Shown piece by piece: positions 1-8,521 of a stretch of DNA of 8,521 bases. The position numbers and the translations under genes were made by a program. How positions within the stretch are numbered: the stretch's first letter is position 1; the number at the start of each line of letters is the position of its first letter. This stretch comes from a virus. Its lineage: Duplodnaviria; Heunggongvirae; Uroviricota; Caudoviricetes. Below the pieces are notes generated by a model that saw only the letters and a list, made by a program, of their open reading frames with translations, did not search any database and was not told the origin of the DNA. Location of the stretch: IMG/VR virus record IMGVR_UViG_2617270966_000007. One strand, 5' to 3'.

Positions 1-387
1 TGTCTGGTCACGCAGCTGGTTGTCGCAGTGCCAGCACAACACCATTGCGCCGGTACCATAACGGTGAATGACGGTTTCGCTGTGATGATAATCGCCGTGT
101 GGCCACTGGCAGGATTTAATATGGCGCAACAGCCAGTCAGACAATGCACCAGCACCACCAGCAGCACGAATCACCCGTGCGTTACTGAAAAACGGCAGCA
201 ATGTTTTGTCTTCCACCAGCGGCTGGCGAGCGGCAGGAACGACCCCGGACGGCAGATTACGCATGCTTTTTGGTTCCGGCTCCACCAGTATTCTGCCGTT
301 ATGGAATGCTGACATTGATTCACGGCCTGGCTTAACGATAACCAGACCGAGTTCCGGTACCAGAACAGGTCGAAGTAATACCCGCAC
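1..387 (-). CDS. Partial CDS running off the left edge (about 129 codons in window): hypothetical phage protein with a Cys/His-rich putative zinc-binding (HNH-like) segment; possibly YdfU/DUF968-like
   Basis: Manual translation of the minus strand in the frame with codon first bases at 387, 384, ... gives an uninterrupted frame to position 1 (VRVLLRPVLVPELGLVIVKPGRESMSAFHNGRILVEPEPKSMRNLPSGVVPAARQPLVEDKTLLPFFSNARVIRAAGGAGALSDWLLRHIKSCQWPHGDYHHSETVIHRYGTGAMVLCWHCDNQLRDQT...). GTG at 387-385 lies 4 nt after GGAGG (396-392) and 2 nt after the upstream stop; alternative ATG at 315-313. Not in the ORF track because no stop is in the window. Family assignment is a guess from composition and the position downstream of hok. 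Confidence 0.5.
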   Translation of the reverse strand, partial: MRVLLRPVLVPELGLVIVKPGRESMSAFHNGRILVEPEPKSMRNLPSGVVPAARQPLVEDKTLLPFFSNARVIRAAGGAGALSDWLLRHIKSCQWPHGDYHHSETVIHRYGTGAMVLCWHCDNQLRDQT

Positions 388-388
388 A

Positions 389-667
389 TTACCTCCAGAT
401 CCGTTGCTGGAATGTGCGGGACGGACGCGCTGGCCGTTCTGAGTAAGGGAGCCTGACGGAGATTATCCAGTGACGGTAGTCGAGGCTAAGGGCTTTTTTA
501 ACCTCGCATCCGCGCCTGCGGTAACACTGAATGAGCCATTCAGCCTGTTCTTCGGTGCAGGGGTCGTGCTGATACCAGTCAGATTTGAATGCATGAGAAC
601 GCCGCCCGTGCCTGCTGGCAGGGGCGGCAGAGTTATCCGAATTGTAAAATTTGGTATCGTGCGCCAT
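389..667 (-). CDS. Small hypothetical protein (92 aa) downstream of hok; position resembles rem of Qin-type prophages
   Basis: ORF-track frame 389..796 trimmed to the internal ATG at 667-665, because the first 43 codons are encoded by the hok terminator hairpin and U-tract. The TAA stop (391-389) is immediately followed by the start of the next gene. No clear Shine-Dalgarno. Confidence 0.4.
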   Translation of the reverse strand: MAHDTKFYNSDNSAAPASRHGRRSHAFKSDWYQHDPCTEEQAEWLIQCYRRRGCEVKKALSLDYRHWIISVRLPYSERPARPSRTFQQRIWR

Positions 668-739
668 CTGTTTTCTCTGCTGGCGCAGCAGGTGCCAGTT
701 GTTCAGGCTGACGGATGGATTGTAAACCAGAACGACCAG

Positions 740-764
740 AAAAAACAAAACCCGCCGAAGCGGG
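740..764 (-). terminator. Rho-independent terminator downstream of hok
   Basis: On the minus strand: CCCGC-TTCG-GCGGG (5-bp GC stem, UUCG tetraloop; plus 751-764) followed directly by TTTTGTTTTTT (plus 750-740), about 70 nt after the hok stop codon. Confidence 0.7.
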
Positions 765-834
765 TTAAGTGCGGGTGCGTTGAGGATGCCTGACACATCA
801 GCGGTGGCGAGGGATTTCTCCCCCGCCGGGTCTC

Positions 835-990
835 TTACTCCTCAGGTTCGTAAGCTGTGAAGACAGCGACCTCCGTCTGGCCGGTTCGGATTCGTACCTC
901 GCAGAGGTCTTTCCTCGTTACCAGTGCCGTCACCATGACGGTTAAACAGATGACGATCAGGGCGATTAGCATCGCCTTTTGCTGCTTCAT
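835..990 (-). CDS. hok: Hok/Gef-family membrane toxin (type I toxin-antitoxin toxin), 51 aa, HokD/RelF-like
   Basis: Translation MKQQKAMLIALIVICLTVMVTALVTRKDLCEVRIRTGQTEVAVFTAYEPEE has the Hok signature (single transmembrane helix then LTRKDLCEVRIRTGQTEVAVF) and closely matches HokD as recalled. SD AAGGAG lies about 9 nt upstream of the ATG at 990-988. Confidence 0.9.
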   Translation of the reverse strand: MKQQKAMLIALIVICLTVMVTALVTRKDLCEVRIRTGQTEVAVFTAYEPEE

Positions 991-1047
991 AGCCTGCTTC
1001 TCCTTGCCTTTCGGCACGTAAGAGGCTAACCTACGTGTGTAGAGCAT
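835..1047 (-). CDS. Mok-like in-frame upstream extension of hok (70 codons)
   Basis: ORF-track frame begins MLYTRRLASYVPKGKEKQA and continues in frame into Hok. Chromosomal mok reading frames (for example MokC) are N-terminally extended, in-frame versions of hok. Whether this one is translated is unknown. Confidence 0.4.
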   Translation of the reverse strand: MLYTRRLASYVPKGKEKQAMKQQKAMLIALIVICLTVMVTALVTRKDLCEVRIRTGQTEVAVFTAYEPEE

Positions 1048-1470
1048 AGATATGGCCTCAGATTAATGTTAAGCGTCTTGCAGGACGCGTAATGTTAACT
1101 GGGGCTTTTCTCTATCTGCCTTTGGTGTTCATGCCTGAGACAGATAGCCTCAAGCACCCGCAGCCATTCTACTTAACTCCCGTCACCTCGCCAATATGAA
1201 ATCAATCAGAAAGGCGATCCATAAGAACAACAGCAAGGCAATAAATTGCCATTACAGCAGCAATAGCCAGCGCACATTTGAGAACCAGCACCACAACCTC
1301 CTGTATTGGACGTACACCAGTCCTGATAAATATGAGGCTGTCTCGTCAGTGATTCAATACAACTATTGGGTATAGTTTCTGTGATTTTGTTCTGTAGAAA
1401 TGGAACACAACAACCAGTCACCACCAGCACTTCTTTAAATACGCCAAGTCCGACGCAAGCTAACCTTCTA

Positions 1471-1494
1471 GTCCGCTTTGAGCGAAAAGCGGAC
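1471..1494. repeat. Palindromic hairpin GTCCGCTTT-GAGCGA-AAAGCGGAC (copy 1 of 2)
   Basis: 9-bp perfect stem with 6-nt loop, about 60 nt downstream of the HAD stop. Shares the stem GTCCGCTT/AAGCGGAC with the element at 2937-2960. No U-tract on either strand. Confidence 0.5.
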
Positions 1495-1554
1495 GTTGGA
1501 AGTTTAAAACTCGCGAACTACTCAGCGTCCATTGATGCGTATTGTGTAACGTGA

Positions 1555-2199
1555 TTAACCACAGATGATATTGAAACGTTCTCCGGAAATCTTGACCATA
1601 ATGTCAGACAGCTCGCTGACGGCATGGGCTTCAGATGATCCCAGAGCGTCAGGCTGAACAGCTATTACCGAAGCTCCACTTGCCAGCCCTGCTTTTATAC
1701 CCGCAGATGCATCCTCAAATACCACGCATTCACCAGGCTCAAGGCCCAAAGCCAAAGCTGCTTTGATGTAACCCTCGGGACTTGGTTTTCCCGTCATTAC
1801 ATCTTCTGCACACACCATTACTATGGGTAAGGGGAGATTAGCCGCTTTCATCCTGTTTTCGGCAAGCATTCTGCCTGCAGAAGTAACAAGTGCCCAGCTA
1901 TCCGGTGGCAGTTTTGATAAGAGTGCAGCGGCCCCTTTTACTTCAGTAACGCCTTCTGTCGTGTTGATTTCAACCTCTTCGAGTGAGGCCGCGATTTTAT
2001 TGGTTTTCTCACCTGCACCAATAAAATGCGTCAGTGTATCAATCGTTTGCCGCCCGTGTGCGTAAGCAATCACAGCCTGAGTATCAAGACCGTATTCTGC
2101 ACAAAAATCTCTCCAGACGCTTTCCACTACGGCTGTTGAATCAACCAGCGTACCGTCCATATCGAATAAAAAACCCTTAGCGTTGAATATCATTGCCAT
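1555..2199 (-). CDS. HAD-superfamily hydrolase, subfamily IA (sugar-phosphatase / beta-phosphoglucomutase-like)
   Basis: HAD motif I FDMDGTLVDS near the N-terminus, motif III lysine in GKPSPEGY, motif IV FEDASAGIKAGLASG. The second ATG (2193) has better SD spacing (AGGA, about 6 nt) and may be the true start. Lies 24-30 nt downstream of the Nudix stop, so likely co-transcribed. Confidence 0.85.
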   Translation of the reverse strand: MAMIFNAKGFLFDMDGTLVDSTAVVESVWRDFCAEYGLDTQAVIAYAHGRQTIDTLTHFIGAGEKTNKIAASLEEVEINTTEGVTEVKGAAALLSKLPPDSWALVTSAGRMLAENRMKAANLPLPIVMVCAEDVMTGKPSPEGYIKAALALGLEPGECVVFEDASAGIKAGLASGASVIAVQPDALGSSEAHAVSELSDIMVKISGERFNIICG

Positions 2200-2222
2200 T
2201 CCTTAATGGTTGCAGAAGAAAG

Positions 2223-2861
2223 TTAATCAAACCATGTTTTTTCATCACCTTTCGCTACTCTCAGGCTGACAGCAATCTGCTCAGGCACAATTCTTGAAAG
2301 CGACAATTCAGGCAGGTCGTTGACATCAAAAAAATCAGCATCGAGTGACTCATGGCTGATTGACAGGCTGCCACCTACTTCTTCACAGAGAAAAATCAGC
2401 TTGTAAACATGCCAGGGTAAAGGCGGATGGCCGTGAAGATTACGATCCCAAACTCCCAATAGTTTAGTCACTCTGACTTTTAATCCGGTTTCTTCTTCGA
2501 CCTCTCGACGCACAGCTTCAGAAGGTGTATCTCCAACATCTGCCCATCCGCCAGGAAGACTCCATAATCCATCTGCAGCCTCTTTCACCATCAGAATACG
2601 ATTATTACGCAGGATAAACGCACGCACATCTGTTTTGGGCGTCGCGTAACCCGTTTCCGATACATGAAACAAATCATTGCGGCTAATATCAAACTGCGAA
2701 CTCAGCAGTCCAGCGGCAATTTCACGCAAGGCTTCATAGCGTTCCTTGTCAAAGACGTCTTTTGAATAGGTCAGGCCTGACTGCGCGAGGGCATTTAGTC
2801 TCTGGGCAACAAAAATAAGCTTTTCTTGGGTCAACACTTCAGACATGTTTTTCATCTTCAT
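2223..2861 (-). CDS. Nudix hydrolase with an N-terminal extension domain (ADP-ribose pyrophosphatase-like architecture)
   Basis: Nudix box GWADVGDTPSEAVRREVEEETGL (residues 105-127, plus 2481-2549) fits G-x5-(E/D)-x7-REVxEExGL. About 100 aa of N-terminal domain precede it. Start is ambiguous among ATGs at 2861, 2855 and 2846; none has a strong SD. Confidence 0.85.
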   Translation of the reverse strand: MKMKNMSEVLTQEKLIFVAQRLNALAQSGLTYSKDVFDKERYEALREIAAGLLSSQFDISRNDLFHVSETGYATPKTDVRAFILRNNRILMVKEAADGLWSLPGGWADVGDTPSEAVRREVEEETGLKVRVTKLLGVWDRNLHGHPPLPWHVYKLIFLCEEVGGSLSISHESLDADFFDVNDLPELSLSRIVPEQIAVSLRVAKGDEKTWFD

Positions 2862-2936
2862 TTATGTATTCAGAGTTCCTGTTAAGGATACTGCTCAATT
2901 CAATGAAGAATAACAAATGCATCTGGCACCTGCTAT

Positions 2937-2960
2937 GTCCGCTTCTGGCACAAAGCGGAC
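2937..2960. repeat. Palindromic hairpin GTCCGCTT-CTGGCACA-AAGCGGAC (copy 2 of 2)
   Basis: 8-bp perfect stem with 8-nt loop, about 68 nt downstream of the 141-aa gene stop and upstream of the Nudix gene. Same stem as 1471-1494. Confidence 0.5.
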
Positions 2961-3028
2961 AACCACGCTAGCTCTACCCTGTGCCACAAAATGTCAATTT
3001 GCATCTGAACTAATGCACTTTAATCTCG

Positions 3029-3451
3029 TCACTTCAATAAATACCGAACATCACCCTGATAAAACGACAATATGCGCTGCATAACTTCACTCTTCCGGCA
3101 CTCGCGACAGATTATGTTCATACGCCTGTCGTAGCGGCGTATTTCTCCGTCGGGTAATGTCCAGATAAGGTCAGGATCAACCACAGATGGTTTCTTCAGA
3201 TTTGCCCTTGAGAGTTTTTTGCGGGCGTTTTGCCAGTCCTTACGCGCCTGTTCAGACGGGAATAACCCGTAAACAGAGTTGTATACATCGCCACTGGCAA
3301 CCAGCTCTCTGGCGAGAACACTCATCAGATATCTTGTCGCACCTGTCTTGGCTTCCAGTTGCCGCAACGTCTCGCGACCGCTCAGACGTACAAGTTCAAC
3401 AACCTGCCCTTTAATTTTTTCCCGCTCTTCTTGTGTAAATACTTTTGCCAT
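3029..3451 (-). CDS. Hypothetical phage protein (140 aa), translationally coupled to the upstream 256-aa gene
   Basis: ATG at 3451-3449 (MAKVFTQEEREK...) preceded by GGAGG at about 7 nt. The ORF-track start at 3466 is a TTG inside the coupling region. Basic C-terminal half (RRYDRRMNIICRECRK). No family recognised. Confidence 0.6.
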   Translation of the reverse strand: MAKVFTQEEREKIKGQVVELVRLSGRETLRQLEAKTGATRYLMSVLARELVASGDVYNSVYGLFPSEQARKDWQNARKKLSRANLKKPSVVDPDLIWTLPDGEIRRYDRRMNIICRECRKSEVMQRILSFYQGDVRYLLK

Positions 3452-3466
3452 AAGCGCCTCCGGCAA

Positions 3467-4237
3467 TCACTTTTCCGATACAACACGGCGGGAAGAATCA
3501 GTAATCTGTCGAACAATATCCCGGTGCTTGTTCAGCTCCCGCAGCGCGGCGCAGACTCGCTCCCACTTCTGAACATCACTTTTCGCCCTGCGCAGCGCCA
3601 GGTTTGCCCTGCGAAGGGACGGAAAAATCAGCTCATCTGCTTGCGTTTCGGTAAACGATGGCAACGGCTGCACAATGTCCGCCACAGTTTCTGTTTTAAT
3701 TTCTTCCTGTGTTGCGGCTTCCCGGACTGGTAACGCAGCACCTGCTGGCTGAGGAAAGGCCTTACCATCACTTTCCGTTACCAGCGCGGCTTTCGGCTCT
3801 GCTGGTAAATTATCGCCCGGCATGCAGTAACGAAATTTACCGTTCTGATTAACGCGTGCCAGCCGCCCCGTTGCGGTTACCACCGCCAGCGTGGAAGCAA
3901 CCTTGCGAGTACTGACACCGAACTTACCCGCCAGTTCCTCACACGTTTTAGCCCCATCCTGACCGATAAACTCAATCATCATGTCTGCGGTAACTTTTTG
4001 TTCGACCTCCCCGGTCAGCATATCCTGTGCTTCAGATTTTACTGGCCGCTCTTCGGTTACCCGGGATTCACCTTCGCCAGCCAGAAACCAGGTGTGACCA
4101 GTTTTATCAACGACGCCATTTCTTTTGAGTTCCCACAGCTCGTTGACAGCCTCTTCACGACTGATTCCAAGGCGAGCTGCCACCACATGTGAAGAGGCTT
4201 TTTTCAGTGCTTTCAGTGCGTCAGATACGGTTTCCAT
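3467..4237 (-). CDS. Hypothetical phage protein (256 aa) with two tandem winged-helix-like DNA-binding segments
   Basis: Two segments resembling wHTH domains (SSHVVAARLGISREEAVNELWELKRNGVV and KTCEELAGKFGVSTRKVASTLAVVTATGRLARV). GGAGG SD about 8 nt before the ATG at 4237. Starts 21 nt after the DnaC-like stop. Confidence 0.65.
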   Translation of the reverse strand: METVSDALKALKKASSHVVAARLGISREEAVNELWELKRNGVVDKTGHTWFLAGEGESRVTEERPVKSEAQDMLTGEVEQKVTADMMIEFIGQDGAKTCEELAGKFGVSTRKVASTLAVVTATGRLARVNQNGKFRYCMPGDNLPAEPKAALVTESDGKAFPQPAGAALPVREAATQEEIKTETVADIVQPLPSFTETQADELIFPSLRRANLALRRAKSDVQKWERVCAALRELNKHRDIVRQITDSSRRVVSEK

Positions 4238-4258
4238 TAAAATTTCCTCCGGACAAAA

Positions 4259-5005
4259 TTACTTCACAACCCTCATATTGCTGACATTTGGACGCCAGCT
4301 ATCCCAGTTAAACGTCACCCATCGACCACCGTTCATGGTCATGCGGTCCATAATCCTCTCACCAAGAAGCGTACTCATTGCGGCATGATTCAGGTTTGTT
4401 AACATCCCGACACTGCACAGTGATGCTGTCCGGCGATCAATTATCTGGTGCAATACCACCTGCTCGTTTTTCGTCTCCCGCTGAACGCCTATTTCATCCA
4501 GGACCAGCAAATCAACCCCGCAAAGCTCCTGTAAAAATTTTTCCCCGGATTTGCCGTTGTCGTAGCTGTCATGCAACACGCTCATGACGTCAGACACGGT
4601 GACGATAATCACGCTGCGCCCCTTCACCATCAGCCGGTTGCCCATCGCCGCTGCAAGGTGATTTTTCCCGGTGCCGGTTTTACCGCTGAACACAAAATTC
4701 GTGCACCCGGTCATCAGTTCGTCAGCTATGGATTTGGCCTGGCTCAGCGCGTATTTTTGCCCGTCGTTCTGCACCTGATAATTTGCAAACGAGCATTTGC
4801 TGTGCAGAGGCTGGATGCCCGAACGATTCAGGATTTTTTCCACCCGCAACTGGCGATTCTGGCGGTTAATCTCCTCGCTGCGTTTTCGTCCTTCAGCAAG
4901 TTGCCATTCCCGCCACTCCTCCACCGTCCGGTACGGTGGAACCGACCCCTGTGGTGCAAGTCTGCGAATACGTTCAAGAACCCCAACTGCCGCAATGTTT
5001 TTCAT
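4259..5005 (-). CDS. ydaV: DnaC-like helicase loader / IstB-type AAA+ ATPase (phage replication protein, YdaV-like)
   Basis: P-loop FSGKTGTGKNHLAAAMG and Walker B DLLVLDEIG. Length 248 aa. Starts 7 nt after the O-like gene stop with a G-rich SD. Symbol assigned by synteny and length match to the Rac prophage ydaU-ydaV pair. Confidence 0.85.
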   Translation of the reverse strand: MKNIAAVGVLERIRRLAPQGSVPPYRTVEEWREWQLAEGRKRSEEINRQNRQLRVEKILNRSGIQPLHSKCSFANYQVQNDGQKYALSQAKSIADELMTGCTNFVFSGKTGTGKNHLAAAMGNRLMVKGRSVIIVTVSDVMSVLHDSYDNGKSGEKFLQELCGVDLLVLDEIGVQRETKNEQVVLHQIIDRRTASLCSVGMLTNLNHAAMSTLLGERIMDRMTMNGGRWVTFNWDSWRPNVSNMRVVK

Positions 5006-5011
5006 GACACG

Positions 5012-5974
5012 TCACCCCCTGAATCCCGGCGGTATTTCAGTGTCCGGTTCAGAAATGTGATTCACGCAACGCTGCGCAGGCGAACGCCCCAGGCGGATAA
5101 CCAGTTCATCCCATTTTTCCCGGAGTTTTGCCGGACTCATGATGTTTTTTACCCAGAACGAATCCCGCTGGAGACGCCCAAACATTTCACAAATTTGTCT
5201 GTGAGTTCTGCCATCCAGCATCCGCATTGTGCGAACGTCATTGGCCCATGCTGTCCAGTTGGGTTCTTTCGGTCTAGTGATCTCGCCATCATAGCTGGCC
5301 GCCTGCTCGTAAAGACTCACGATTCGTCCCCAGATCCACTGTGCGCACACCAAATCTTCCTGACTTCCCCACTGGCGTTTTTTCGCACTGAACACAACCG
5401 CGTCAGGGTGTCGGGTTAAAAAATCCTGTTCAGCCGTCTGCGGGTCCGGTTGCGAAGCGTCCGGACAAGAAGATCTTTTATCTGACGGTTCAGGTTTTAA
5501 TACTGACGGATCGGGGTCAATCATCGCCCCCCTAATCGGCAGTTTTTTATCAACAGTTGATCCATCAAAATTTGACGGGTCAACCGTTGAGGGGGCAAAA
5601 TTTGACGGGTCAACTGTTAACGGGTCATTTTTTGCCGGGCTAATTTTTCTTTTCGGTTTATATGACTCACGCGCCGCCGCCGCAGCTGCTTCGAGTTTTT
5701 CCACATTAAGCCGATAGATATTGCTTACATTACGCCCACCGACCTTACGCTCTTCCTTCGTCAGCCAGCCCTCTTTCGCCAGTTCTGCAATAGCCGATTT
5801 CACTGTGGATTCACTTCTTGCACCGATCTGACGCCGGATAGTTTCAATGGCAGGCCATGACACACCCTCGTCATTGCTGTAGTCTACAAGACGGGCCATA
5901 ACCGCCACCCTGGATAAGATCATGCCGGTGAAGGCGCACCCTTCCCAGACAAGACCATGAAGCTTGCTGCTCAT
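5012..5974 (-). CDS. Phage replication initiator (O-like / replisome organiser, YdaU-like) with N-terminal wHTH and an internal TVDPSNF repeat linker
   Basis: The ORF track starts at a GTG (5989); the first ATG is at 5974 (MSSKLHGLVWEG...) with a GGGGG SD. N-terminal HTH-like segment (VSWPAIETIRRQIGARSESTVKSAIAELAKEGWL). The central region encodes PLTVDPSNFAPSTVDPSNFDGSTVD from direct DNA repeats. Sits immediately upstream of the DnaC-like gene. Confidence 0.8.
   Translation of the reverse strand: MSSKLHGLVWEGCAFTGMILSRVAVMARLVDYSNDEGVSWPAIETIRRQIGARSESTVKSAIAELAKEGWLTKEERKVGGRNVSNIYRLNVEKLEAAAAAARESYKPKRKISPAKNDPLTVDPSNFAPSTVDPSNFDGSTVDKKLPIRGAMIDPDPSVLKPEPSDKRSSCPDASQPDPQTAEQDFLTRHPDAVVFSAKKRQWGSQEDLVCAQWIWGRIVSLYEQAASYDGEITRPKEPNWTAWANDVRTMRMLDGRTHRQICEMFGRLQRDSFWVKNIMSPAKLREKWDELVIRLGRSPAQRCVNHISEPDTEIPPGFRG
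5544..5621. repeat. Iteron-like direct repeats (30-bp period) with adjacent AT-rich stretch inside the O-like gene: putative replication origin
   Basis: CAAAATTTGACGGGTCAACCGTTGA (5566-5590) and CAAAATTTGACGGGTCAACTGTTAA (5596-5620), plus a partial third copy TCAACAGTTGA (5550-5560). Each contains a TCAAC-N-GTTGA inverted core. Followed by the AT-rich run cattttttgccgggctaatttttcttttcggtttatatga (5626-5665). Confidence 0.45.
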
Positions 5975-5996
5975 AAAACCCCCGAACACCGTGCTT

Positions 5997-6422
5997 TTAG
6001 TGCATCACCACAGCATTCCCTGCCGGGCCGCCGCGATTCATCTGGTCATACAAAACAACCGCTGACGCAACAAAATCGCCGACATCCTTCCCCAGCCGAT
6101 CCCGCCGTTCGACAATCTCCCGGTAATACTCAGAGCTGTGACTGCGCATACGGGCCACCAGCAGAGGCGGCATTGCCTTTTCGATCGCCGGTAACAGAGC
6201 CTGAATTTTTTCAACAGCATCAGGGGTGTCTTTATCCAGCCAACGGAAAATTTTCTGTGTATTACGGGCCAGGGCTTCCGGATGGCTGTCGTCGTACAGT
6301 TCAGGGAACGTCATCCCCAGTTCGAAATAAGTCCGGGCTATTTCAGCTGCAGGAACTTTCTCACCATCAGGGTATGCCCAAGCATTCATCGCCATGCGGA
6401 TGTGCTCATGTTTGATTTTCAT
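5997..6422 (-). CDS. ydaT: YdaT-like prophage protein (CII-analogous regulator / reported toxin family)
   Basis: 141 aa, N-terminus MKIKHEHI, located between the Cro-like gene and the replication genes as ydaT is in Rac. The start overlaps the upstream Cro-like gene by 17 nt. Family call rests on synteny, length and recalled N-terminal similarity. Confidence 0.65.
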   Translation of the reverse strand: MKIKHEHIRMAMNAWAYPDGEKVPAAEIARTYFELGMTFPELYDDSHPEALARNTQKIFRWLDKDTPDAVEKIQALLPAIEKAMPPLLVARMRSHSSEYYREIVERRDRLGKDVGDFVASAVVLYDQMNRGGPAGNAVVMH

Positions 6423-6729
6423 GAATCATTTGCCTCTTGATGCTTCGGGTATGATCGTTTTCGTCATTTGGTTGCTTCATCGACATATTCTGCGAATAAC
6501 ATGACGAGCGTCGTAAGTATGTCCAATCAACATCAGGACGAAGTTCTTCACACAGGACACCACCTTTTGTTGCTCGTTCAATCGCAGGACATCTCTCAGC
6601 AGGCAACTGACGTACACCTTTGATCCATTGATTTACGCTTGGAGGAGATACACCTAAAAGCCTAGCCATTGCTGATTGCCCACCGACAACAGCACAAGCT
6701 CGTTTGAATGAATAGTTATCTTTTTTCAT
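6406..6729 (-). CDS. Cro-like / YdaS-like HTH DNA-binding protein (first gene of the rightward early operon)
   Basis: ATG at 6729-6727 (MKKDNYSFKRACAVVGGQSAMARLLGVSPPSVNQWIKG...) with GGAG about 8 nt upstream; HTH in QSAMARLLGVSPPSVNQWI. Divergent from the repressor gene, downstream of the predicted PR. The ORF-track start at 6750 would lie upstream of the predicted transcription start. Confidence 0.75.
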   Translation of the reverse strand: MKKDNYSFKRACAVVGGQSAMARLLGVSPPSVNQWIKGVRQLPAERCPAIERATKGGVLCEELRPDVDWTYLRRSSCYSQNMSMKQPNDENDHTRSIKRQMIHENQT

Positions 6730-6756
6730 CGAATGAACTCCAAAAAACACGCAACA

Positions 6757-6824
6757 ATATTAGGCTTAGCCTAATGCAATTGTCAATAGGCTAAGCCTAA
6801 TCCATCGAGAGTAGGGATTGCCTA
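6757..6824. promoter_or_regulatory. OR-like operator cluster (three 13-bp operators) with divergent PR (minus strand) and candidate PRM (plus strand)
   Basis: Operators TAGGCTTAGCCTA (6761-6773), TAGGCTAAGCCTA (6787-6799), TAGGGATTGCCTA (6812-6824), centres 26 and 25 bp apart. PR on the minus strand: -35 TTGACA (6786-6781), 18-bp spacer, -10 TAATAT (6762-6757). Candidate PRM: -35 TTGCCT (6819-6824), -10 GACTAT (6842-6847), which would start transcription at about the repressor ATG. Confidence 0.6.
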
Positions 6825-6853
6825 ACGCGATGCGCATAGGAGACTATTAAGCA

Positions 6854-7330
6854 ATGCTTAGTGGTAAAGACTTAGGCCGAGCGATAGAGCAGGCCATTAA
6901 CAAAAAAATTGCATCAGGAGCCGTCAAATCAAAGGCGGAAATCGCACGTCATTTCAAAGTCCAACCACCATCAATCCATGACTGGATTAAGAAAGGTTCG
7001 ATAAGTAAAGACAAACTTCCAGAACTATGGCGTTTCTTTTCTGATGTGGTTGGTCCAGAGCATTGGGGGCTTAACGAATACCCCATACCAACCCCATCCA
7101 CTTCAGATACAAAAAGTGAACTTTTAGACATAAACAGCCTTTATCAAGCCGCCTCTGATGAAAAAAGAGCAATTGTGGCTTTCCTCTTATCTGGAAATGC
7201 TACGGAGCCTAGTTGGGTTGATCATGACGTTCGCGCCTACATTGCCGCAATGGAAATGAAGGTAGCTAACTATCTGAAAAATCAAGAATCAAAACGGAAA
7301 AGCCAGAACATCACCAAGACAGGAACTTAA
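6854..7330 (+). CDS. CI-type prophage repressor (XRE-family HTH, 158 aa; RacR-like by position and length)
   Basis: N-terminal HTH (SKAEIARHFKVQPPSIHDWIKKG). Divergent from the Cro-like gene across the operator cluster, and flanked on both sides by the same 13-bp palindromic operators. No obvious S24 peptidase Ser/Lys domain in the short C-terminal part. Confidence 0.8.
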   Translation: MLSGKDLGRAIEQAINKKIASGAVKSKAEIARHFKVQPPSIHDWIKKGSISKDKLPELWRFFSDVVGPEHWGLNEYPIPTPSTSDTKSELLDINSLYQAASDEKRAIVAFLLSGNATEPSWVDHDVRAYIAAMEMKVANYLKNQESKRKSQNITKTGT

Positions 7331-7344
7331 ACTTATATGGTCCG

Positions 7345-7366
7345 ACGGGAAATTCCTAGTTCCCGT
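7345..7366 (+). terminator. Possible weak terminator hairpin after the repressor gene
   Basis: ACGGGAA-attcctag-TTCCCGT (7-bp stem) followed by TAGTTAACT; the U-tract is poor. Confidence 0.25.
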
Positions 7367-7425
7367 TAGTTAACTCCTACTACCTCTCCCACAAACCATC
7401 ACCTATTAGGTCGCGCCCAGATTAT

Positions 7426-7467
7426 TAGGCATAGCCTATTGACAAGTAATTAGGCATTTCCTATAGT
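7426..7467 (+). promoter_or_regulatory. PL-like early promoter with two operators (OL-like)
   Basis: -35 TTGACA (7439-7444), 17-bp spacer, -10 TATAGT (7462-7467). Operators TAGGCATAGCCTA (7426-7438, abutting the -35) and TAGGCATTTCCTA (7451-7463, covering spacer and -10). Mirror image of the PR arrangement. Confidence 0.6.
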
Positions 7468-7648
7468 TTTCCCATACCAACCCATCCCGTCCCACACAAT
7501 ACAGGGCAATACCTCGAGTTACCAGGCAGTGGTCAGGGGTTAAGTAGCCAGCCCGATGCGTAAGAACATGACGGCAGGGTTCAACTTTAATAACTATGCA
7601 GCAGGTTTTTGTTCCGCTACCCCGGCGTTAAGGGGAAATGAGGTCAGC

Positions 7649-7801
7649 ATGGATACTATCGATCTTGGCAACAGCGAATCTCTGGTATGTGGTGTGTTCC
7701 CAAACCAGGACGGTACGTTCACCGCGATGACGTATACCAAAAGCAAAACGTTTAAAACCGCAGCTGGCGCGCGTCGCTGGTTAACCAGAAACACTGACTG
7801 A
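7649..7801 (+). CDS. Small early-left protein (50 aa), YdaF-like (DUF1391-type)
   Basis: ATG at 7649 (MDTIDLGNSESLVCGVFPNQDGTFTAMTYTKSKTFKTAAGARRWLTRNTD) preceded by GGGGAAATGAGG with GAGG at 5 nt. The ORF-track start at 7556 lacks an SD. Family assigned from recalled similarity to Rac ydaF. Confidence 0.6.
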   Translation: MDTIDLGNSESLVCGVFPNQDGTFTAMTYTKSKTFKTAAGARRWLTRNTD

Positions 7802-7812
7802 TGAGGTTGACG

Positions 7813-8214
7813 ATGGAATTTAAAGATTTACCAGTACCATTCCAGGAAATGGCATCGAATGTGGTTCGCTCTCAACTGGCGACTCTTGACCTGAGTACTG
7901 TAGAAAAGGAAACCATCGATACTATATCCGGTAACGTGCGTCGTGCCTTTATAGGTCTGTATGAAGAGAAGCGCCTATTCGGCGGACAGAATTCGCCTGA
8001 AAACAAGAATCAAGCAAATGATGAGAAGCTGAAACACATTATCGCCTTACTTTTGGAAGACGCAAAACGTCTACAGCAACTGGAACCAAATGCAGGCACA
8101 GAGGCCCGCATTTGGATTGCCATGAAATCACTCAAATGTGAAAGCAGTGATTATTTCAAAACAACAATTAAAACTACTCAACTTTCGGGAGAGCTACTGA
8201 AGAAATTGCCATAA
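7813..8214 (+). CDS. Hypothetical early-left protein (133 aa), no recognisable domain
   Basis: ATG at 7813 (MEFKDLPVPFQEMASNVV...) with GAGG 6 nt upstream, 11 nt after the upstream stop. Predicted mostly helical and charged. Last gene before the IS1 insertion. Confidence 0.6.
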   Translation: MEFKDLPVPFQEMASNVVRSQLATLDLSTVEKETIDTISGNVRRAFIGLYEEKRLFGGQNSPENKNQANDEKLKHIIALLLEDAKRLQQLEPNAGTEARIWIAMKSLKCESSDYFKTTIKTTQLSGELLKKLP

Positions 8215-8259
8215 GAGCATGGTCTTTCTCTTGTTCTGCAAGATGAGCATTAATACCTG

Positions 8260-8521
8260 GGTAGTGACTCCAACTTACTGATAGTGTTTTATGTTCAGAT
8301 AATGCCCGATGACCTTGTCATGCAGCTCCACCGATTTTGAGAACGACAGCGACTTCCGTCCCAGCCTTGCCAGATGTTGTCTCAGATTCAGATTATGTCG
8401 CTCAATGCGCTGAGTGTAACGCTTGCTGATAACGTGCAGCTTTCCCTTCAGGCGTGATTCATACAGCGGCCAGCCATCCGTCATCCATACCACGACCTCA
8501 AAGGCCGACAGCAGGCTCAGA
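8260..8521 (-). mobile_element. IS1 insertion sequence, partial (right end with terminal inverted repeat; continues beyond window)
   Basis: Terminal inverted repeat GGTAGTGACTCCAACTTACTGATAG starts at 8260 and resembles the IS1 IR as recalled. The interior encodes the InsB C-terminus on the minus strand. Confidence 0.9.
8275..8521 (-). CDS. insB: IS1 transposase InsB, C-terminal part (CDS continues beyond the window edge)
   Basis: Translation ...[71 protein letters not shown] matches the IS1 InsB C-terminus as recalled. The stop codon lies inside the terminal IR. Confidence 0.9.

Follow-up and report, generated by a model that had tools for sequence, protein, structure and literature searches.

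The regulatory model followed here for type I toxin-antitoxin loci of the hok/sok kind is that of the plasmid R1 locus (parB), and the definitions of the ucb and dcb elements were taken from the same source (PMC9841398). Among phage-borne relatives, hokW-sokW of prophage Sp5 (VT2-Sakai) has been characterized experimentally (Takada 2021, PMC8621323). HokW is toxic and is neutralized by SokW with a partial dependence on RNase III, and a mutation in the -10 element of sokW unleashed HokW toxicity. Upon RecA-dependent induction of Sp5, Sok is lost, Hok is made before holin/endolysin, and phage release is about twofold higher. Deletion of hokW-sokW in Sp5 lysogens left normal growth unaffected, its phenotype appearing on induction (PMC8621323).

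The window analyzed here, a stretch of 8,521 nucleotides from IMG/VR record IMGVR_UViG_2617270966_000007 (Caudoviricetes), very probably bears, at positions 739-1194 of the minus strand, an intact, stand-alone type I toxin-antitoxin cassette (hok/mok/sok) that belongs to the hokD/hokW lineage and is carried as a moron within a lambdoid prophage, in its early-right (nin-like) region. All elements of the R1 model were found undisturbed at the level of the sequence, in the same order as in R1 hok/sok, which is plasmid-borne while this copy lies in a prophage. The Rfam hok model RF01794, which describes the sequence and structure of the mRNA leader on the hok-sense strand, matched positions 985-1159 of the minus strand with 114.7 bits (gathering score 59, E = 3e-26), and the alignment covered model positions 1-157 of 157, the last one falling on the hok AUG. 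A sequence-only reading of the same DNA had proposed a stand-alone, possibly functional locus of this type in a prophage, and that interpretation is supported.

The cassette is located between the replication genes and Q, and the genes next upstream encode a HAD hydrolase and a NUDIX hydrolase. Neither relB nor relE was present in the window according to the open reading frame list and the annotation, as the earlier reading had noted, and the layout of the relBE-hokD (relBEF) operon, with hok directly behind relE, co-transcribed with it and devoid of a leader, mok and sok of its own, is not the one seen here, where the full leader is present. That reading had also described about 500 bp of structured non-coding sequence upstream of hok. 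This description holds for the leader (1159-991) and the promoter (1194-1166) and fails for 1200-1554, which is a separate block, so that only about 215 nt upstream of hok are part of the locus. The cassette was at least 80% present in 4018 of 5426 complete E. coli genomes; positive genomes matched at a median of 2 places, the highest number being 10. As the locus is closely related to hokW-sokW, which has been studied, and is present in roughly three quarters of E. coli genomes, it is an ordinary one, of an already named kind (hokW/mokW/sokW) and from a family on which much work exists. The practical yield of its analysis is an exact map of every regulatory element for this allele. The coding part comprises the following features:

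835 to 990, minus strand: hok toxin gene, 51 amino acids plus stop, with the Shine-Dalgarno (SD) sequence AAGGAG at 1005-1000
835 to 1047, minus strand: mok frame, 70 codons, in frame with hok, with the SD sequence GAGG at 1059-1056
849 to 852, minus strand: TACG motif at the Tyr47 codon, read from the sequence, a candidate TadA A-to-I editing site of the type reported for hokD

The predicted Hok protein matched Pfam PF01848 (HOK_GEF) with 82.6 bits (cut-off 22) over model positions 1-42 of 42, and PHROG 251 ("MokW-like host killing") with E = 1.8e-32. These are the matches of a Hok/Gef toxin, that is, a protein of about 50 amino acids whose N-terminal part forms a transmembrane helix and whose periplasmic tail is conserved. 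RefSeq annotates the gene as hokD, and its product differs from K-12 HokD by I19M only, which agrees with its initial description as HokD/RelF-like. This substitution was unique to the present copy among 64 distinct aligned sequences, the Hok protein being otherwise almost invariant. At the tyrosine encoded by the TACG motif, A-to-I editing has been reported for K-12 hokC, hokD and hokE (PMC5630033). The good SD of hok and the in-frame Mok-like extension (1047-835, minus strand, 70 amino acids) recognized earlier were both recovered. The mok SD lies 8 nt upstream of the mok ATG, which was invariant in the 64 sequences, and the length and layout of mok are those of mokW in phage 933W. Disruption of the promoter or of mok, which that reading had named as evidence against a functional locus, was not found; both are intact.

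The alignment to R1-type hok, hokC and hokB that the earlier reading had suggested showed the same conserved blocks. The elements of the hok mRNA, from the promoter to the terminator, are the following:

1166 to 1194, minus strand: hok promoter from a promoter scan, with -35 TTGGCG (1194-1189), a 17-nt spacer and -10 TAGAAT (1171-1166)
741 to 1159, minus strand: full-length hok mRNA of about 419 nt, its 5' end at RF01794 position 1 and its 3' end at the intrinsic terminator
1148 to 1159, minus strand: tac, GGGUGCUUGAGG, the mRNA 5' end, paired with fbi in the minimum-energy fold and aligned with the 5' ends of R1-type hok, hokC and hokB
1112 to 1147, minus strand: leader 5' hairpin, the CTATCTG/CAGATAG inverted repeat, from the Rfam consensus structure and folds
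1101 to 1107, minus strand: ucb (anti-SD), AAGCCCC, from the Rfam structure, paired with the mok SD when the mRNA is closed and with tac when it is open
1060 to 1100, minus strand: extended leader hairpin, from folds, which takes in the palindrome and both TAATGTTAA repeats and is complementary to the terminator hairpin of Sok
1022 to 1026, minus strand: dcb, GCCUC, an Rfam helix, whose open-form partner is GAGGC (1059-1055) of the mok SD region
806 to 827, minus strand: 3' UTR stem-loop, GGCGGGGGAGAAAUCCCUCGCC, from folds, its 9 pairs 99.3% kept with G-U/A-U/G-C variation
773 to 785, minus strand: fbi, CCUCAACGCACCC, paired with tac and locking the full-length mRNA in the minimum-energy fold
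739 to 766, minus strand: hok intrinsic terminator from a terminator scan, AACCCGC-TTCG-GCGGGTT plus T run (stem 766-749, then TTGTTTTTTC)

Transcription of hok would start at G1159. The -10 box and all downstream sequence were conserved across 69 related loci, and the -35 region was variable. A second match of the promoter scan (TTAACA-18-TATGCT, 1072-1043, minus strand) was set aside, as it falls inside the leader hairpin. The terminator is the one that had been read at 740-764. Its region also gave a match to isrK (745-826, minus strand) of 27.2 bits, below the gathering score of 50; because the alignment covers two generic hairpins only, the 3' UTR stem-loop and the terminator, it was considered a chance resemblance. 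Further sub-threshold Rfam matches to snoRNA, CRISPR repeat, rsmX and SRP models were regarded as noise.

The full-length hok mRNA folded at -170.8 kcal/mol (z = -7.5), with tac and fbi paired and the mok SD covered. In this fold, tac/fbi is a 12-bp helix with one bulge, and 100% of its cells were paired in the 64 distinct sequences, a value which, like the other percentages of this kind, is inflated because the tested structure was taken from the window itself; the only changes were from G-C to G-U. The GCC of ucb was paired with the mok SD region, which corresponds to the closed form. For the open form, the tac/ucb stem formed in the fold of the first 60 nt, and its 7 pairs (7/7) were invariant in the 64 relatives, while the 5 SD/dcb pairs were kept in 64 of 64 sequences with one G-U change. 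The tac/ucb stem was not reproduced by the minimum-energy fold of the 3'-truncated mRNA, in which a different 5' hairpin was formed; the open-form pairing is given by the Rfam structure and the 60-nt fold, and the closed form by the full-length fold. The 3' UTR stem-loop is likely, by analogy with R1, to be the 3' end hairpin of the processed (truncated) hok mRNA. In the leader 5' hairpin, whose inverted repeat had been noticed earlier and is confirmed at 1112-1118 and 1141-1147 within inverted repeat I1, one compensatory change from an AU to a GC pair was seen in 4 sequences. The relatives were 92-100% identical, with a mean column identity of 97%, and only 3-5 pairs changed on both sides. 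Since such sequences are too similar for covariation, conservation and homology were relied on instead.

The predicted antisense RNA gene was mapped on the opposite strand, with the following elements:

1004 to 1032, plus strand: putative Sok promoter, read from the sequence, with -35 TTGCCT (1004-1009), a 17-nt spacer and -10 TAACCT (1027-1032)
1039 to 1109, plus strand: predicted Sok RNA of about 71-77 nt, mapped from the annotations of sokW (933W) and sokC (K-12), with its 3' end at 1109-1115
1039 to 1053, minus strand: target of the Sok 5' tail, spanning the mok start codon, hypervariable among relatives

The putative Sok promoter fell below the threshold of the generic promoter scan, because its -10 box fits the consensus at 3 of 6 positions only, and homology was used to place it. 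It aligns with the TTGCGC/TATCCT region of R1-type loci, and its -10 is identical to the element altered in the sokW promoter-less mutant (TAGGTTA on the hok strand, primer YO-421, Takada 2021). Both the 933W sokW and the K-12 sokC annotations put the 5' end of Sok at window position 1039, in good agreement with the plus-strand range of 1040-1120 where the sequence-only reading had expected it. The predicted RNA has a single-stranded 5' tail of 15 nt, followed by a long hairpin (1054-1106) and a U run, and it folded at -28.7 kcal/mol (z = -4.6). The direct repeats and palindrome pointed out at the outset were found as TAATGTTAA at 1064-1072 and 1090-1098, around GCGTC-TTGCAG-GACGC. In the terminator hairpin of the predicted Sok RNA they make up the arms and the apex, so that all the repeats singled out by that reading turn out to belong to ordinary hairpins, either in the hok leader or in Sok. 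The extended leader hairpin is 18 nt longer than in R1-type hok and K-12 hokC and 20 nt longer than in hokB, and a shorter allele of it was present in related loci L027, L040, L068, L078 and L088.

A close relative is hokW/mokW/sokW, annotated in the Stx2 (Shiga toxin) phage 933W, to which Sp5 is related; it is 93.1% identical at the nucleotide level over window positions 763-1179. Both loci have a 213-nt in-frame mok, a 51-amino-acid Hok, a 71-nt antisense RNA (predicted in the present copy), the extended leader/Sok hairpin and the same Sok -10 element. They differ in 5 of 51 Hok residues (I19M, and the C-terminus TAYEPEE here versus VDYESEK in HokW) and in the Sok 5' tail/target, which is GTAGAGCATAGATAT in this copy and GTTCAGCATGGATTG in sokW. 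The hairpin terminator found here is lacking in 933W. Moreover, hokW of 933W occupies a site near 58.5 kb in a record of 61.7 kb and is not between the replication genes and Q, where this copy is located.

With R1 hok/sok the similarity is confined to shorter blocks: the tac 5' end GG(G/C)(U/G)GCUUGAGGCU, the ucb core AGCCCC, the mok SD GAGGC, dcb (AGCCUCUUAC) and the hok SD (CAAGGAGAAG). HokW, which is closely related to this Hok, shares just 44% identity with the Hok protein of R1, and the R1-type leader is without the 18-nt Sok-hairpin apex and has a longer first hairpin. The K-12 hokC (gef)/mokC/sokC locus also has an in-frame mok. It is 88% identical over a 59-nt stretch of the leader and 84% identical in the coding region, and the annotated SokC 5' end aligns exactly with position 1039. 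Unlike the present copy, hokC adjoins IS186 outside any prophage and is devoid of the 18-nt hairpin extension.

The comparison with K-12 hokD (relF) of the Qin prophage was of a different kind. Its coding sequence and 3' UTR are 98% identical to the present copy, fbi and terminator included, and it occupies the same position, with a DUF968 (YdfU-like) gene and the gene for the Q antiterminator downstream of it. The homology begins 14 nt before the hok ATG. Further upstream, the 3' end of relE replaces the promoter, tac, ucb, the mok start, the Sok target and the Sok promoter, so that K-12 hokD is a truncated, Sok-less form and the window holds the complete one. K-12 hokD nevertheless keeps the 3' fbi without its tac partner. 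A plausible reading of the aligned sequences is that the K-12 relBE-hokD arrangement is the derived, truncated form. The suggestion that the present layout is ancestral to relB-relE-hokD is likewise plausible, given the K-12 fbi without tac and the far commoner occurrence of the complete form.

On the R1 model and its application to hokW, the cassette would operate as follows. A weak sigma-70 promoter would direct synthesis of the roughly 419-nt hok mRNA, in which tac/fbi is closed and ucb covers the mok SD, while a convergent promoter in the 5' region of hok/mok would produce the approximately 71-nt Sok, whose free 5' tail is complementary to the mok start. The full-length mRNA would be stable, untranslated and inaccessible to Sok. 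Slow 3' trimming would then remove fbi, after which tac would refold on ucb and the mok SD would pair with dcb, making the mRNA both translatable and accessible to Sok. When Sok is present, it would bind and block translation of mok and of the coupled hok, and the duplex would be cut by RNase III. Once synthesis of the short-lived Sok stops, Mok and Hok would be translated, and Hok would enter the inner membrane and kill or lyse the cell.

As to the biological role, the best-supported proposal, by analogy with hokW-sokW in Sp5, is that Hok of this prophage copy would act on induction. The hok gene is oriented in the same way as early-right transcription, and read-through could plausibly act as the trigger by colliding with the Sok promoter. 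The phenotype seen in Sp5 might not hold for this copy, because of I19M and because the prophage position differs from that of hokW in 933W. A different possibility, judged unlikely, is that the cassette mainly stabilizes the prophage by R1-style post-segregational killing, prophage loss being followed by loss of Sok and killing through the hok mRNA. All the R1 elements of a stable mRNA and an unstable antisense RNA are indeed present, and systems of this type are established as a means of maintaining mobile elements. However, deletion of hokW-sokW from Sp5 had no effect on growth, and its phenotype was related to induction and not to prophage loss.

Somewhat less likely again is that the cassette, intact in sequence, is a physiologically silent selfish or neutral passenger with no effect on prophage or host. 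Its multiple matching places per positive genome would fit selfish spread, and some chromosomal hok loci have been reported as unable to mediate post-segregational killing, as cited in a bioRxiv survey of Hok. Against this, the regulatory pairings and the Hok protein were very strongly conserved in 64 distinct loci while the flanks were mosaic, and the 93%-identical hokW-sokW is toxic, is neutralized by SokW and alters both lysis timing and phage yield. Least probable, with only a slim chance, is that the cassette serves as a host abortive-infection defense, in which a lytic phage stops transcription, Sok decays and Hok kills before the cycle is completed. Prophages often carry defense genes, and with R1 hok/sok present on a high-copy plasmid the plating of T4 fell by 42% and its plaques were about 85% smaller (cited in PMC8621323). 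That effect, however, was weak and depended on the high copy number, and hok was not enriched beside defense systems in the bioRxiv survey.

For the target of the Sok 5' tail, 13 haplotypes were counted among the 64 distinct loci, where 15-nt windows elsewhere have a median of 4; Hok and the elements of the structural switch were almost invariant. It is tentatively proposed, as a rather doubtful idea, that the cassette is one allele of a multi-allelic specificity system, in which variation of the Sok seed could make co-resident Soks mutually non-neutralizing and the 29-codon reading frame described below could be a further partner. If true, each prophage would have a private timer of killing or lysis. 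Such privacy could matter given the number of matching places in positive genomes (median 2, at most 10). Among additional IMG/VR loci drawn on to compare the Sok seed alleles of prophages within one genome, only three genomes contributed two contigs each, a number too small for the comparison.

The block at 1200-1554 was variable and common to only about 15 of 80 related loci; as it is missing from most of them, it was rejected as part of the hok locus. Two reading frames extending into it, 1196-1375 on the plus strand (59 amino acids) and 1206-1430 on the minus strand (74 amino acids, Cys-rich), gave no meaningful Pfam or NCBIfam E-value and were judged spurious. They overlap, on the opposite strand and in another frame of the same strand respectively, a conserved but unannotated hydrophobic reading frame of 29 codons, which lies in this block at 1291-1202 on the minus strand. 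Like the hypervariable Sok seed, this frame is a side observation of some worth: it has its own SD and is found directly upstream in about one third of E. coli genomes.

The hok gene of the window lies in a cassette (739-1194, minus strand) that is an already known kind of hok/mok/sok type I toxin-antitoxin locus, in its commonest form. The mok frame is a 70-codon ORF (1047-835, minus strand) in which hok starts at the internal ATG at 990 and spans 51 codons. Its product matched Pfam HOK_GEF (82.6 bits, cut-off 22) and PHROG 251, 'MokW-like host killing' (E = 1.8e-32). The ORF list and both protein matches agree with the Hok gene and in-frame Mok-like extension described in the sequence-only reading, whose textbook terminator was also recovered. 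As that reading had noted, relBE is absent upstream of hok: neither relB nor relE was found in the window, and the nearest upstream genes encode a HAD hydrolase (1555-2199) and then a NUDIX hydrolase (2223-2861). The observation was confirmed, and its interpretation is supported. The elements of the cassette are as follows.

Elements of the hok/mok/sok cassette (window coordinates, strand, element; SD, Shine-Dalgarno sequence)
1194-1166, minus: hok promoter TTGGCG-17-TAGAAT (promoter scan)
1159, minus: inferred hok transcription start
1159-1148, minus: tac
1147-1112, minus: 5' hairpin
1107-1101, minus: ucb
1100-1060, minus: extended hairpin
1059-1056, minus: mok SD
1047, minus: mok ATG
1026-1022, minus: dcb
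1005-1000, minus: hok SD
990-835, minus: hok CDS
827-806, minus: 3' stem-loop
785-773, minus: fbi
766-739, minus: terminator AACCCGC-TTCG-GCGGGTT and T run (terminator scan)
1004-1009, plus: Sok -35, TTGCCT
1027-1032, plus: Sok -10, TAACCT
1039 to about 1109, plus: predicted Sok RNA (position of annotated sokW)

Rfam RF01794 covered its whole model on 985-1159 of the minus strand (114.7 bits, gathering score 59, E = 3e-26). Since the match stops at the hok AUG, this model, named 'sok', in fact describes the hok-sense leader. Alignment to R1-type plasmid hok and K-12 hokC and hokB, proposed earlier as a check, revealed the family blocks in the same order: the tac 5' end, ucb AGCCCC, mok SD GAGGC, AGCCUCUUAC, and CAAGGAGAAG before the hok ATG. 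In a phage-record search, Stx2 phage 933W, in which hokW, mokW and sokW are all annotated, was 93.1% identical to window 763-1179. In both the window and 933W, the tip of the ucb-mok SD hairpin is 18 nt longer than in R1-type hok and hokC; these extra nucleotides are the palindrome of the sequence-only reading.

The predicted fold of the 419-nt hok mRNA has an energy of -170.8 kcal/mol (z = -7.5). At full length, tac (the first 12 nt) is paired with fbi (785-773), and ucb with part of the mok SD; the isolated first 60 nt adopt the tac/ucb stem seen in the Rfam model. Because the full-length structure was taken from the window itself, pairing counts measure conservation and are no independent proof. 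In 64 distinct relatives, 100% of cells in the tac/fbi helix are paired and no tac/ucb pair varies; SD/dcb pairing is retained with one G-U substitution, and in the 5' hairpin one pair has AU exchanged for GC. Beyond that there is little covariation, as the related set averages 97% identity. A match to the Salmonella Gifsy-1 sRNA isrK at 745-826 (minus strand; 27.2 bits, below the Rfam gathering score of 50) is probably due to chance; the area holds the hok 3' stem-loop, fbi and terminator, and the alignment has two hairpins in common and nothing more.

The Sok RNA had been expected on the plus strand around 1040-1120. The 71-nt annotated sokW of 933W maps onto window 1039 (5' end) through 1109, and the annotated 5' end of SokC, in the alignment with K-12 hokC, also falls on 1039. 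Sok is predicted to fold as a long hairpin followed by a U run, with its first 15 nt left free as a 5' tail (z = -4.6). A repeat finder returned the direct repeats TAATGTTAA (1064-1072 and 1090-1098) and the inverted repeat holding CTATCTG and CAGATAG. Copies of TAATGTTAA can pair with each other, through the self-complementary TTAA and a T-G wobble, and in the predicted fold they are the two arms of the Sok hairpin, with the palindrome at its apex. The Sok -10 box of the window is exactly the element that was destroyed in the promoter-less sokW of Takada et al. (primer YO-421, TAGGTTA to CCGGCTC, hok strand), and this mutation released HokW toxicity (PMC8621323).

The regulatory model for the cassette is that established for R1 (PMC9841398). 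By analogy, full-length hok mRNA would be closed, stable and untranslated; after loss of fbi through slow 3' processing, tac would switch to pairing with ucb, and the mok SD would pair with dcb. Sok would bind the mok start, the duplex then being cleaved by RNase III, and Sok decay would lead to translation of Mok and Hok. In experiments on hokW-sokW, a close homologue, HokW was toxic and SokW rescued the cell, in part dependent on RNase III and Hfq; upon RecA-dependent induction SokW was lost and HokW produced, and deletion of hokW-sokW halved phage yield (PMC8621323). The cassette of the window has the replication genes on one side and the Q antiterminator on the other and is co-oriented with early-right transcription; we infer that read-through at induction might disturb the convergent Sok promoter. 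Among alternative roles, post-segregational stabilisation, put forward from the sequence, is unlikely, silence of the cassette seems somewhat less probable still, and abortive infection, also suggested earlier, is the most doubtful of the three.

At least 80% of the cassette was found at one place in 4018 of 5426 complete E. coli genomes, and genomes with any match had a median of 2 matching places (maximum 10). A recent survey reports enrichment of hok in prophages (bioRxiv 10.1101/2025.08.07.668861). Among 80 IMG/VR loci with Hok 98-100% identical, 72 have the full leader, five a short-Sok-hairpin allele, two the K-12 relE type and one (L086) unrelated sequence instead of the leader. Conservation sets in sharply at the hok -10 box, and from the -35 region upstream the sequence is mosaic. 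In the five loci of the second allele (L027, L040, L068, L078, L088), a short unrelated hairpin CCCACCCGA...CTATAAATCGAAG replaces the extended hairpin/Sok terminator (window 1060-1100), with no change to tac, ucb, the mok SD or the hok elements.

Homology of K-12 hokD to the window begins 14 nt before the ATG, and hokD retains fbi and the terminator. As fbi without tac has no role, relB-relE-hokD is best read as derived, which favours the ancestral status proposed for the complete form. In RefSeq (PGAP) the one annotated feature of such loci is the toxin CDS, named hokD (e.g. 6835-6990 in L001, NZ_CP117013.1); with mok and the Sok RNA omitted, intact and K-12-type truncated loci receive the same gene name.

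Only mildly new are a hot spot in the Sok seed, a second at the 3' stem-loop, and a neighbouring unannotated small ORF. In otherwise near-identical cassettes (L005-L088), window 1030-1053 (both strands) is hypervariable; it covers the Sok 5' tail, the start of mok and its codons 2-5. The 64 distinct loci show 13 haplotypes, compared with a median of 4 for 15-nt windows. Mok varies freely at its N-terminus, while Hok is almost invariant. This seed variation may reflect private Sok specificities of co-resident prophages. In the 3' UTR stem-loop directly upstream of fbi (814-832, minus strand), a 15-nt window can show as many as 17 haplotypes, and the variants keep pairing through G-U, A-U and G-C changes.

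Records of 194 contigs contain the exact Hok protein. Its residue 19 (934-936, minus strand), in the transmembrane helix, is Met rather than Ile, unique among the 64 distinct aligned sequences. The Tyr47 codon (849-852, minus strand) lies inside TACG, a TadA A-to-I editing context kept in the window; Tyr to Cys recoding at that codon was reported for K-12 hokC, hokD and hokE (PMC5630033).

About 500 bp upstream of hok had been described as non-coding and structured. That stretch is not one unit: besides the hok leader and promoter it includes the block at 1200-1554, which was rejected as part of the locus, being common to only about 15 of 80 loci. Its sub-block 1360-1200 is present in 1702 of 5426 E. 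coli genomes, none of which has a RefSeq annotation for it. Directly upstream of the hok promoter, it holds a 29-codon hydrophobic ORF on the minus strand (GTG at 1291, stop 1204-1202, product MLVLKCALAIAAVMAIYCLAVVLMDRLSD) with an AGGAGG SD at 1302-1297, 5 nt before the start. The frame is open in 10 further distinct block sequences, whose differences within it are synonymous or conservative. TTGAAT (1357-1352) and CATATT (1334-1329) are conserved around a diverged 17-nt spacer, and form a putative promoter (1357-1329, minus strand). The product had no family match in Pfam, NCBIfam or PHROG, and database entries call it only 'hypothetical' or 'membrane protein'.

Further upstream, the HAD-family and NUDIX hydrolase genes (1555-2861, minus strand) are cargo between the replication module (DUF977) and hok. 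Just 2 E. coli genomes have the same arrangement across 80% or more of the window, and most relatives have other genes, e.g. QueH, at this position. A perfect 9-bp hairpin without a following T run, GTCCGCTTT-TCGCTC-AAAGCGGAC (1470-1493, minus strand), lies close to the start of the upstream block common to phage Tritos and several IMG/VR loci.

Follow-up and report, generated by a model that had tools for sequence, protein, structure and literature searches.

A Nudix-HAD phosphatase gene pair between two palindromic 24-bp sites in a lambdoid prophage: a probable exchangeable cargo cassette

Phage hotspots are now viewed as major reservoirs of bacterial defence genes and as points of their exchange. 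The locus described here raises the question of how two enzyme genes came to lie between the phage genes of a lambdoid prophage, and what they may do there. It is part of a stretch of 8,521 nucleotides (the window) from the IMG/VR virus record IMGVR_UViG_2617270966_000007 (Caudoviricetes). A sequence-only reading had suggested that the two genes are a horizontally acquired pair, framed by two copies of one palindrome and possibly directed at ADP-ribose-derived or nucleotide immune signals. We consider it rather probable that they form a discrete mobile cassette in a lambdoid cargo hotspot, which is swapped at two sites, A and B, via their 6-nt centres.

Layout of the cassette and its predicted enzymes

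The cassette spans positions 1471-2960 and consists of a Nudix gene and a HAD gene, both on the minus strand, with one site at each end. The features of the cassette and of the adjoining backbone are as follows.

835..1159, minus strand: hok/sok type I toxin-antitoxin, backbone on the far side of the hotspot (Pfam HOK_GEF; Rfam sok)
1471..1494: site A, left joint, GTCCGCTT TGAGCGAA AAGCGGAC, exact; that is, GTCCGCTT T-GAGCGA-A AAGCGGAC
1555-2199, minus strand: predicted HAD-IA phosphatase, 214 aa as listed (Pfam HAD_2 and Hydrolase)
2223-2861, minus strand: predicted Nudix pyrophosphohydrolase, 212 aa as listed (Pfam Nudix_N and NUDIX)
2862..2936, minus strand: leader, from site B to the Nudix start codon (alignment with the related cassette L248)
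2937..2960: site B, right joint, GTCCGCTT CTGGCACA AAGCGGAC, exact; that is, GTCCGCTT C-TGGCAC-A AAGCGGAC
3029-3466, minus strand: DUF977 gene, backbone on the replication side of the hotspot (Pfam PF06163)

Each site comprises 24 bp, with an 8-bp arm, an 8-nt spacer and a second 8-bp arm. The pattern GTCCGCTT-N8-AAGCGGAC matches twice in the window, compared with 0.00 matches in 200 shuffles, and both sites are predicted to form stable DNA hairpins (z -3.4 to -5.5). The palindrome, previously regarded as the same at both ends, is exact at both positions and has identical arms; the centres differ, so that two types of site have to be distinguished. In an Rfam scan of the window no family was found for the hairpins, the sole matches being sok (985-1159, 114.7 bits) and a sub-threshold isrK; hok occupies 835-1047. 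The pair had been placed between the replication module and hok, and this holds: beyond the DUF977 gene the upstream backbone continues with a DUF1627 gene, a DnaC-like gene and an O-like replication gene, and hok/sok lies downstream. The open reading frames likewise confirm a compact co-directional pair, for which 24-30 nt had been given as the distance; the listed frames are 23 nt apart, and a HAD start at 2193 would widen the gap to 29 nt.

The Nudix frame matches Pfam Nudix_N (PF12535, 64 bits, cutoff 27) and NUDIX (PF00293, 68.4 bits, cutoff 21.1), and the HAD frame matches HAD_2 (79 bits, cutoff 23.8) and Hydrolase (61 bits, cutoff 26.4). All of the domains expected by the sequence-only reading are hence found above their cutoffs, and the catalytic residues of the Nudix box and of all HAD motifs are present on alignment.

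The true start of the Nudix gene is probably at 2846, which would give a protein of 207 aa, the length of its homologues. In the translation and in the alignments the Nudix box reads GGWADVGDTPSEAVRREVEEETGL; set against GX5EX7REUXEEXGU it is G-WADVG-D-TPSEAVR-REVEEETGL, the first E being replaced by D, a substitution that CDP-Chase (GGWADVGYTPTEVAAKEVFEETG) shares. Of the solved structures, one with ~50% identity among them, 3Q1P/6NCH (B. cereus CDP-Chase) align with residues 19-204 at an E value of 9e-50 and 4HFQ (S. pneumoniae UDP-X diphosphatase) is matched at 2e-37, compared with 3e-4 for the T. thermophilus ADPRase 1V8I. The CDP-Chase/UDP-Xase subfamily is characterized by the motifs GLxYxxDxxDxER and LPxLS (PMC3655063). 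Both occur in the phage protein, as GLTYSKDVFDKERY and LPELS, next to an extended Nudix box, the helical N-terminal domain PF12535 and a length within 200-210 aa. CDP-Chase (3Q1P, 6NCH) and the UDP-X diphosphatase SP_1669 (4HFQ), which form asymmetric dimers with an N-terminal helical domain, share with it the combination of Nudix_N and Nudix in ~207 aa. Judged by its sequence, the protein is a member of the CDP-Chase/UDP-Xase subfamily and not a classical ADP-ribose pyrophosphatase; in NCBIfam no ADPRase was matched at equivalog level, the matches being weak and below their cutoffs (e.g. NudE 19 bits vs 169, NAD diphosphatase 28 bits vs 158). The subfamily has been reported from Gram-positive bacteria only (PMC3655063), whereas the protein described here comes from enterobacterial phages and chromosomes and is paired with a HAD phosphatase; the cargo thus brings the subfamily into enterobacterial phages. 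The name 'ADP-ribose pyrophosphatase YjhB', which is found on homologues, is an automatic COG label.

For the HAD gene the second ATG, at 2193, is the likely start; it is preceded by AAGGA 6 nt upstream and would yield 212 aa, as in the homologues. The motifs DMDGT, VTSAG, GKPSPEGY and FEDASAG are present, and motifs I-IV align to the closest solved structure, yeast glycerol-3-phosphatase 2QLT (E 2e-22). The protein matches TIGR01509 (HAD-SF-IA-v3) with 59.8 bits (cutoff 29.4). Its best NCBIfam model is the sugar phosphatase PRK11587 (NF008610; 189.3 bits, E 6e-56), and as this score stays below the equivalog cutoff of 282, the protein is a paralogue of YfbT rather than YfbT proper. With E. 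coli YfbT (HxpA) and yeast GPP1 it shares the full set of four HAD motifs. By homology it is a HAD-IA phosphomonoesterase related to these sugar/polyol phosphatases.

In all three phage contexts described below, the cassette is co-oriented with the phage operon that lies upstream of it. A sigma-70 consensus scan of the region from site B to the Nudix gene and of the cassette interior gave no promoter that reached the threshold, although weak or non-sigma-70 promoters could escape a scan of this type. A weak terminator-like hairpin is located in the leader at 2936-2910, and no intrinsic terminator was found 3' of the HAD gene. The leader is partly kept in cassette L248, the Nudix protein of which is 84% identical. 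The two genes are probably transcribed together, through read-through out of the adjoining operon of the phage. An own promoter and terminator, which define a moron, were not detected by the consensus scan.

Spread of the cassette and position of the junctions

In the P2-like phages P24C9 and 10W, megablast matches span exactly 1470-2960 with 99.3% identity. In both, the cassette occupies the Z/fun locus, between the tail-fibre assembly gene G and the sheath gene FI; in P24C9 both sites are present, as expected of an insert of the Z region. Another copy is found in a 186-like early region, 3' of gene A and a DinI-like gene, and in lambdoid prophages the two genes recur together in two variants of the backbone. 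Together with homology breaks that fall inside the palindromes, the P2-like and 186-like copies strongly corroborate the earlier view of a horizontally acquired, palindrome-delimited cassette. That the pair might belong to the core housekeeping genes is contradicted by its presence in only ~19 of 5426 complete E. coli genomes and by homologues in Cedecea and Leclercia that lack the HAD gene. The plasmid database contained no copy.

The lambdoid flanks occur in 1288-1588 of the 5426 E. coli genomes, where homology reaches no further than the inner edge of the sites; on the DUF977 side it stops at site B in more than 1000 genomes. With the joined lambdoid flanks as query, the E. coli genomes contained no empty site with adjacent flanks, the closest being a 272-bp remnant, and simple integration or excision was therefore not observed. 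In the IMG/VR loci an A and a B site enclose about 20 unrelated cargos, among them DarT/macro, SIR2, acetyltransferases, DUF262-HEPN, glyoxalase, and an SDR accompanied by a LysR regulator. The Z/fun gene of phage P2 itself and the E. coli K-12 gene flxA, in prophage Qin, likewise have recognisable sites of both types on their flanks; no such site was recognised at P2's own old/tin hotspot. The median is one B-like site per E. coli genome. As the pattern specifies 16 bases, ~140 chance matches are expected in the 596-Gb genome collection by our calculation, so that single matches are no evidence, and clustered matches and conserved centres were used instead.

Comparison of the sites locates the junctions. 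The centre GAGCGA is kept in all A sites collected and TGGCAC is invariant in the B sites, variation being seen at both ends of the spacer; the 6-nt centres thus form two discrete classes. Compensatory arm changes, each of them at stem position 8, were found in 1 of 45 A sites and 3 of 48 B sites, and most arm changes affect one arm only. Conservation therefore appears to act on the sequence rather than on the structure of the sites. Site A of the lambdoid backbone has a constant outer arm and a constant outer spacer base across 10 cargos, while its inner base and arm vary; the same is seen for site B across 8 cargos. Conversely, when the one cassette is compared in its three backbones, the outer arms differ, and the centre and inner arm are constant. 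The P2-type copy of site B retains the inner arm and centre and has an outer arm of its own, GAGCGGAC, and the remnant in strain A20 breaks directly after the A centre. The outer arms hence follow the backbone and the inner arms the cargo, which places the boundary inside the invariant 6-nt centre. At the junctions, P2-like and lambdoid backbones have nothing in common except the 24-bp sites. Two further arrangements, regarded as signs of integration, were found: tandem A-cargo-B units joined by linkers of 9-18 nt, and an 84%-identical Nudix gene that lies alone between two direct B sites, beside an A..B cassette.

For the P2 Z region, inverted repeats are annotated in the GenBank records AJ512676-AJ512685 (Nilsson 2004, Mol Biol Evol 21:1), and the title of that article by Nilsson, Karlsson and Haggard-Ljungquist credits site-specific recombination for the variability. 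In AJ512676 the left (3-115) and right (1942-2032) inverted repeats end exactly at the inner edges of sites B and A. With these repeats in the records, the joints of the P2 Z region were already known. At the end of P2 gene G homology stops at query positions 248-270, the B site, in 90 phage records. The same Nudix-HAD cassette occupies Z/fun in P24C9 and 10W, whereas the window, as a lambdoid prophage, has only the 24-bp sites in common with P2 and not P2's ~100-bp repeats. Z/fun corresponds to hotspot 2 of Rousset et al. 2022 (PMC9122126), and according to a recent, large survey of P2/P4 hotspots the recombination process is still to be elucidated (preprint 10.64898/2026.02.27.708500). The palindromes go unmentioned in both papers, and a literature search with the palindrome sequence returned primers and no relevant paper. 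With one cassette in three phage backbones and junctions within 6 nt of two 24-bp sites, the locus constitutes a natural experiment, and through these sites the swapping of hotspot cargo becomes a testable question.

Exchange at the sites and a REP-like alternative

The preferred reading is that phages exchange cargo modules at sites A and B with the crossover inside the 6-nt centre, so that the outer arm would stay with the recipient phage and the inner arm would move with the cargo. A putative conservative site-specific recombinase would act at the sites. Sites A and B, presumably unable to recombine with each other, would allow the replacement of cargo without its deletion. The layout of the sites and the position of the junctions would fit a core site of the tyrosine-recombinase type (inverted arms, 6-8 bp overlap). 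Inverted arms around a short conserved overlap are also found in recombinase-mediated exchange between heterospecific lox/FRT-type sites and in integron cassettes. In common with these systems, the arms of A and B are identical and their centres different, the junction of the swapped cargo lies in the centre, there are tandem arrays, and one gene is found between two direct B sites. Unlike lox and attC, the A/B hairpin also recurs densely in the chromosomes of other proteobacteria; no integrase gene is adjacent.

The known systems considered differ in other respects. Short conserved stem-loops that flank variable accessory open reading frames and reportedly mediate modular shuffling are also known from PeSLs and from lambdoid 'boundary sequences' and morons. 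The PeSL 'mobile regulatory cassettes' of T4-type phages, attributed to Arbiol, Comeau and Krisch in 2010, reportedly combine an early promoter with a stem-loop and move by homologous recombination; unlike these, the present cassette has no detected promoter, two types of site and a junction confined to 6 nt. No GTTRRRY cores, which we take to be the R''/R' signature of attC, were seen in or beside the A/B sites. Integron attC, Xer/dif, invertase sites (hix/gix) and IS200/IS605 ends were set aside because they are, as we understand them, dissimilar and because the junctions lie in the palindrome centre; IS200/IS605 elements cut outside their hairpins. P2 Int and lambda-type Int seem to be unlikely catalysts, since their core sites are presumably unrelated to A and B. 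The B centre, GTGCCA(A), presumably coincides with the spacer of sfx, the shufflon site of R64; since the arms differ, this is a tentative lead.

P2-like and lambdoid phages have no obvious recombinase candidate in common, and no integrase gene adjoins the sites in the window or in P2. That A and B belong to an unrecognised cassette-exchange system which lacks a linked recombinase and moves accessory and defence genes is proposed tentatively, as a possibility on the doubtful side. Within this proposal, a widely conserved host protein is suggested as the catalyst by the age of the site sequence, which is shared with REP-like repeats of Alphaproteobacteria and Xanthomonadales. If true, such a system would link lambdoid, P2-like and 186-like phages and chromosomal islands of Enterobacteria, and its heterospecific sites would enforce replacement over loss, a natural form of recombinase-mediated cassette exchange.

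The same repeats suggest another explanation, in which the palindromes would be structural elements or RNA elements of a REP-like kind (such as hairpins that stabilise mRNA, insulators, or sites bound by gyrase or another host protein) that merely provide short shared homology, with no dedicated site-specific recombinase. Swapping would then be the work of general recombination, of phage short-homology recombination of the Rad52 type (Red/RecT), or of illegitimate recombination mediated by a topoisomerase. In Pseudolabrys, Xanthobacteraceae, Hyphomicrobiales and Xanthomonadales, identical 24-mers, e.g. GTCCGCTT TGTGCCAA AAGCGGAC, fill intergenic regions 3' of ordinary chromosomal genes, often in tandem with a 45-nt period. 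For a hairpin that is this dense between genes of Alphaproteobacteria and Xanthomonadales, a structural or RNA element is a better fit than a recombination site, and there is room for short-homology recombination or for a host enzyme such as gyrase; E. coli REPs are gyrase sites and hotspots of illegitimate recombination. With regard to the features of REPs and REPINs, the sites have these high-copy relatives and lack a GTAG head. The hairpins predicted for the window sites and the lack of a linked recombinase gene point in the same direction, as do the lambdoid flanks, which are conserved over hundreds of bases, so that a special site is not required for swaps among lambdoid phages. However, the centres, unlike the outermost spacer bases, do not vary and form two discrete classes, the arm changes are not compensatory, the boundary between backbone and cargo lies inside the centre in every informative comparison, and P2-like and lambdoid junctions have just the 24-bp sites in common. 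We regard the REP-like explanation as rather unlikely and retain exchange through the 6-nt centres as the preferred reading.

Chemistry and possible roles of the pair

A two-step reaction, pyrophosphatase followed by phosphatase, is plausible for the pair. The Nudix enzyme would split a nucleoside-diphosphate-X into NMP and phospho-X, and the HAD enzyme would remove the phosphate from phospho-X or NMP, which would render the hydrolysis of NDP-X irreversible. The adjacency of the two genes is kept at 80%/72% identity (Nudix/HAD) in locus L252 and at 84% HAD identity in locus L254, and this continued linkage at 72-84% identity in other contexts lends the two-step reaction some support. The pair is not obligatory, since the Nudix gene occurs without the HAD gene, both as the 84% homologue and in chromosomal homologues. 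The latter have ~70% identity in Cedecea and Leclercia, where the HAD gene and the palindromes are absent, and are also found in Pantoea, Kluyvera and others. HAD homologues with ~60% identity adjoin metabolic genes.

The subfamily prefers pyrimidine NDP-X, the UDP-Xase hydrolysing UDP-glucose and UDP-MurNAc, and a 3'-5' RNA exonuclease activity has also been reported (PMC3655063). By homology, judged solely from relatives at about 50% identity, a CDP- or UDP-linked substrate is more likely than ADP-ribose. The earlier emphasis on ADP-ribose and immune signals is thus not borne out, as the closest characterised relatives are CDP-choline and UDP-X pyrophosphatases. The combination of Nudix enzyme and phosphatase is a candidate for the manipulation of nucleotide-sugar or nucleotide pools.

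A role in counter-defence during lytic growth would have the Nudix enzyme destroy a pyrophosphate-containing immune signal or toxic nucleotide (e.g. ADP-ribose-derived Thoeris signals, ADPR, or chain terminators of the ddhCTP type) and the HAD enzyme dephosphorylate the product. The co-orientation with lytic operons in 3/3 contexts, with no own promoter detected, and the presence of the cassette in viable, isolated P2-like phages are consistent with this role, and we note that a preference for pyrimidine NDP-X would suit ddhCTP-like substrates. The nearest relatives, in contrast, act on CDP-choline and UDP-MurNAc, the ~70% homologues of Cedecea and Leclercia lie among ordinary metabolic genes, and a cassette found in ~19/5426 genomes is rare; we consider the counter-defence role quite unlikely.

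Similarly low is the probability we give to prophage defence or lysogenic conversion, by depletion of a nucleotide-sugar or modified-nucleotide pool that superinfecting phages or their receptors need, such as UDP-glucose for the glucosylation of T-even DNA, or envelope precursors. The hydrolysis of UDP-glucose and UDP-MurNAc by the related UDP-Xase would fit, and Z/fun is annotated as an anti-T5 locus in P2. Hotspots elsewhere contain DarT/macro, SIR2, DUF262-HEPN and other defence-like cargo, but also the metabolic or regulatory acetyltransferases, SDR with LysR regulator and glyoxalase. In a search of PADLOC-DB v2 the Nudix protein had a single, weak match, to the candidate profile PDC-S07 (E 7e-10), while the HAD protein had none. 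Moreover, the consensus scan revealed no promoter that could drive expression in the lysogen, and constant hydrolysis of envelope precursors would, in our estimation, be costly for the cell.

Finally, the pair could be a neutral passenger, that is, ordinary enterobacterial metabolic genes caught by the hotspot system and with no phage-related role. This is suggested by the chromosomal Nudix homologues of Cedecea, Leclercia, Pantoea, Kluyvera and others, by the ~60% HAD homologues among metabolic genes and by the metabolic appearance of many hotspot cargos. We nevertheless consider it unlikely: the size of phage genomes is limited, the pair persists at 72-84% identity, and the cassette is 98-100% identical across the three phage backbones, with reading frames and catalytic motifs intact in every copy examined.

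Gene content of the window and boundaries of the Nudix-HAD cassette

The window shows 100% identity to the chromosomes of three E. coli strains (MLI121, MLI114 and 600029). It represents the early-right region of a lambdoid prophage in minus-strand orientation.

Features of the window
6854-7330, plus strand: CI-like repressor gene, followed by cro-like and cII-like genes
5012-5989, minus-strand early-right region: O-like gene with iterons
4259-5005, minus-strand early-right region: DnaC/IstB-like loader gene
3467-4237, minus-strand early-right region: DUF1627 gene
3029-3466, minus strand: DUF977 gene (Pfam)
2937-2960: palindrome, site B, centre TGGCAC
2223-2861, minus strand: Nudix gene (Pfam Nudix_N and NUDIX)
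1555-2199, minus strand: HAD gene (Pfam HAD_2/Hydrolase)
1471-1494: palindrome, site A, centre GAGCGA
835-1159, minus strand: hok/sok (hok from Pfam, sok from Rfam)

The sequence-only reading had proposed a compact Nudix and HAD gene pair, enclosed by a repeated palindrome and acquired horizontally as a cassette. Both enzyme identities are confirmed by Pfam matches well above the curated cutoffs. The genes lie 23 nt apart as listed, or 29 nt apart if the HAD protein starts at its second ATG, which is preceded by a Shine-Dalgarno sequence and yields the length of the 212-aa homologues. The palindromes are exact, none is expected in shuffled sequence, and stable DNA hairpins are predicted for both.

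The proposal of horizontal acquisition is strongly supported and can be extended, as the ends of the cassette are the palindromes in other phage backbones as well. In a megablast search of phage genomes, the P2-like phages P24C9 and 10W matched query positions 71-1561, corresponding to window 1470-2960, with 99.3% identity and from palindrome to palindrome. In P24C9 the cassette is located between the tail-fibre assembly gene G and the sheath gene FI, the classical P2 Z/fun locus. IMG/VR contains the same cassette in at least 12 further loci, with three kinds of backbone among the matches listed.

Backbones of the cassette and the operons upstream of it
Lambdoid: lambdoid flank in two variants; upstream operon, early-right operon
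P2-like: Z/fun position; upstream operon, late V operon, with the cassette upstream of the operon's terminator
186-like: early region with Int, CI, CII, Dam, replication protein A and a DinI-like gene, the cassette following the last of these immediately; upstream operon, early operon

The cassette is rare, being present in about 19 of 5426 complete E. coli genomes, while the lambdoid flanks occur in 1288-1588 of them; in flank-bearing genomes the homology extends no further than the inner edge of each palindrome. It was not found in the plasmid database. In the GenBank records of the P2 Z region, a "left inverted repeat" is annotated together with one on the right, and the inner ends of the two repeats in AJ512676 are exactly sites B and A, so the flanking repeats had already been published for P2. 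The cassette is cargo of a phage hotspot flanked by inverted repeats that were described in 2004 for P2. What makes it valuable is not so much the two enzymes as the joints that its distribution over three backbones exposes.

Some further features of the window were noted. Inside the O-like replication gene, four iteron-like repeats of 15-30 nt (TCAACNGTTGA... / CAAAATTTGACGGG) at 5550-5639 presumably form the phage origin. Copies of a 16-18-nt palindrome, ATTAGGCTTAGCCTAAT, on either side of the CI-like repressor gene (6759-6801 and 7424-7464) look like OR- and OL-type operators. Just downstream of hok, at 745-826 on the minus strand, the Hfq-binding sRNA isrK gave a sub-threshold match (27 bits against a gathering score of 50, E 0.054). 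The translation of a minus-strand ORF at 8275-8493 resembles what we take, from recognition by eye, to be the C-terminal part of IS1 transposase, which suggests that IS1 interrupts the prophage at the right end of the window.

Two site classes and the position of exchange

The sites consist of 8-bp inverted arms around a 6-bp invariant centre and fall into two classes that share their arms. Scanning IMG/VR with the pattern GTCCGCTT-N8-AAGCGGAC gave matches at no fewer than 120 loci. Among the matches listed, the spacer is (T/A)GAGCGA(A/G/T) at site A and (C/T/G/A)TGGCAC(A/G/T) at site B, with six invariant central bases and variable first and last bases, and cargo always has A on its left and B on its right (spacers read as given). 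Consecutive cargo units are joined by B-A linkers of 9-18 nt. At least 20 unrelated cargos were found in A-B units; their identities were called by eye from N-terminal sequences.

Cargos of A-B units, called by eye
DarT-like and macro-domain genes
SIR2-like gene with adenosine-deaminase-like and ITPase-like genes
DUF262 with a HEPN-like gene
Acetyltransferases with regulators
Short-chain dehydrogenase with a LysR regulator
Glyoxalase-like gene

Six loci (L030, L031, L060, L028, L070 and L064) carry A-B cargos of low GC content (0.33-0.37) which, judged by eye from N-terminal sequences, look like defence systems; these are the first three kinds in the list and several large uncharacterised proteins.

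The sites also surround cargo in further phages. Phage Evi has an acetyltransferase unit between A and B at the equivalent lambdoid position, and degenerate B and A sites surround Z/fun in P2 itself. In the Qin prophage of K-12 MG1655 (locus L259), A-like and B sites at 2513-2536 and 3504-3527 flank flxA/ydfV, indicating that this laboratory strain carries a copy of the hotspot; the unit is placed between the replication-gene remnants ydfX/ydfW and relBE-hokD, in the orientation opposite to that of the window unit relative to the backbone. A B-like 30-mer is present in 3604 of 5426 E. coli genomes, with a median of one copy per genome and a maximum of six.

Comparison of the Nudix-HAD cassette across its three backbones shows identical site centres and inner arms (those on the cargo side) and different outer arms (those on the backbone side). 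In the lambdoid backbone the outer arms are GTCCGCTT (site A) and AAGCGGAC (site B). The P2-like backbone has GTCTGCTT, with spacer base G after it, at site A and GAGCGGAC at site B, and the 186-like backbone has CTCCGCTG at site A. Conversely, when ten cargos at site A of the lambdoid backbone are compared, the outer arm and the adjacent spacer base are constant (10/10), while the inner spacer base and inner arm change with the cargo. At site B of this backbone, where eight cargos were compared, 10/10 cases share the outer base and 9/10 the outer arm. A 272-bp remnant in strain A20 retains the outer arm and centre of site A and then diverges. As outer arms follow the backbone and inner arms the cargo, and in view of the A20 remnant, the boundary between the two falls inside the invariant 6-nt centre.

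Compensatory arm changes were found in only one of 45 A sites and three of 48 B sites, all at stem position 8; since arm substitutions are almost never compensatory, it is the sequence that is conserved and not merely the pairing. At one locus an 84%-identical Nudix gene lies alone between two direct B sites, adjoining an A..B unit, which is the product expected if a circle with one B site integrates. No empty site was found among 1288 genomes with lambdoid flanks.

Proposed site-specific recombination and its alternatives

We infer from this layout that the A and B sites may represent core sites of conservative site-specific recombination. A recombinase would act at the 8-bp inverted arms around a 6-bp overlap, and with two heterospecific sites, cargo would tend to be replaced and not deleted. 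There was no obvious candidate recombinase common to the P2-like and lambdoid phages, and to our knowledge the sites are unlike dif, attC or invertase sites. On the opposite strand the B centre reads GTGCCA(A), the same as what we take to be the 7-bp spacer in the sfx sites of the R64 shufflon, on which the tyrosine recombinase Rci acts; the arms are unrelated and the match is probably a coincidence. On the contig L252, a tyrosine recombinase gene (Integrase_1 / Phage_int_SAM_2, 2906-3823) is found directly upstream of a diverged copy of the Nudix-HAD pair. It may encode an unrelated island integrase or be a lead to the missing recombinase.

The site-specific reading is complicated by the occurrence of the same 24-mers as dense intergenic repeats in Alphaproteobacteria (Pseudolabrys, Xanthobacteraceae, Hyphomicrobiales, Sphingomonas) and Xanthomonadales. 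A scan of genome contigs found them at L198, L233, L176, L151, L137 and many other loci, in the form GTCCGCTT with TGGGTCAA, TGGGCCAA or TGTGCCAA and then AAGCGGAC, usually with AT on both sides. These copies come after ordinary chromosomal genes, often in tandem with a 45-nt period, and no Rfam family matches the 24-nt hairpin. They resemble repetitive extragenic palindromes (REPs), and such a distribution fits a REP-like element that a conserved host protein recognises. We therefore keep alive the alternative that recombination uses the hairpins merely for the short homology, or the topoisomerase site, that they provide.

Judging by its title, the 2004 work of Nilsson et al. reportedly put forward a hypothesis of site-specific recombination for the P2 Z region. 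Later hotspot papers do not mention the inverted repeats (PMC9122126; 10.64898/2026.02.27.708500), and the 2026 preprint on P2/P4 hotspots regards the recombination process as still needing elucidation (10.64898/2026.02.27.708500). Within the literature searchable, the use of the same sites by a lambdoid hotspot, the movement of a single cassette between phage families, the division of the centres into two classes and the placing of the junction within the centre all appear to be undescribed.

Substrates, expression and role of the enzyme pair

Among solved structures, the Nudix protein is closest to B. cereus CDP-Chase (3Q1P/6NCH, E 9e-50), the structural-genomics entry 3O8S, labelled ADP-ribose pyrophosphatase, and S. 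pneumoniae UDP-X diphosphatase (4HFQ, E 2e-37). CDP-Chase is a CDP-choline pyrophosphatase, and the S. pneumoniae enzyme accepts UDP-MurNAc, UDP-MurNAc-L-Ala and UDP-glucose (PMC3655063). The N-terminal motif of the CDP-Chase/UDP-Xase subfamily, the LPxLS motif and the extended Nudix box are all present. This subfamily has been given as restricted to Gram-positive bacteria (PMC3655063), whereas the members found here are enterobacterial, with chromosomal homologues of ~60-75% identity in Cedecea, Leclercia, Pantoea, Kluyvera, Enterobacter and Sodalis. The HAD protein belongs to the HAD-IA enzymes and has all four catalytic motifs; its nearest relatives are a YfbT-type sugar phosphatase model, with a score below the equivalog cutoff, and yeast glycerol-3-phosphatase.

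Judged by these relatives, the most likely chemistry for the pair is one in which the Nudix enzyme would hydrolyse a CDP- or UDP-linked compound to NMP and phospho-X, and dephosphorylation would follow. The functional proposal of the sequence-only reading is only partly supported. Its two-step scheme remains plausible. Its emphasis on ADP-ribose finds no backing in the characterised relatives; NCBIfam matches to true ADP-ribose or NAD pyrophosphatases were weak and sub-cutoff, and the functional expectation should shift to pyrimidine NDP-X substrates.

Neither a sigma-70-type promoter nor an intrinsic terminator was found in the interior of the cassette. In all three backbones the cassette is co-oriented with the upstream phage operon, which, with three cases only, hints at expression in lytic development. 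PADLOC gave a candidate-level match for the Nudix domain and none for the HAD protein. The evidence does not distinguish between three possible roles, in counter-defence, in defence through depletion of a pool, or in passenger metabolism.

The pairing of the two enzymes is not obligatory. The Nudix gene occurs without HAD in the 84%-identical cassette and in the chromosomal homologues, and HAD homologues at ~60% identity stand alone. On L252 adjacent Nudix and HAD genes, with 80% and 72% identity of their products to the pair in the window, keep their spacing in a context without A or B sites. On a further contig, L254, the adjacent genes are spaced in the same way, the HAD protein is 84% identical and the unit reads B-[GGACT, Nudix, HAD]-A, with another B site 9 nt on. 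Within this B..A unit, a GGACT (gamma-glutamyl cyclotransferase-like) gene at 3982-4317 precedes the Nudix and HAD genes and could encode a third pathway member in some versions of the cassette.

Follow-up and report, generated by a model that had tools for sequence, protein, structure and literature searches.

For the Z region of P2-like phages, a paper published in MBE in 2004 reportedly proposed site-specific recombination. On plasmids of Acinetobacter, pdif modules carry cargo between inverted XerC/XerD sites of ~28 nt and have no recombinase of their own. In the sfx site of the Rci shufflon, the 7-bp core GTGCCAA separates a non-conserved arm from a conserved one (PMC4176322). Many of the anti-phage and accessory genes of bacteria are found in the hotspots of phages and their satellites, and two large surveys left the swapping of cargo between unrelated elements unresolved, with no transposons and no flanking homology, and called for more experiments (PMC9122126; PMC13586616). 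Here we describe a pair of 24-nt hairpin sites, termed E and W, that bound a gene cassette in an Escherichia coli prophage.

The DNA that we analyzed, hereafter the window, is the whole 8,521-nt stretch from the viral record IMGVR_UViG_2617270966_000007. It is a lambdoid prophage by its gene content, which includes hokD, DUF977, DUF1627 and replication genes of O/DnaC type. A single cassette (1471-2960) lies between the two hairpins, in the cargo hotspot between hokD/sok and DUF977 (lygF) of a Rac/Qin-type lambdoid E. coli prophage; the site pair of the window is in a lambdoid prophage, not between G and FI of a P2-like phage. The E-side border of the hotspot is the hokD/sok type I toxin-antitoxin locus (835-1159, minus strand), which was recognized by an Rfam match to sok (114.7 bits, E = 3e-26), with hokD annotated at the equivalent place in relatives. 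The W-side border is a backbone gene for a DUF977 family protein (3029-3466, minus strand; Pfam), named LygF in annotations of Rac-type phages. The cargo itself (1495-2936, minus strand) contains, according to Pfam, genes for a HAD-family hydrolase (1555-2199, minus strand) and a NUDIX hydrolase with a Nudix_N domain (2223-2861, minus strand); the NUDIX protein also gave a weak PADLOC match to PDC-S07.

The E site, GTCCGCTTTGAGCGAAAAGCGGAC, occupies positions 1471-1494, and the W site, GTCCGCTTCTGGCACAAAGCGGAC, positions 2937-2960; neither is assigned a strand. The evidence for E includes a jump in entropy at position 16 and an alignment of the four backbones described below; that for W includes the same entropy analysis, a second such alignment, and identity with the cargo-proximal end of the P2-EC "left inverted repeat". 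In both sites, two inverted arms of 9 nt enclose an asymmetric core of 6 nt (9-6-9). In E, these parts are the outer arm GTCCGCTTT (1471-1479), the core GAGCGA (1480-1485) and the inner arm AAAGCGGAC (1486-1494); in W, they are the inner arm GTCCGCTTC (2937-2945), the core TGGCAC (2946-2951) and the outer arm AAAGCGGAC (2952-2960). The arm consensus of both site types is GTCCGCTTT / AAAGCGGAC. The W core reads GTGCCA on the other strand, which makes E and W variants, in inverted orientation, of a single type of site with the core GWGCSA. The hairpins are likewise inverted relatives by their loops, as TGAGCGAA matches the reverse complement of TGTGCCAG at 5 of 8 positions, and a repeat search returned 46-nt inverted arms at 1458-1503 and 2928-2973.

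An initial annotation of this DNA had placed two 24-nt palindromes at 1471-1494 and 2937-2960 and had judged their recurrence by chance unlikely; both statements hold. We found that the pattern GTCCGCTT-N4-12-AAGCGGAC has exactly two matches in the window, which are the two hairpins, while the mean count in dinucleotide-preserving shuffles (n = 200) was 0.00 and 0/200 shuffles had two matches. The bare 8-mer with one mismatch allowed was not enriched in the window, indicating that the signal is the palindrome pair. The same annotation described each hairpin as downstream of a minus-strand operon. The distances it gave were correct (61 nt beyond the HAD stop at 1555, and 69 nt beyond that of DUF977 at 3029), but the second hairpin also lies 76 nt upstream of the NUDIX start at 2861, so that the two hairpins enclose the NUDIX-HAD unit and do not mark the ends of two operons.

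We found the same cassette in other elements. In a megablast search of window positions 1100-3500 against phages, the P2-like phages 10W and P24C9 matched with 99.3% identity over query positions 371-1861, which correspond to window positions 1470-2960. The homology runs from hairpin to hairpin, and the cassette of these phages sits between gpG and gpFI. In all, four unrelated backbones carry this cassette: the Rac-type prophage, the P2-like Z region, an island adjoining paoD/ykgJ, and an integrase island. Rac-type copies of the NUDIX-HAD cassette occur in 17 E. coli genomes, and cassette identity is 99.3-99.7% in 10W/P24C9 and the two chromosomal islands. In alignments of the four backbones, the inner arms and cores are identical, whereas the outer arms differ by backbone, being GTCCGCTTT, GTCTGCTTG, GTCTGTTAT and GTCTGCTAT at E and AAAGCGGAC, AGAGCGGAC, AGAGCAGAC and TAAGCAGAA at W; at both sites, the outer arms are part of the backbone and the inner arms move with the cargo. 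A second cassette, that of P2-EC30 ORF1, is 99.7% identical over 1876 nt, again from hairpin to hairpin, to a Rac-type locus. A search of plasmids for the cassette returned short flank matches only. Phage 11W, considered as a carrier of different cargo, was dropped, as what it holds is the NUDIX-HAD cassette in a low-quality, N-rich sequence.

The E and W sequences are already annotated in GenBank as the ends of the P2 Z-region repeats (AJ512676-83; Nilsson 2004): in AJ512676/77/80/83, where left and right inverted repeats are marked, the cargo-proximal 24 nt are W and E. The P2-EC left repeat ends ...CTGACA GTCCGCTC-TGTGCCA-GrGCGGAC (W type), and the right repeat begins sTyyGyTy-yTCGCTCA-AAGCAGAC TGTCAG (E type). 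The window sites match these repeats in both arms and cores, and the cargos differ among P2-EC30/31/46/58. A literature search with the site sequences as strings returned unrelated primers only, and none of the papers searched describes the E/W sites.

The variety of cargo shows where the junctions fall. Among Rac-type loci from IMG/VR (n = 126), E and W enclose at least 24 distinct, unrelated cargos, which measure 224-6715 nt. The entropy per position stays at ~0 throughout the outer arm and the core, jumps where the inner arm begins, and is ~2 bits in the flanks. Every informative junction falls after the outer arm ends and before the inner arm begins; the core is invariant, and the crossover is resolved no finer than this 6-7 nt. 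Internal W sites are also junctions, with four different left modules joined to one 3.65-kb right module, and arrays with W-(15-18 nt)-E doublets are present. The genes of the cargo may run in either direction relative to the sites, while the E...W orientation of the sites is fixed; the cargo-side flanks are often AAC / GTT. The sites are, then, the exact boundaries of the cassettes, shared with unrelated backbones in fixed orientation, and the junction maps to the core. The initial annotation had offered, among other readings, that the hairpins are scars of the recombination that brought in the cargo, and had proposed looking for the motif at cassette boundaries in related phages. The former is strongly supported by the P2-like homology, which covers 1470-2960 exactly, and by the 24 or more cargos between the sites; the latter is what we found, both in P2-like phages and in Rac-type loci.

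To what extent do the two arms of a site depend on each other? Across 155 distinct sites, within-site complementarity was equal to that of shuffled arms (p 0.15-0.56), and the main variable arm pair was T-G 26 times and C-A 20 times, with the compensated T-A only twice. This lack of arm-arm covariation suggests that the arms act as independent half-sites. Arms are mismatched in many junction copies, and many inner arms are degenerate (e.g. ACTGTGGAA, GACTATATT), so that some junctions may be dead ends. The inner arms of one cassette, which would form a hairpin of their own if the cassette were circular, were not significantly complementary to each other (p = 0.14).

These observations bear on whether the hairpins act as RNA. 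Both are predicted to fold stably as RNA or DNA, the first with 9 bp and a 6-nt loop (fold z-scores -2.4 to -4.2). That they are stable (-16 to -21 kcal/mol with flanks), intergenic and placed after stop codons, and that a T-run follows some family members elsewhere (loci L080 and L063), would fit RNA-only elements, such as terminators, sites of Rho pausing, or stem-loops that protect from RNase or serve in processing, that recur through common descent of their flanks. This reading is very improbable. The loops are conserved despite unrelated flanks, cargo orientation is arbitrary with no compensatory covariation, and the breakpoints of homology coincide exactly with the sites. The initial annotation was right that the hairpins lack a U-tract and are not canonical terminators: there is no U-tract on either strand at the window hairpins, a test for intrinsic terminators found a stem and, over the adjacent 10 nt of either strand, no T-run, and in a terminator/promoter scan neither hairpin qualified, with counts at the shuffle expectation. 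The Rfam matches in the window at an E-value of 1 or less were sok, a sub-threshold isrK-like match and a spurious snoRNA, with none at the hairpins. The roles in RNA stability, processing or Rho pausing that the annotation had also listed are not supported, given cargo genes lying either way round, mismatched arms and the absence of covariation. In lambdoid phages, intrinsic terminators and the boundaries of morons resemble E and W as GC-rich intergenic stem-loops at the edges of accessory genes; E and W differ in having no U-tract, in their conserved loops, and in standing at both ends whatever the direction of the genes.

We conclude that the hairpins, which bound a mobile gene cassette on either side, are probably the sites at which cassettes are exchanged by recombination. 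Cargo would be swapped by breakage and rejoining inside the core, such that the outer arm would remain with the backbone and the inner arm would go with the cargo. Because the E and W cores differ, the event is likely a double exchange in which two co-resident elements recombine at E with E and at W with W. Such a system would be a natural counterpart of recombinase-mediated cassette exchange, with the recombinase supplied in trans. The inverted arms and 6-nt asymmetric central region have the layout of a tyrosine-recombinase core site, in which that region spans 6-8 bp. We infer that recombination here is of the conservative, site-specific kind and does not act through short homology, that the recombining enzyme is tyrosine-recombinase-like, and that its normal outcome is exchange, not excision and integration. 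The term "protein-binding palindrome", another suggestion of the initial annotation, may be apt in the sense of a candidate recombinase core site.

It is also conceivable, if rather unlikely, that E and W are conserved for other reasons, such as transcriptional insulation or protection of mRNA 3' ends, and that phage annealing recombinases (Rac RecET, lambda Red) or RecA now and then cross over within their 24-nt identities, the rare products then spreading by selection for new cargo. RecET/Red-type recombinases are present in Rac-type and lambdoid phages; temperate phages have been documented to undergo relaxed homologous recombination with defective prophages (PMC3945230); and a 2026 NAR study counts homologous and illegitimate recombination among the candidate mechanisms (PMC13586616). 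Placing the junction only within an invariant segment of 6-7 nt is compatible with homologous exchange too. However, unrelated backbones share only ~24 nt, in which the arms are mismatched (e.g. GTCTGTTAT vs GTCCGCTTT), and the cargo-side flanks are unrelated (~2 bits of entropy), yet all informative junctions are at the same place. Short homology would also leave unexplained the fixed E...W orientation and the presence of one 9-6-9 site in P2-like phages, lambdoid prophages and islands.

Exact-pattern scans of 2.9 million viral contigs found 0 fused, single-hairpin "empty" sites in a Rac-type or P2-type backbone, as exchange alone would predict. Two apparent examples were set aside. BL21/T7Express, taken as an "empty" Rac-type site, is uninformative, being a deletion that fuses DUF977 to a small membrane ORF; and in the Yersinia phages P37 and GMS190, whose P2 Z region is empty and which were considered as a single-hairpin ancestor, the sites are absent and a terminator directly follows G. 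Like the degenerate inner arms, two further results count against recombination sites: we saw no circular cassette or excision product, and we found no recombinase gene in the window and none consistently near the sites. A small FimB/E-like tyrosine recombinase beside hairpin doublets (locus L121) was dropped as a candidate, as homologues are present in only 4 of ~130 alphaproteobacterial loci, which is not significant given that these loci hold hairpins at ~1 per kb.

The hairpins of that group invite a different comparison. In loops of single-stranded hairpins, nicking by HUH enzymes is established for rolling-circle Rep proteins, and an HUH/Y1 enzyme (RAYT/REP-like, IS200/IS605-like or IS91-like) could nick the loops of E and W and transfer the segment between them. 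We regard this as improbable, even though the junction is in the loop, where HUH enzymes commonly nick, and Xanthobacteraceae have a high-copy, intergenic family of REP/BIME-like hairpins whose arms are the same (loops TTGGCACA, TyGGGGGTA and TTGACCCA, with 21-nt spacing). W-linker-E doublets are, moreover, predicted to fold like REPINs into one long imperfect hairpin (-39.7 kcal/mol, z = -4.2). But arm-arm covariation is absent, many junction hairpins contain C-A mismatches or have no pairing arm, the classical REP GTAG is absent, no Y1/HUH gene was seen, and IS200/IS605 enzymes cleave outside hairpins, not in the loop. In Xanthobacteraceae/Pseudolabrys, hairpins with the same arms and a TGGCAC core occur ~1 per kb as REP-like triplets, a density that is hard to fit with sites of active recombination and is suggestive of a different or additional role. 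As short palindromes that stand singly or as inverted doublets folding into one long hairpin, E and W resemble REP/BIME/REPIN elements; they differ in that no GTAG lies next to the window sites, in that no RAYT gene was seen, and in that, in Enterobacterales, they are seen only at the cargo boundaries of mobile elements and are not dispersed.

The doublets also recall integrons. The imperfect palindromes between cargos give a layout like a cassette array, the W-E doublet folds, like attC, as a stem, internal mismatches, a stem and a terminal loop, and the frequent AAC / GTT of the cargo-side flanks permits an attC reading. Recombination of E and W by an IntI integrase as integron-type attC sites is nevertheless scarcely credible and already largely refuted, as the anatomy contradicts it. 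A single E/W site has 24 nt vs at least 57 nt for attC (range 57-141 nt), and there are no RYYYAAC / GTTRRRY boxes at E/W. Junctions lie at both ends of the cassette, whereas an integron cassette takes its entire attC along when it moves, and the window contains no intI, attI or Pc.

Our preferred explanation remains that E and W are sites of recombination at which cassettes are exchanged. More tentatively, E and W could define an uncharacterized, integron-independent cassette-exchange system of Enterobacterales, with heterospecific 9-6-9 sites and a trans-acting recombinase. If so, P2-like phages, lambdoid prophages and genomic islands would swap accessory and defense cargo precisely, never via an empty state, which would explain the rapid, scar-free turnover of phage hotspots; were the enzyme found, the system would be a natural cassette-exchange tool. 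Should short-homology recombination operate instead, the sites would still show precisely where cargo begins and ends when prophages are annotated. Neither of the two surveys mentions E/W sites (PMC9122126; PMC13586616), and the 24-nt site pair, the 6-nt core junction, the four backbones and the exchange-only prediction offer a molecular handle on cargo swapping.

How do E and W compare with known recombination sites? Like lox and FRT (Cre/loxP, 13-8-13), they have inverted arms around an asymmetric core, with two site types of different core around a cargo; their arms have 9 nt and their core 6 nt. To our knowledge, neither loxP nor FRT nor dif is similar to them in sequence, and they have no known cognate recombinase. 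Analogies with gyrase sites, XerCD/dif and protelomerase sites were dropped for want of sequence resemblance. W shares with the sfx sites of IncI plasmids one conserved and one variable arm and, on the other strand, the core GTGCCA(A/G), which is GTGCCAG in the window, many other copies having GTGCCAA. On the conserved side, however, the sfx arm TCCGGTACGTGG is unrelated to AAAGCGGAC, the conserved 12-nt arm TCCGGTNNNTGG had no match at the window sites, and Rci only inverts; the shared core may be coincidence. With pdif modules, E and W have in common small modules, inverted arm-core-arm site pairs, many unrelated backbones and, as proposed here, an enzyme in trans, but their arms (...CTTT / AAAG...) are unlike those of XerC/XerD (...ATAA / TTAT...), and the hosts and elements are others. 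In the P2 Z region, the Z/fun hotspot between G and FI, the very same sites flank foreign ORFs of variable content; there, the repeats continue outward (CTGACA/TGTCAG and a further ~70-90 nt), an extension that the lambdoid backbone does not have. Finally, the pattern seen at E and W resembles recombinase-mediated cassette exchange, in which the outer arm stays, the inner arm moves, and orientation is kept with no empty intermediate.

The initial annotation drew attention to two copies of a 24-nt palindromic hairpin, and this observation is real. We found exactly two matches to the pattern in the window, one at 1471-1494, towards hokD/sok (the E site), and one at 2937-2960, towards the DUF977 gene (the W site); the pattern did not occur in any of 200 shuffles, in keeping with the view that a chance recurrence is unlikely. 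As described, both hairpins lack a U-tract; neither was called by a terminator scan, and an Rfam search of the window gave no match at either one. The placement of each hairpin downstream of an operon stands only in part. E lies 61 nt past the stop codon of the HAD hydrolase gene (1555-2199, minus strand) and W lies 69 nt from that of the DUF977/LygF gene (3029-3466, minus strand), but W is also 76 nt from the start of the NUDIX hydrolase gene (2223-2861, minus strand), and the pair therefore brackets a single two-gene NUDIX-HAD unit.

Megablast against phage genomes revealed 99.3% identity to the P2-like phages 10W and P24C9; the aligned stretch, query positions 371-1861, is window 1470-2960 and runs from the outermost base of one hairpin to that of the other. 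In both phages, the NUDIX-HAD unit occupies the classical variable Z/fun locus, flanked by tail genes G and FI. Within our own lambdoid backbone, the two hairpins enclose an acetyltransferase and a regulator in phage Evi; in LF82 they enclose an FRG-domain protein, in ST2350 three genes of unknown function, in UMNF18 an unknown protein of 269 aa, and in several strains, where half of one hairpin is deleted, QueH. A scan of IMG/VR with backbone flank yielded 126 loci, with at least 24 distinct cargos (224-6715 nt) between the same two hairpins. The suggestion that the hairpins might be recombination scars marking cassette boundaries thus proved correct. Similarly, four backbones unrelated to one another carry the NUDIX-HAD cassette with at least 99% identity: it is found in the Rac-type hotspot of 17 complete E. 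coli genomes, in the Z region of P2-like phages, and in two islands, one degraded and adjoining paoD/ykgJ, the other adjoining an integrase. A second cassette, containing P2-EC30 ORF1, is shared with a Rac-type locus at 99.7% over 1876 nt, again hairpin to hairpin.

GenBank records AJ512676, AJ512677, AJ512680 and AJ512683, the "proviral Z-region" of P2-EC30, P2-EC31, P2-EC46 and P2-EC58, mark inverted repeats on the left and right of foreign ORFs, and W and E make up the 24 nt of these repeats nearest the cargo. As judged from this match, E and W are an already known feature of P2-like phages, and with the pair described here, boundary sites whose first annotation was in the P2 Z region gain a new example in the hotspot of a lambdoid prophage. 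The records come from Nilsson, Karlsson and Haggard-Ljungquist (2004), in a paper whose title ascribes the Z-region insertions to site-specific recombination. Recent large surveys of P2/P4 hotspots call it unknown how cargo is exchanged with unrelated elements, and make no mention of hairpins, palindromes or inverted repeats.

Alignment of one backbone carrying many cargos showed that positions 1-15 of E, comprising the backbone-facing outer arm GTCCGCTTT and the core GAGCGA, are invariant; entropy jumps at position 16, with moderate variability in the cargo-facing inner arm and a random flank beyond it. W mirrors E, with a variable inner arm followed by invariant TGGCAC and AAAGCGGAC. From this switch in both sites, we conclude that the unit is a 9-nt arm, a 6-nt core and a 9-nt arm. 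The E core differs at two positions from the reverse complement of the W core (GTGCCA), and thus E and W are inverted variants of a single site type, recovered by a repeat search as a 46-nt inverted repeat. In alignments of the four backbones, inner arms and cores are identical and outer arms are backbone-specific; taken with the many-cargo alignment of one backbone, this places all informative junctions within the core, a stretch of 6-7 nt. The octamer TCTGGCAC occurs twice, 23 nt apart, in the W loop (2945-2952) and just upstream in the cargo (2922-2929), and the upstream copy travels with the cassette in all four backbones. An outward TGACA/TGTCA extension is also found on the cargo side in P2-EC58 (L131, 92-115) and UMNF18 (L129, 5172-5200), giving arms of 13-14 nt; the full site arm may therefore exceed 9 nt in some lineages.

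Internal sites in large cargos also serve as junctions: one 3.65-kb right module is joined at an internal W to four different left modules. Some loci are E-cargo-W-(15-18 nt)-E-cargo-W arrays, in which W-linker-E doublets part neighbouring cassettes (L044, 1361-4433; L105, 4169-7338; L175, 5638-5703; and the Rac-type L259, with three cassettes). Such arrays were found in P2-like phages, adjoining a umuC-like gene, and in Klebsiella.

The window itself is 100% identical to E. coli strain MLI121 and is an 8.5-kb part of a Rac/Qin-type lambdoid prophage. Its minus strand also encodes a Cro-like regulator, a cII-like protein, an O-like initiator, a DnaC-like loader and a DUF1627 protein (3467-4237), and carries the complete toxin-antitoxin locus hokD/sok, which is of type I (835-1159; Rfam sok, 114.7 bits). 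With the latter lies a canonical intrinsic terminator (749-766), overlapped by an isrK-like match (745-826, minus strand; 27 bits, below the gathering score of 50). Between hok/sok and E is a small hydrophobic ORF (...VVLVLKCALAIAAVMAIYCLAVVLMDRLSD*; about 1203-1296, minus strand) preceded by AGGAGG; in BL21/T7Express this segment is joined to the 3' end of a shortened DUF977 gene (L125, 1620-1700). The initiator gene contains four to five iteron-like, partly palindromic repeats (TCAACnGTTGAnGGG / AAAATTTGACGGGTCAAC; 5550-5639) with a 15-nt period, probably the prophage origin. Four copies of a 16-19 nt palindrome of the ATTAGGCTTAGCCTAAT type (6758-6802 and 7423-7464) overlap strong sigma-70-like promoters (11/12 and 10/12 matches) and look like operators either side of a 158-aa repressor-like gene. 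The right end (8262-8521) enters what we take to be an IS1 element, with terminal inverted-repeat-like sequence GGTAGTGACTCCAACTTACTGATAGTG and, presumably, the InsB C-terminal ORF at 8275-8493 (minus strand).

The RNA-level roles first offered for the hairpins fared poorly. Cargo genes lie in both orientations relative to E and W, and in many junction copies the arms are mismatched or do not pair. Among 155 distinct sites, within-site arm complementarity did not exceed that of randomly re-paired arms (p 0.15-0.56), and the main polymorphic arm pair was mostly uncompensated (T-G, 26; C-A, 20; compensated T-A, 2). These observations point to a DNA-level role. Since complementarity is not in excess and compensated pairs are rare, the arms are best described as independent half-sites matching a consensus, which is what a protein-bound core site, as opposed to a selected hairpin, predicts. 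A mechanism acting on single-stranded E and W hairpins is possible: both are predicted to fold stably, and the W-linker-E doublets to fold as one long imperfect hairpin.

The protein-bound reading resembles recombinase-mediated cassette exchange, which has the same layout of arms round an asymmetric core, junctions in the core and fixed orientation, and likewise a site type with its own core at each end. Based on this shared layout, we propose that co-resident elements would recombine at like sites, E with E and W with W, with the recombinase supplied in trans; its class we infer, and we found no candidate recombinase for these sites. Exchange of this kind predicts that hotspots are swapped, never emptied. 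Exact-pattern scans of IMG/VR gave no fused single-hairpin site for either the Rac-type or the P2-type backbone, and the sole empty P2 Z regions (Yersinia phages P37 and GMS190) are wholly without sites. The main rival, short-homology recombination by Red, RecET or RecA at the 24-nt identities, is less likely in our estimation, since what the backbones have in common is a very short, mismatched sequence and since the junctions all fall at one place. Together, the 9-6-9 anatomy, the junction mapped to the core, the identical cassettes in four backbones, the arrays and the exchange-only prediction are what this analysis adds, and they make the question of hotspot turnover directly testable.

Scanning species-representative genomes for W-type hairpins identified Pantoea, Klebsiella, Citrobacter, Leclercia, Mixta, Enterobacter and Phytobacter (Enterobacterales) and, unexpectedly, very high copy numbers in Xanthobacteraceae, Pseudolabrys and other Hyphomicrobiales. 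In the latter, hairpins with the same arms, GTCCGCTT/AAGCGGAC, recur at about one per kb (loci L136-L255; for example L142, 736-6882; L150, 626-740; L138, 240-354), and one is identical to the enterobacterial W site at 24/24 positions. Triplets are frequent, with loops TTGGCACA or TTGGCCCA, then TyGGGGGTA, then TTGACCCA, separated by 21-nt spacers, and resemble a REP/BIME-like family. These hairpins could reflect a shared binding protein, an HUH/RAYT-type family origin, or convergence, and they caution more strongly than anything else against reading E and W simply as recombinase sites.

Rci/sfx shufflon sites have a 7-bp core, GTGCCAA, with one conserved and one variable arm (PMC4176322). On the other strand, the W core (2946-2951, and in many W copies) reads GTGCCA(A/G), equal to the sfx core; the arms are unrelated, and the match may be coincidence. 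The array cargos include SDR and LysR, NmrA and HxlR, glyoxalase, and DUF262-like defence genes, a mixture of metabolic or regulatory functions with defence that is reminiscent of integron cassette content.

What the first reader, a model, noticed from the sequence alone, without database searches (positions are those of the whole stretch)
3029..4237. Translationally coupled pair of uncharacterised genes between the replication module and the cargo
A 256-aa protein with two tandem winged-helix-like segments is followed 15 nt later, through a GGAGG, by a 140-aa protein with a basic C-terminal region. The tight coupling implies the two act together. The position just after the DnaC-like gene is where lambdoid phages carry nin-region and accessory genes. 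Function is unknown; regulatory, anti-defence or replication-accessory roles are all possible.
Basis: inference. Interest (0 to 1): 0.4.

Follow-up and report, generated by a model that had tools for sequence, protein, structure and literature searches.

The report
Ren-like gene pair after phage replication genes
The two genes are real, very common prophage genes: the second is a homologue of phage lambda's Ren protein and the first is a double winged-helix protein (DUF1627/YdaW family). Both sit in the slot right after the replication genes, are already annotated in public genomes, and are not an obligate pair.

Summary
On the minus strand, a 256-aa ORF (3467-4237) is followed, after a 15-nt spacer containing GGAGG, by a 140-aa ORF (3029-3451).

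Both are genuine genes. They match Pfam DUF1627 (E 1e-98) and DUF977 (E 2e-27), are under purifying selection, and match 4616 of 5426 complete E. coli genomes.

The 140-aa protein is a homologue of lambda Ren (PHROG 142, E 1e-43, with a shared C-terminal motif). Lambda ren occupies the same slot directly after the helicase-loader gene.

The 256-aa protein is the full-length form of K-12 Rac YdaW. It has two confidently predicted winged helices and a basic C-terminal helix, joined by disordered linkers.

The "acts together" inference is weak. Of 36 phage records, 12 carry both genes, 12 only the first and 12 only the second. The two genes also diverge discordantly, and the second has its own ribosome-binding site.

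The most likely role is a non-enzymatic Ren-type accessory of the replication operon that protects phage replication from exclusion or abortive-infection systems. This is inferred, not shown.

Identical proteins already exist in RefSeq with these labels, so the finding is ordinary. It does touch the unsolved question of what Ren does.

The parts
3467..4237 (-). DUF1627 / YdaW-family gene, 256 aa plus stop
   Evidence: ORF and translation. Pfam PF07789 E 9.7e-99 and phrog_630 E 4.5e-133. 55% identical to K-12 YdaW over residues 1-154. RefSeq WP_000451007.1 is an identical CDS. dN/dS 0.36-0.43.
4073..4237 (-). Winged helix 1 of the 256-aa protein (residues 1-55), the best-conserved part of the family
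   Evidence: AF2 pLDDT 95-97, topology H4-11, H16-23, H27-39, E43-46, E49-52. Invariant L34 and W50 in a 37-sequence alignment. Neutral charge, pI 6.7.
3818..3997 (-). Winged helix 2 of the 256-aa protein (residues 81-140)
   Evidence: AF2 pLDDT 95-97. pI 9.5. Weak hits to phrog_142 'Ren-like' (2.7e-6) and to MarR-type phrog_1687 (7e-8). hhalign vs the Ren/DUF977 wHTH gives 95% probability, but 89% vs an unrelated O-protein wHTH control.
3470..3622 (-). C-terminal basic helical region of the 256-aa protein (residues 206-256), preceded by a disordered acidic Pro/Ala/Glu linker and a conserved PSF motif
   Evidence: AF2 helices 208-237 and 239-255, pLDDT about 90-96. pI 11.4; linker 141-205 pI 4.05. 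P193, F195, R216 and R217 conserved. This region is lost in K-12 YdaW.
3452..3466 (-). 15-nt intergenic spacer with Shine-Dalgarno GGAGG (3457-3461)
   Evidence: Sequence. The 15-nt spacer is present in 75 of 76 close loci, and 68 of the 76 junctions carry GGAGG. Diverged pairs (POCJ13, STEC1589) have 14 nt with GGAG.
3029..3451 (-). DUF977 / 'LygF' / Ren-like gene, 140 aa plus stop
   Evidence: Pfam PF06163 E 2.3e-27 and phrog_142 'Ren-like exclusion protein' E 1.3e-43 over residues 1-137. Lambda Ren hits the same PHROG at 1.6e-41. RefSeq WP_032280071.1. dN/dS 0.18-0.25.
3260..3433 (-). Winged helix of the 140-aa protein (residues 7-64), followed by a basic helix at residues 67-83 (3203-3253)
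   Evidence: AF2 pLDDT about 88-94; H7-24, H29-36, H40-53, E57-59, E62-64, H67-83. pI 9.2 and 11.1.
3059..3118 (-). Ren signature motif (residues 112-131, NIICRECRKSEVMQRILSFY)
   Evidence: BLASTP vs lambda Ren residues 73-92 (NLVFKECRQSAAMKRVLAVY): 9/20 identical, 16/20 positive, E 5e-6. Invariant N112, C118, S121, M124, R126, L128 and Y131 across DUF977 plus Ren. Low AF2 confidence here, pLDDT 47-61.
4259..5005 (-). DnaC-like helicase loader gene immediately upstream (context)
   Evidence: NCBIfam PRK12377 E 1.4e-152 and phrog_50.
5012..5989 (-). O-like replication initiator gene with an internal iteron array at 5550-5639 (context; probable origin)
   Evidence: phrog_391 E 1.4e-114. Five units of 15-nt period with dyad symmetry.
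6757..6786 (-). pR-like promoter candidate upstream of the cro-like gene; the only promoter-like site on this strand before the pair
   Evidence: TTGACA-18-TAATAT, 10 of 12 matches. This is a consensus match only.
2910..2936 (-). Weak terminator-like hairpin just after the Ren-like gene; positional analogue of lambda tR2
   Evidence: 11-pair stem with only 3 G-C pairs, then a T-rich tail. Lambda layout pR-cro-O-P-ren-tR2. Inconclusive.

Best explanation
The window is the early-right operon of a Rac-like lambdoid prophage of E. coli, read on the minus strand: cro-like (ydaS), ydaT, O-like initiator carrying the origin iterons, DnaC-like loader, then the two genes of the finding, then variable cargo.

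The 140-aa gene is a long-form homologue of lambda ren. The 256-aa gene is the intact form of K-12 ydaW: two winged helices and a basic C-terminal helix joined by flexible acidic linkers.

Both are non-enzymatic winged-helix proteins made together with the replication proteins. The most likely role, by analogy with Ren, is as accessory or adaptor proteins of the replication module. They would bind protein partners (and possibly DNA) so that phage replication is not aborted by exclusion or abortive-infection systems of resident prophages or the host.

They are two independent modules that can share the slot, not an obligate two-subunit machine.

Shown: gene reality, family membership, Ren homology of the second gene, the fold, the conserved slot, and separability. 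Inferred: co-transcription from the pR-like promoter, the anti-exclusion function, and the partners.
For: Family membership and Ren homology.

Same slot as lambda ren: and P>ren in 80 of 80 loci.

The slot is kept whatever the loader type. In 80 close viral loci, DUF1627 follows a DnaC-like gene in 55 and a lambda-P-like gene in 24 (1 has no upstream hit). In genomes of Serratia, Salmonella, Enterobacter and others it still follows the last replication gene. DUF977 alone sits directly after the O-like gene in HannyBb and mEp460.

Operon layout: there is no promoter-like or terminator-like site on the strand between 6757 and 2936.

Folds: winged helices without any catalytic domain.

Literature on Ren: O, P and ren are overlapping and co-translated. 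ren-minus heteroimmune phage grow poorly on Rex+ lysogens, with suppressors in O and P. Ren interacts with RexA and RexB in two-hybrid assays. All.

Literature on YdaW: K-12 ydaW was a hit among prophage 'blockers' of the retron-Sen2 toxin RcaT in an overexpression screen.

Purifying selection on both genes.
Against: No experiment addresses these two proteins themselves apart from the truncated YdaW screen hit, which had no mechanistic follow-up.

Ren's own mechanism is unknown, and Ren is dispensable for P-lethality and replicative killing.

This window carries no rexAB. The ORFs after racR are DUF1391 and an unknown PHROG.

Winged helices with basic surfaces are equally typical of DNA-binding regulators.

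The link between DUF1627 and Ren is only at the generic winged-helix level: an unrelated O-protein wHTH control scores nearly as well.

One DUF977 gene (PhiR46_1) lies after an exonuclease gene rather than a loader gene.
Confidence: 0.45

Rival explanations
1. They are sequence-specific DNA-binding transcription regulators (MarR/ArsR-like winged helices) that tune phage early/late gene expression or host genes.
For: Both fold as winged helices with basic surfaces: WH2 pI 9.5, the 140-aa protein pI 9.9. There are weak profile hits to MarR, ArsR, MntR and Crp HTH families. Fold neighbours include MarR/ArsR/GntR regulators. YdaW is listed among predicted E. coli transcription factors of unknown function.
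Against: All regulator-family hits are far below the curated cut-offs (e.g. MntR 20 bits vs 153; HTH_Crp_2 20 vs 27). The models show isolated winged helices without the dimerisation helices of MarR/ArsR. WH1, the best-conserved domain, is charge-neutral. Ren has never been shown to regulate transcription, and its genetics point to O, P and Rex. The constant association is with replication genes, not with a divergent promoter or operator.
Confidence: 0.2
2. They are direct anti-defence 'blockers' that neutralise toxin effectors of host abortive-infection systems such as the retron toxin RcaT. This would be unrelated to replication; the position after the loader gene would only provide early expression.
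For: K-12 ydaW (the N-terminal two-winged-helix part of this family) was a hit in the TIC screen for blockers of retron-Sen2 RcaT, together with other prophage genes. Ren binds RexA and RexB in two-hybrid assays. The region just downstream is a hypervariable cargo/defence slot.
Against: The ydaW hit comes from an overexpression screen, and the text read does not say whether ydaW was among the 11 re-tested blockers. Neither protein matches any PADLOC model meaningfully. The slot is conserved relative to replication genes across different loader types, which is not expected for a free-standing anti-defence moron. Suppressors of ren-minus map in O and P.
Confidence: 0.2
3. The two proteins form an obligate heteromeric complex whose stoichiometry is set by translational coupling.
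For: The order is fixed (DUF1627 then DUF977) and the 14-15-nt spacer is conserved even in pairs only 61-65% identical. 75 of 80 close viral loci keep both genes. Two metagenomic ORFs (P0002, P0004, one contig each) fuse both domains through stop-codon loss or frameshifts.
Against: Each gene is found alone in the same slot as often as the pair. Diverged DUF1627 genes outside E. coli lack a DUF977 neighbour. Divergence is discordant between the two genes. The second gene has its own Shine-Dalgarno sequence and no stop/start overlap. The fusions are single contigs and may be sequencing errors.
Confidence: 0.15

Closest known systems
Bacteriophage lambda Ren (96 aa; PHROG 142 'Ren-like exclusion protein')
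   Same: The 140-aa protein matches the same PHROG end to end (1.3e-43, vs 1.6e-41 for Ren itself). It has an N-terminal winged helix and the C-terminal motif N-x-[IV]-x-[KR]-[ED]-C-R-x-S-x-x-M-x-R-[IV]-L-x-x-Y. Both are basic (pI 9.9 each). Both are the last gene of the replication operon, just before the variable region.
   Different: It is 44 residues longer: a 10-residue N-terminal extension and a roughly 35-residue basic insertion (KDWQNARKKLSR...DGEIRRYDRR) between the winged helix and the motif. Lambda Ren does not reach the Pfam DUF977 model. Here the gene is preceded by DUF1627 with a 15-nt gap, instead of overlapping the loader gene by 4 nt. The module uses a DnaC-like loader rather than lambda P. 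The window has no rexAB.
E. coli K-12 Rac prophage YdaW (b1361, 186 aa)
   Same: Same slot directly after ydaV (the DnaC-like gene). 55% identity over residues 1-154, covering both winged helices.
   Different: K-12 YdaW is truncated. After about residue 154 it loses the PSF motif and the basic C-terminal helix, and Rac in K-12 has no DUF977 gene after it (rzpR follows). The window's gene is the intact form.
Pfam DUF977 / 'LygF' (Salmonella Enteritidis Sdf region I gene name)
   Same: The 140-aa protein is a full-length member (96 bits, residues 1-135 of a 134-position model). Phage records label close homologues LygF.
   Different: In the papers read, 'LygF' appears only as a gene name in the Salmonella Sdf region, with no function given. 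DUF977 has been described only as a winged-helix fold, sometimes fused to Fic domains.
Tandem winged-helix proteins (SelB C-terminus, ScpB, ESCRT-II, UFL1/DDRGK1) and single wHTH regulators (MarR, ArsR, Z-alpha)
   Same: These are the best structural neighbours of the two models. The two-winged-helix beads-on-a-string arrangement resembles protein- or RNA-binding tandem winged-helix scaffolds.
   Different: No match reaches E < 1e-3. Sequence identity is 11-25%. There is no shared context or extra domains, so this is fold class only, not family membership.

Membership tests
Pfam PF07789 (DUF1627) | Score above the curated gathering threshold over the whole model | tested here: met
   328 bits vs a 28.1 cut-off; model positions 1-155 of 155 on residues 91-245.
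Pfam PF06163 (DUF977) | Score above the curated gathering threshold over the whole model | tested here: met
   96.2 bits vs a 22.1 cut-off; model positions 1-133 of 134 on residues 1-135.
Lambda Ren family (PHROG 142) | Full-length profile match shared with lambda Ren itself | tested here: met
   140-aa protein: E 1.3e-43, profile positions 1-113 of 116. Lambda Ren: E 1.6e-41, positions 11-110.
Lambda Ren family (PHROG 142) | Conserved C-terminal motif (ECRxSxxMxRxLxxY) | tested here: met
   Pairwise BLASTP E 5e-6, 9/20 identical. Seven invariant positions across DUF977 and Ren.
Lambda Ren family (PHROG 142) | Gene lies at the end of the replication operon, directly after the initiator/loader genes | tested here: met
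   Here it is separated from the loader only by the DUF1627 gene. In HannyBb and mEp460 it is directly after the O-like gene. Lambda: P then ren. One exception is PhiR46_1.
Lambda Ren family (PHROG 142) | Stop/start overlap with the preceding gene (co-translation, as for lambda O-P-ren) | tested here: not met
   15-nt gap with its own GGAGG, vs a 4-nt overlap in 80 of 80 lambda-type loci. This is a feature of lambda's arrangement rather than of the protein family.
Lambda Ren family (PHROG 142) | Protects the phage from Rex-dependent exclusion; interacts with RexA/RexB | not testable with these tools
   Known for lambda Ren only. Needs complementation and interaction assays.
Ren-related winged helix (for the 256-aa DUF1627 protein) | Winged helix specifically related to the Ren wHTH rather than to winged helices in general | tested here: inconclusive
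   phrog_142 hits at 2.7e-6 (window) and 3.2e-9 (Serratia homologue). hhalign gives 95% / E 4e-8 to the Ren/DUF977 wHTH, but an unrelated O-protein wHTH control gives 89% / E 2e-6. The C-terminal regions are unrelated (E 0.14).
MarR/ArsR-type transcription regulators | Family profile above threshold, and dimerisation helices flanking the wHTH | tested here: not met
   All hits are below the curated cut-offs. The AF2 models show isolated winged helices.
Translationally coupled gene pair | Stop/start overlap or abutment, or a downstream gene lacking its own ribosome-binding site | tested here: not met
   15-nt spacer; GGAGG lies after the stop codon, 5 nt before the ATG. Functional coupling by re-initiation cannot be excluded from sequence alone.
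Obligately co-occurring two-gene system | Partners found together across genomes | tested here: not met
   Phage records split 12 both / 12 DUF1627 only / 12 DUF977 only. An E. coli sample gives about 28 / 7 / 25 of 60. Diverged DUF1627 loci have no DUF977.
Known anti-phage defence or anti-defence proteins (PADLOC) | Significant match to a defence-system model | tested here: not met
   Only marginal HTH-level hits (E about 1e-3) for the 256-aa protein and none for the 140-aa protein.

The most novel reading that the evidence does not exclude
DUF1627, DUF977 and Ren would together form a 'Ren class' of winged-helix anti-abortive-infection factors that are hard-wired to lambdoid replication modules. 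The reason would be that the replication initiation complex, or its DNA intermediates, is what Rex-like, retron-type and similar systems sense. The tandem arrangement here would then give layered protection against more than one such system. The full-length YdaW-type protein would use its two winged helices and basic tail to bind and neutralise effectors such as RcaT.
Probability: 0.2. Interest if true: 0.55.

Novelty: already known. Interest (0 to 1): 0.25.

Why it matters
Matches to one or both genes occur in about 85% of complete E. coli genomes, often in several copies, and the genes are present in Stx-converting phages. Yet neither has a demonstrated function, and the mechanism of their only studied relative, lambda Ren, has been open since 1980.

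Three points give a cleaner frame for experiments on what Ren-type proteins do for phage replication and for escape from exclusion systems:
- The 140-aa protein is a Ren homologue.
- DUF1627 is the intact form of YdaW.
- Both always ride at the end of the replication operon but are separable.

As a discovery in this window it is ordinary, because the genes and their labels are already in public annotation.

Tried and rejected
Solved structures by sequence: nothing significant. The best hits were the ADAR1 Z-alpha domain (E 0.074) and histone H2B (E 0.18).

Fold searches: the 256-aa model against PDB, and the 140-aa model against BFVD viral structures and PDB. All returned only generic winged-helix neighbours, none below E 1e-3. 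BFVD did not return lambda Ren as a top hit, probably because the Ren-motif region is modelled at low confidence.

PADLOC: no meaningful hit. NCBIfam: no family for either protein.

Widening the DUF977/Ren alignment: a third homologue search seeded with DUF977 plus Ren raised the hits from 869 to 1163, but the listed top 120 were all close DUF977 proteins. A viral-contig scan with lambda Ren returned only sequences at least 99% identical. The 140-aa model therefore rests on a shallow alignment.

The search for related loci with the 37-sequence alignment failed because no conserved stretch was found. A 7-sequence alignment worked.

DUF1627 as a specific Ren paralogue: downgraded after the O-protein wHTH control scored nearly as well.

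A cryptic Ren-like gene after DUF1627 in DUF977-less loci: rejected, since the small downstream ORFs belong to unrelated PHROGs.

An origin or iterons inside the pair: rejected, since the iteron array is inside the O-like gene.

An RNA element in the pair: none at Rfam gathering thresholds.

The dedicated paper on Ren (Thomason & Court 2022, PMC9529316) is not held. Only citing statements could be read.

'LygF' was checked as a functional name. In the papers read it appears only as a gene name in a Salmonella difference region, with no function given.
Full report
**What is there.** The region lies on the minus strand. A 256-aa ORF runs from 4237 to 3467. After its TGA stop there is a 15-nt spacer (TTGCC-GGAGG-CGCTT), and then a 140-aa ORF runs from 3451 to 3029. 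The GGAGG is at 3457-3461, 5 nt before the ATG. The 256-aa gene has its own GGAGG (4246-4250), 8 nt before its ATG and 21 nt after the stop of the upstream DnaC-like gene.

**Context.** The window is the early-right operon of a Rac-like lambdoid prophage of E. coli. Its genes are:
- RacR repressor, 6854-7330 (+) (NCBIfam equivalog, E 8.8e-74)
- YdaS/Cro-like
- YdaT
- an O-like initiator, 5012-5989
- a DnaC-like loader, 4259-5005
- the pair of the finding
- NUDIX and HAD hydrolases
- hok/sok

A DNA match 100% identical over the pair lies in an ompW-integrated prophage of E. coli MLI121. There RefSeq annotates the same two CDSs as 'DUF1627 domain-containing protein' and 'DUF977 family protein'.

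**Are they real genes?** Yes.
- Pfam DUF1627 scores 328 bits and DUF977 96 bits, both far above the curated cut-offs.
- The DNA matches 4616 of 5426 complete E. coli genomes, with up to nine places per genome.
- Against homologues 61-90% identical, dN/dS is 0.36-0.43 for the first gene and 0.18-0.25 for the second.

**The 140-aa protein is a Ren homologue.**
- It matches PHROG 142 ('Ren-like exclusion protein') from end to end at E 1.3e-43.
- Lambda Ren, taken from NC_001416, matches the same family at 1.6e-41.
- Direct BLASTP aligns NIICRECRKSEVMQRILSFY with Ren's NLVFKECRQSAAMKRVLAVY (E 5e-6).
- In a joint alignment, seven positions of this motif are invariant.
- Relative to Ren, the protein has an N-terminal extension and a basic insertion of about 35 residues.
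- Lambda Ren itself does not reach the Pfam DUF977 model, so the link is visible in PHROGs but not in Pfam.
- The names 'LygF' and 'YdaW family' used in phage records carry no functional information.
- AlphaFold2 gives a confident winged helix (residues 7-64) and a basic helix (67-83). The Ren-motif region has low confidence.
- Fold searches return only generic winged helices.

**The 256-aa protein is the intact form of K-12 YdaW.**
- It is 55% identical to YdaW over residues 1-154. YdaW sits in the same place after ydaV but has lost the C-terminal third.
- The family is narrow: 155 clusters at 50% identity among 1.84 billion representatives.
- The architecture is conserved down to about 22% identity. 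It consists of winged helix 1, a variable linker, winged helix 2, an acidic Pro/Ala/Glu linker, a PSF motif and a basic C-terminal helix.
- AlphaFold2 predicts both winged helices at pLDDT >=95 and the C-terminal helices at about 90-96. The linkers are disordered, and pTM is 0.36, as expected for beads on a string.
- The best PDB neighbours are tandem winged-helix scaffolds (UFL1/DDRGK1, SelB, ScpB, ESCRT-II) and single wHTH domains (MarR, ArsR, Z-alpha). None is below E 1e-3.
- The second winged helix gives weak hits to the Ren PHROG (2.7e-6 here; 3.2e-9 for a Serratia homologue).
- Domain-level hhalign links that helix to the Ren/DUF977 winged helix at 95% probability. However, an unrelated winged helix (the N-terminus of the O-like initiator) scores 89% as a control. 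I treat this as fold-class similarity, not demonstrated paralogy. The C-terminal regions of the two proteins are unrelated.

**Do the two genes belong together?** Only loosely.
- In 80 viral contigs with near-identical DUF1627 genes, 75 have DUF977 next. The upstream loader is DnaC-like in 55 and lambda-P-like in 24 (1 has no upstream hit), so the genes move between replication-module types.
- I used a natural read-through fusion (P0002) as a tblastn query against 50,697 phage records. Of 36 matching records, 12 have both genes adjacent, 12 have only DUF1627 (the PPompW group and one other) and 12 have only DUF977 (HannyBb, mEp460, Evi, Tritos and others).
- In nearly all the single-gene cases checked, the lone gene sits directly after the last replication gene. 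PhiR46_1, where DUF977 follows an exonuclease gene, is the exception.
- Ten diverged DUF1627 loci still place the gene after a DnaC-, P- or O-like gene, but none has a DUF977 neighbour. They come from Serratia, Salmonella, Enterobacter, E. ruysiae, K-12-type E. coli and unnamed bacteria. An eleventh locus, a partial match in Citrobacter, gave no replication-gene hit. The small downstream ORFs belong to unrelated PHROGs.
- An evenly spaced sample of 60 E. coli records gives about 28 with both, about 25 with DUF977 only and about 7 with DUF1627 only.
- Divergence is discordant. In phage 683R6 the identities are 67% vs 90%, and in STEC1589 they are 61% vs 77%.
- What is conserved is the order (DUF1627 first) and a 14-15-nt junction with a Shine-Dalgarno sequence.
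- The two fused ORFs, P0002 and P0004, are single metagenomic contigs and may be errors.
- 'Translational coupling' in the strict sense is not supported. Lambda P and ren overlap by 4 nt in 80 of 80 loci, whereas here there is a gap and an independent ribosome-binding site.

**Operon layout.** On the minus strand, the only sigma-70-like site is upstream of the cro-like gene (6786-6757). No terminator-like site occurs until a weak hairpin at 2936-2910, just after the 140-aa gene. This mirrors the lambda layout pR-cro-cII-O-P-ren-tR2. The scans are consensus matches only. Downstream of this point the content is hypervariable: NUDIX+HAD here, QueH in close relatives, and toxin-antitoxin genes or kinase/FtsH/peptidase genes in other phages. 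The probable origin is an iteron array inside the O-like gene (5550-5639), not in the pair.

**What is known about the relatives.**
- Lambda O, P and ren overlap and are co-translated.
- Phages with initiator/helicase-loader modules are reported to carry a ren gene.
- ren-minus heteroimmune phage grow poorly on Rex+ lysogens, with suppressors in O and P.
- RexB-Ren interaction was seen in a yeast two-hybrid assay, and RexA/RexB-Ren interaction in a bacterial two-hybrid assay.
- The authors call Ren's function unidentified.

All five points come from the supplement of bioRxiv 10.1101/2021.04.19.439022. In addition:
- Ren is not needed for P-lethality or replicative killing (PMC3640518).
- K-12 ydaW was among the prophage genes that blocked the retron-Sen2 toxin RcaT in an overexpression screen. 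It was not followed up (bioRxiv 10.1101/2020.06.22.160242).
- From my own recollection, not verified here because the paper is not held: Thomason & Court 2022 reported that Ren rescues RexAB-caused UV sensitivity and aberrant lysis.

**Most likely mechanism.** Both proteins are non-enzymatic winged-helix proteins produced together with the replication proteins. By homology for the 140-aa protein, and by position and fold for the 256-aa protein, the best-supported reading is a Ren-type accessory role. They would bind partners at or around the replication complex (initiator, exclusion proteins, possibly DNA), so that phage replication is not aborted by Rex-like or other abortive-infection systems. 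I give this 0.45.

The rivals are:
- ordinary DNA-binding regulators (0.2)
- free-standing toxin blockers unrelated to replication (0.2)
- an obligate heterocomplex (0.15)

These readings overlap in part and the numbers are not exclusive. None of them can be settled by sequence analysis. The decisive experiments are listed separately.

**Verdict.** The genes are already annotated in public genomes and phages, including as 'DUF1627 | Ren-like exclusion protein' in Shigella phage POCJ13, NC_025434. The finding is therefore not new. Its residual interest is that this very common pair touches the long-open question of what Ren does.

Noticed in passing
window 5550-5639: Iteron-like array inside the O-like initiator gene: five overlapping copies at 15-nt spacing (TCAACnGTTGAnGGG / TCAAAATTTGACGGG) with dyad symmetry. 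It is probably the phage origin, as in lambda where ori lies within O. It encodes a PSTVDPSNF peptide repeat in the protein.
   Followed up: partly
window 835-1159 (-): hok-family toxin gene (835-1047) with its sok antisense antitoxin RNA (Rfam RF01794, 985-1159, 114.7 bits): a type I toxin-antitoxin module in the cargo region.
   Followed up: partly
window 1555-2861 (-): Cargo genes directly after the Ren-like gene: a NUDIX hydrolase (2223-2861) that hits the PADLOC phage-defence candidate PDC-S07 (E 7.4e-10), and a HAD hydrolase (1555-2199). Close relatives carry QueH in the same slot. Other phages carry toxin-antitoxin genes or kinase/FtsH/peptidase genes. This is a hypervariable moron slot.
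   Followed up: partly
window 2910-2936 (-): Weak terminator-like hairpin (11 pairs, only 3 G-C) between the Ren-like gene and the cargo, at the position of lambda tR2.
   Followed up: no
window 6854-8493: racR is followed on the same strand by a DUF1391 (YdaF-like) ORF (7556-7801) and an ORF of unknown PHROG 1363 (7801-8214). This is the position where lambda carries rexAB after cI. The stretch ends in an IS1 InsB fragment (8275-8493, minus strand).
   Followed up: partly
L001 (E. coli MLI121) vs window 6400-7400: The closest complete genome has the identical pair and replication genes but a LexA-family (cI-type) repressor instead of RacR. The immunity region has therefore been swapped by recombination. 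No complete E. coli genome in the collection matches the whole window: the best covers 85%.
   Followed up: partly
P0002, P0004 (ENA metagenome ORFs): Two single-contig ORFs fuse the DUF1627 and DUF977 proteins. In P0002 the TGA stop is read as Gly, in frame. P0004 fuses them through frameshifts. They may be real variants or assembly errors.
   Followed up: partly
H48, PP818812.1 'Actinobacillus phage vB_Apl-pPE4': A record labelled as an Actinobacillus phage carries a DUF1627 gene 78% identical in protein (84% in DNA) to the E. coli one. This is unexpected for that host and may reflect an E. coli-type prophage, mislabelling or contamination.
   Followed up: no

Follow-up and report, generated by a model that had tools for sequence, protein, structure and literature searches.

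Introduction

In bacteriophage lambda (J02459), replication starts within the coding sequence of the initiator, in the linker that separates the N-domain, which binds DNA, from the C-domain, which recruits the loader; this origin consists of iterons (39034-39118) followed by an AT-rich tract. Phage phi80 has the same layout in its gene 15 (JX871397), in which four annotated gp15 sites with a 21-nt period encode a linker peptide repeat (GRKFPKT/GKSFPKS) and are followed by an A-rich tract ending in AAAAGATCTTC. Distantly related ori-binding proteins of lambdoid phages each have their own iterons inside the coding region, and gene 18 of phage L, for instance, contains six imprecise 11-bp repeats (phage L genome paper, PMC8022706). 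In work on lambda-like Stx phages, synonymous iteron mutations abolished transformation by a P27-derived plasmid (PMC7466680). The 'P27' of that work is a lambda-type O phage distinct from phiP27 (NC_003356), and the binding data are therefore inapplicable to the initiator family studied here. We found no paper reporting binding, footprinting, ori function or a mapped origin for this family.

Here, we analysed a window of 8,521 nucleotides (IMG/VR record IMGVR_UViG_2617270966_000007). An earlier note on this DNA had placed a putative lambda-style origin within an O-like gene, and every computational test that we ran (homology, position, codon constraint) supports this proposal. We conclude with good confidence that a Rac-like lambdoid prophage of Escherichia coli has its replication origin at positions 5446-5643, inside a lambda-O-like initiator gene. 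Very probably, this origin has the layout of oriLambda but works with another type of DNA-binding module in the initiator. The classic arrangement of lambda recurs here in another initiator family, so the location of the origin is expected rather than surprising; the lambdoid rule is confirmed, not extended.

The initiator gene and its neighbourhood

The initiator gene (5012-5989, minus strand) is a 325-aa ORF with a GTG start. Its RefSeq relatives, among which is an annotated copy with 99.7% identity, start at the ATG at 5974 and are 320 aa long. The protein matches PHROG 391 'replication initiation O-like' (E = 1.4e-114) and also PHROG 277, which bears the same label. Its C-terminal domain (residues 183-300; 5090-5443, minus strand) is homologous to those of lambda O (35% identity, E = 2e-26) and phi80 gp15 (36%, E = 4e-26) in BLASTP searches and is the putative loader-recruiting domain. 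The N-terminal domain (residues 8-110; 5660-5968, minus strand) is modelled by AF2 as a winged helix, with a helix bundle and a beta-hairpin wing (pLDDT 74-87), and Foldseek returned weak, generic matches to winged helices of the MarR/PadR type (E about 0.01). HTH_36 was the sole Pfam family above its cutoff (25.8 bits for a cutoff of 25), with DnaD_N matching below threshold. Pfam found no Phage_rep_O domain at the N-terminus of the initiator, BLASTP detected no similarity between the N-domain and lambda O or phi80 gp15, and sequence searches retrieved no homologue of the initiator among solved structures. The N-domain is the putative reader of the iterons. Between the two domains, residues 114-181 (5447-5650, minus strand) form a predicted disordered linker (pLDDT < 50). 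Both the repeat array and the segment that follows it in the coding direction fall within this linker, whose extent matches that of the DNA-level constraint described below.

Directly downstream of the initiator gene lies a ydaV-like gene (4259-5005, minus strand) encoding a DnaC/IstB-like helicase loader (Pfam IstB_IS21, E = 7e-19; PHROG 50 'DnaC-like helicase loader', E = 8e-82). This position in the window is not occupied by a loader of the lambda P type, in contrast to lambda, whose loader is P, and to phi80, where the partner gp14 is P-like. Among the relatives, those with GWEDVL-type tails encode a Phage_lambda_P-type loader downstream. In P22 and phage L, gene 18 differs from the initiator of the window in family and repeat sequence, and its partner is the DnaB-type helicase gp12.

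The neighbourhood (racR, ydaS-like, ydaT-like, initiator and DnaC-like ydaV) is that of ydaU-ydaV in the Rac prophage of E. coli K-12, the oriJ replicon, with which the window also shares the C-terminal tail PDxxIPPGFRG. K-12 ydaU has its own mid-gene repeats (AACAGATGTTCAA), different from those of the window; we rejected YdaU as a relative of the initiator, as it is a DUF1376 protein with no detectable similarity beyond the tail. A candidate pR-like promoter lies in the racR/cro-like intergenic region (6757-6786, minus strand; TTGACA-18-TAATAT, 10 of 12 consensus positions matched). Judged by this consensus match, transcription would read through the cro-like, cII/YdaT-like and initiator genes and thus across the origin. 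The window also contains an IS1 fragment (8275-8493). The prophage may be defective, and its origin may thus have become inactive in this strain.

A 15-nt lattice of dyad-symmetric sites

The earlier note had described direct repeats with a 30-bp period, each carrying a TCAAC-N-GTTGA core. Both the repeats and the core are present: a motif search of the window found an exact 19-mer, CAAAATTTGACGGGTCAAC, at 5566 and 5596 on the plus strand, and TCAAC-N-GTTGA at 5550, at 5580 and, in degenerate form (TCAACTGTTAA), at 5610. The basic period, in contrast, is 15 nt, as a repeat search recovered five in-register copies at this spacing, and the constant unit is TTGA-N4-TCAA rather than the core proposed. 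Across species, it is this dyad, flanks and spacer together, that is invariant, while the centre of TCAAC-N-GTTGA corresponds to the variable N3 spacer of a lattice with the formula TTGA-N4-TCAA-N3. The strong 30-nt appearance of the repeats is partly peculiar to the allele of this window, AATTTTGCCCCC, which is unique among 83 close relatives (the common allele is AATATTGACCCC) and whose third lattice site has a core mismatch (TTGC).

The putative iteron array (5542-5643) is thus a series of 12-bp dyads on a strict 15-bp lattice, encoding NDPLTVDPSNFAPSTVDPSNFDGSTVD. Exact dyads start at 5557, 5572 and 5602 and a dyad with one mismatch at 5587. Degenerate sites, read directly from the sequence, continue the lattice on both sides, at 5617 (two mismatches) and at 5542 and 5632 (half-sites, three mismatches each). 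In-gene origins of the lambda type contain at least four tandem dyad-symmetric sites, and the array has four good TTGA-N4-TCAA sites in addition to these degenerate positions.

The repeats are not due to chance. Three exact dyads occur within 60 bp of the window, whereas not even two within 60 bp were found in any of 5000 shuffled windows, which contained on average 0.13 exact sites each. The significance of the dyads is confined to their clustering and phasing: their number over the whole window with up to one mismatch was discarded as a signal, being at chance level (6 found, 5.25 expected). Outside the array, the same scan of the whole window gave two isolated matches only (6570 and 7274). 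The folding of the region as single-stranded DNA (z = -3.6) was also set aside, as it merely restates the dyads. Near the array, we found only DnaA-box-like matches with one mismatch (5547 and 5697, out of 10 such matches window-wide), and a pattern scan revealed no IHF consensus. Plasmid iteron origins of the RepA, pi or TrfA type are non-coding and adjoin DnaA boxes, whereas the sites described here are inside a coding sequence.

The array among relatives of the initiator

Scanning viral contigs yielded near-identical E. coli copies only, which were used for polymorphism rather than diversity; the diversity set was drawn from genome contigs and exact-protein look-ups. The lattice array is present in all 52 species-level loci with this N-domain, in nearly all of them with a single 15-nt phase per locus. 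The absence of the repeats from orthologues sharing the N-domain, which the earlier note had named as an observation that would speak against an origin, was therefore not seen. Fifteen loci of lineage A carry the same lattice, with 2-10 detected sites each. The type of site covaries with the N-domain lineage, two lineages having two types (TTGA-CCCN/GGGG-TCAA versus CTGA-yrCr-TCAA), and unrelated repeats accompany this C-domain where it is fused to N-domains of other types. The iteron sequence is thus specific to the N-domain of the initiator, as in lambda-type origins. The N-domain, the array and the post-array segment move as one module, while the C-domain and the tail are swapped.

The number of repeat units changes in steps of 5 aa (15 nt), giving proteins of 305, 310, 315 and 320 aa. 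Rare E. coli alleles (P0103-P0105) have zero or one unit, so a protein of this kind can occur in the absence of an array; such alleles may belong to decayed prophages.

Comparison with lambda and phi80, and a proposed mechanism

The array is colinear with the annotated iterons of lambda and phi80. As in lambda, the gene has several dyad-symmetric sites with its least stable tract on their C-terminal side, and the C-domains are homologous. The phi80 gene, whose C-domain is likewise homologous, has the same layout, and the window contains AAAAGATCTTC at the place equivalent to that in phi80. However, the N-domain of lambda O is Phage_rep_O instead of HTH_36, and lambda has four annotated iterons of 18 bp with starts 20-24 bp apart, compared with 12-bp dyads every 15 bp here. 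The AT-rich tract of lambda is 77.5% AT, while the candidate unwinding tract of the window is 68% AT and GATC-rich. Phi80 also differs from the window in its N-domain, iteron sequence and period (21 nt versus 15 nt).

These likenesses suggest the following mechanism. The winged-helix N-domain would bind four to six of the TTGA-N4-TCAA dyads that occur every 15 bp (5542-5643), probably as dimers, and binding across the array would build a nucleoprotein complex similar to the O-some. This complex would destabilize the adjacent GATC-rich tract of low stability (about 5467-5506). The lambda-O-type C-domain would recruit the DnaC-like product of the next gene, which would then load the host DnaB, and transcription from the pR-like promoter would cross the origin, as in lambda.

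The spacing of sites invites a variant of this scheme. In lambda, it amounts to roughly two helical turns, whereas the 15-bp spacing places successive sites on different helical faces, and the nucleoprotein complex may therefore be built differently from that of lambda. One could go further and suggest an architecture distinct from the lambda O-some, a three-part reading that we consider rather unlikely. Winged-helix dimers on the 15-bp lattice (about 1.4 helical turns) would assemble into a helical filament; a site could be inverted, with a CCCC or GGGG spacer, and keep its function; and opening would occur at the conserved GATC-dense tract, which has two GAyCCGTCAG half-sites 18-24 nt apart. 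This tract is common to lineages with different iterons and different C-domains, which would imply a common step, either Dam/SeqA control or the capture of single-stranded DNA by the initiator. To our knowledge, no such step has been described for lambdoid origins.

It also seems improbable that the lattice is a protein-binding DNA element with the origin located elsewhere. Such an element could act on the initiator's own expression as an operator or roadblock, could be a target for incompatibility or exclusion, or could be a preferred place for crossovers in module exchange. Plasmid iterons do also act in copy control, and the boundary at which C-domains are exchanged lies just downstream of the array, at SCPDASQPD. 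A weak promoter-like match covers the array on the plus strand (5572-5601), but such matches are at chance level (2 found, 1.8 expected). Against a non-origin element, the array is colinear with sites that the records of two phages annotate as initiator-binding iterons, 46 of the 52 genes have their stability minimum in the adjacent tract, and the window contains no second iteron cluster, only the two isolated dyads mentioned above.

The candidate unwinding element

The post-array segment (5446-5541) is under the strongest DNA-level constraint, with a synonymous identity of 0.85-0.95. It is enriched in GATC (5472 and 5509), contains two motifs resembling iteron halves, GAyCCGTCAG (CTGACGG on the plus strand, at 5482 and 5503), and aligns with the AT-rich and palindrome region of lambda. 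Within it, positions 5467-5506 are the least stable 40 nt beside the array (68% AT; z = 2.1 in the scan of the window and 2.7 in the comparison with relatives), although part of the N-domain coding sequence is just as unstable in the gene of this window. Among 52 relatives, 46 have the least stable 40-mer of their entire gene in the corresponding tract, and by the same measure lambda and phi80 have theirs immediately behind the annotated iterons. A meltable AT-rich tract on the C-terminal side of the iterons is thus present here, as a weaker feature in this window.

The earlier note had instead pointed to an AT-rich run on the other side of the repeats. This run (5626-5665), which encodes the Lys-rich YKPKRKISPAK and lies 5' of the array in the coding direction, does exist and is also 68% AT, but is a poor candidate for unwinding: its instability is modest (z = 1.7; rank 431 of 8482 40-nt windows), it is weakly conserved and it is not on the side used by lambda. 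An arrangement with iterons at 5544-5625 and the unwinding element in this run, on the N-terminal side, accordingly appears quite improbable. The run does have T-tracts at 5628, 5644 and 5650, and one close relative, L164, has the least stable 40-mer of its gene on that side. However, its synonymous identity is just 0.45-0.69, it is not AT-rich in the relatives from Edwardsiella and Salmonella and is absent from lineage B, and the AT-rich tracts of lambda and phi80 are on the C-terminal side. The run probably includes a degenerate lattice site and is not the foremost candidate for unwinding. From stability and conservation, 5467-5506, which falls outside the interval given in the earlier note (5544-5665), is the better candidate and the likely unwinding element.

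Unwinding of the oriC type, with GATCTNTTNTTTT repeats, has a single counterpart near the array, a match with two mismatches at 5472-5484. This oriC-like 13-mer, GATCTTTTATCTG, was rejected as a candidate (2 matches in the window versus 3.4 expected by chance).

Selection on DNA rather than protein

As had been proposed, the repeats encode the linker; translation of the minus strand reads TVDPS/NFDPS. Among the 52 species-level loci, which represent many enterobacterial genera, the identity of synonymous codons is 0.81 in the linker, whereas the N-domain has 0.44 and the C-domain 0.51 (Mann-Whitney p = 9e-20). Codon choice within the repeat unit, counted in units from 41 species-level loci, is position-specific. 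TCT encodes the first Ser in 126 of 137 units and TCA the second in 147 of 169, whereas elsewhere in the same genes these codons account for 50 and 98 of 734 Ser codons, respectively; Lys is AAA in all 117 units compared with 280 of 488 Lys codons elsewhere. In lineage A, the nucleotide identity of the array (0.63-0.71) even exceeds its amino-acid identity (0.40-0.48). The Ser position varies between Ser, Pro and Leu via TCA, CCA and TTA, and flips of the spacer from CCCC to GGGG replace Asp-Pro by Glu-Gly while keeping TTGA-N4-TCAA.

By sequence comparison, these data show that selection acts on the DNA and not on the protein. Two other sources of constraint found no support: the region has no overlapping ORF above 30 aa, and the sole match in an Rfam scan of the window was sok (985-1159), leaving an overlapping gene and a structured RNA without backing as its cause. 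The identity of the DNA across species could partly result from recent exchange of a small module rather than from purifying selection. That the repeats are nothing but a slippage-prone, low-complexity protein linker (DPSNF/DPSTV) with no DNA function, made regular by tandem duplication and gene conversion, is scarcely credible: low-complexity linkers of this kind are common, the segment is predicted to be disordered, alleles differ in copy number by whole units and the array is missing from rare ones, but position-specific codons are fixed across genera whose other synonymous sites are randomized, the amino acids of the array are less conserved than its nucleotides, the Ser/Pro/Leu and Asp-Pro/Glu-Gly replacements preserve the DNA dyad, and the most constrained part is the non-repetitive post-array segment.

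Significance and distribution

The locus is a natural case of a coding sequence whose nucleotides are more constrained than its amino acids, and could serve as a positive control for methods that seek embedded DNA elements through synonymous-site conservation. Coordinates of the origin would help in typing replicons, in predicting whether co-resident prophages are incompatible, in interpreting marker-frequency data obtained after induction and in constructing phage-derived vectors. Relatives of the initiator occur in phages of the Shigella SfII/SfIV type, in phiP27 and in Klebsiella phages, where the gene is labelled only as a generic replication protein or helix-turn-helix protein. The initiator allele itself is present in 1514 of 5426 complete E. 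coli genomes, counting copies that cover at least 80% of the gene.

A probable origin within the initiator gene

The window covers the part of a Rac-like lambdoid E. coli prophage that governs immunity and replication. It contains racR (6854-7330, + strand) and, on the - strand, a ydaS/Cro-like gene (6406-6750), a YdaT/CII-like gene (5997-6422), the gene of a 325-aa initiator (5012-5989) and a DnaC/IstB-like loader gene (4259-5005), after which come DUF1627 and DUF977 (Ren-like) genes. A 99.7% identical copy in an E. coli chromosome has a tyrosine integrase and yccA as neighbours, and its initiator is labelled only 'helix-turn-helix domain-containing protein'. Of 5426 complete E. coli genomes, 1514 have at least 80% of the initiator gene. 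The sequence evidence makes it quite likely that this gene carries an in-gene origin of the lambda style, served by an initiator from a different DNA-binding family. The earlier note had proposed such an origin from iteron-like repeats and an AT-rich stretch; the in-gene, lambda-style reading stands, but its extent is redrawn to about 5446-5643, with the probable unwinding tract on the other side of the array.

The repeats described in that note exist, with an exact 19-mer, CAAAATTTGACGGGTCAAC, at 5566 and 5596 and the inverted core TCAAC-N-GTTGA at 5550 and 5580. Their period is 15 nt rather than the 30 nt proposed; TTGA and TCAA half-sites alternate in the pattern TTGA-N4-TCAA-N3. The 12-bp dyad is exact at 5557, 5572 and 5602 (start positions) and has one mismatch at 5587; further, degenerate copies occupy lattice positions 5617, 5542 and 5632. 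Counted across the whole window, the dyad pattern is at chance level; three exact dyads fall within 60 bp, and even two were reached in 0 of 5000 shuffles. The neat 30-nt appearance is partly an allele effect: the window's version of the array is unique among 83 close relatives, most of which have AATATTGACCCC where the window has AATTTTGCCCCC. As the likely binding unit we favour the 12-mer TTGA-N4-TCAA rather than TCAA-N3-TTGA, because the N4 spacer is conserved and flippable. The repeats do encode a linker peptide, with five codons per unit on the minus strand (NDPLT-VDPSN-FAPST-VDPSN-FDGST-VD).

The O-like assignment of the gene is supported by its C-terminal part (residues 158-305 against lambda O residues 145-277, 35% identity, E = 2e-26; residues 188-309 against phi80 gp15, 36% identity) and by an end-to-end match to PHROG 391 'replication initiation O-like'. 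The N-terminal part is not Phage_rep_O and has an HTH_36 match just above threshold. AlphaFold predicts residues 8-110 as a helix bundle with a beta-hairpin wing, a model that Foldseek relates weakly to MarR/PadR-type winged helices. Residues 114-181 are predicted to be disordered; this linker maps to 5447-5650, covering the array and roughly 100 nt on its downstream side. The annotations of lambda and phi80 put the initiator-binding sites at the corresponding place in the gene, directly ahead of the homologous C-domain, and an A-rich tract comes after them.

Constraint on DNA rather than on protein

Loci sharing the N-domain were collected from genome contigs (one genome per species), exact-protein look-ups and E. 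coli genomes, giving 52 distinct genes from many enterobacterial genera. The repeats are not missing from these orthologous initiators: in all 52, an array of five-codon units follows the N-domain. Codon choice is fixed by position inside the repeat unit. TCT encodes the first Ser in 126 of 137 units and TCA the second in 147 of 169 (50 and 98, respectively, of 734 Ser codons elsewhere in the same genes), and Lys is AAA in 117/117 units versus 280/488 elsewhere. The Ser position varies between S, P and L via TCA, CCA and TTA with the DNA motif kept, and the middle codon varies as nCn (A/P/T). Asp-Pro-Ser units (GAC CCC TCA) alternate with Glu-Gly-Ser units (GAG GGG TCA), and the corresponding 12-mers, TTGACCCCTCAA and TTGAGGGGTCAA, are reverse complements of one another.

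Mean pairwise synonymous-codon identity is 0.81 in the linker, compared with 0.44 for the N-domain and 0.51 for the C-domain (Mann-Whitney p = 9e-20). Within the window's own N-domain lineage (15 genes, at least 8 genera), it is above 0.7 from ~5644 to ~5446 and reaches its maximum, 0.85-0.95, between 5554 and 5461; amino-acid identity in the array (0.40-0.48) is lower than nucleotide identity (0.63-0.71). No overlapping ORF longer than 30 aa in the constrained region and no Rfam family in the array/linker region accounts for this constraint. Recent transfer of the module, instead of selection, could account for part of the DNA identity between species.

The candidate unwinding tract

The AT-rich run at 5626-5665, put forward earlier as part of the origin, is present but modest (68% AT, z = 1.7). 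Located N-terminal to the array, it is weakly constrained (synonymous identity 0.45-0.69), and its equivalent is not AT-rich in Edwardsiella or Salmonella relatives, nor in the lineage with CTGA-yrCr-TCAA sites. In 46 of the 52 loci, the least stable 40-mer of the whole gene falls on the C-terminal side, in the segment beginning at DPDPS/GGDPS (z ~3, 65-75% AT). Applied to lambda, this calculation finds the AT-rich tract (z = 3.0, 77.5% AT); applied to phi80, it finds the stretch that immediately follows the annotated gp15 sites (z = 2.7, 67.5% AT). The window's counterpart, 5467-5506, has z = 2.1 relative to the whole window and z = 2.7 relative to the gene; within the gene, a stretch of the N-domain is equally unstable. 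The unwinding tract is thus probably on the side of the array opposite to that first chosen.

GAyCCGTCAG, a motif similar to the right half of the iteron, is present twice in the post-array segment (5446-5541), with the copies 18, 21 or 24 nt apart; 38/52 loci have both. GATC occurs in this segment 2-3 times per 78 nt in 47/52 loci, against 0.29 predicted from the remaining sequence of those genes. At 5491, in a GAA codon (+ strand 5489-5491), the window shares GAACCGTCAG (Glu) with a few relatives, whereas most E. coli copies have GATCCGTCAG (Asp), and the window allele therefore lacks one conserved post-array GATC. A likeness of the segment to oriC 13-mers was not above chance, and a scan of the window gave no enrichment of DnaA boxes.

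Site specificity and modularity

In nearly all 52 loci, the exact TGA-N4-TCA sites of a locus share a single 15-nt phase. TTGA-CCCN/GGGG-TCAA sites are used by genes that encode a 'GA(K/R)SxxTVxxAI' helix, and CTGA-yrCr-TCAA sites by 'GAGxSTVRTAI' genes; judged from these sequences, site type tracks N-domain lineage. Copy number varies by 15-nt steps, yielding proteins of 305, 310, 315 and 320 aa. The N-domain, array and post-array segment move as one, and the C-domain is exchangeable beyond the motif SCPDASQPD. Other N-domain types joined to the same C-domain have their own, unrelated repeats, and an in-gene origin appears to be the rule throughout these initiator mosaics. Such modular behaviour has long been described for lambda, P22 and L, in which each ori-binding protein is paired with its own iterons, located inside the gene that encodes it (PMC8022706; PMC7466680). 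We rejected the identification of 'P27' in PMC7466680 with phiP27, as it is a lambda-type phage.

By analogy with lambda (features from PMC7466680 and established knowledge), the winged-helix N-domain would occupy the 15-bp lattice and the resulting complex would stress the adjacent weak tract. The O-type C-domain would then bring in the DnaC-like loader, leading to placement of DnaB, and transcription from a pR-like promoter candidate (6786-6757) would cross the origin. A literature search gave no publication describing an origin for this initiator family.

Further observations

The initiator genes of loci L011, L013, L015, L026, L028 and L030, in which other N-terminal domain types are fused to the O-like C-domain, have differing repeats, at both peptide and DNA level, immediately ahead of the SxPxASQPD junction, such as AESRNxxREVAEPI (twice) and repeated GSK or TENTTEITTEN motifs. 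Rare E. coli alleles with one or no repeat unit, or without the post-array segment (P0103, P0104, P0105, P0021), probably arose by deletion between repeats, in prophages that are decaying. Enterobacterial-type initiator genes on contigs labelled Bacillota MAG, Veillonella parvula MAG and Vagococcus sp. (L012, L015, L046) probably reflect assembly mis-binning or contamination.

K-12 Rac (L002) has the same gene order as the window. Its ydaU (DUF1376) is unrelated to the window initiator, with only the C-terminal tail PDxxIPPGFRG in common, and has a mid-gene cluster (5472-5578) of AACAGATGTTCAA-like repeats in both orientations, which are candidate iterons of the Rac origin (oriJ). The last ~10 residues of the initiator (window 5015-5050) appear to track the partner gene (L157-L162, L002). 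A Phage_lambda_P gene comes next after GWEDVL/AWENTL-type tails (L158, L159, L161) and a GVEDKL... tail (L160), and PPGFRG-type tails have a DnaC-like partner in the window and in K-12 ydaU-ydaV. In L157 and L162, PPGFRG-type tails have no adjacent loader and a PerC-like gene comes next. The tail is a candidate partner-specifying peptide.

A 72-aa ORF at 8275-8493 (- strand) appears to be the C-terminal end of IS1 InsB. In that case, an IS1 copy adjoins the left-operon side of the prophage, which may be defective or disrupted because of this IS1 fragment at its edge. A hok/sok-type toxin-antitoxin locus lies at 835-1159 (- strand), with a Hok-like ORF at 835-1047 and a match to the Rfam sok antitoxin RNA at 985-1159 (114.7 bits). 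The slot at 1555-2861 (- strand) holds variable cargo: HAD-superfamily and NUDIX hydrolase genes in the window, and QueH with an NgoMIV-type restriction-modification pair in its closest relative (L001).

Follow-up and report, generated by a model that had tools for sequence, protein, structure and literature searches.

A RacR-type immunity cassette in a lambdoid prophage of Escherichia coli: the known Rac switch, a predicted operator-covered PL arm and a candidate regulatory leader RNA

Overview

The stretch of DNA analysed here, 8,521 nucleotides in full and referred to as the window, very probably belongs to a Rac-type lambdoid prophage of E. coli, with its immunity cassette at 6431-7472 and a switch mechanism like that of strain K-12. 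Most parts of this switch are already known, as they have been mapped by experiment in the K-12 Rac prophage, which several groups have dissected since 2017; here the switch was re-derived from sequence alone. The sequence-only reading of the locus had announced a clean immunity specificity. The set of RacR-type operators and promoters behind that claim is real, but the specificity is not new: it is the known RacR/Rac immunity.

The present analysis establishes where the sites lie and that they are clustered beyond chance, how the promoters are laid out, to which families the proteins belong, the conservation across genera and the boundaries of the cassette. RacR binding, the starts of PR and PRM, the leaderless transcript and the octamer (PMC9638921, PMC5700373, PMC11014345), as well as the derepression of left-operon genes, have been published for K-12 only, and the RacR allele found here, 92% identical to K-12 RacR (b1356), would be expected to behave similarly. 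Two modest additions are made. The first is an OL1/OL2-PL arm located 3' of racR, which has apparently not been pointed out in the Rac literature examined. The second is a structured leader with which the left operon begins and which is a candidate for a new regulatory RNA of many lambdoid phages. The features are collected in Table 1.

Table 1. Coordinates of the features of the immunity region and its surroundings (positions in the window)
Feature	Position	Strand	Remarks
ydaT, cII-like	5997-6422	-	Pfam YdaT_toxin (PF06254) 9e-11; PHROG 163 CII-like activator, 2.6e-46
ydaS, Cro-like, first gene of the PR operon	6406-6729	-	Pfam YdaS_toxin (PF15943) 3.8e-30; P22_Cro 1e-08; PHROG 35 transcriptional repressor
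YdaT box ATGATT-n6-AATCAA, ydaS/ydaT junction	6412-6429	-	1 mismatch to TTGATT-N6-AATCAA
Immunity cassette: ydaS, OR, racR, OL/PL	6431-7472	.	from comparison with a heteroimmune E. coli prophage, strain MLI114
PR (equivalent of PydaST)	6757-6786	-	TTGACA (6786-6781), 18 nt, TAATAT (6762-6757); 10/12 consensus; predicted start ~6750
Operator O1, TAGGCTTAGCCTA	6761-6773	.	0 mismatches; in PR spacer, 2-nt overlap with -10
Operator O2, TAGGCTAAGCCTA	6787-6799	.	0 mismatches; adjoins PR -35
Operator O3, TAGGGATTGCCTA	6812-6824	.	1 mismatch; overlaps candidate PRM -35
PRM-like promoter (equivalent of PracR3)	6818-6854	+	TTGCCT (6818-6823), 18 nt, GACTAT (6842-6847); predicted +1 = A6854 (racR ATG)
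AGGAG, Shine-Dalgarno-like	6838-6842	+	11 nt before racR ATG; usable solely by transcripts starting farther upstream
Operator O4, TAAGCAATGCTTA	6848-6860	.	2 mismatches, perfect palindrome; over racR ATG and predicted PRM +1
racR, 158-aa repressor	6854-7330	+	NCBIfam NF049929 equivalog, 246.8 bits (cutoff 200)
Weak hairpin 3' of racR	7344-7367	+	8-bp stem, no U-tract; -10.9 kcal/mol, z = -1.2
Operator OL1, TAGGCATAGCCTA	7426-7438	.	0 mismatches; adjoins PL -35
PL	7439-7467	+	TTGACA (7439-7444), 17 nt, TATAGT (7462-7467); 11/12 consensus; predicted start ~7474
Operator OL2, TAGGCATTTCCTA	7451-7463	.	1 mismatch; in PL spacer, 2-nt overlap with -10
Conserved structured leader RNA, PL operon	7476-7646	+	~170 nt; covariation; behind many unrelated operator/promoter types

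Operators and the right arm

Palindromes of the form TAGGC-N3-GCCTA with at most one mismatch occur at five sites in the 8.5 kb, compared with 0.17 expected by chance, and none of 200 shuffled sequences gave five; a chance origin is thereby ruled out. All five are found within two control regions flanking racR. The sequence-only reading had counted these five and had missed a sixth, O4, whose N3 is the racR ATG itself. The spacings given in that reading agree with the measured centre-to-centre distances, namely 26 and 25 bp for the three sites upstream of racR and 25 bp for the two downstream. A further sequence at 7407-7419 (TAGGTCGCGCCCA) was considered as a third OL operator and rejected. 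It was left out of the count because only its left half-site is conserved and its spacing differs (19 bp, versus 23 bp in Mixta).

A promoter scan of 6600-7700 returned PR and PL as the sole promoter-like sites, PL being the only one on the plus strand, and the near-consensus hexamers claimed for both were recovered. In each arm one operator adjoins the -35 hexamer without a gap, while the other occupies the spacer and ends in the 'TA' with which the -10 begins. Both arms are near-identical when read 5' to 3', and this geometry confirms the mirror-image arrangement that had been described.

The corresponding elements have been studied directly in K-12. The published operator consensus, (T/A)TAGGC-n3-GCCTA(T/A), is covered by RacR DNase I footprints, the ydaST promoter is the region protected at the lowest RacR concentration, and an operator whose n3 overlaps the racR ATG has already been reported (PMC9638921). 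Binding has also been demonstrated by EMSA, with three complexes, and by ChIP-qPCR (PMC5700373), reporter assays show repression by the K-12 protein (PMC9638921, PMC5700373), and the protein has been described as an octamer acting on four inverted repeats (PMC11014345). Inverted repeats of this consensus are present here between racR and ydaS at 6761, 6787, 6812 and 6848, one of them over the racR ATG, and sequence comparison places all six operators in the same order in K-12 Rac. By analogy, RacR of this allele would bind the predicted operators and repress. The single K-12 ydaS promoter, TTGACA/18/TAATAT, was mapped by primer extension and -10 mutagenesis (PMC9638921). The ydaS promoter of the window has the same hexamers, the same spacing and an overlapping operator, and the PR/OR part of the sequence-only reading is thus matched by published work on K-12.

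The ydaS gene begins with an ATG at 6729, with a Shine-Dalgarno-like GGAG 9 nt upstream. The YdaT box has exactly the sequence quoted for K-12 in PMC11879457. In K-12, YdaS represses its own promoter but not racR (PMC9638921). Consequently, the analogy between YdaS and Cro is incomplete.

The racR gene, its promoter and its product

A gap of 6 nt separates the -10-like hexamer GACTAT from the first base of the racR ATG. The hexamers of this PRM-like promoter are poor, GACTAT matching TATAAT at 3/6 positions. They are those named by the sequence-only reading, which had given the spacer as 17 nt, whereas it is 18. The leaderless racR mRNA proposed there fits the geometry, which places +1 on the ATG, and the transcript would be leaderless by analogy with K-12, where PracR3 is leaderless, is the strongest of three racR promoters and is abolished by a -10 substitution over bases equivalent to those found here (PMC9638921). 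Three to four racR promoters have been described in K-12. Because of the AGGAG located 11 nt upstream of the ATG, expression of racR may come in part from leadered transcripts, which may use this sequence.

RacR differs from the K-12 protein in its N-terminal domain by A23S, I30V and H42Y. A search with all 158 residues gave no Pfam family at E <= 0.01, including no S24 domain and no HTH match, and no family was found in PHROGs. A sequence search against the PDB returned nothing meaningful (best E-value 0.63), and the single-sequence AlphaFold2 model (pLDDT 50.5, pTM 0.32) was too poor for a fold search. Published predicted models show structural similarity to the lambda-repressor-like N-terminal HTH (PMC11014345), while the C-terminal domain is unrelated to that of CI and the protein is SOS-unresponsive (PMC10448788, PMC11014345). 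The C-terminal S24 peptidase domain of lambda CI-type (LexA/S24) repressors, which permits RecA-stimulated autocleavage, is thus lacking from RacR. Since there is no autocleavage domain, induction must use another route.

The left arm and its conservation

The predicted PL/OL arm is strongly supported by comparative evidence, which consists of its conservation in other genera and the position of the cassette boundary at 7472/7473, and by the published derepression of the left operon. The genes ydaG, ydaF, kilR, racC and recET are reported to be derepressed upon loss or depletion of RacR, and zygotic induction of the rac recombination genes has been described (PMC5917428). PL is predicted to fire at about 7474, and RacR would bind OL1 and OL2.

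Loci of RacR homologues from other genera, with repressors 58-78% identical, were compared. These loci keep one operator in the PR spacer and -10, one adjoining TGTCAA and one on the ATG. The last of these, the O4 homologue, reads TAGGC-ATG-CTTA, with one mismatch, in every other-genus locus in which it is present, and the O3 sequence TAGG(G/A)ATTGCCTA is likewise kept in homologues from other genera. On the downstream side, OL1 is conserved 3' of RacR homologues in Mixta, Proteus, Achromobacter and a Pseudomonadota MAG. In five other-genus loci a downstream operator pair exactly 25 bp apart has TTGAC between its members, and a TAnnAT-type -10 begins in the last 'TA' of the second site; wherever the pair occurs, OL2 lies at exactly this distance from OL1. 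Altogether, 30 distinct operator/-35/operator/-10 arms were found, and variation among them is mostly confined to the N3 and the linkers.

The boundaries of the cassette were obtained from a heteroimmune prophage of E. coli strain MLI114, which encodes a LexA-family repressor. This prophage is 99.3% identical to the window over 1-6430 and 97% over 7473-8260, and has no similarity to 6431-7472. The right end of the cassette is therefore the predicted PL start, with homology resuming at 7473, 6 nt past the PL -10.

An improbable alternative is that RacR binds 7426-7463 where no working promoter exists. The site would then be a looping anchor to OR or a relic of a duplicated PR arm, and the left operon would be transcribed from another place or by polymerases reading on from racR. 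In favour of this reading, the PL start is predicted rather than mapped, RacR forms octamers in solution (PMC11014345), no intrinsic terminator is predicted after racR up to the PL region, and the two arms are so alike that duplication is plausible. The only structure found 3' of racR is a weak hairpin, the stem of which is maintained in K-12 by a G-C to A-U change. However, PL has near-consensus hexamers at a 17-nt spacing, and its -35 and TAnnAT-type -10 are kept in the five other-genus loci amid unrelated flanking sequence. The resumption of homology just past the -10 also speaks for a promoter. Of 148 distinct upstream regions from phages with other operator types, 132 have the -10 of their best promoter 34-40 nt before the conserved leader motif. 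Looping could, in addition, coexist with repression of a promoter.

In the Rac literature examined, neither the OL pair and PL (7426-7467) nor a mapped start or binding assay for this region was found. Rac papers ascribe the RacR octamer to the four sites between racR and ydaS, and describe the regulon of this repressor as uncharacterised. A search for OL sequence strings in literature text gave nothing relevant; it was uninformative, since figures are not indexed and a control string from K-12 OR/-35 was missed as well. Literature searches on KilS with Rac and on sbcA with racR found nothing. As a working promoter, the OL1/OL2-PL arm would offer a direct mechanism for RacR control of ydaG/ydaF, kilR, racC, recET and xis/int.

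Prophage context

A second alternative, slightly less probable than the promoterless arm, sees in the locus a module of the chromosome, either toxin-repressor or atypical toxin-antitoxin, in which RacR restrains toxic YdaS and YdaT, and regards the likeness to lambda as superficial. In its favour, racR can be deleted solely when ydaS-ydaT is removed, overproduction of YdaT is lethal (PMC11879457, PMC5700373), and the Pfam family names still contain 'toxin'. The genes belong, however, to a complete set of lambdoid early genes, flanked by the left operon at one end and by O-like and DnaC-like replication genes at the other. In a prophage that is identical elsewhere, a CI/Cro cassette takes the place of the whole RacR cassette, and a RacR-type immunity region also occurs in the deposited phage record vB_EcoS-683R6. 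The second operator-controlled promoter points away from ydaST, and Jobling's critique likewise argues for a phage switch (PMC5917428).

The left operon is cut off by an IS1 remnant after about 8260. Because the operon is shortened in this way, the prophage is probably defective.

Proposed mechanism

At the level of sequence, a multipartite OR lies between the divergent PR and PRM, and an OL covers PL downstream of the repressor gene. In the proposed immunity switch, RacR dimers would bind palindromes of 13-15 bp, (A/T)TAGGC-N3-GCCTA(A/T), at O1-O4 between racR and ydaS and at OL1 and OL2 located 3' of racR. O1 and O2, which bracket the -35 and fill the spacer and -10 of PR, would govern ydaS, ydaT and the replication genes. 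OL1 and the one-mismatch OL2 would in the same way cover PL, from which the leader and the left operon, beginning with its DUF1391 gene, are expected to be transcribed. Since operators occupy the -35 and the spacer/-10 of both promoters, RacR would exclude RNA polymerase and close both early operons. Autoregulation could be provided by the weaker O3 at the -35 and by O4 at the +1/ATG of the weak PRM, so that high RacR levels would limit further RacR synthesis. YdaS, as a Cro-like protein, and YdaT, as a cII-like protein with its box at 6412-6429, would complete the lambda-style switch.

It is hardly credible that the palindromes are mainly YdaS sites, or sites shared equally by YdaS and RacR whose hierarchy reflects YdaS: although ydaS and the operators share one exchangeable cassette, footprints of the CP-933P repressor and of its YdaS cover a common region (PMC8630535) and K-12 YdaS autorepresses (PMC9638921), binding of K-12 RacR to these repeats is direct by EMSA, ChIP and footprinting (PMC9638921, PMC5700373), and sharing of sites would complement control by RacR rather than replace it.

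The OL1/OL2-PL arm also raises the hypothesis of looping between OR and OL. The octamer reported for RacR might join the four OR sites to the two OL sites and so close a loop of about 640 bp, much as lambda CI does over 2.4 kb.

Leader RNA of the left operon

The leader opens the PL transcript, the start of which is predicted rather than mapped, and its conservation begins 6-13 nt past the -10. It is common to heteroimmune lambdoid phages and prophages with many unrelated types of repressor and operator, and in all of them its distance from the phage's own -10 is the same. Its structure was built by hand from compensatory changes and checked against slid and shuffled controls. In the alignment, 83.6% of cells are paired, compared with 29-45% in slid controls, and double changes occur in 16 of 23 pairs; the helices backed by covariation lie between 7484 and 7540. 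Taken alone, the leader sequence has a minimum-free-energy fold that does not surpass those of shuffles (z = +1.5). RNAalifold, applied to MAFFT and CM alignments, either recovered helix P1 in part only or paired invariant bases in another way.

A search of Rfam with 7468-7650 gave no match, and no description of the leader was found in the literature, including by a sequence-string search. The window contains no second copy in the PR operon, and there is no N-like gene among the early-left genes examined. The leader may tentatively be read as a cis-acting regulator of elongation in the left operon, acting as a processive antitermination element of the put or nut kind, or gating Rho by way of a short upstream ORF, although we consider this rather doubtful than probable. 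It is of interest as a candidate new regulatory RNA in a large lambdoid group whose examined early-left genes include no N-like gene.

Comparison with known systems

The closest relative is the K-12 Rac prophage, which shares the gene order and orientation, the PR hexamers with their 18-nt spacer, the YdaT box and the -10-like hexamer placing +1 on the racR ATG. The OL1/-35/OL2/-10 arm is present there as well, 95-100 bp past the racR stop codon. The two loci differ in the N3 centres and the linkers. The K-12 PracR2 -10, AGTAAG, corresponds to ATCGAG here and is not conserved; the PracR3 -10, GAGAAT/GAATAT, corresponds to GAGACT/GACTAT, and the PracR4 -35, TTGACG, to CTGACG. The flanks are also different, with a 325-aa replication initiator in the window, a DUF1391 gene in place of ydaG as the first gene of the left operon, and the left operon shortened by IS1.

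The sequence-only reading had described the switch as built as in lambda. The divergent, multi-operator layout justifies this description, whereas the absence of the autocleavage domain and the number of operators do not. As in lambda, divergent repressor and cro-like genes are accompanied by two sites per early promoter, a cII-like activator, a PL located 3' of the repressor gene in the same orientation, a predicted leaderless repressor mRNA and, according to the literature on K-12 RacR, a repressor octamer. Lambda operators are spaced 23-24 bp apart, compared with 25-26 bp here, and number 3+3 sites of 17 bp rather than 4+2 sites of 13-15 bp. The repressor of the window has no S24/LexA-type autocleavage domain and no Pfam HTH match, one operator covers its start codon, YdaS is reported not to repress racR, and no N gene follows PL.

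The paaR2-ydaS-ydaT locus of CP-933P in E. coli O157:H7 (Jurenas et al. 2021, PMC8630535) resembles the present one in the YdaS and YdaT partners; its repressor mRNA is leaderless by 5' RACE, as predicted here, and its repressor is an octamer, as reported for K-12 RacR. Its authors describe, close to the repressor locus, a putative promoter of the PL type that carries three operators, and they report that PaaR2 and YdaS act as regulators (PMC8630535). In contrast, its repressor and operators (GTTTAGTAA-type repeats) are unrelated, and a toxin-antitoxin pair follows the repressor gene. The missing S24 domain fits the description of RacR as a Gifsy-repressor-like, SOS-unresponsive protein (PMC10448788). 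Non-cleavable repressors of the Gifsy type and DicA of Qin are inactivated by antirepressors; none for RacR was identified in the window or in the literature examined.

For the leader, the relevant known system is putL of phage HK022. Direct relatedness was rejected, as blastn detected no similarity and the leader covariance model R1 had no match in the HK022 loci L021 and L022. The lengths also differ, 73 nt for putL as opposed to ~170 nt for the leader. What the two have in common is that the PL transcript of a lambdoid phage without an N gene would begin with a structured RNA, and one possibility is that the PL leader, as HK022 put does, causes read-through of terminators by binding RNA polymerase.

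Identity of the switch and published work

The switch is that of Rac, whose immunity region is already known; only the undocumented left arm (OL/PL) and the leader RNA merit further attention. The window has the content of a lambdoid prophage early region. Segment 6400-7900 matches E. coli chromosomes at up to 99.3% identity by megablast; about 1,080 of 5,426 genomes have 80% or more of it, and its annotation in those chromosomes is racR with adjacent genes. A K-12-type racR region with all operators present is also found on a 5.2-kb contig (JARKOR010000130.1) assigned to 'Candidatus Nanosynbacter', almost certainly through E. coli contamination of the MAG.

Features of the early region and its surroundings
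Feature	Position	Strand	Description
racR	6854-7330	+	codes for the 158-aa repressor RacR
ydaS	6729-6406	-	Pfam YdaS_toxin and P22_Cro; diverges from racR
ydaT	6422-5997	-	Pfam YdaT_toxin, PHROG 'CII-like activator'; diverges from racR
HTH/DnaD-like replication initiator gene		-	operon divergent from racR
DnaC/IstB-like ATPase gene		-	operon divergent from racR
YdaT box	6412-6429		ATGATT-n6-AATCAA
O1, O2, O3	6761-6773, 6787-6799, 6812-6824		right-hand operators (OR)
O4	6848-6860		OR; TAAGCAATGCTTA, central triplet is the racR ATG
OL1, OL2	7426-7438, 7451-7463		predicted left operators (OL)
PR	6786-6757	-	TTGACA-18-TAATAT; consensus promoter scan
PL	7439-7467	+	TTGACA-17-TATAGT; consensus promoter scan
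Hairpin	7344-7367	+	8 bp, no U-tract; directly after racR stop
Leader	7476-7646	+	about 170 nt, non-coding; downstream of PL -10, start of PL operon
Helix P2	7484-7495 with 7529-7540	+
Helix P1	7501-7512 with 7516-7527	+	closes conserved loop CAAUACnnnGAGUUA
Leader ORF	7568-7648	+	invariant AUG (7568) within GAACAUGACGGC; GAGG 9 nt upstream
3' hairpin	7620-7635	+	CCCC-GGCGUUAA-GGGG; just before DUF1391 start at 7649
IS1 transposase fragment	ORF 8493-8275		Pfam DDE_Tnp_IS1, 3.4e-38
hok/sok locus	835-1159	-	type I toxin-antitoxin
Hok/Gef family ORF	835-1047
sok antisense RNA	985-1159		Rfam RF01794, 114.7 bits
HAD-family and NUDIX hydrolase genes	1555-2861	-	PR operon, between DUF977 and hok

All six operators are also found in K-12 Rac, in identical order. 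Three GCCTAA/TTAGGC repeats were noted there by Krishnamurthi et al. (2017), who saw RacR form three complexes with the DNA in EMSA and bind it in vivo in ChIP-qPCR (PMC5700373). A 2022 NAR paper mapped in K-12 one ydaS promoter, exactly TTGACA/18 nt/TAATAT, and three racR promoters, the strongest of which (PracR3) yields a leaderless mRNA; in RacR footprints the lowest concentration sufficed to protect the ydaST promoter, the racR promoter region needed more protein, and the operator consensus (T/A)TAGGC-n3-GCCTA(T/A) included a site whose n3 overlaps the ATG (PMC9638921). Later work showed that RacR forms octamers in solution, binding DNA through its N-terminal domain and oligomerising through a C-terminal one that differs from lambda CI's (PMC11014345), and described YdaT as an analogue of cII that works through the YdaT box (PMC11879457).

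Operators and promoters

Five matches to TAGGC-N3-GCCTA with at most one mismatch occur in the 8,521 bp, against 0.17 expected, and none of 200 shuffles reaches five. The five operators proposed in the sequence-only reading are thus borne out at their positions, although a sixth, O4, was overlooked. When two mismatches are allowed, there are ten matches (2.2 expected), seven of them within the two control regions. PR and PL are the sole promoter-like sites that the consensus scan returned within 6600-7700. Read 5' to 3', one arm is ATTAGGCTTAGCCTA-TTGACA-ATTGCAT-TAGGCTAAGCCTA-ATAT and the other ATTAGGCATAGCCTA-TTGACA-AGTAAT-TAGGCATTTCCTA-TAGT; because they are nearly identical in sequence, their description as mirror images is accurate. 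The candidate racR promoter PRM has its -10, GACTAT (6842-6847), ending six bases before A6854. Consequently, the predicted start on the racR start codon stands, with a spacer of 18 nt rather than the 17 nt originally counted. The OR, PR and leaderless-PRM readings match the mapped K-12 promoters and footprinted sites; they are right and have been published before.

On the right-hand side, E. coli Rac-type loci carry four operators, and RacR homologue loci outside Escherichia carry three. The extra operator seems to have come with a 25-bp insertion that separates the -35-abutting site from the TAGG(G/A)ATTGCCTA site, judging from a comparison of window 6787-6824 with loci L008-L014 near 2435-2472. 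The 2022 paper's three conserved operators (PMC9638921) and the four inverted repeats of later papers (PMC11014345) are thereby brought into agreement.

The left arm

No description of the OL pair or PL was found in the available Rac literature. In three RNA-seq studies, ydaG, ydaF, kilR, ydaE, racC, recE/T and xis/int rise strongly as RacR falls, and the rac recombination genes were already known in 1973 to undergo zygotic induction (PMC5917428); a RacR-controlled leftward promoter is therefore expected. At sequence level, three comparisons support the OL/PL assignment. Firstly, the right-hand operators are kept at loci in Mixta, Proteus, Klebsiella, Achromobacter and two MAGs whose RacR homologues show 58-78% identity, and in five of these loci two further sites follow the gene, spaced by exactly 25 bp and enclosing TTGAC, with a -10 (TAATAT, TAACAT or TACTAT) beginning in the last 'TA' of the second site. 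Each such pair is 0.6 to 2.6 kb away from OR, and the sequence around it is otherwise unrelated. Secondly, among all fetched loci the operator/-35/operator/-10 arm occurs in 30 distinct versions, whose variation is concentrated at the N3 centre and in the linkers, away from the half-sites. Thirdly, the E. coli MLI114 prophage, which encodes a LexA-family repressor, is 99.3% identical to window 1-6430 and 97% to 7473-8260, with no similarity in between. This break defines 6431-7472 as a classic exchangeable immunity cassette, beginning at the ydaS/ydaT junction and ending six bases past the PL -10.

The hairpin between racR and OL is a possible weak terminator or processing site; in K-12, a compensatory change from G-C to A-U preserves its stem.

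The PL leader RNA

The leader is common to many heteroimmune lambdoid phages and prophages. In phages with repressors and operators unrelated to RacR, its identity is 76-97%, and the similarity sets in about 10 nt or less from the -10 that belongs to each phage. Pattern scans of IMG/VR returned more than 200 copies, preceded by a wide variety of operator types, and in 132 of 148 distinct upstream regions the best promoter has its -10 placed 34-40 nt ahead of CAAUAC, the invariant loop motif. RacR loci of other genera lack the element, which marks it as a separate module.

Helices P1 and P2 and the 3' hairpin are backed by covariation, with compensatory changes in the long 5' stem of divergent copies. 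Of the cells tested in 26 diverse sequences, 83.6% are paired, compared with 29-45% for slid partners; double changes occur in 16 of 23 pairs (3-8 in slid controls), and the covariation score is 0.281 (at most 0.088 in controls). On four of five measures, all 500 shuffles fall short of these values; on the fifth, further pair types, 123 attain them. The G-U pairs are compatible with the plus strand only.

The leader ORF begins with the conserved codons M-T-A, and its length varies among phages from 6 aa to over 20 aa; in the window it continues in frame into the DUF1391 gene, and it may be a regulatory upstream ORF. The leader is unmatched in Rfam and has no similarity to HK022 putL; its position brings to mind putL and the leader of lambda N. 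Some phages have a further, incomplete copy of the 3' module (GCGCAGCAGG..GUUCCGCC..hairpin) on the same strand, 100-700 nt past the full leader (comparison loci L143 4500-4551, L144 599-648 and L208 4795-4848), reminiscent of repeated nut-like sites.

Other elements of the window

Homology to related prophages stops at 8260, and IS1 sequence follows (8261-8521); the left operon is therefore cut short by IS1, which probably leaves the prophage defective. The HAD/NUDIX pair, also present in E. coli MLI114, looks like moron-type cargo. A weak match to the Salmonella Gifsy-1 sRNA IsrK (RF01394) at 745-826 (-) scores 27 bits, below the gathering score of 50.

Proposed working of the switch

The perfect palindromes O1, O2 and OL1, together with OL2 (one mismatch), cover the spacer/-10 and the upstream -35 edge at PR and PL, and RacR bound to O1/O2 and OL1/OL2 should block RNA polymerase at both promoters. 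At higher RacR, the weaker sites O3 (one mismatch, over the PRM -35) and O4 (two mismatches, over +1/ATG) would mediate negative autoregulation, in agreement with the order of protection in the K-12 footprints. The RacR octamer may loop the DNA between OL and OR; these lie about 640 bp apart in E. coli and Mixta and 1.9-2.6 kb apart in Achromobacter, so no fixed phasing is evident. AGGAG (6838-6842), 11 nt upstream of the racR ATG, could serve racR transcripts starting further upstream, which beside the leaderless transcripts would parallel the PRE and PRM transcripts of lambda. A Pfam search found no S24 domain in RacR, and the repressor is reported to be SOS-unresponsive (PMC10448788); its induction therefore differs from that of lambda.

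Follow-up and report, generated by a model that had tools for sequence, protein, structure and literature searches.

A probable RacR-repressed early-left operon of the Rac/Qin type, interrupted by IS1, in an Escherichia coli prophage

Which operon starts at the leftward promoter of this prophage, and what has the IS1 element next to it interrupted? The window, that is, the whole stretch of DNA analysed, comprises 8,521 nucleotides of a tailed-phage genome (IMG/VR record IMGVR_UViG_2617270966_000007). A sequence-only reading had described a PL-driven operon encoding a YdaF-like protein and an uncharacterised 133-residue protein and cut off by IS1. The positions it gave for the promoter, the leader, both genes and IS1 were all verified (Table 1), and both reading frames are genuine genes rather than chance open reading frames, as judged from pN/pS and dN/dS. 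The operon is of a type already described and carries an ordinary IS1 insertion; the region had been described correctly and is not unusual. Its identity as a dicBF/Rac-type operon had been overlooked. Very probably, the region forms the beginning, next to the promoter, of a lambdoid early-left operon that is repressed by RacR and belongs to the Rac/Qin "dicBF type" of E. coli. The same gene order (repressor, DUF1391 gene, slot genes, DicF, dicB/ydfD, exonuclease, xis and int) is found in many E. coli prophages. As one more copy, disrupted by an insertion sequence, of a prophage operon that is already well described, the locus matters little; two widespread small prophage proteins encoded in it are still without an assigned function.

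Table 1. Positions of the features of the early-left region in the window
Feature	Position	Strand	Remarks
racR-type repressor gene, 158 aa	6854..7330	+	cI analogue controlling the operon
Candidate RacR operator, OL-type	7424..7439	.	ATTAGGC-ATA-GCCTAT; abuts/overlaps the -35 hexamer
PL-like sigma-70 promoter	7439..7467	+	TTGACA-17-TATAGT; 11/12 consensus positions
Second candidate RacR operator	7449..7464	.	ATTAGGC-ATT-TCCTAT; covers the spacer and part of the -10 hexamer
Transcribed leader, 175 nt	7474..7648	+	between the predicted start and the DUF1391 gene
DUF1391 (YdaF/YdfA family) gene, 50 aa	7649..7801	+	ATG 7649; GAGG Shine-Dalgarno 5 nt upstream
133-aa accessory gene	7813..8214	+	product 100% identical to RefSeq hypothetical WP_001339605.1
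N-module of the 133-aa gene	7813-7986	+	codons 1-58
C-module of the 133-aa gene	8020-8136	+	codons 70-108
3' remnant of convergent 92-aa ORF (WP_000358771.1, phrog_18692)	8174..8259	-	27 codons and stop, truncated by IS1
IS1 right end, insB 3' part	8260..8521	-	begins with the terminal inverted repeat at 8260; element incomplete in the window

The repressor scores 246.8 bits with the NCBIfam equivalog model TransRepsrRacR (NF049929, cut-off 200) and is 92% identical to RacR of K-12. The promoter is the best consensus match in the scanned region 6300-8521. Its hexamers predict a transcription start at about 7474, and the near-consensus promoter bears out the earlier placement of the start at this position. 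The description of the operon as PL-driven is likewise upheld: the promoter is the analogue of PL, located just downstream of the RacR repressor gene and overlapped by two predicted operators. At 7425-7439 the upstream operator matches the published RacR consensus, (T/A)TAGGC-n3-GCCTA(T/A) (PMC9638921), perfectly, and the second one, at 7450-7464, has a single mismatch to it. Both belong to a repeat family of five copies, two at the left promoter and three in the racR/ydaS intergenic region. The hexamers and the operator half-sites are invariant in five aligned RacR-type prophages, K-12 Rac included, among which the upstream operator shows one spacer variant. In K-12, ydaF and ydaG are induced 40-70 fold when RacR is antagonised (PMC11014345). 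In the lysogen, RacR would bind the two operators over the -35 and -10 hexamers and keep the promoter silent. Upon derepression, a transcript starting at about 7474 would carry the leader and then encode the 50-residue DUF1391 protein and the 133-residue, all-helical accessory protein. The predicted operator pair at the left promoter lies outside the scope of the cited RacR papers and is useful for annotation.

The first gene product matches the DUF1391 profile of Pfam (PF07151; E=2e-27, 94.9 bits against a gathering cut-off of 27.3), its residues 2-48 aligning with positions 1-47 of the 48 profile positions. This match and an identity of 84% to K-12 YdaF confirm that the protein is YdaF-like; it is 88% identical to YdfA and is assigned to phrog_751. 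The dN/dS ratio of the gene against YdfA and YdaF is about 0.09-0.16, and the AlphaFold model of the protein (pLDDT 81) has a beta-beta-beta-alpha arrangement, for which the AP2/ERF-type DNA-binding fold is a tentative lead. A DUF1391 gene directly downstream of the immunity repressor is also found in K-12 Rac, in K-12 Qin and in more than 30 prophage loci. The only match of the DUF1391 profile in the PDB covers 19 residues of a phage head-decoration protein (E=0.012) and was taken as chance. The in-frame 81-codon reading frame from 7556 was rejected as the true gene; its ATG is AGG in most relatives. Alternatively, translation might start at the invariant ATG at 7568, giving a protein of 77 residues.

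Three known operons can be compared with the window. The dicBF operon of K-12 Qin (dicA, dicBp-ydfA-ydfB-ydfC-dicF-dicB-ydfD-ydfE) also has its repressor gene directly upstream and in the same orientation, and its repressed promoter is followed by a DUF1391 gene, by small promoter-proximal proteins and by the untranslated region of DicF, which in the present case is found in IS-free twins of the window. Published work places the start of the polycistronic dicBF RNA upstream of ydfA and derives DicF from this RNA by processing; for ydfABC no function is known (PMC5069750, PMC10448788). The distal part of Qin in K-12 is also interrupted by an insertion sequence, IS2 in ydfE/intQ. The two operons differ in the repressor, which is RacR in the window and DicA in Qin, and in the leader, most of which is missing in Qin. 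The window has the 133-codon gene and a convergent reading frame in place of ydfB and ydfC, and the 133-residue protein has no similarity to YdfB, YdfC or YdaG. Its IS1 is located upstream of dicF, and its closest relatives have a dicB remnant and then rha, ydaE, racC-like and recE-like genes.

The left operon of K-12 Rac (racR-ydaG-ydaF, convergent sieB, kilS, kilR, ydaE, racC, recE, recT) has a promoter and two operators identical to those of the window and a leader that is 85% identical. Like the window, it contains a DUF1391 gene and a convergent gene reaching into the 3' end of the last gene of the promoter-proximal group, and like the twins of the window it has ydaE, racC-like and recE-like genes further downstream. 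Unlike the window, Rac has ydaG before ydaF and is without the 133-codon gene, its convergent gene is SieB rather than an unrelated 92-codon reading frame, and kilR/kilS take the place of dicF. The PL operon of lambda (OL, PL, nutL, N, ral, sieB, kil, cIII, gam/bet/exo, xis, int) is placed and oriented in the same way with respect to the repressor gene, its operators overlap the promoter, and it too runs towards the genes of recombination, excision and integration. Two operators were recognised in the window, whereas lambda has three; the window has neither an N-like arginine-rich protein nor boxA/boxB, and its first genes are unrelated to those of lambda.

IS1 begins 45 bp after the second gene, as had been stated: the stop codon of the 133-codon gene is at 8214, and the terminal inverted repeat GGTAGTGACTCCAACTTACTGAT starts at 8260. 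A stretch of 81 minus-strand codons matches Pfam DDE_Tnp_IS1 (E=9e-43), and the 262 nt from 8260 to 8521 are 100% identical to many annotated IS1 copies, including copies on plasmids. A complete IS1 is about 768 bp long and is flanked by a target-site duplication of 8-9 bp. Relatives found through an identical RacR, DnaC-like or NUDIX protein are all IS-free, and they include two near-identical twins, L034 and L026, which are 99.98% and 99.95% identical to the window over positions 1-8260. Homology to the IS-free prophages ends exactly at 8259/8260. The empty site in the twins reads ...ATTAATACCTG/GTATGG, and a simple IS1 insertion would show a 9-bp duplication of TAATACCTG. A megablast search with 7900-8521 against 5,426 complete E. 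coli genomes found no place covering at least 80% of the query, and an exact 30-mer across the IS1 junction was absent from GTDB species representatives and metagenome contigs.

The 45 bp between the second gene and IS1 are not a spacer. They are the 3' part of a convergent 92-codon reading frame, which had been overlooked. The remnant translates to GINAHLAEQEKDHALMAISSVALPKVE followed by a stop codon, the C-terminus of the 92-residue product annotated in IS-free relatives, and the reading frame overlaps the last 41 nt of the 133-codon gene. Because IS1 splits this reading frame, the case is not one of an insertion into an intergenic spacer without gene loss. By inserting inside the convergent frame, IS1 would have destroyed it, and for annotation it is this frame that is the actual target of the element. 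The comparison with related prophages lacking IS1, which the sequence-only reading had recommended, shows the convergent reading frame, DicF, rha, ydaE and a RecE-like exonuclease downstream.

The ancestral transcript would have run antisense through the convergent reading frame into a long untranslated region yielding the DicF sRNA, and then into rha, ydaE, the gene in the racC position and the RecE-like exonuclease; its continuation into xis and int is drawn from a further relative only. Rfam gave no DicF match in the window, which ends in IS1. In L034, DicF is situated about 0.57 kb past the insertion point; it scores 76.7 bits with Rfam in the relative L001, and blastn places it downstream in 25 loci, including L034. 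The twins contain only a remnant of dicB, not an intact gene, and the remnant followed by rha is annotated in the related L002 and L025; other relatives carry intact dicB and ydfD. The remnant in the twins indicates that the ancestral operon was already a Qin/Rac hybrid and not a canonical dicBF operon. IS1 insertions are polar, and because of this inferred polarity transcription from the promoter should no longer reach dicF or any distal early-left gene either. IS1 is positioned upstream of dicF and DicF is processed from the promoter-proximal transcript, so that no DicF should be possible from this promoter. On derepression, the DicF, distal kil, recombination and excision functions should no longer come from this copy. 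The earlier suggestion that IS1 separated the distal early-left genes from the operon is thus supported by the twins as far as the recombination genes are concerned, and the excision and integration genes are seen in a further relative.

The chances are about even that the "cut-off" is mainly an effect of assembly, the window being a short draft contig with repeats at its ends, IS1 a simple insertion and the prophage past it intact. The window begins inside a DUF968 gene (position 1 corresponds to 12861 of L034, the gene spanning 12475-13533), which is shared by co-resident lambdoid prophages, and ends 262 nt into IS1; both are multi-copy in E. coli genomes. The left flank is collinear with the IS-free twins, at 99.98%, up to the junction, and the junction occurs in none of the 5,426 complete E. 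coli genomes. An assembly effect would, however, leave the insertion of IS1 at this place unchanged, and the data are compatible with DNA having been deleted or inverted past the element too, since IS1 commonly mediates adjacent deletions. The prophage may have lost DNA to IS1 and may be defective, as suggested earlier, but the view from the window reaches no further than the inside of the element.

Upstream of the two genes of the RacR-repressed operon, the leader is constrained, yet nothing indicates the antitermination site or small RNA that had been proposed for it. Homology starts at 7473, about +1, across prophages of four immunity types, and divergence of the leader is 0-15%, whereas the same pairs differ by 13-58% at synonymous sites of the neighbouring gene, the leader diverging 2-8 times less. 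Such conservation would be expected of a cis-acting regulatory RNA that gates distal transcription by acting as an antiterminator of the nut or put kind, as a site for Rho loading or as a leader-peptide switch. Its first 30 nt are C-rich and G-poor (14 C, 1 G), as in a rut site. The upstream ATG at 7568 is invariant, and its short reading frame keeps frame despite indels or, in K-12 Rac, is closed by a TAA immediately ahead of ydaG. Covariation is seen at one stem pair (C-G, U-G, U-A). An N-like arginine-rich N-terminus is absent from both operon proteins, although the distal genes in relatives sit past the DicF terminator. A regulatory role of this kind is nonetheless unlikely. Direct reading of 7474-7648 by eye revealed neither boxA (GCTCTT) nor a boxB with a 5-bp stem and pentaloop, and Rfam gave no match to the leader at the gathering cut-off or at E<=10. 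The leader does not fold with extra stability, 191 of 200 shuffled sequences folding at least as well (z=+1.6). RNAalifold of the leader alignment produced no convincing structure and almost no covariation (2 of 39 pairs, a covariation term of just -0.39 kcal/mol). K-12 Qin, where homology starts at 7611 and most of the leader is missing, still expresses dicBF, and the apparent constraint could be inflated if recombination gave the leader a history different from that of the gene. The leader also contains a CCCC/GGGG hairpin, the 3' arm of which lies in a purine-rich stretch directly 5' of the DUF1391 Shine-Dalgarno sequence.

That the product of the second gene is identical to a widespread hypothetical protein in RefSeq had been overlooked. 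That the protein has no recognisable family remains correct: Pfam, NCBIfam, PADLOC and solved structures give no match, PHROGs returned families of unknown function only (phrog_1363, E=1e-44), and phmmer against PDB sequences gave E>=0.74. A well-known structural or housekeeping family was not found among the matches. Structure prediction, suggested earlier as a check, yielded an all-helical AlphaFold model of moderate confidence (pLDDT 62.8, about 55 in the C-terminal half), for which Foldseek found nothing at E<1; histone-like helices from the PDB, all at E>1, were dismissed as meaningless. In a comparison of the 133-residue, DUF1391 and 92-residue proteins with known anti-phage defence and toxin-antitoxin proteins, the best PADLOC-DB match was a HerA fragment (E=0.022), and the best NCBIfam matches fell far under their cut-offs.

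In the 133-residue protein, two short conserved modules are fused. Each module is also found at the start of many small early-left proteins whose tails are unrelated, and the gene would have been built by joining the two. The MEFKDLP start is retained when the gene occurs in other contexts; no Pfam family scored above threshold in proteins that have a module in common with the 133-residue protein but end in a different tail. The protein is the product of a dispensable gene in an early "slot", the content of which is variable. The slot was seen to hold no gene, ydfB and ydfC, a 124-codon gene, a 191-codon gene or a convergent 171-codon gene, and elsewhere 106-, 112- or 133-codon genes with differing convergent partners.

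The C-module also occurs outside Escherichia. Two hypothetical proteins, gp10 of the Cronobacter phage phiES15 and gp20 of the Aeromonas phage pAEv1818, are encoded by the first gene after the repressor, in the same PL-proximal position, and share the C-module motif ELKH(V/I)IALLLEDAKR.Q..EPNAGTEARIW. They are 82% and 52% identical, respectively, to residues 70-107/130 of the 133-residue protein. Both are stand-alone proteins of 91-95 residues that start with the motif, whereas the protein of the window has an additional N-module of 58 residues and ends in another tail. Their genes are not preceded by a DUF1391 gene. As in the window, a convergent reading frame overlaps the 3' end of the gene.

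Such an arrangement might mean that the 133-codon gene and the convergent 92-codon frame form one functional two-gene unit, inactivated by IS1, in which the 92-residue protein is a lysogen-expressed exclusion or defence protein and the 133-residue protein its early-expressed counterpart, like sieB convergent to ydaF. The gene convergent to ydaF at this position in K-12 Rac is indeed SieB (E=1.5e-31 in a Pfam scan), and the 133- and 92-codon genes, besides their 41-nt overlap, co-occur in L001, L002, L018, L023, L025, L026, L029, L032 and L034. The convergent genes have in common a conserved upstream region with an AGGAGG Shine-Dalgarno sequence and differ in their coding parts. In phiES15 and pAEv1818 the overlapping convergent frame is of similar length, about 94 codons, but the two frames are unrelated to the 92-residue protein. 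The resemblance of the latter to SieB (PF14163) is positional only, as no Pfam family was found in it at E<=0.1, and it has no toxin-antitoxin or PADLOC match. In the twin, no above-chance promoter was found for the 92-codon frame. A full-length variant of the 133-codon gene occurs with an unrelated, non-overlapping convergent frame of 57 codons, the homology breaking exactly at the stop codon, and the pairing is therefore not obligate. A two-gene unit is on this evidence quite unlikely.

Decidedly improbable is the broader proposal that the stretch from the first PL gene to dicF is a hypervariable accessory slot common to lambdoid phages of Escherichia, Cronobacter and Aeromonas. If it were true, conserved heads (MEFKDLP... 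and ELKHVIALLLEDAKRLQ..EPNAGTEARIW) would be joined to rapidly exchanged tails and paired with exchangeable, lysogen-expressed convergent genes, of which K-12 SieB would be one. The 133-residue protein and the IS1-disrupted 92-codon frame would then belong to an uncharacterised system of exclusion or counter-defence cassettes, and read-through in these N-less phages would be under the control of the leader, a new cis-regulatory element marked by its constraint and its invariant upstream ATG. Taken more widely, the protein heads are conserved, their tails and the convergent genes are exchanged, and the leader varies less than neutral sites do; this pattern could hint at unexplored phage-host or phage-phage functions.

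The 133-codon gene is under purifying selection. That it is no functional gene at all but a side effect of conserved "linker" DNA for recombination between mosaic modules is hardly credible: recombination anchors would yield modules that head many otherwise unrelated reading frames, and the gene is dispensable, but dN/dS in its N-terminal third is 0.03-0.09 (at dS 0.30-0.37), which indicates strong purifying selection on the protein, the C-module has dN 0.11 against a saturated dS of 1.03 in the comparison with phiES15 and similar values with the Aeromonas phage, pN/pS over the full length is 0.21-0.22 against variants of 88-93% identity, and the gene has a good Shine-Dalgarno sequence and a conserved start codon. 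As the product of a genuine slot gene of the RacR-repressed operon, the 133-residue protein might, as a best guess, be made at lytic onset and act as a small helical binder, with a host or a phage protein as its partner. An alternative ATG at 7801 would extend the product of the second gene to 137 residues.

The window is a piece of a Rac/Qin-like E. coli lambdoid prophage, and the region under study is the beginning of an operon whose type is already known from dicBF in K-12 Qin and, in variant form, from K-12 Rac. The gene order that recurs in annotated relatives is repressor, DUF1391, variable small genes, the DicF sRNA, dicB, ydfD, a YdfE/RecE-like exonuclease, xis and int; the racR-ydaG-ydaF...kilR...recE operon of K-12 Rac is a variant of this order. 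According to published work, transcription of the dicBF polycistronic RNA begins upstream of ydfA, from a promoter under repressor control, and no function is known for ydfA, ydfB and ydfC, the genes closest to it (PMC5069750; PMC10448788). The promoter, both ORFs and the IS1 end are all found where the sequence-only reading had placed them, and its main interpretation, an early-left operon interrupted by IS1, is right. The kind of operon and the prophage family are already known, and the proteins are hypotheticals already catalogued. The repressor is RacR: its NCBIfam equivalog score of 246.8 bits exceeds the cut-off (200), and it shares 92% identity with the K-12 protein. The left edge of the window lies inside a multi-copy DUF968 gene common to many co-resident lambdoid prophages and the right edge inside IS1, which suggests a short contig of a draft assembly, interrupted by repeats at either end.

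Features of the window, in high-to-low order
Feature	Position	Strand	Remarks
IS1 terminal repeat	from 8260		45 bp past the 133-aa stop
92-aa ORF, 3' remnant	8174-8257	minus	last 27 codons
133-aa ORF	7813-8214	plus	ATG 7813
DUF1391 gene, 50 aa	7649-7801	plus	ATG 7649, GAGG ahead; Pfam E=2e-27
Leader	7474-7648		175 nt
Predicted RacR operator	7450-7464		1 mismatch; extends into -10 hexamer
Left promoter	7439-7467	plus	TTGACA-17-TATAGT; 11/12 consensus positions
Predicted RacR operator	7425-7439		perfect consensus match; one base common with -35 hexamer
racR, 158-aa repressor	6854-7330	plus	NCBIfam equivalog and K-12 likeness
ydaS/cro-like gene	6406-6750	minus
ydaT	5997-6422	minus
Replication initiator gene	5012-5989	minus
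DnaC-like loader gene	4259-5005	minus
DUF1627 and DUF977 genes		minus	below the loader gene
NUDIX-HAD cargo pair	1555-2861	minus	after DUF1627/DUF977
hok/sok	835-1159	minus	after the cargo pair

Of the five copies of a 16-nt element, three stand in the racR-ydaS interval and two flank the left promoter; the element agrees with the RacR operator consensus (T/A)TAGGC-n3-GCCTA(T/A) (PMC9638921). Both hexamers and both operators of the left promoter are invariant across five RacR-type prophages, including K-12 Rac. The divergent promoter opposite (TTGACA-18-TAATAT, 6786-6757) is PydaST, which has been characterised by experiment (PMC11879457), and in K-12 antagonism of RacR raises ydaF, ydaG, kilR, ydaE and racC 40-70 fold (PMC11014345). 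The proposal that the operon is PL-driven, with the left promoter as a probable RacR-controlled analogue of PL, is therefore well supported. A third and weaker operator element may lie at 7403-7412, some 15 bp ahead of the first left operator, where a further sequence resembling a RacR half-site, CCTATTAGGT, does not vary among five RacR-type prophages.

The IS1 sequence is seen over 262 nt only, up to the window end. Two draft genomes contain IS1-free twins of the prophage, 99.98% (L034) and 99.95% (L026) identical to window 1-8260 in a single collinear block, in which the empty site reads ...GAGCATTAATACCTG/GTATGGTTTTTT, the slash marking the junction. Downstream of the 133-aa gene the twins have a convergent 92-aa ORF (WP_000358771.1; phrog_18692, E=6e-63), which overlaps the final 41 nt of that gene, then a conserved untranslated stretch of about 300 nt and DicF, and past DicF rha, ydaE, a 91-aa gene where racC would lie and a RecE-like exonuclease of 814 aa. 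One relative with the same downstream genes (L025) runs on into xis and int at ompW; a dicB remnant is annotated between DicF and rha both there and in the related L002. Since the window retains the final 27 codons of the 92-aa ORF, IS1 lies within that ORF, about two thirds along, and not in an intergenic spacer. Judged by the twins, it stands about 0.57 kb upstream of dicF and cuts the operon off from its distal genes. Expression of DicF and of the genes beyond it requires the promoter upstream (PMC10448788). Because IS1 insertions are polar, this promoter should now drive the two small genes only. The IS1 junction was absent from 5,426 complete E. coli genomes, GTDB representatives and metagenome contigs. 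The insertion itself is ordinary; it may be a simple one, or DNA beyond it may have been lost.

The DUF1391 family is narrow among the matches listed, which come from Escherichia, Shigella and Salmonella and are all at least 78% identical. The 133-aa protein is a 100% match to the RefSeq hypothetical WP_001339605.1, and about 95 complete E. coli genomes have a place covering at least 80% of 7331-8259, the 133-aa gene included. Its pN/pS is 0.21-0.22 over the full length against 88-93%-identical variants and the dN/dS of its N-terminal 52 codons is 0.03-0.09 at dS 0.30-0.37, which shows that the ORF is a real gene. Searches of Pfam, NCBIfam and PADLOC place the protein in no family, and the PDB sequences include no relative of it, in keeping with the original impression that it bears no recognisable motif. 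Its AlphaFold model is all-helical, with pLDDT of about 80 in an N-terminal helical hairpin and about 55 in the C-terminal half; Foldseek with this model gave no match below E=1. Homology searches showed the protein to be bipartite. Residues 1-58 (MEFKDLP...NVRRAFIGLYEEK) also begin other proteins, about 90-210 aa long, whose tails are unrelated, and residues 70-108 (ELKHIIALLLEDAKRLQQLEPNAGTEARIW) are the extreme N-terminus of many stand-alone 40-140-aa proteins. The latter motif is kept in gp10 of Cronobacter phage phiES15 (dN 0.11 vs dS 1.03) and in gp20 of Aeromonas phage pAEv1818. In each phage the gene is the first one past the repressor, and a convergent ORF of about 94 aa again overlaps it. 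In phiES15 the convergent ORF (95 aa, ~3735-4020, minus) is unannotated; it is homologous to pAEv1818 gp19 (phrog_8894) and is probably a gene missed in that record. Our best guess for the 133-aa protein is an early protein, small and helical, with a host or phage protein as its binding partner.

The contents of the slot between DUF1391 and dicF are highly variable across relatives. The slot may hold no ORF of at least 35 codons (262 nt in L011), ydfB and ydfC, the same pair plus a 124-aa or 133-aa gene with the MEFKDLP head, MEFKDLP genes of 106, 112, 124 or 133 aa with differing convergent partners, a 191-aa gene, or a convergent 171-aa gene. Elsewhere the 133-aa gene is found with an unrelated, non-overlapping 57-aa convergent ORF, the homology breaking exactly at the 133-aa stop codon. 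Given this variability and the 57-aa partner, the 133-aa gene is dispensable and has no obligate tie to the 92-aa ORF. The convergent slot genes of L034 (4410-4688), L024 and L033 differ in coding sequence yet agree in the sequence upstream of it, AGGAGG Shine-Dalgarno included (reverse complement of ...CATTTCACCCTCCTGAGGGTTGGTAATTAAGGAG...), so that conserved DNA bounds the exchangeable cassette on either side. It is improbable that the conserved heads, swapped tails and swapped convergent genes beside PL make up a defence/counter-defence cassette. This swapping next to PL, together with the constrained leader, is the most interesting remainder.

Homology among prophages of four repressor types starts exactly at 7473, one base before the predicted transcription start, which places the leader in the operon module and not in the immunity module. 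In the same sequence pairs the leader diverges by 0-15% vs 13-58% at DUF1391 synonymous sites, a sign of constraint, although recombination can separate the histories of leader and gene. The sequence-only reading had suggested an antitermination site or small RNA here. The leader has no Rfam match at E<=10 and no boxA or boxB, its folding energy is no better than that of shuffles (z=+1.6), only 2 of 39 pairs covary, and K-12 Qin is missing the greater part of it. All of this speaks against an RNA element, and that suggestion is not supported. Its 5' tract is C-rich and G-poor (14 C and 1 G in the first 30 nt), and a CCCC/GGGG hairpin has its 3' arm in a purine-rich stretch just upstream of the DUF1391 Shine-Dalgarno. 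ATG 7568, which does not vary among the 16 leaders aligned, starts an ORF of 27 codons (7568-7648) that is in frame with DUF1391, hence the 76-78-aa products of some gene callers, and that stays open in relatives through frame-preserving indels. It could start a leader peptide or be an alternative start. In K-12 Rac the same ATG opens an 18-codon upstream ORF ending in TAA just before ydaG. The leader may still be regulatory, for instance through Rho loading or a leader ORF.

Elsewhere in the window, a 282-aa ORF (4571-5419, plus) antisense to the replication genes finds no support in the annotation of the relatives and is in all likelihood a chance ORF. The sok of the type I toxin-antitoxin locus scores 114.7 bits in Rfam against a gathering score of 59, and the Hok reading frame lies inside a 70-aa ORF (835-1047). 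The NUDIX and HAD hydrolase genes are cargo within the nin-like region. The identical NUDIX protein, again next to this HAD protein, occurs in a P2-like prophage (L028), beside the toxin-antitoxin pair RnlA/RnlB (L035) and in a Qin-like element that is degraded and rich in IS elements (L027); the NUDIX-HAD pair looks like a mobile two-gene moron cassette.
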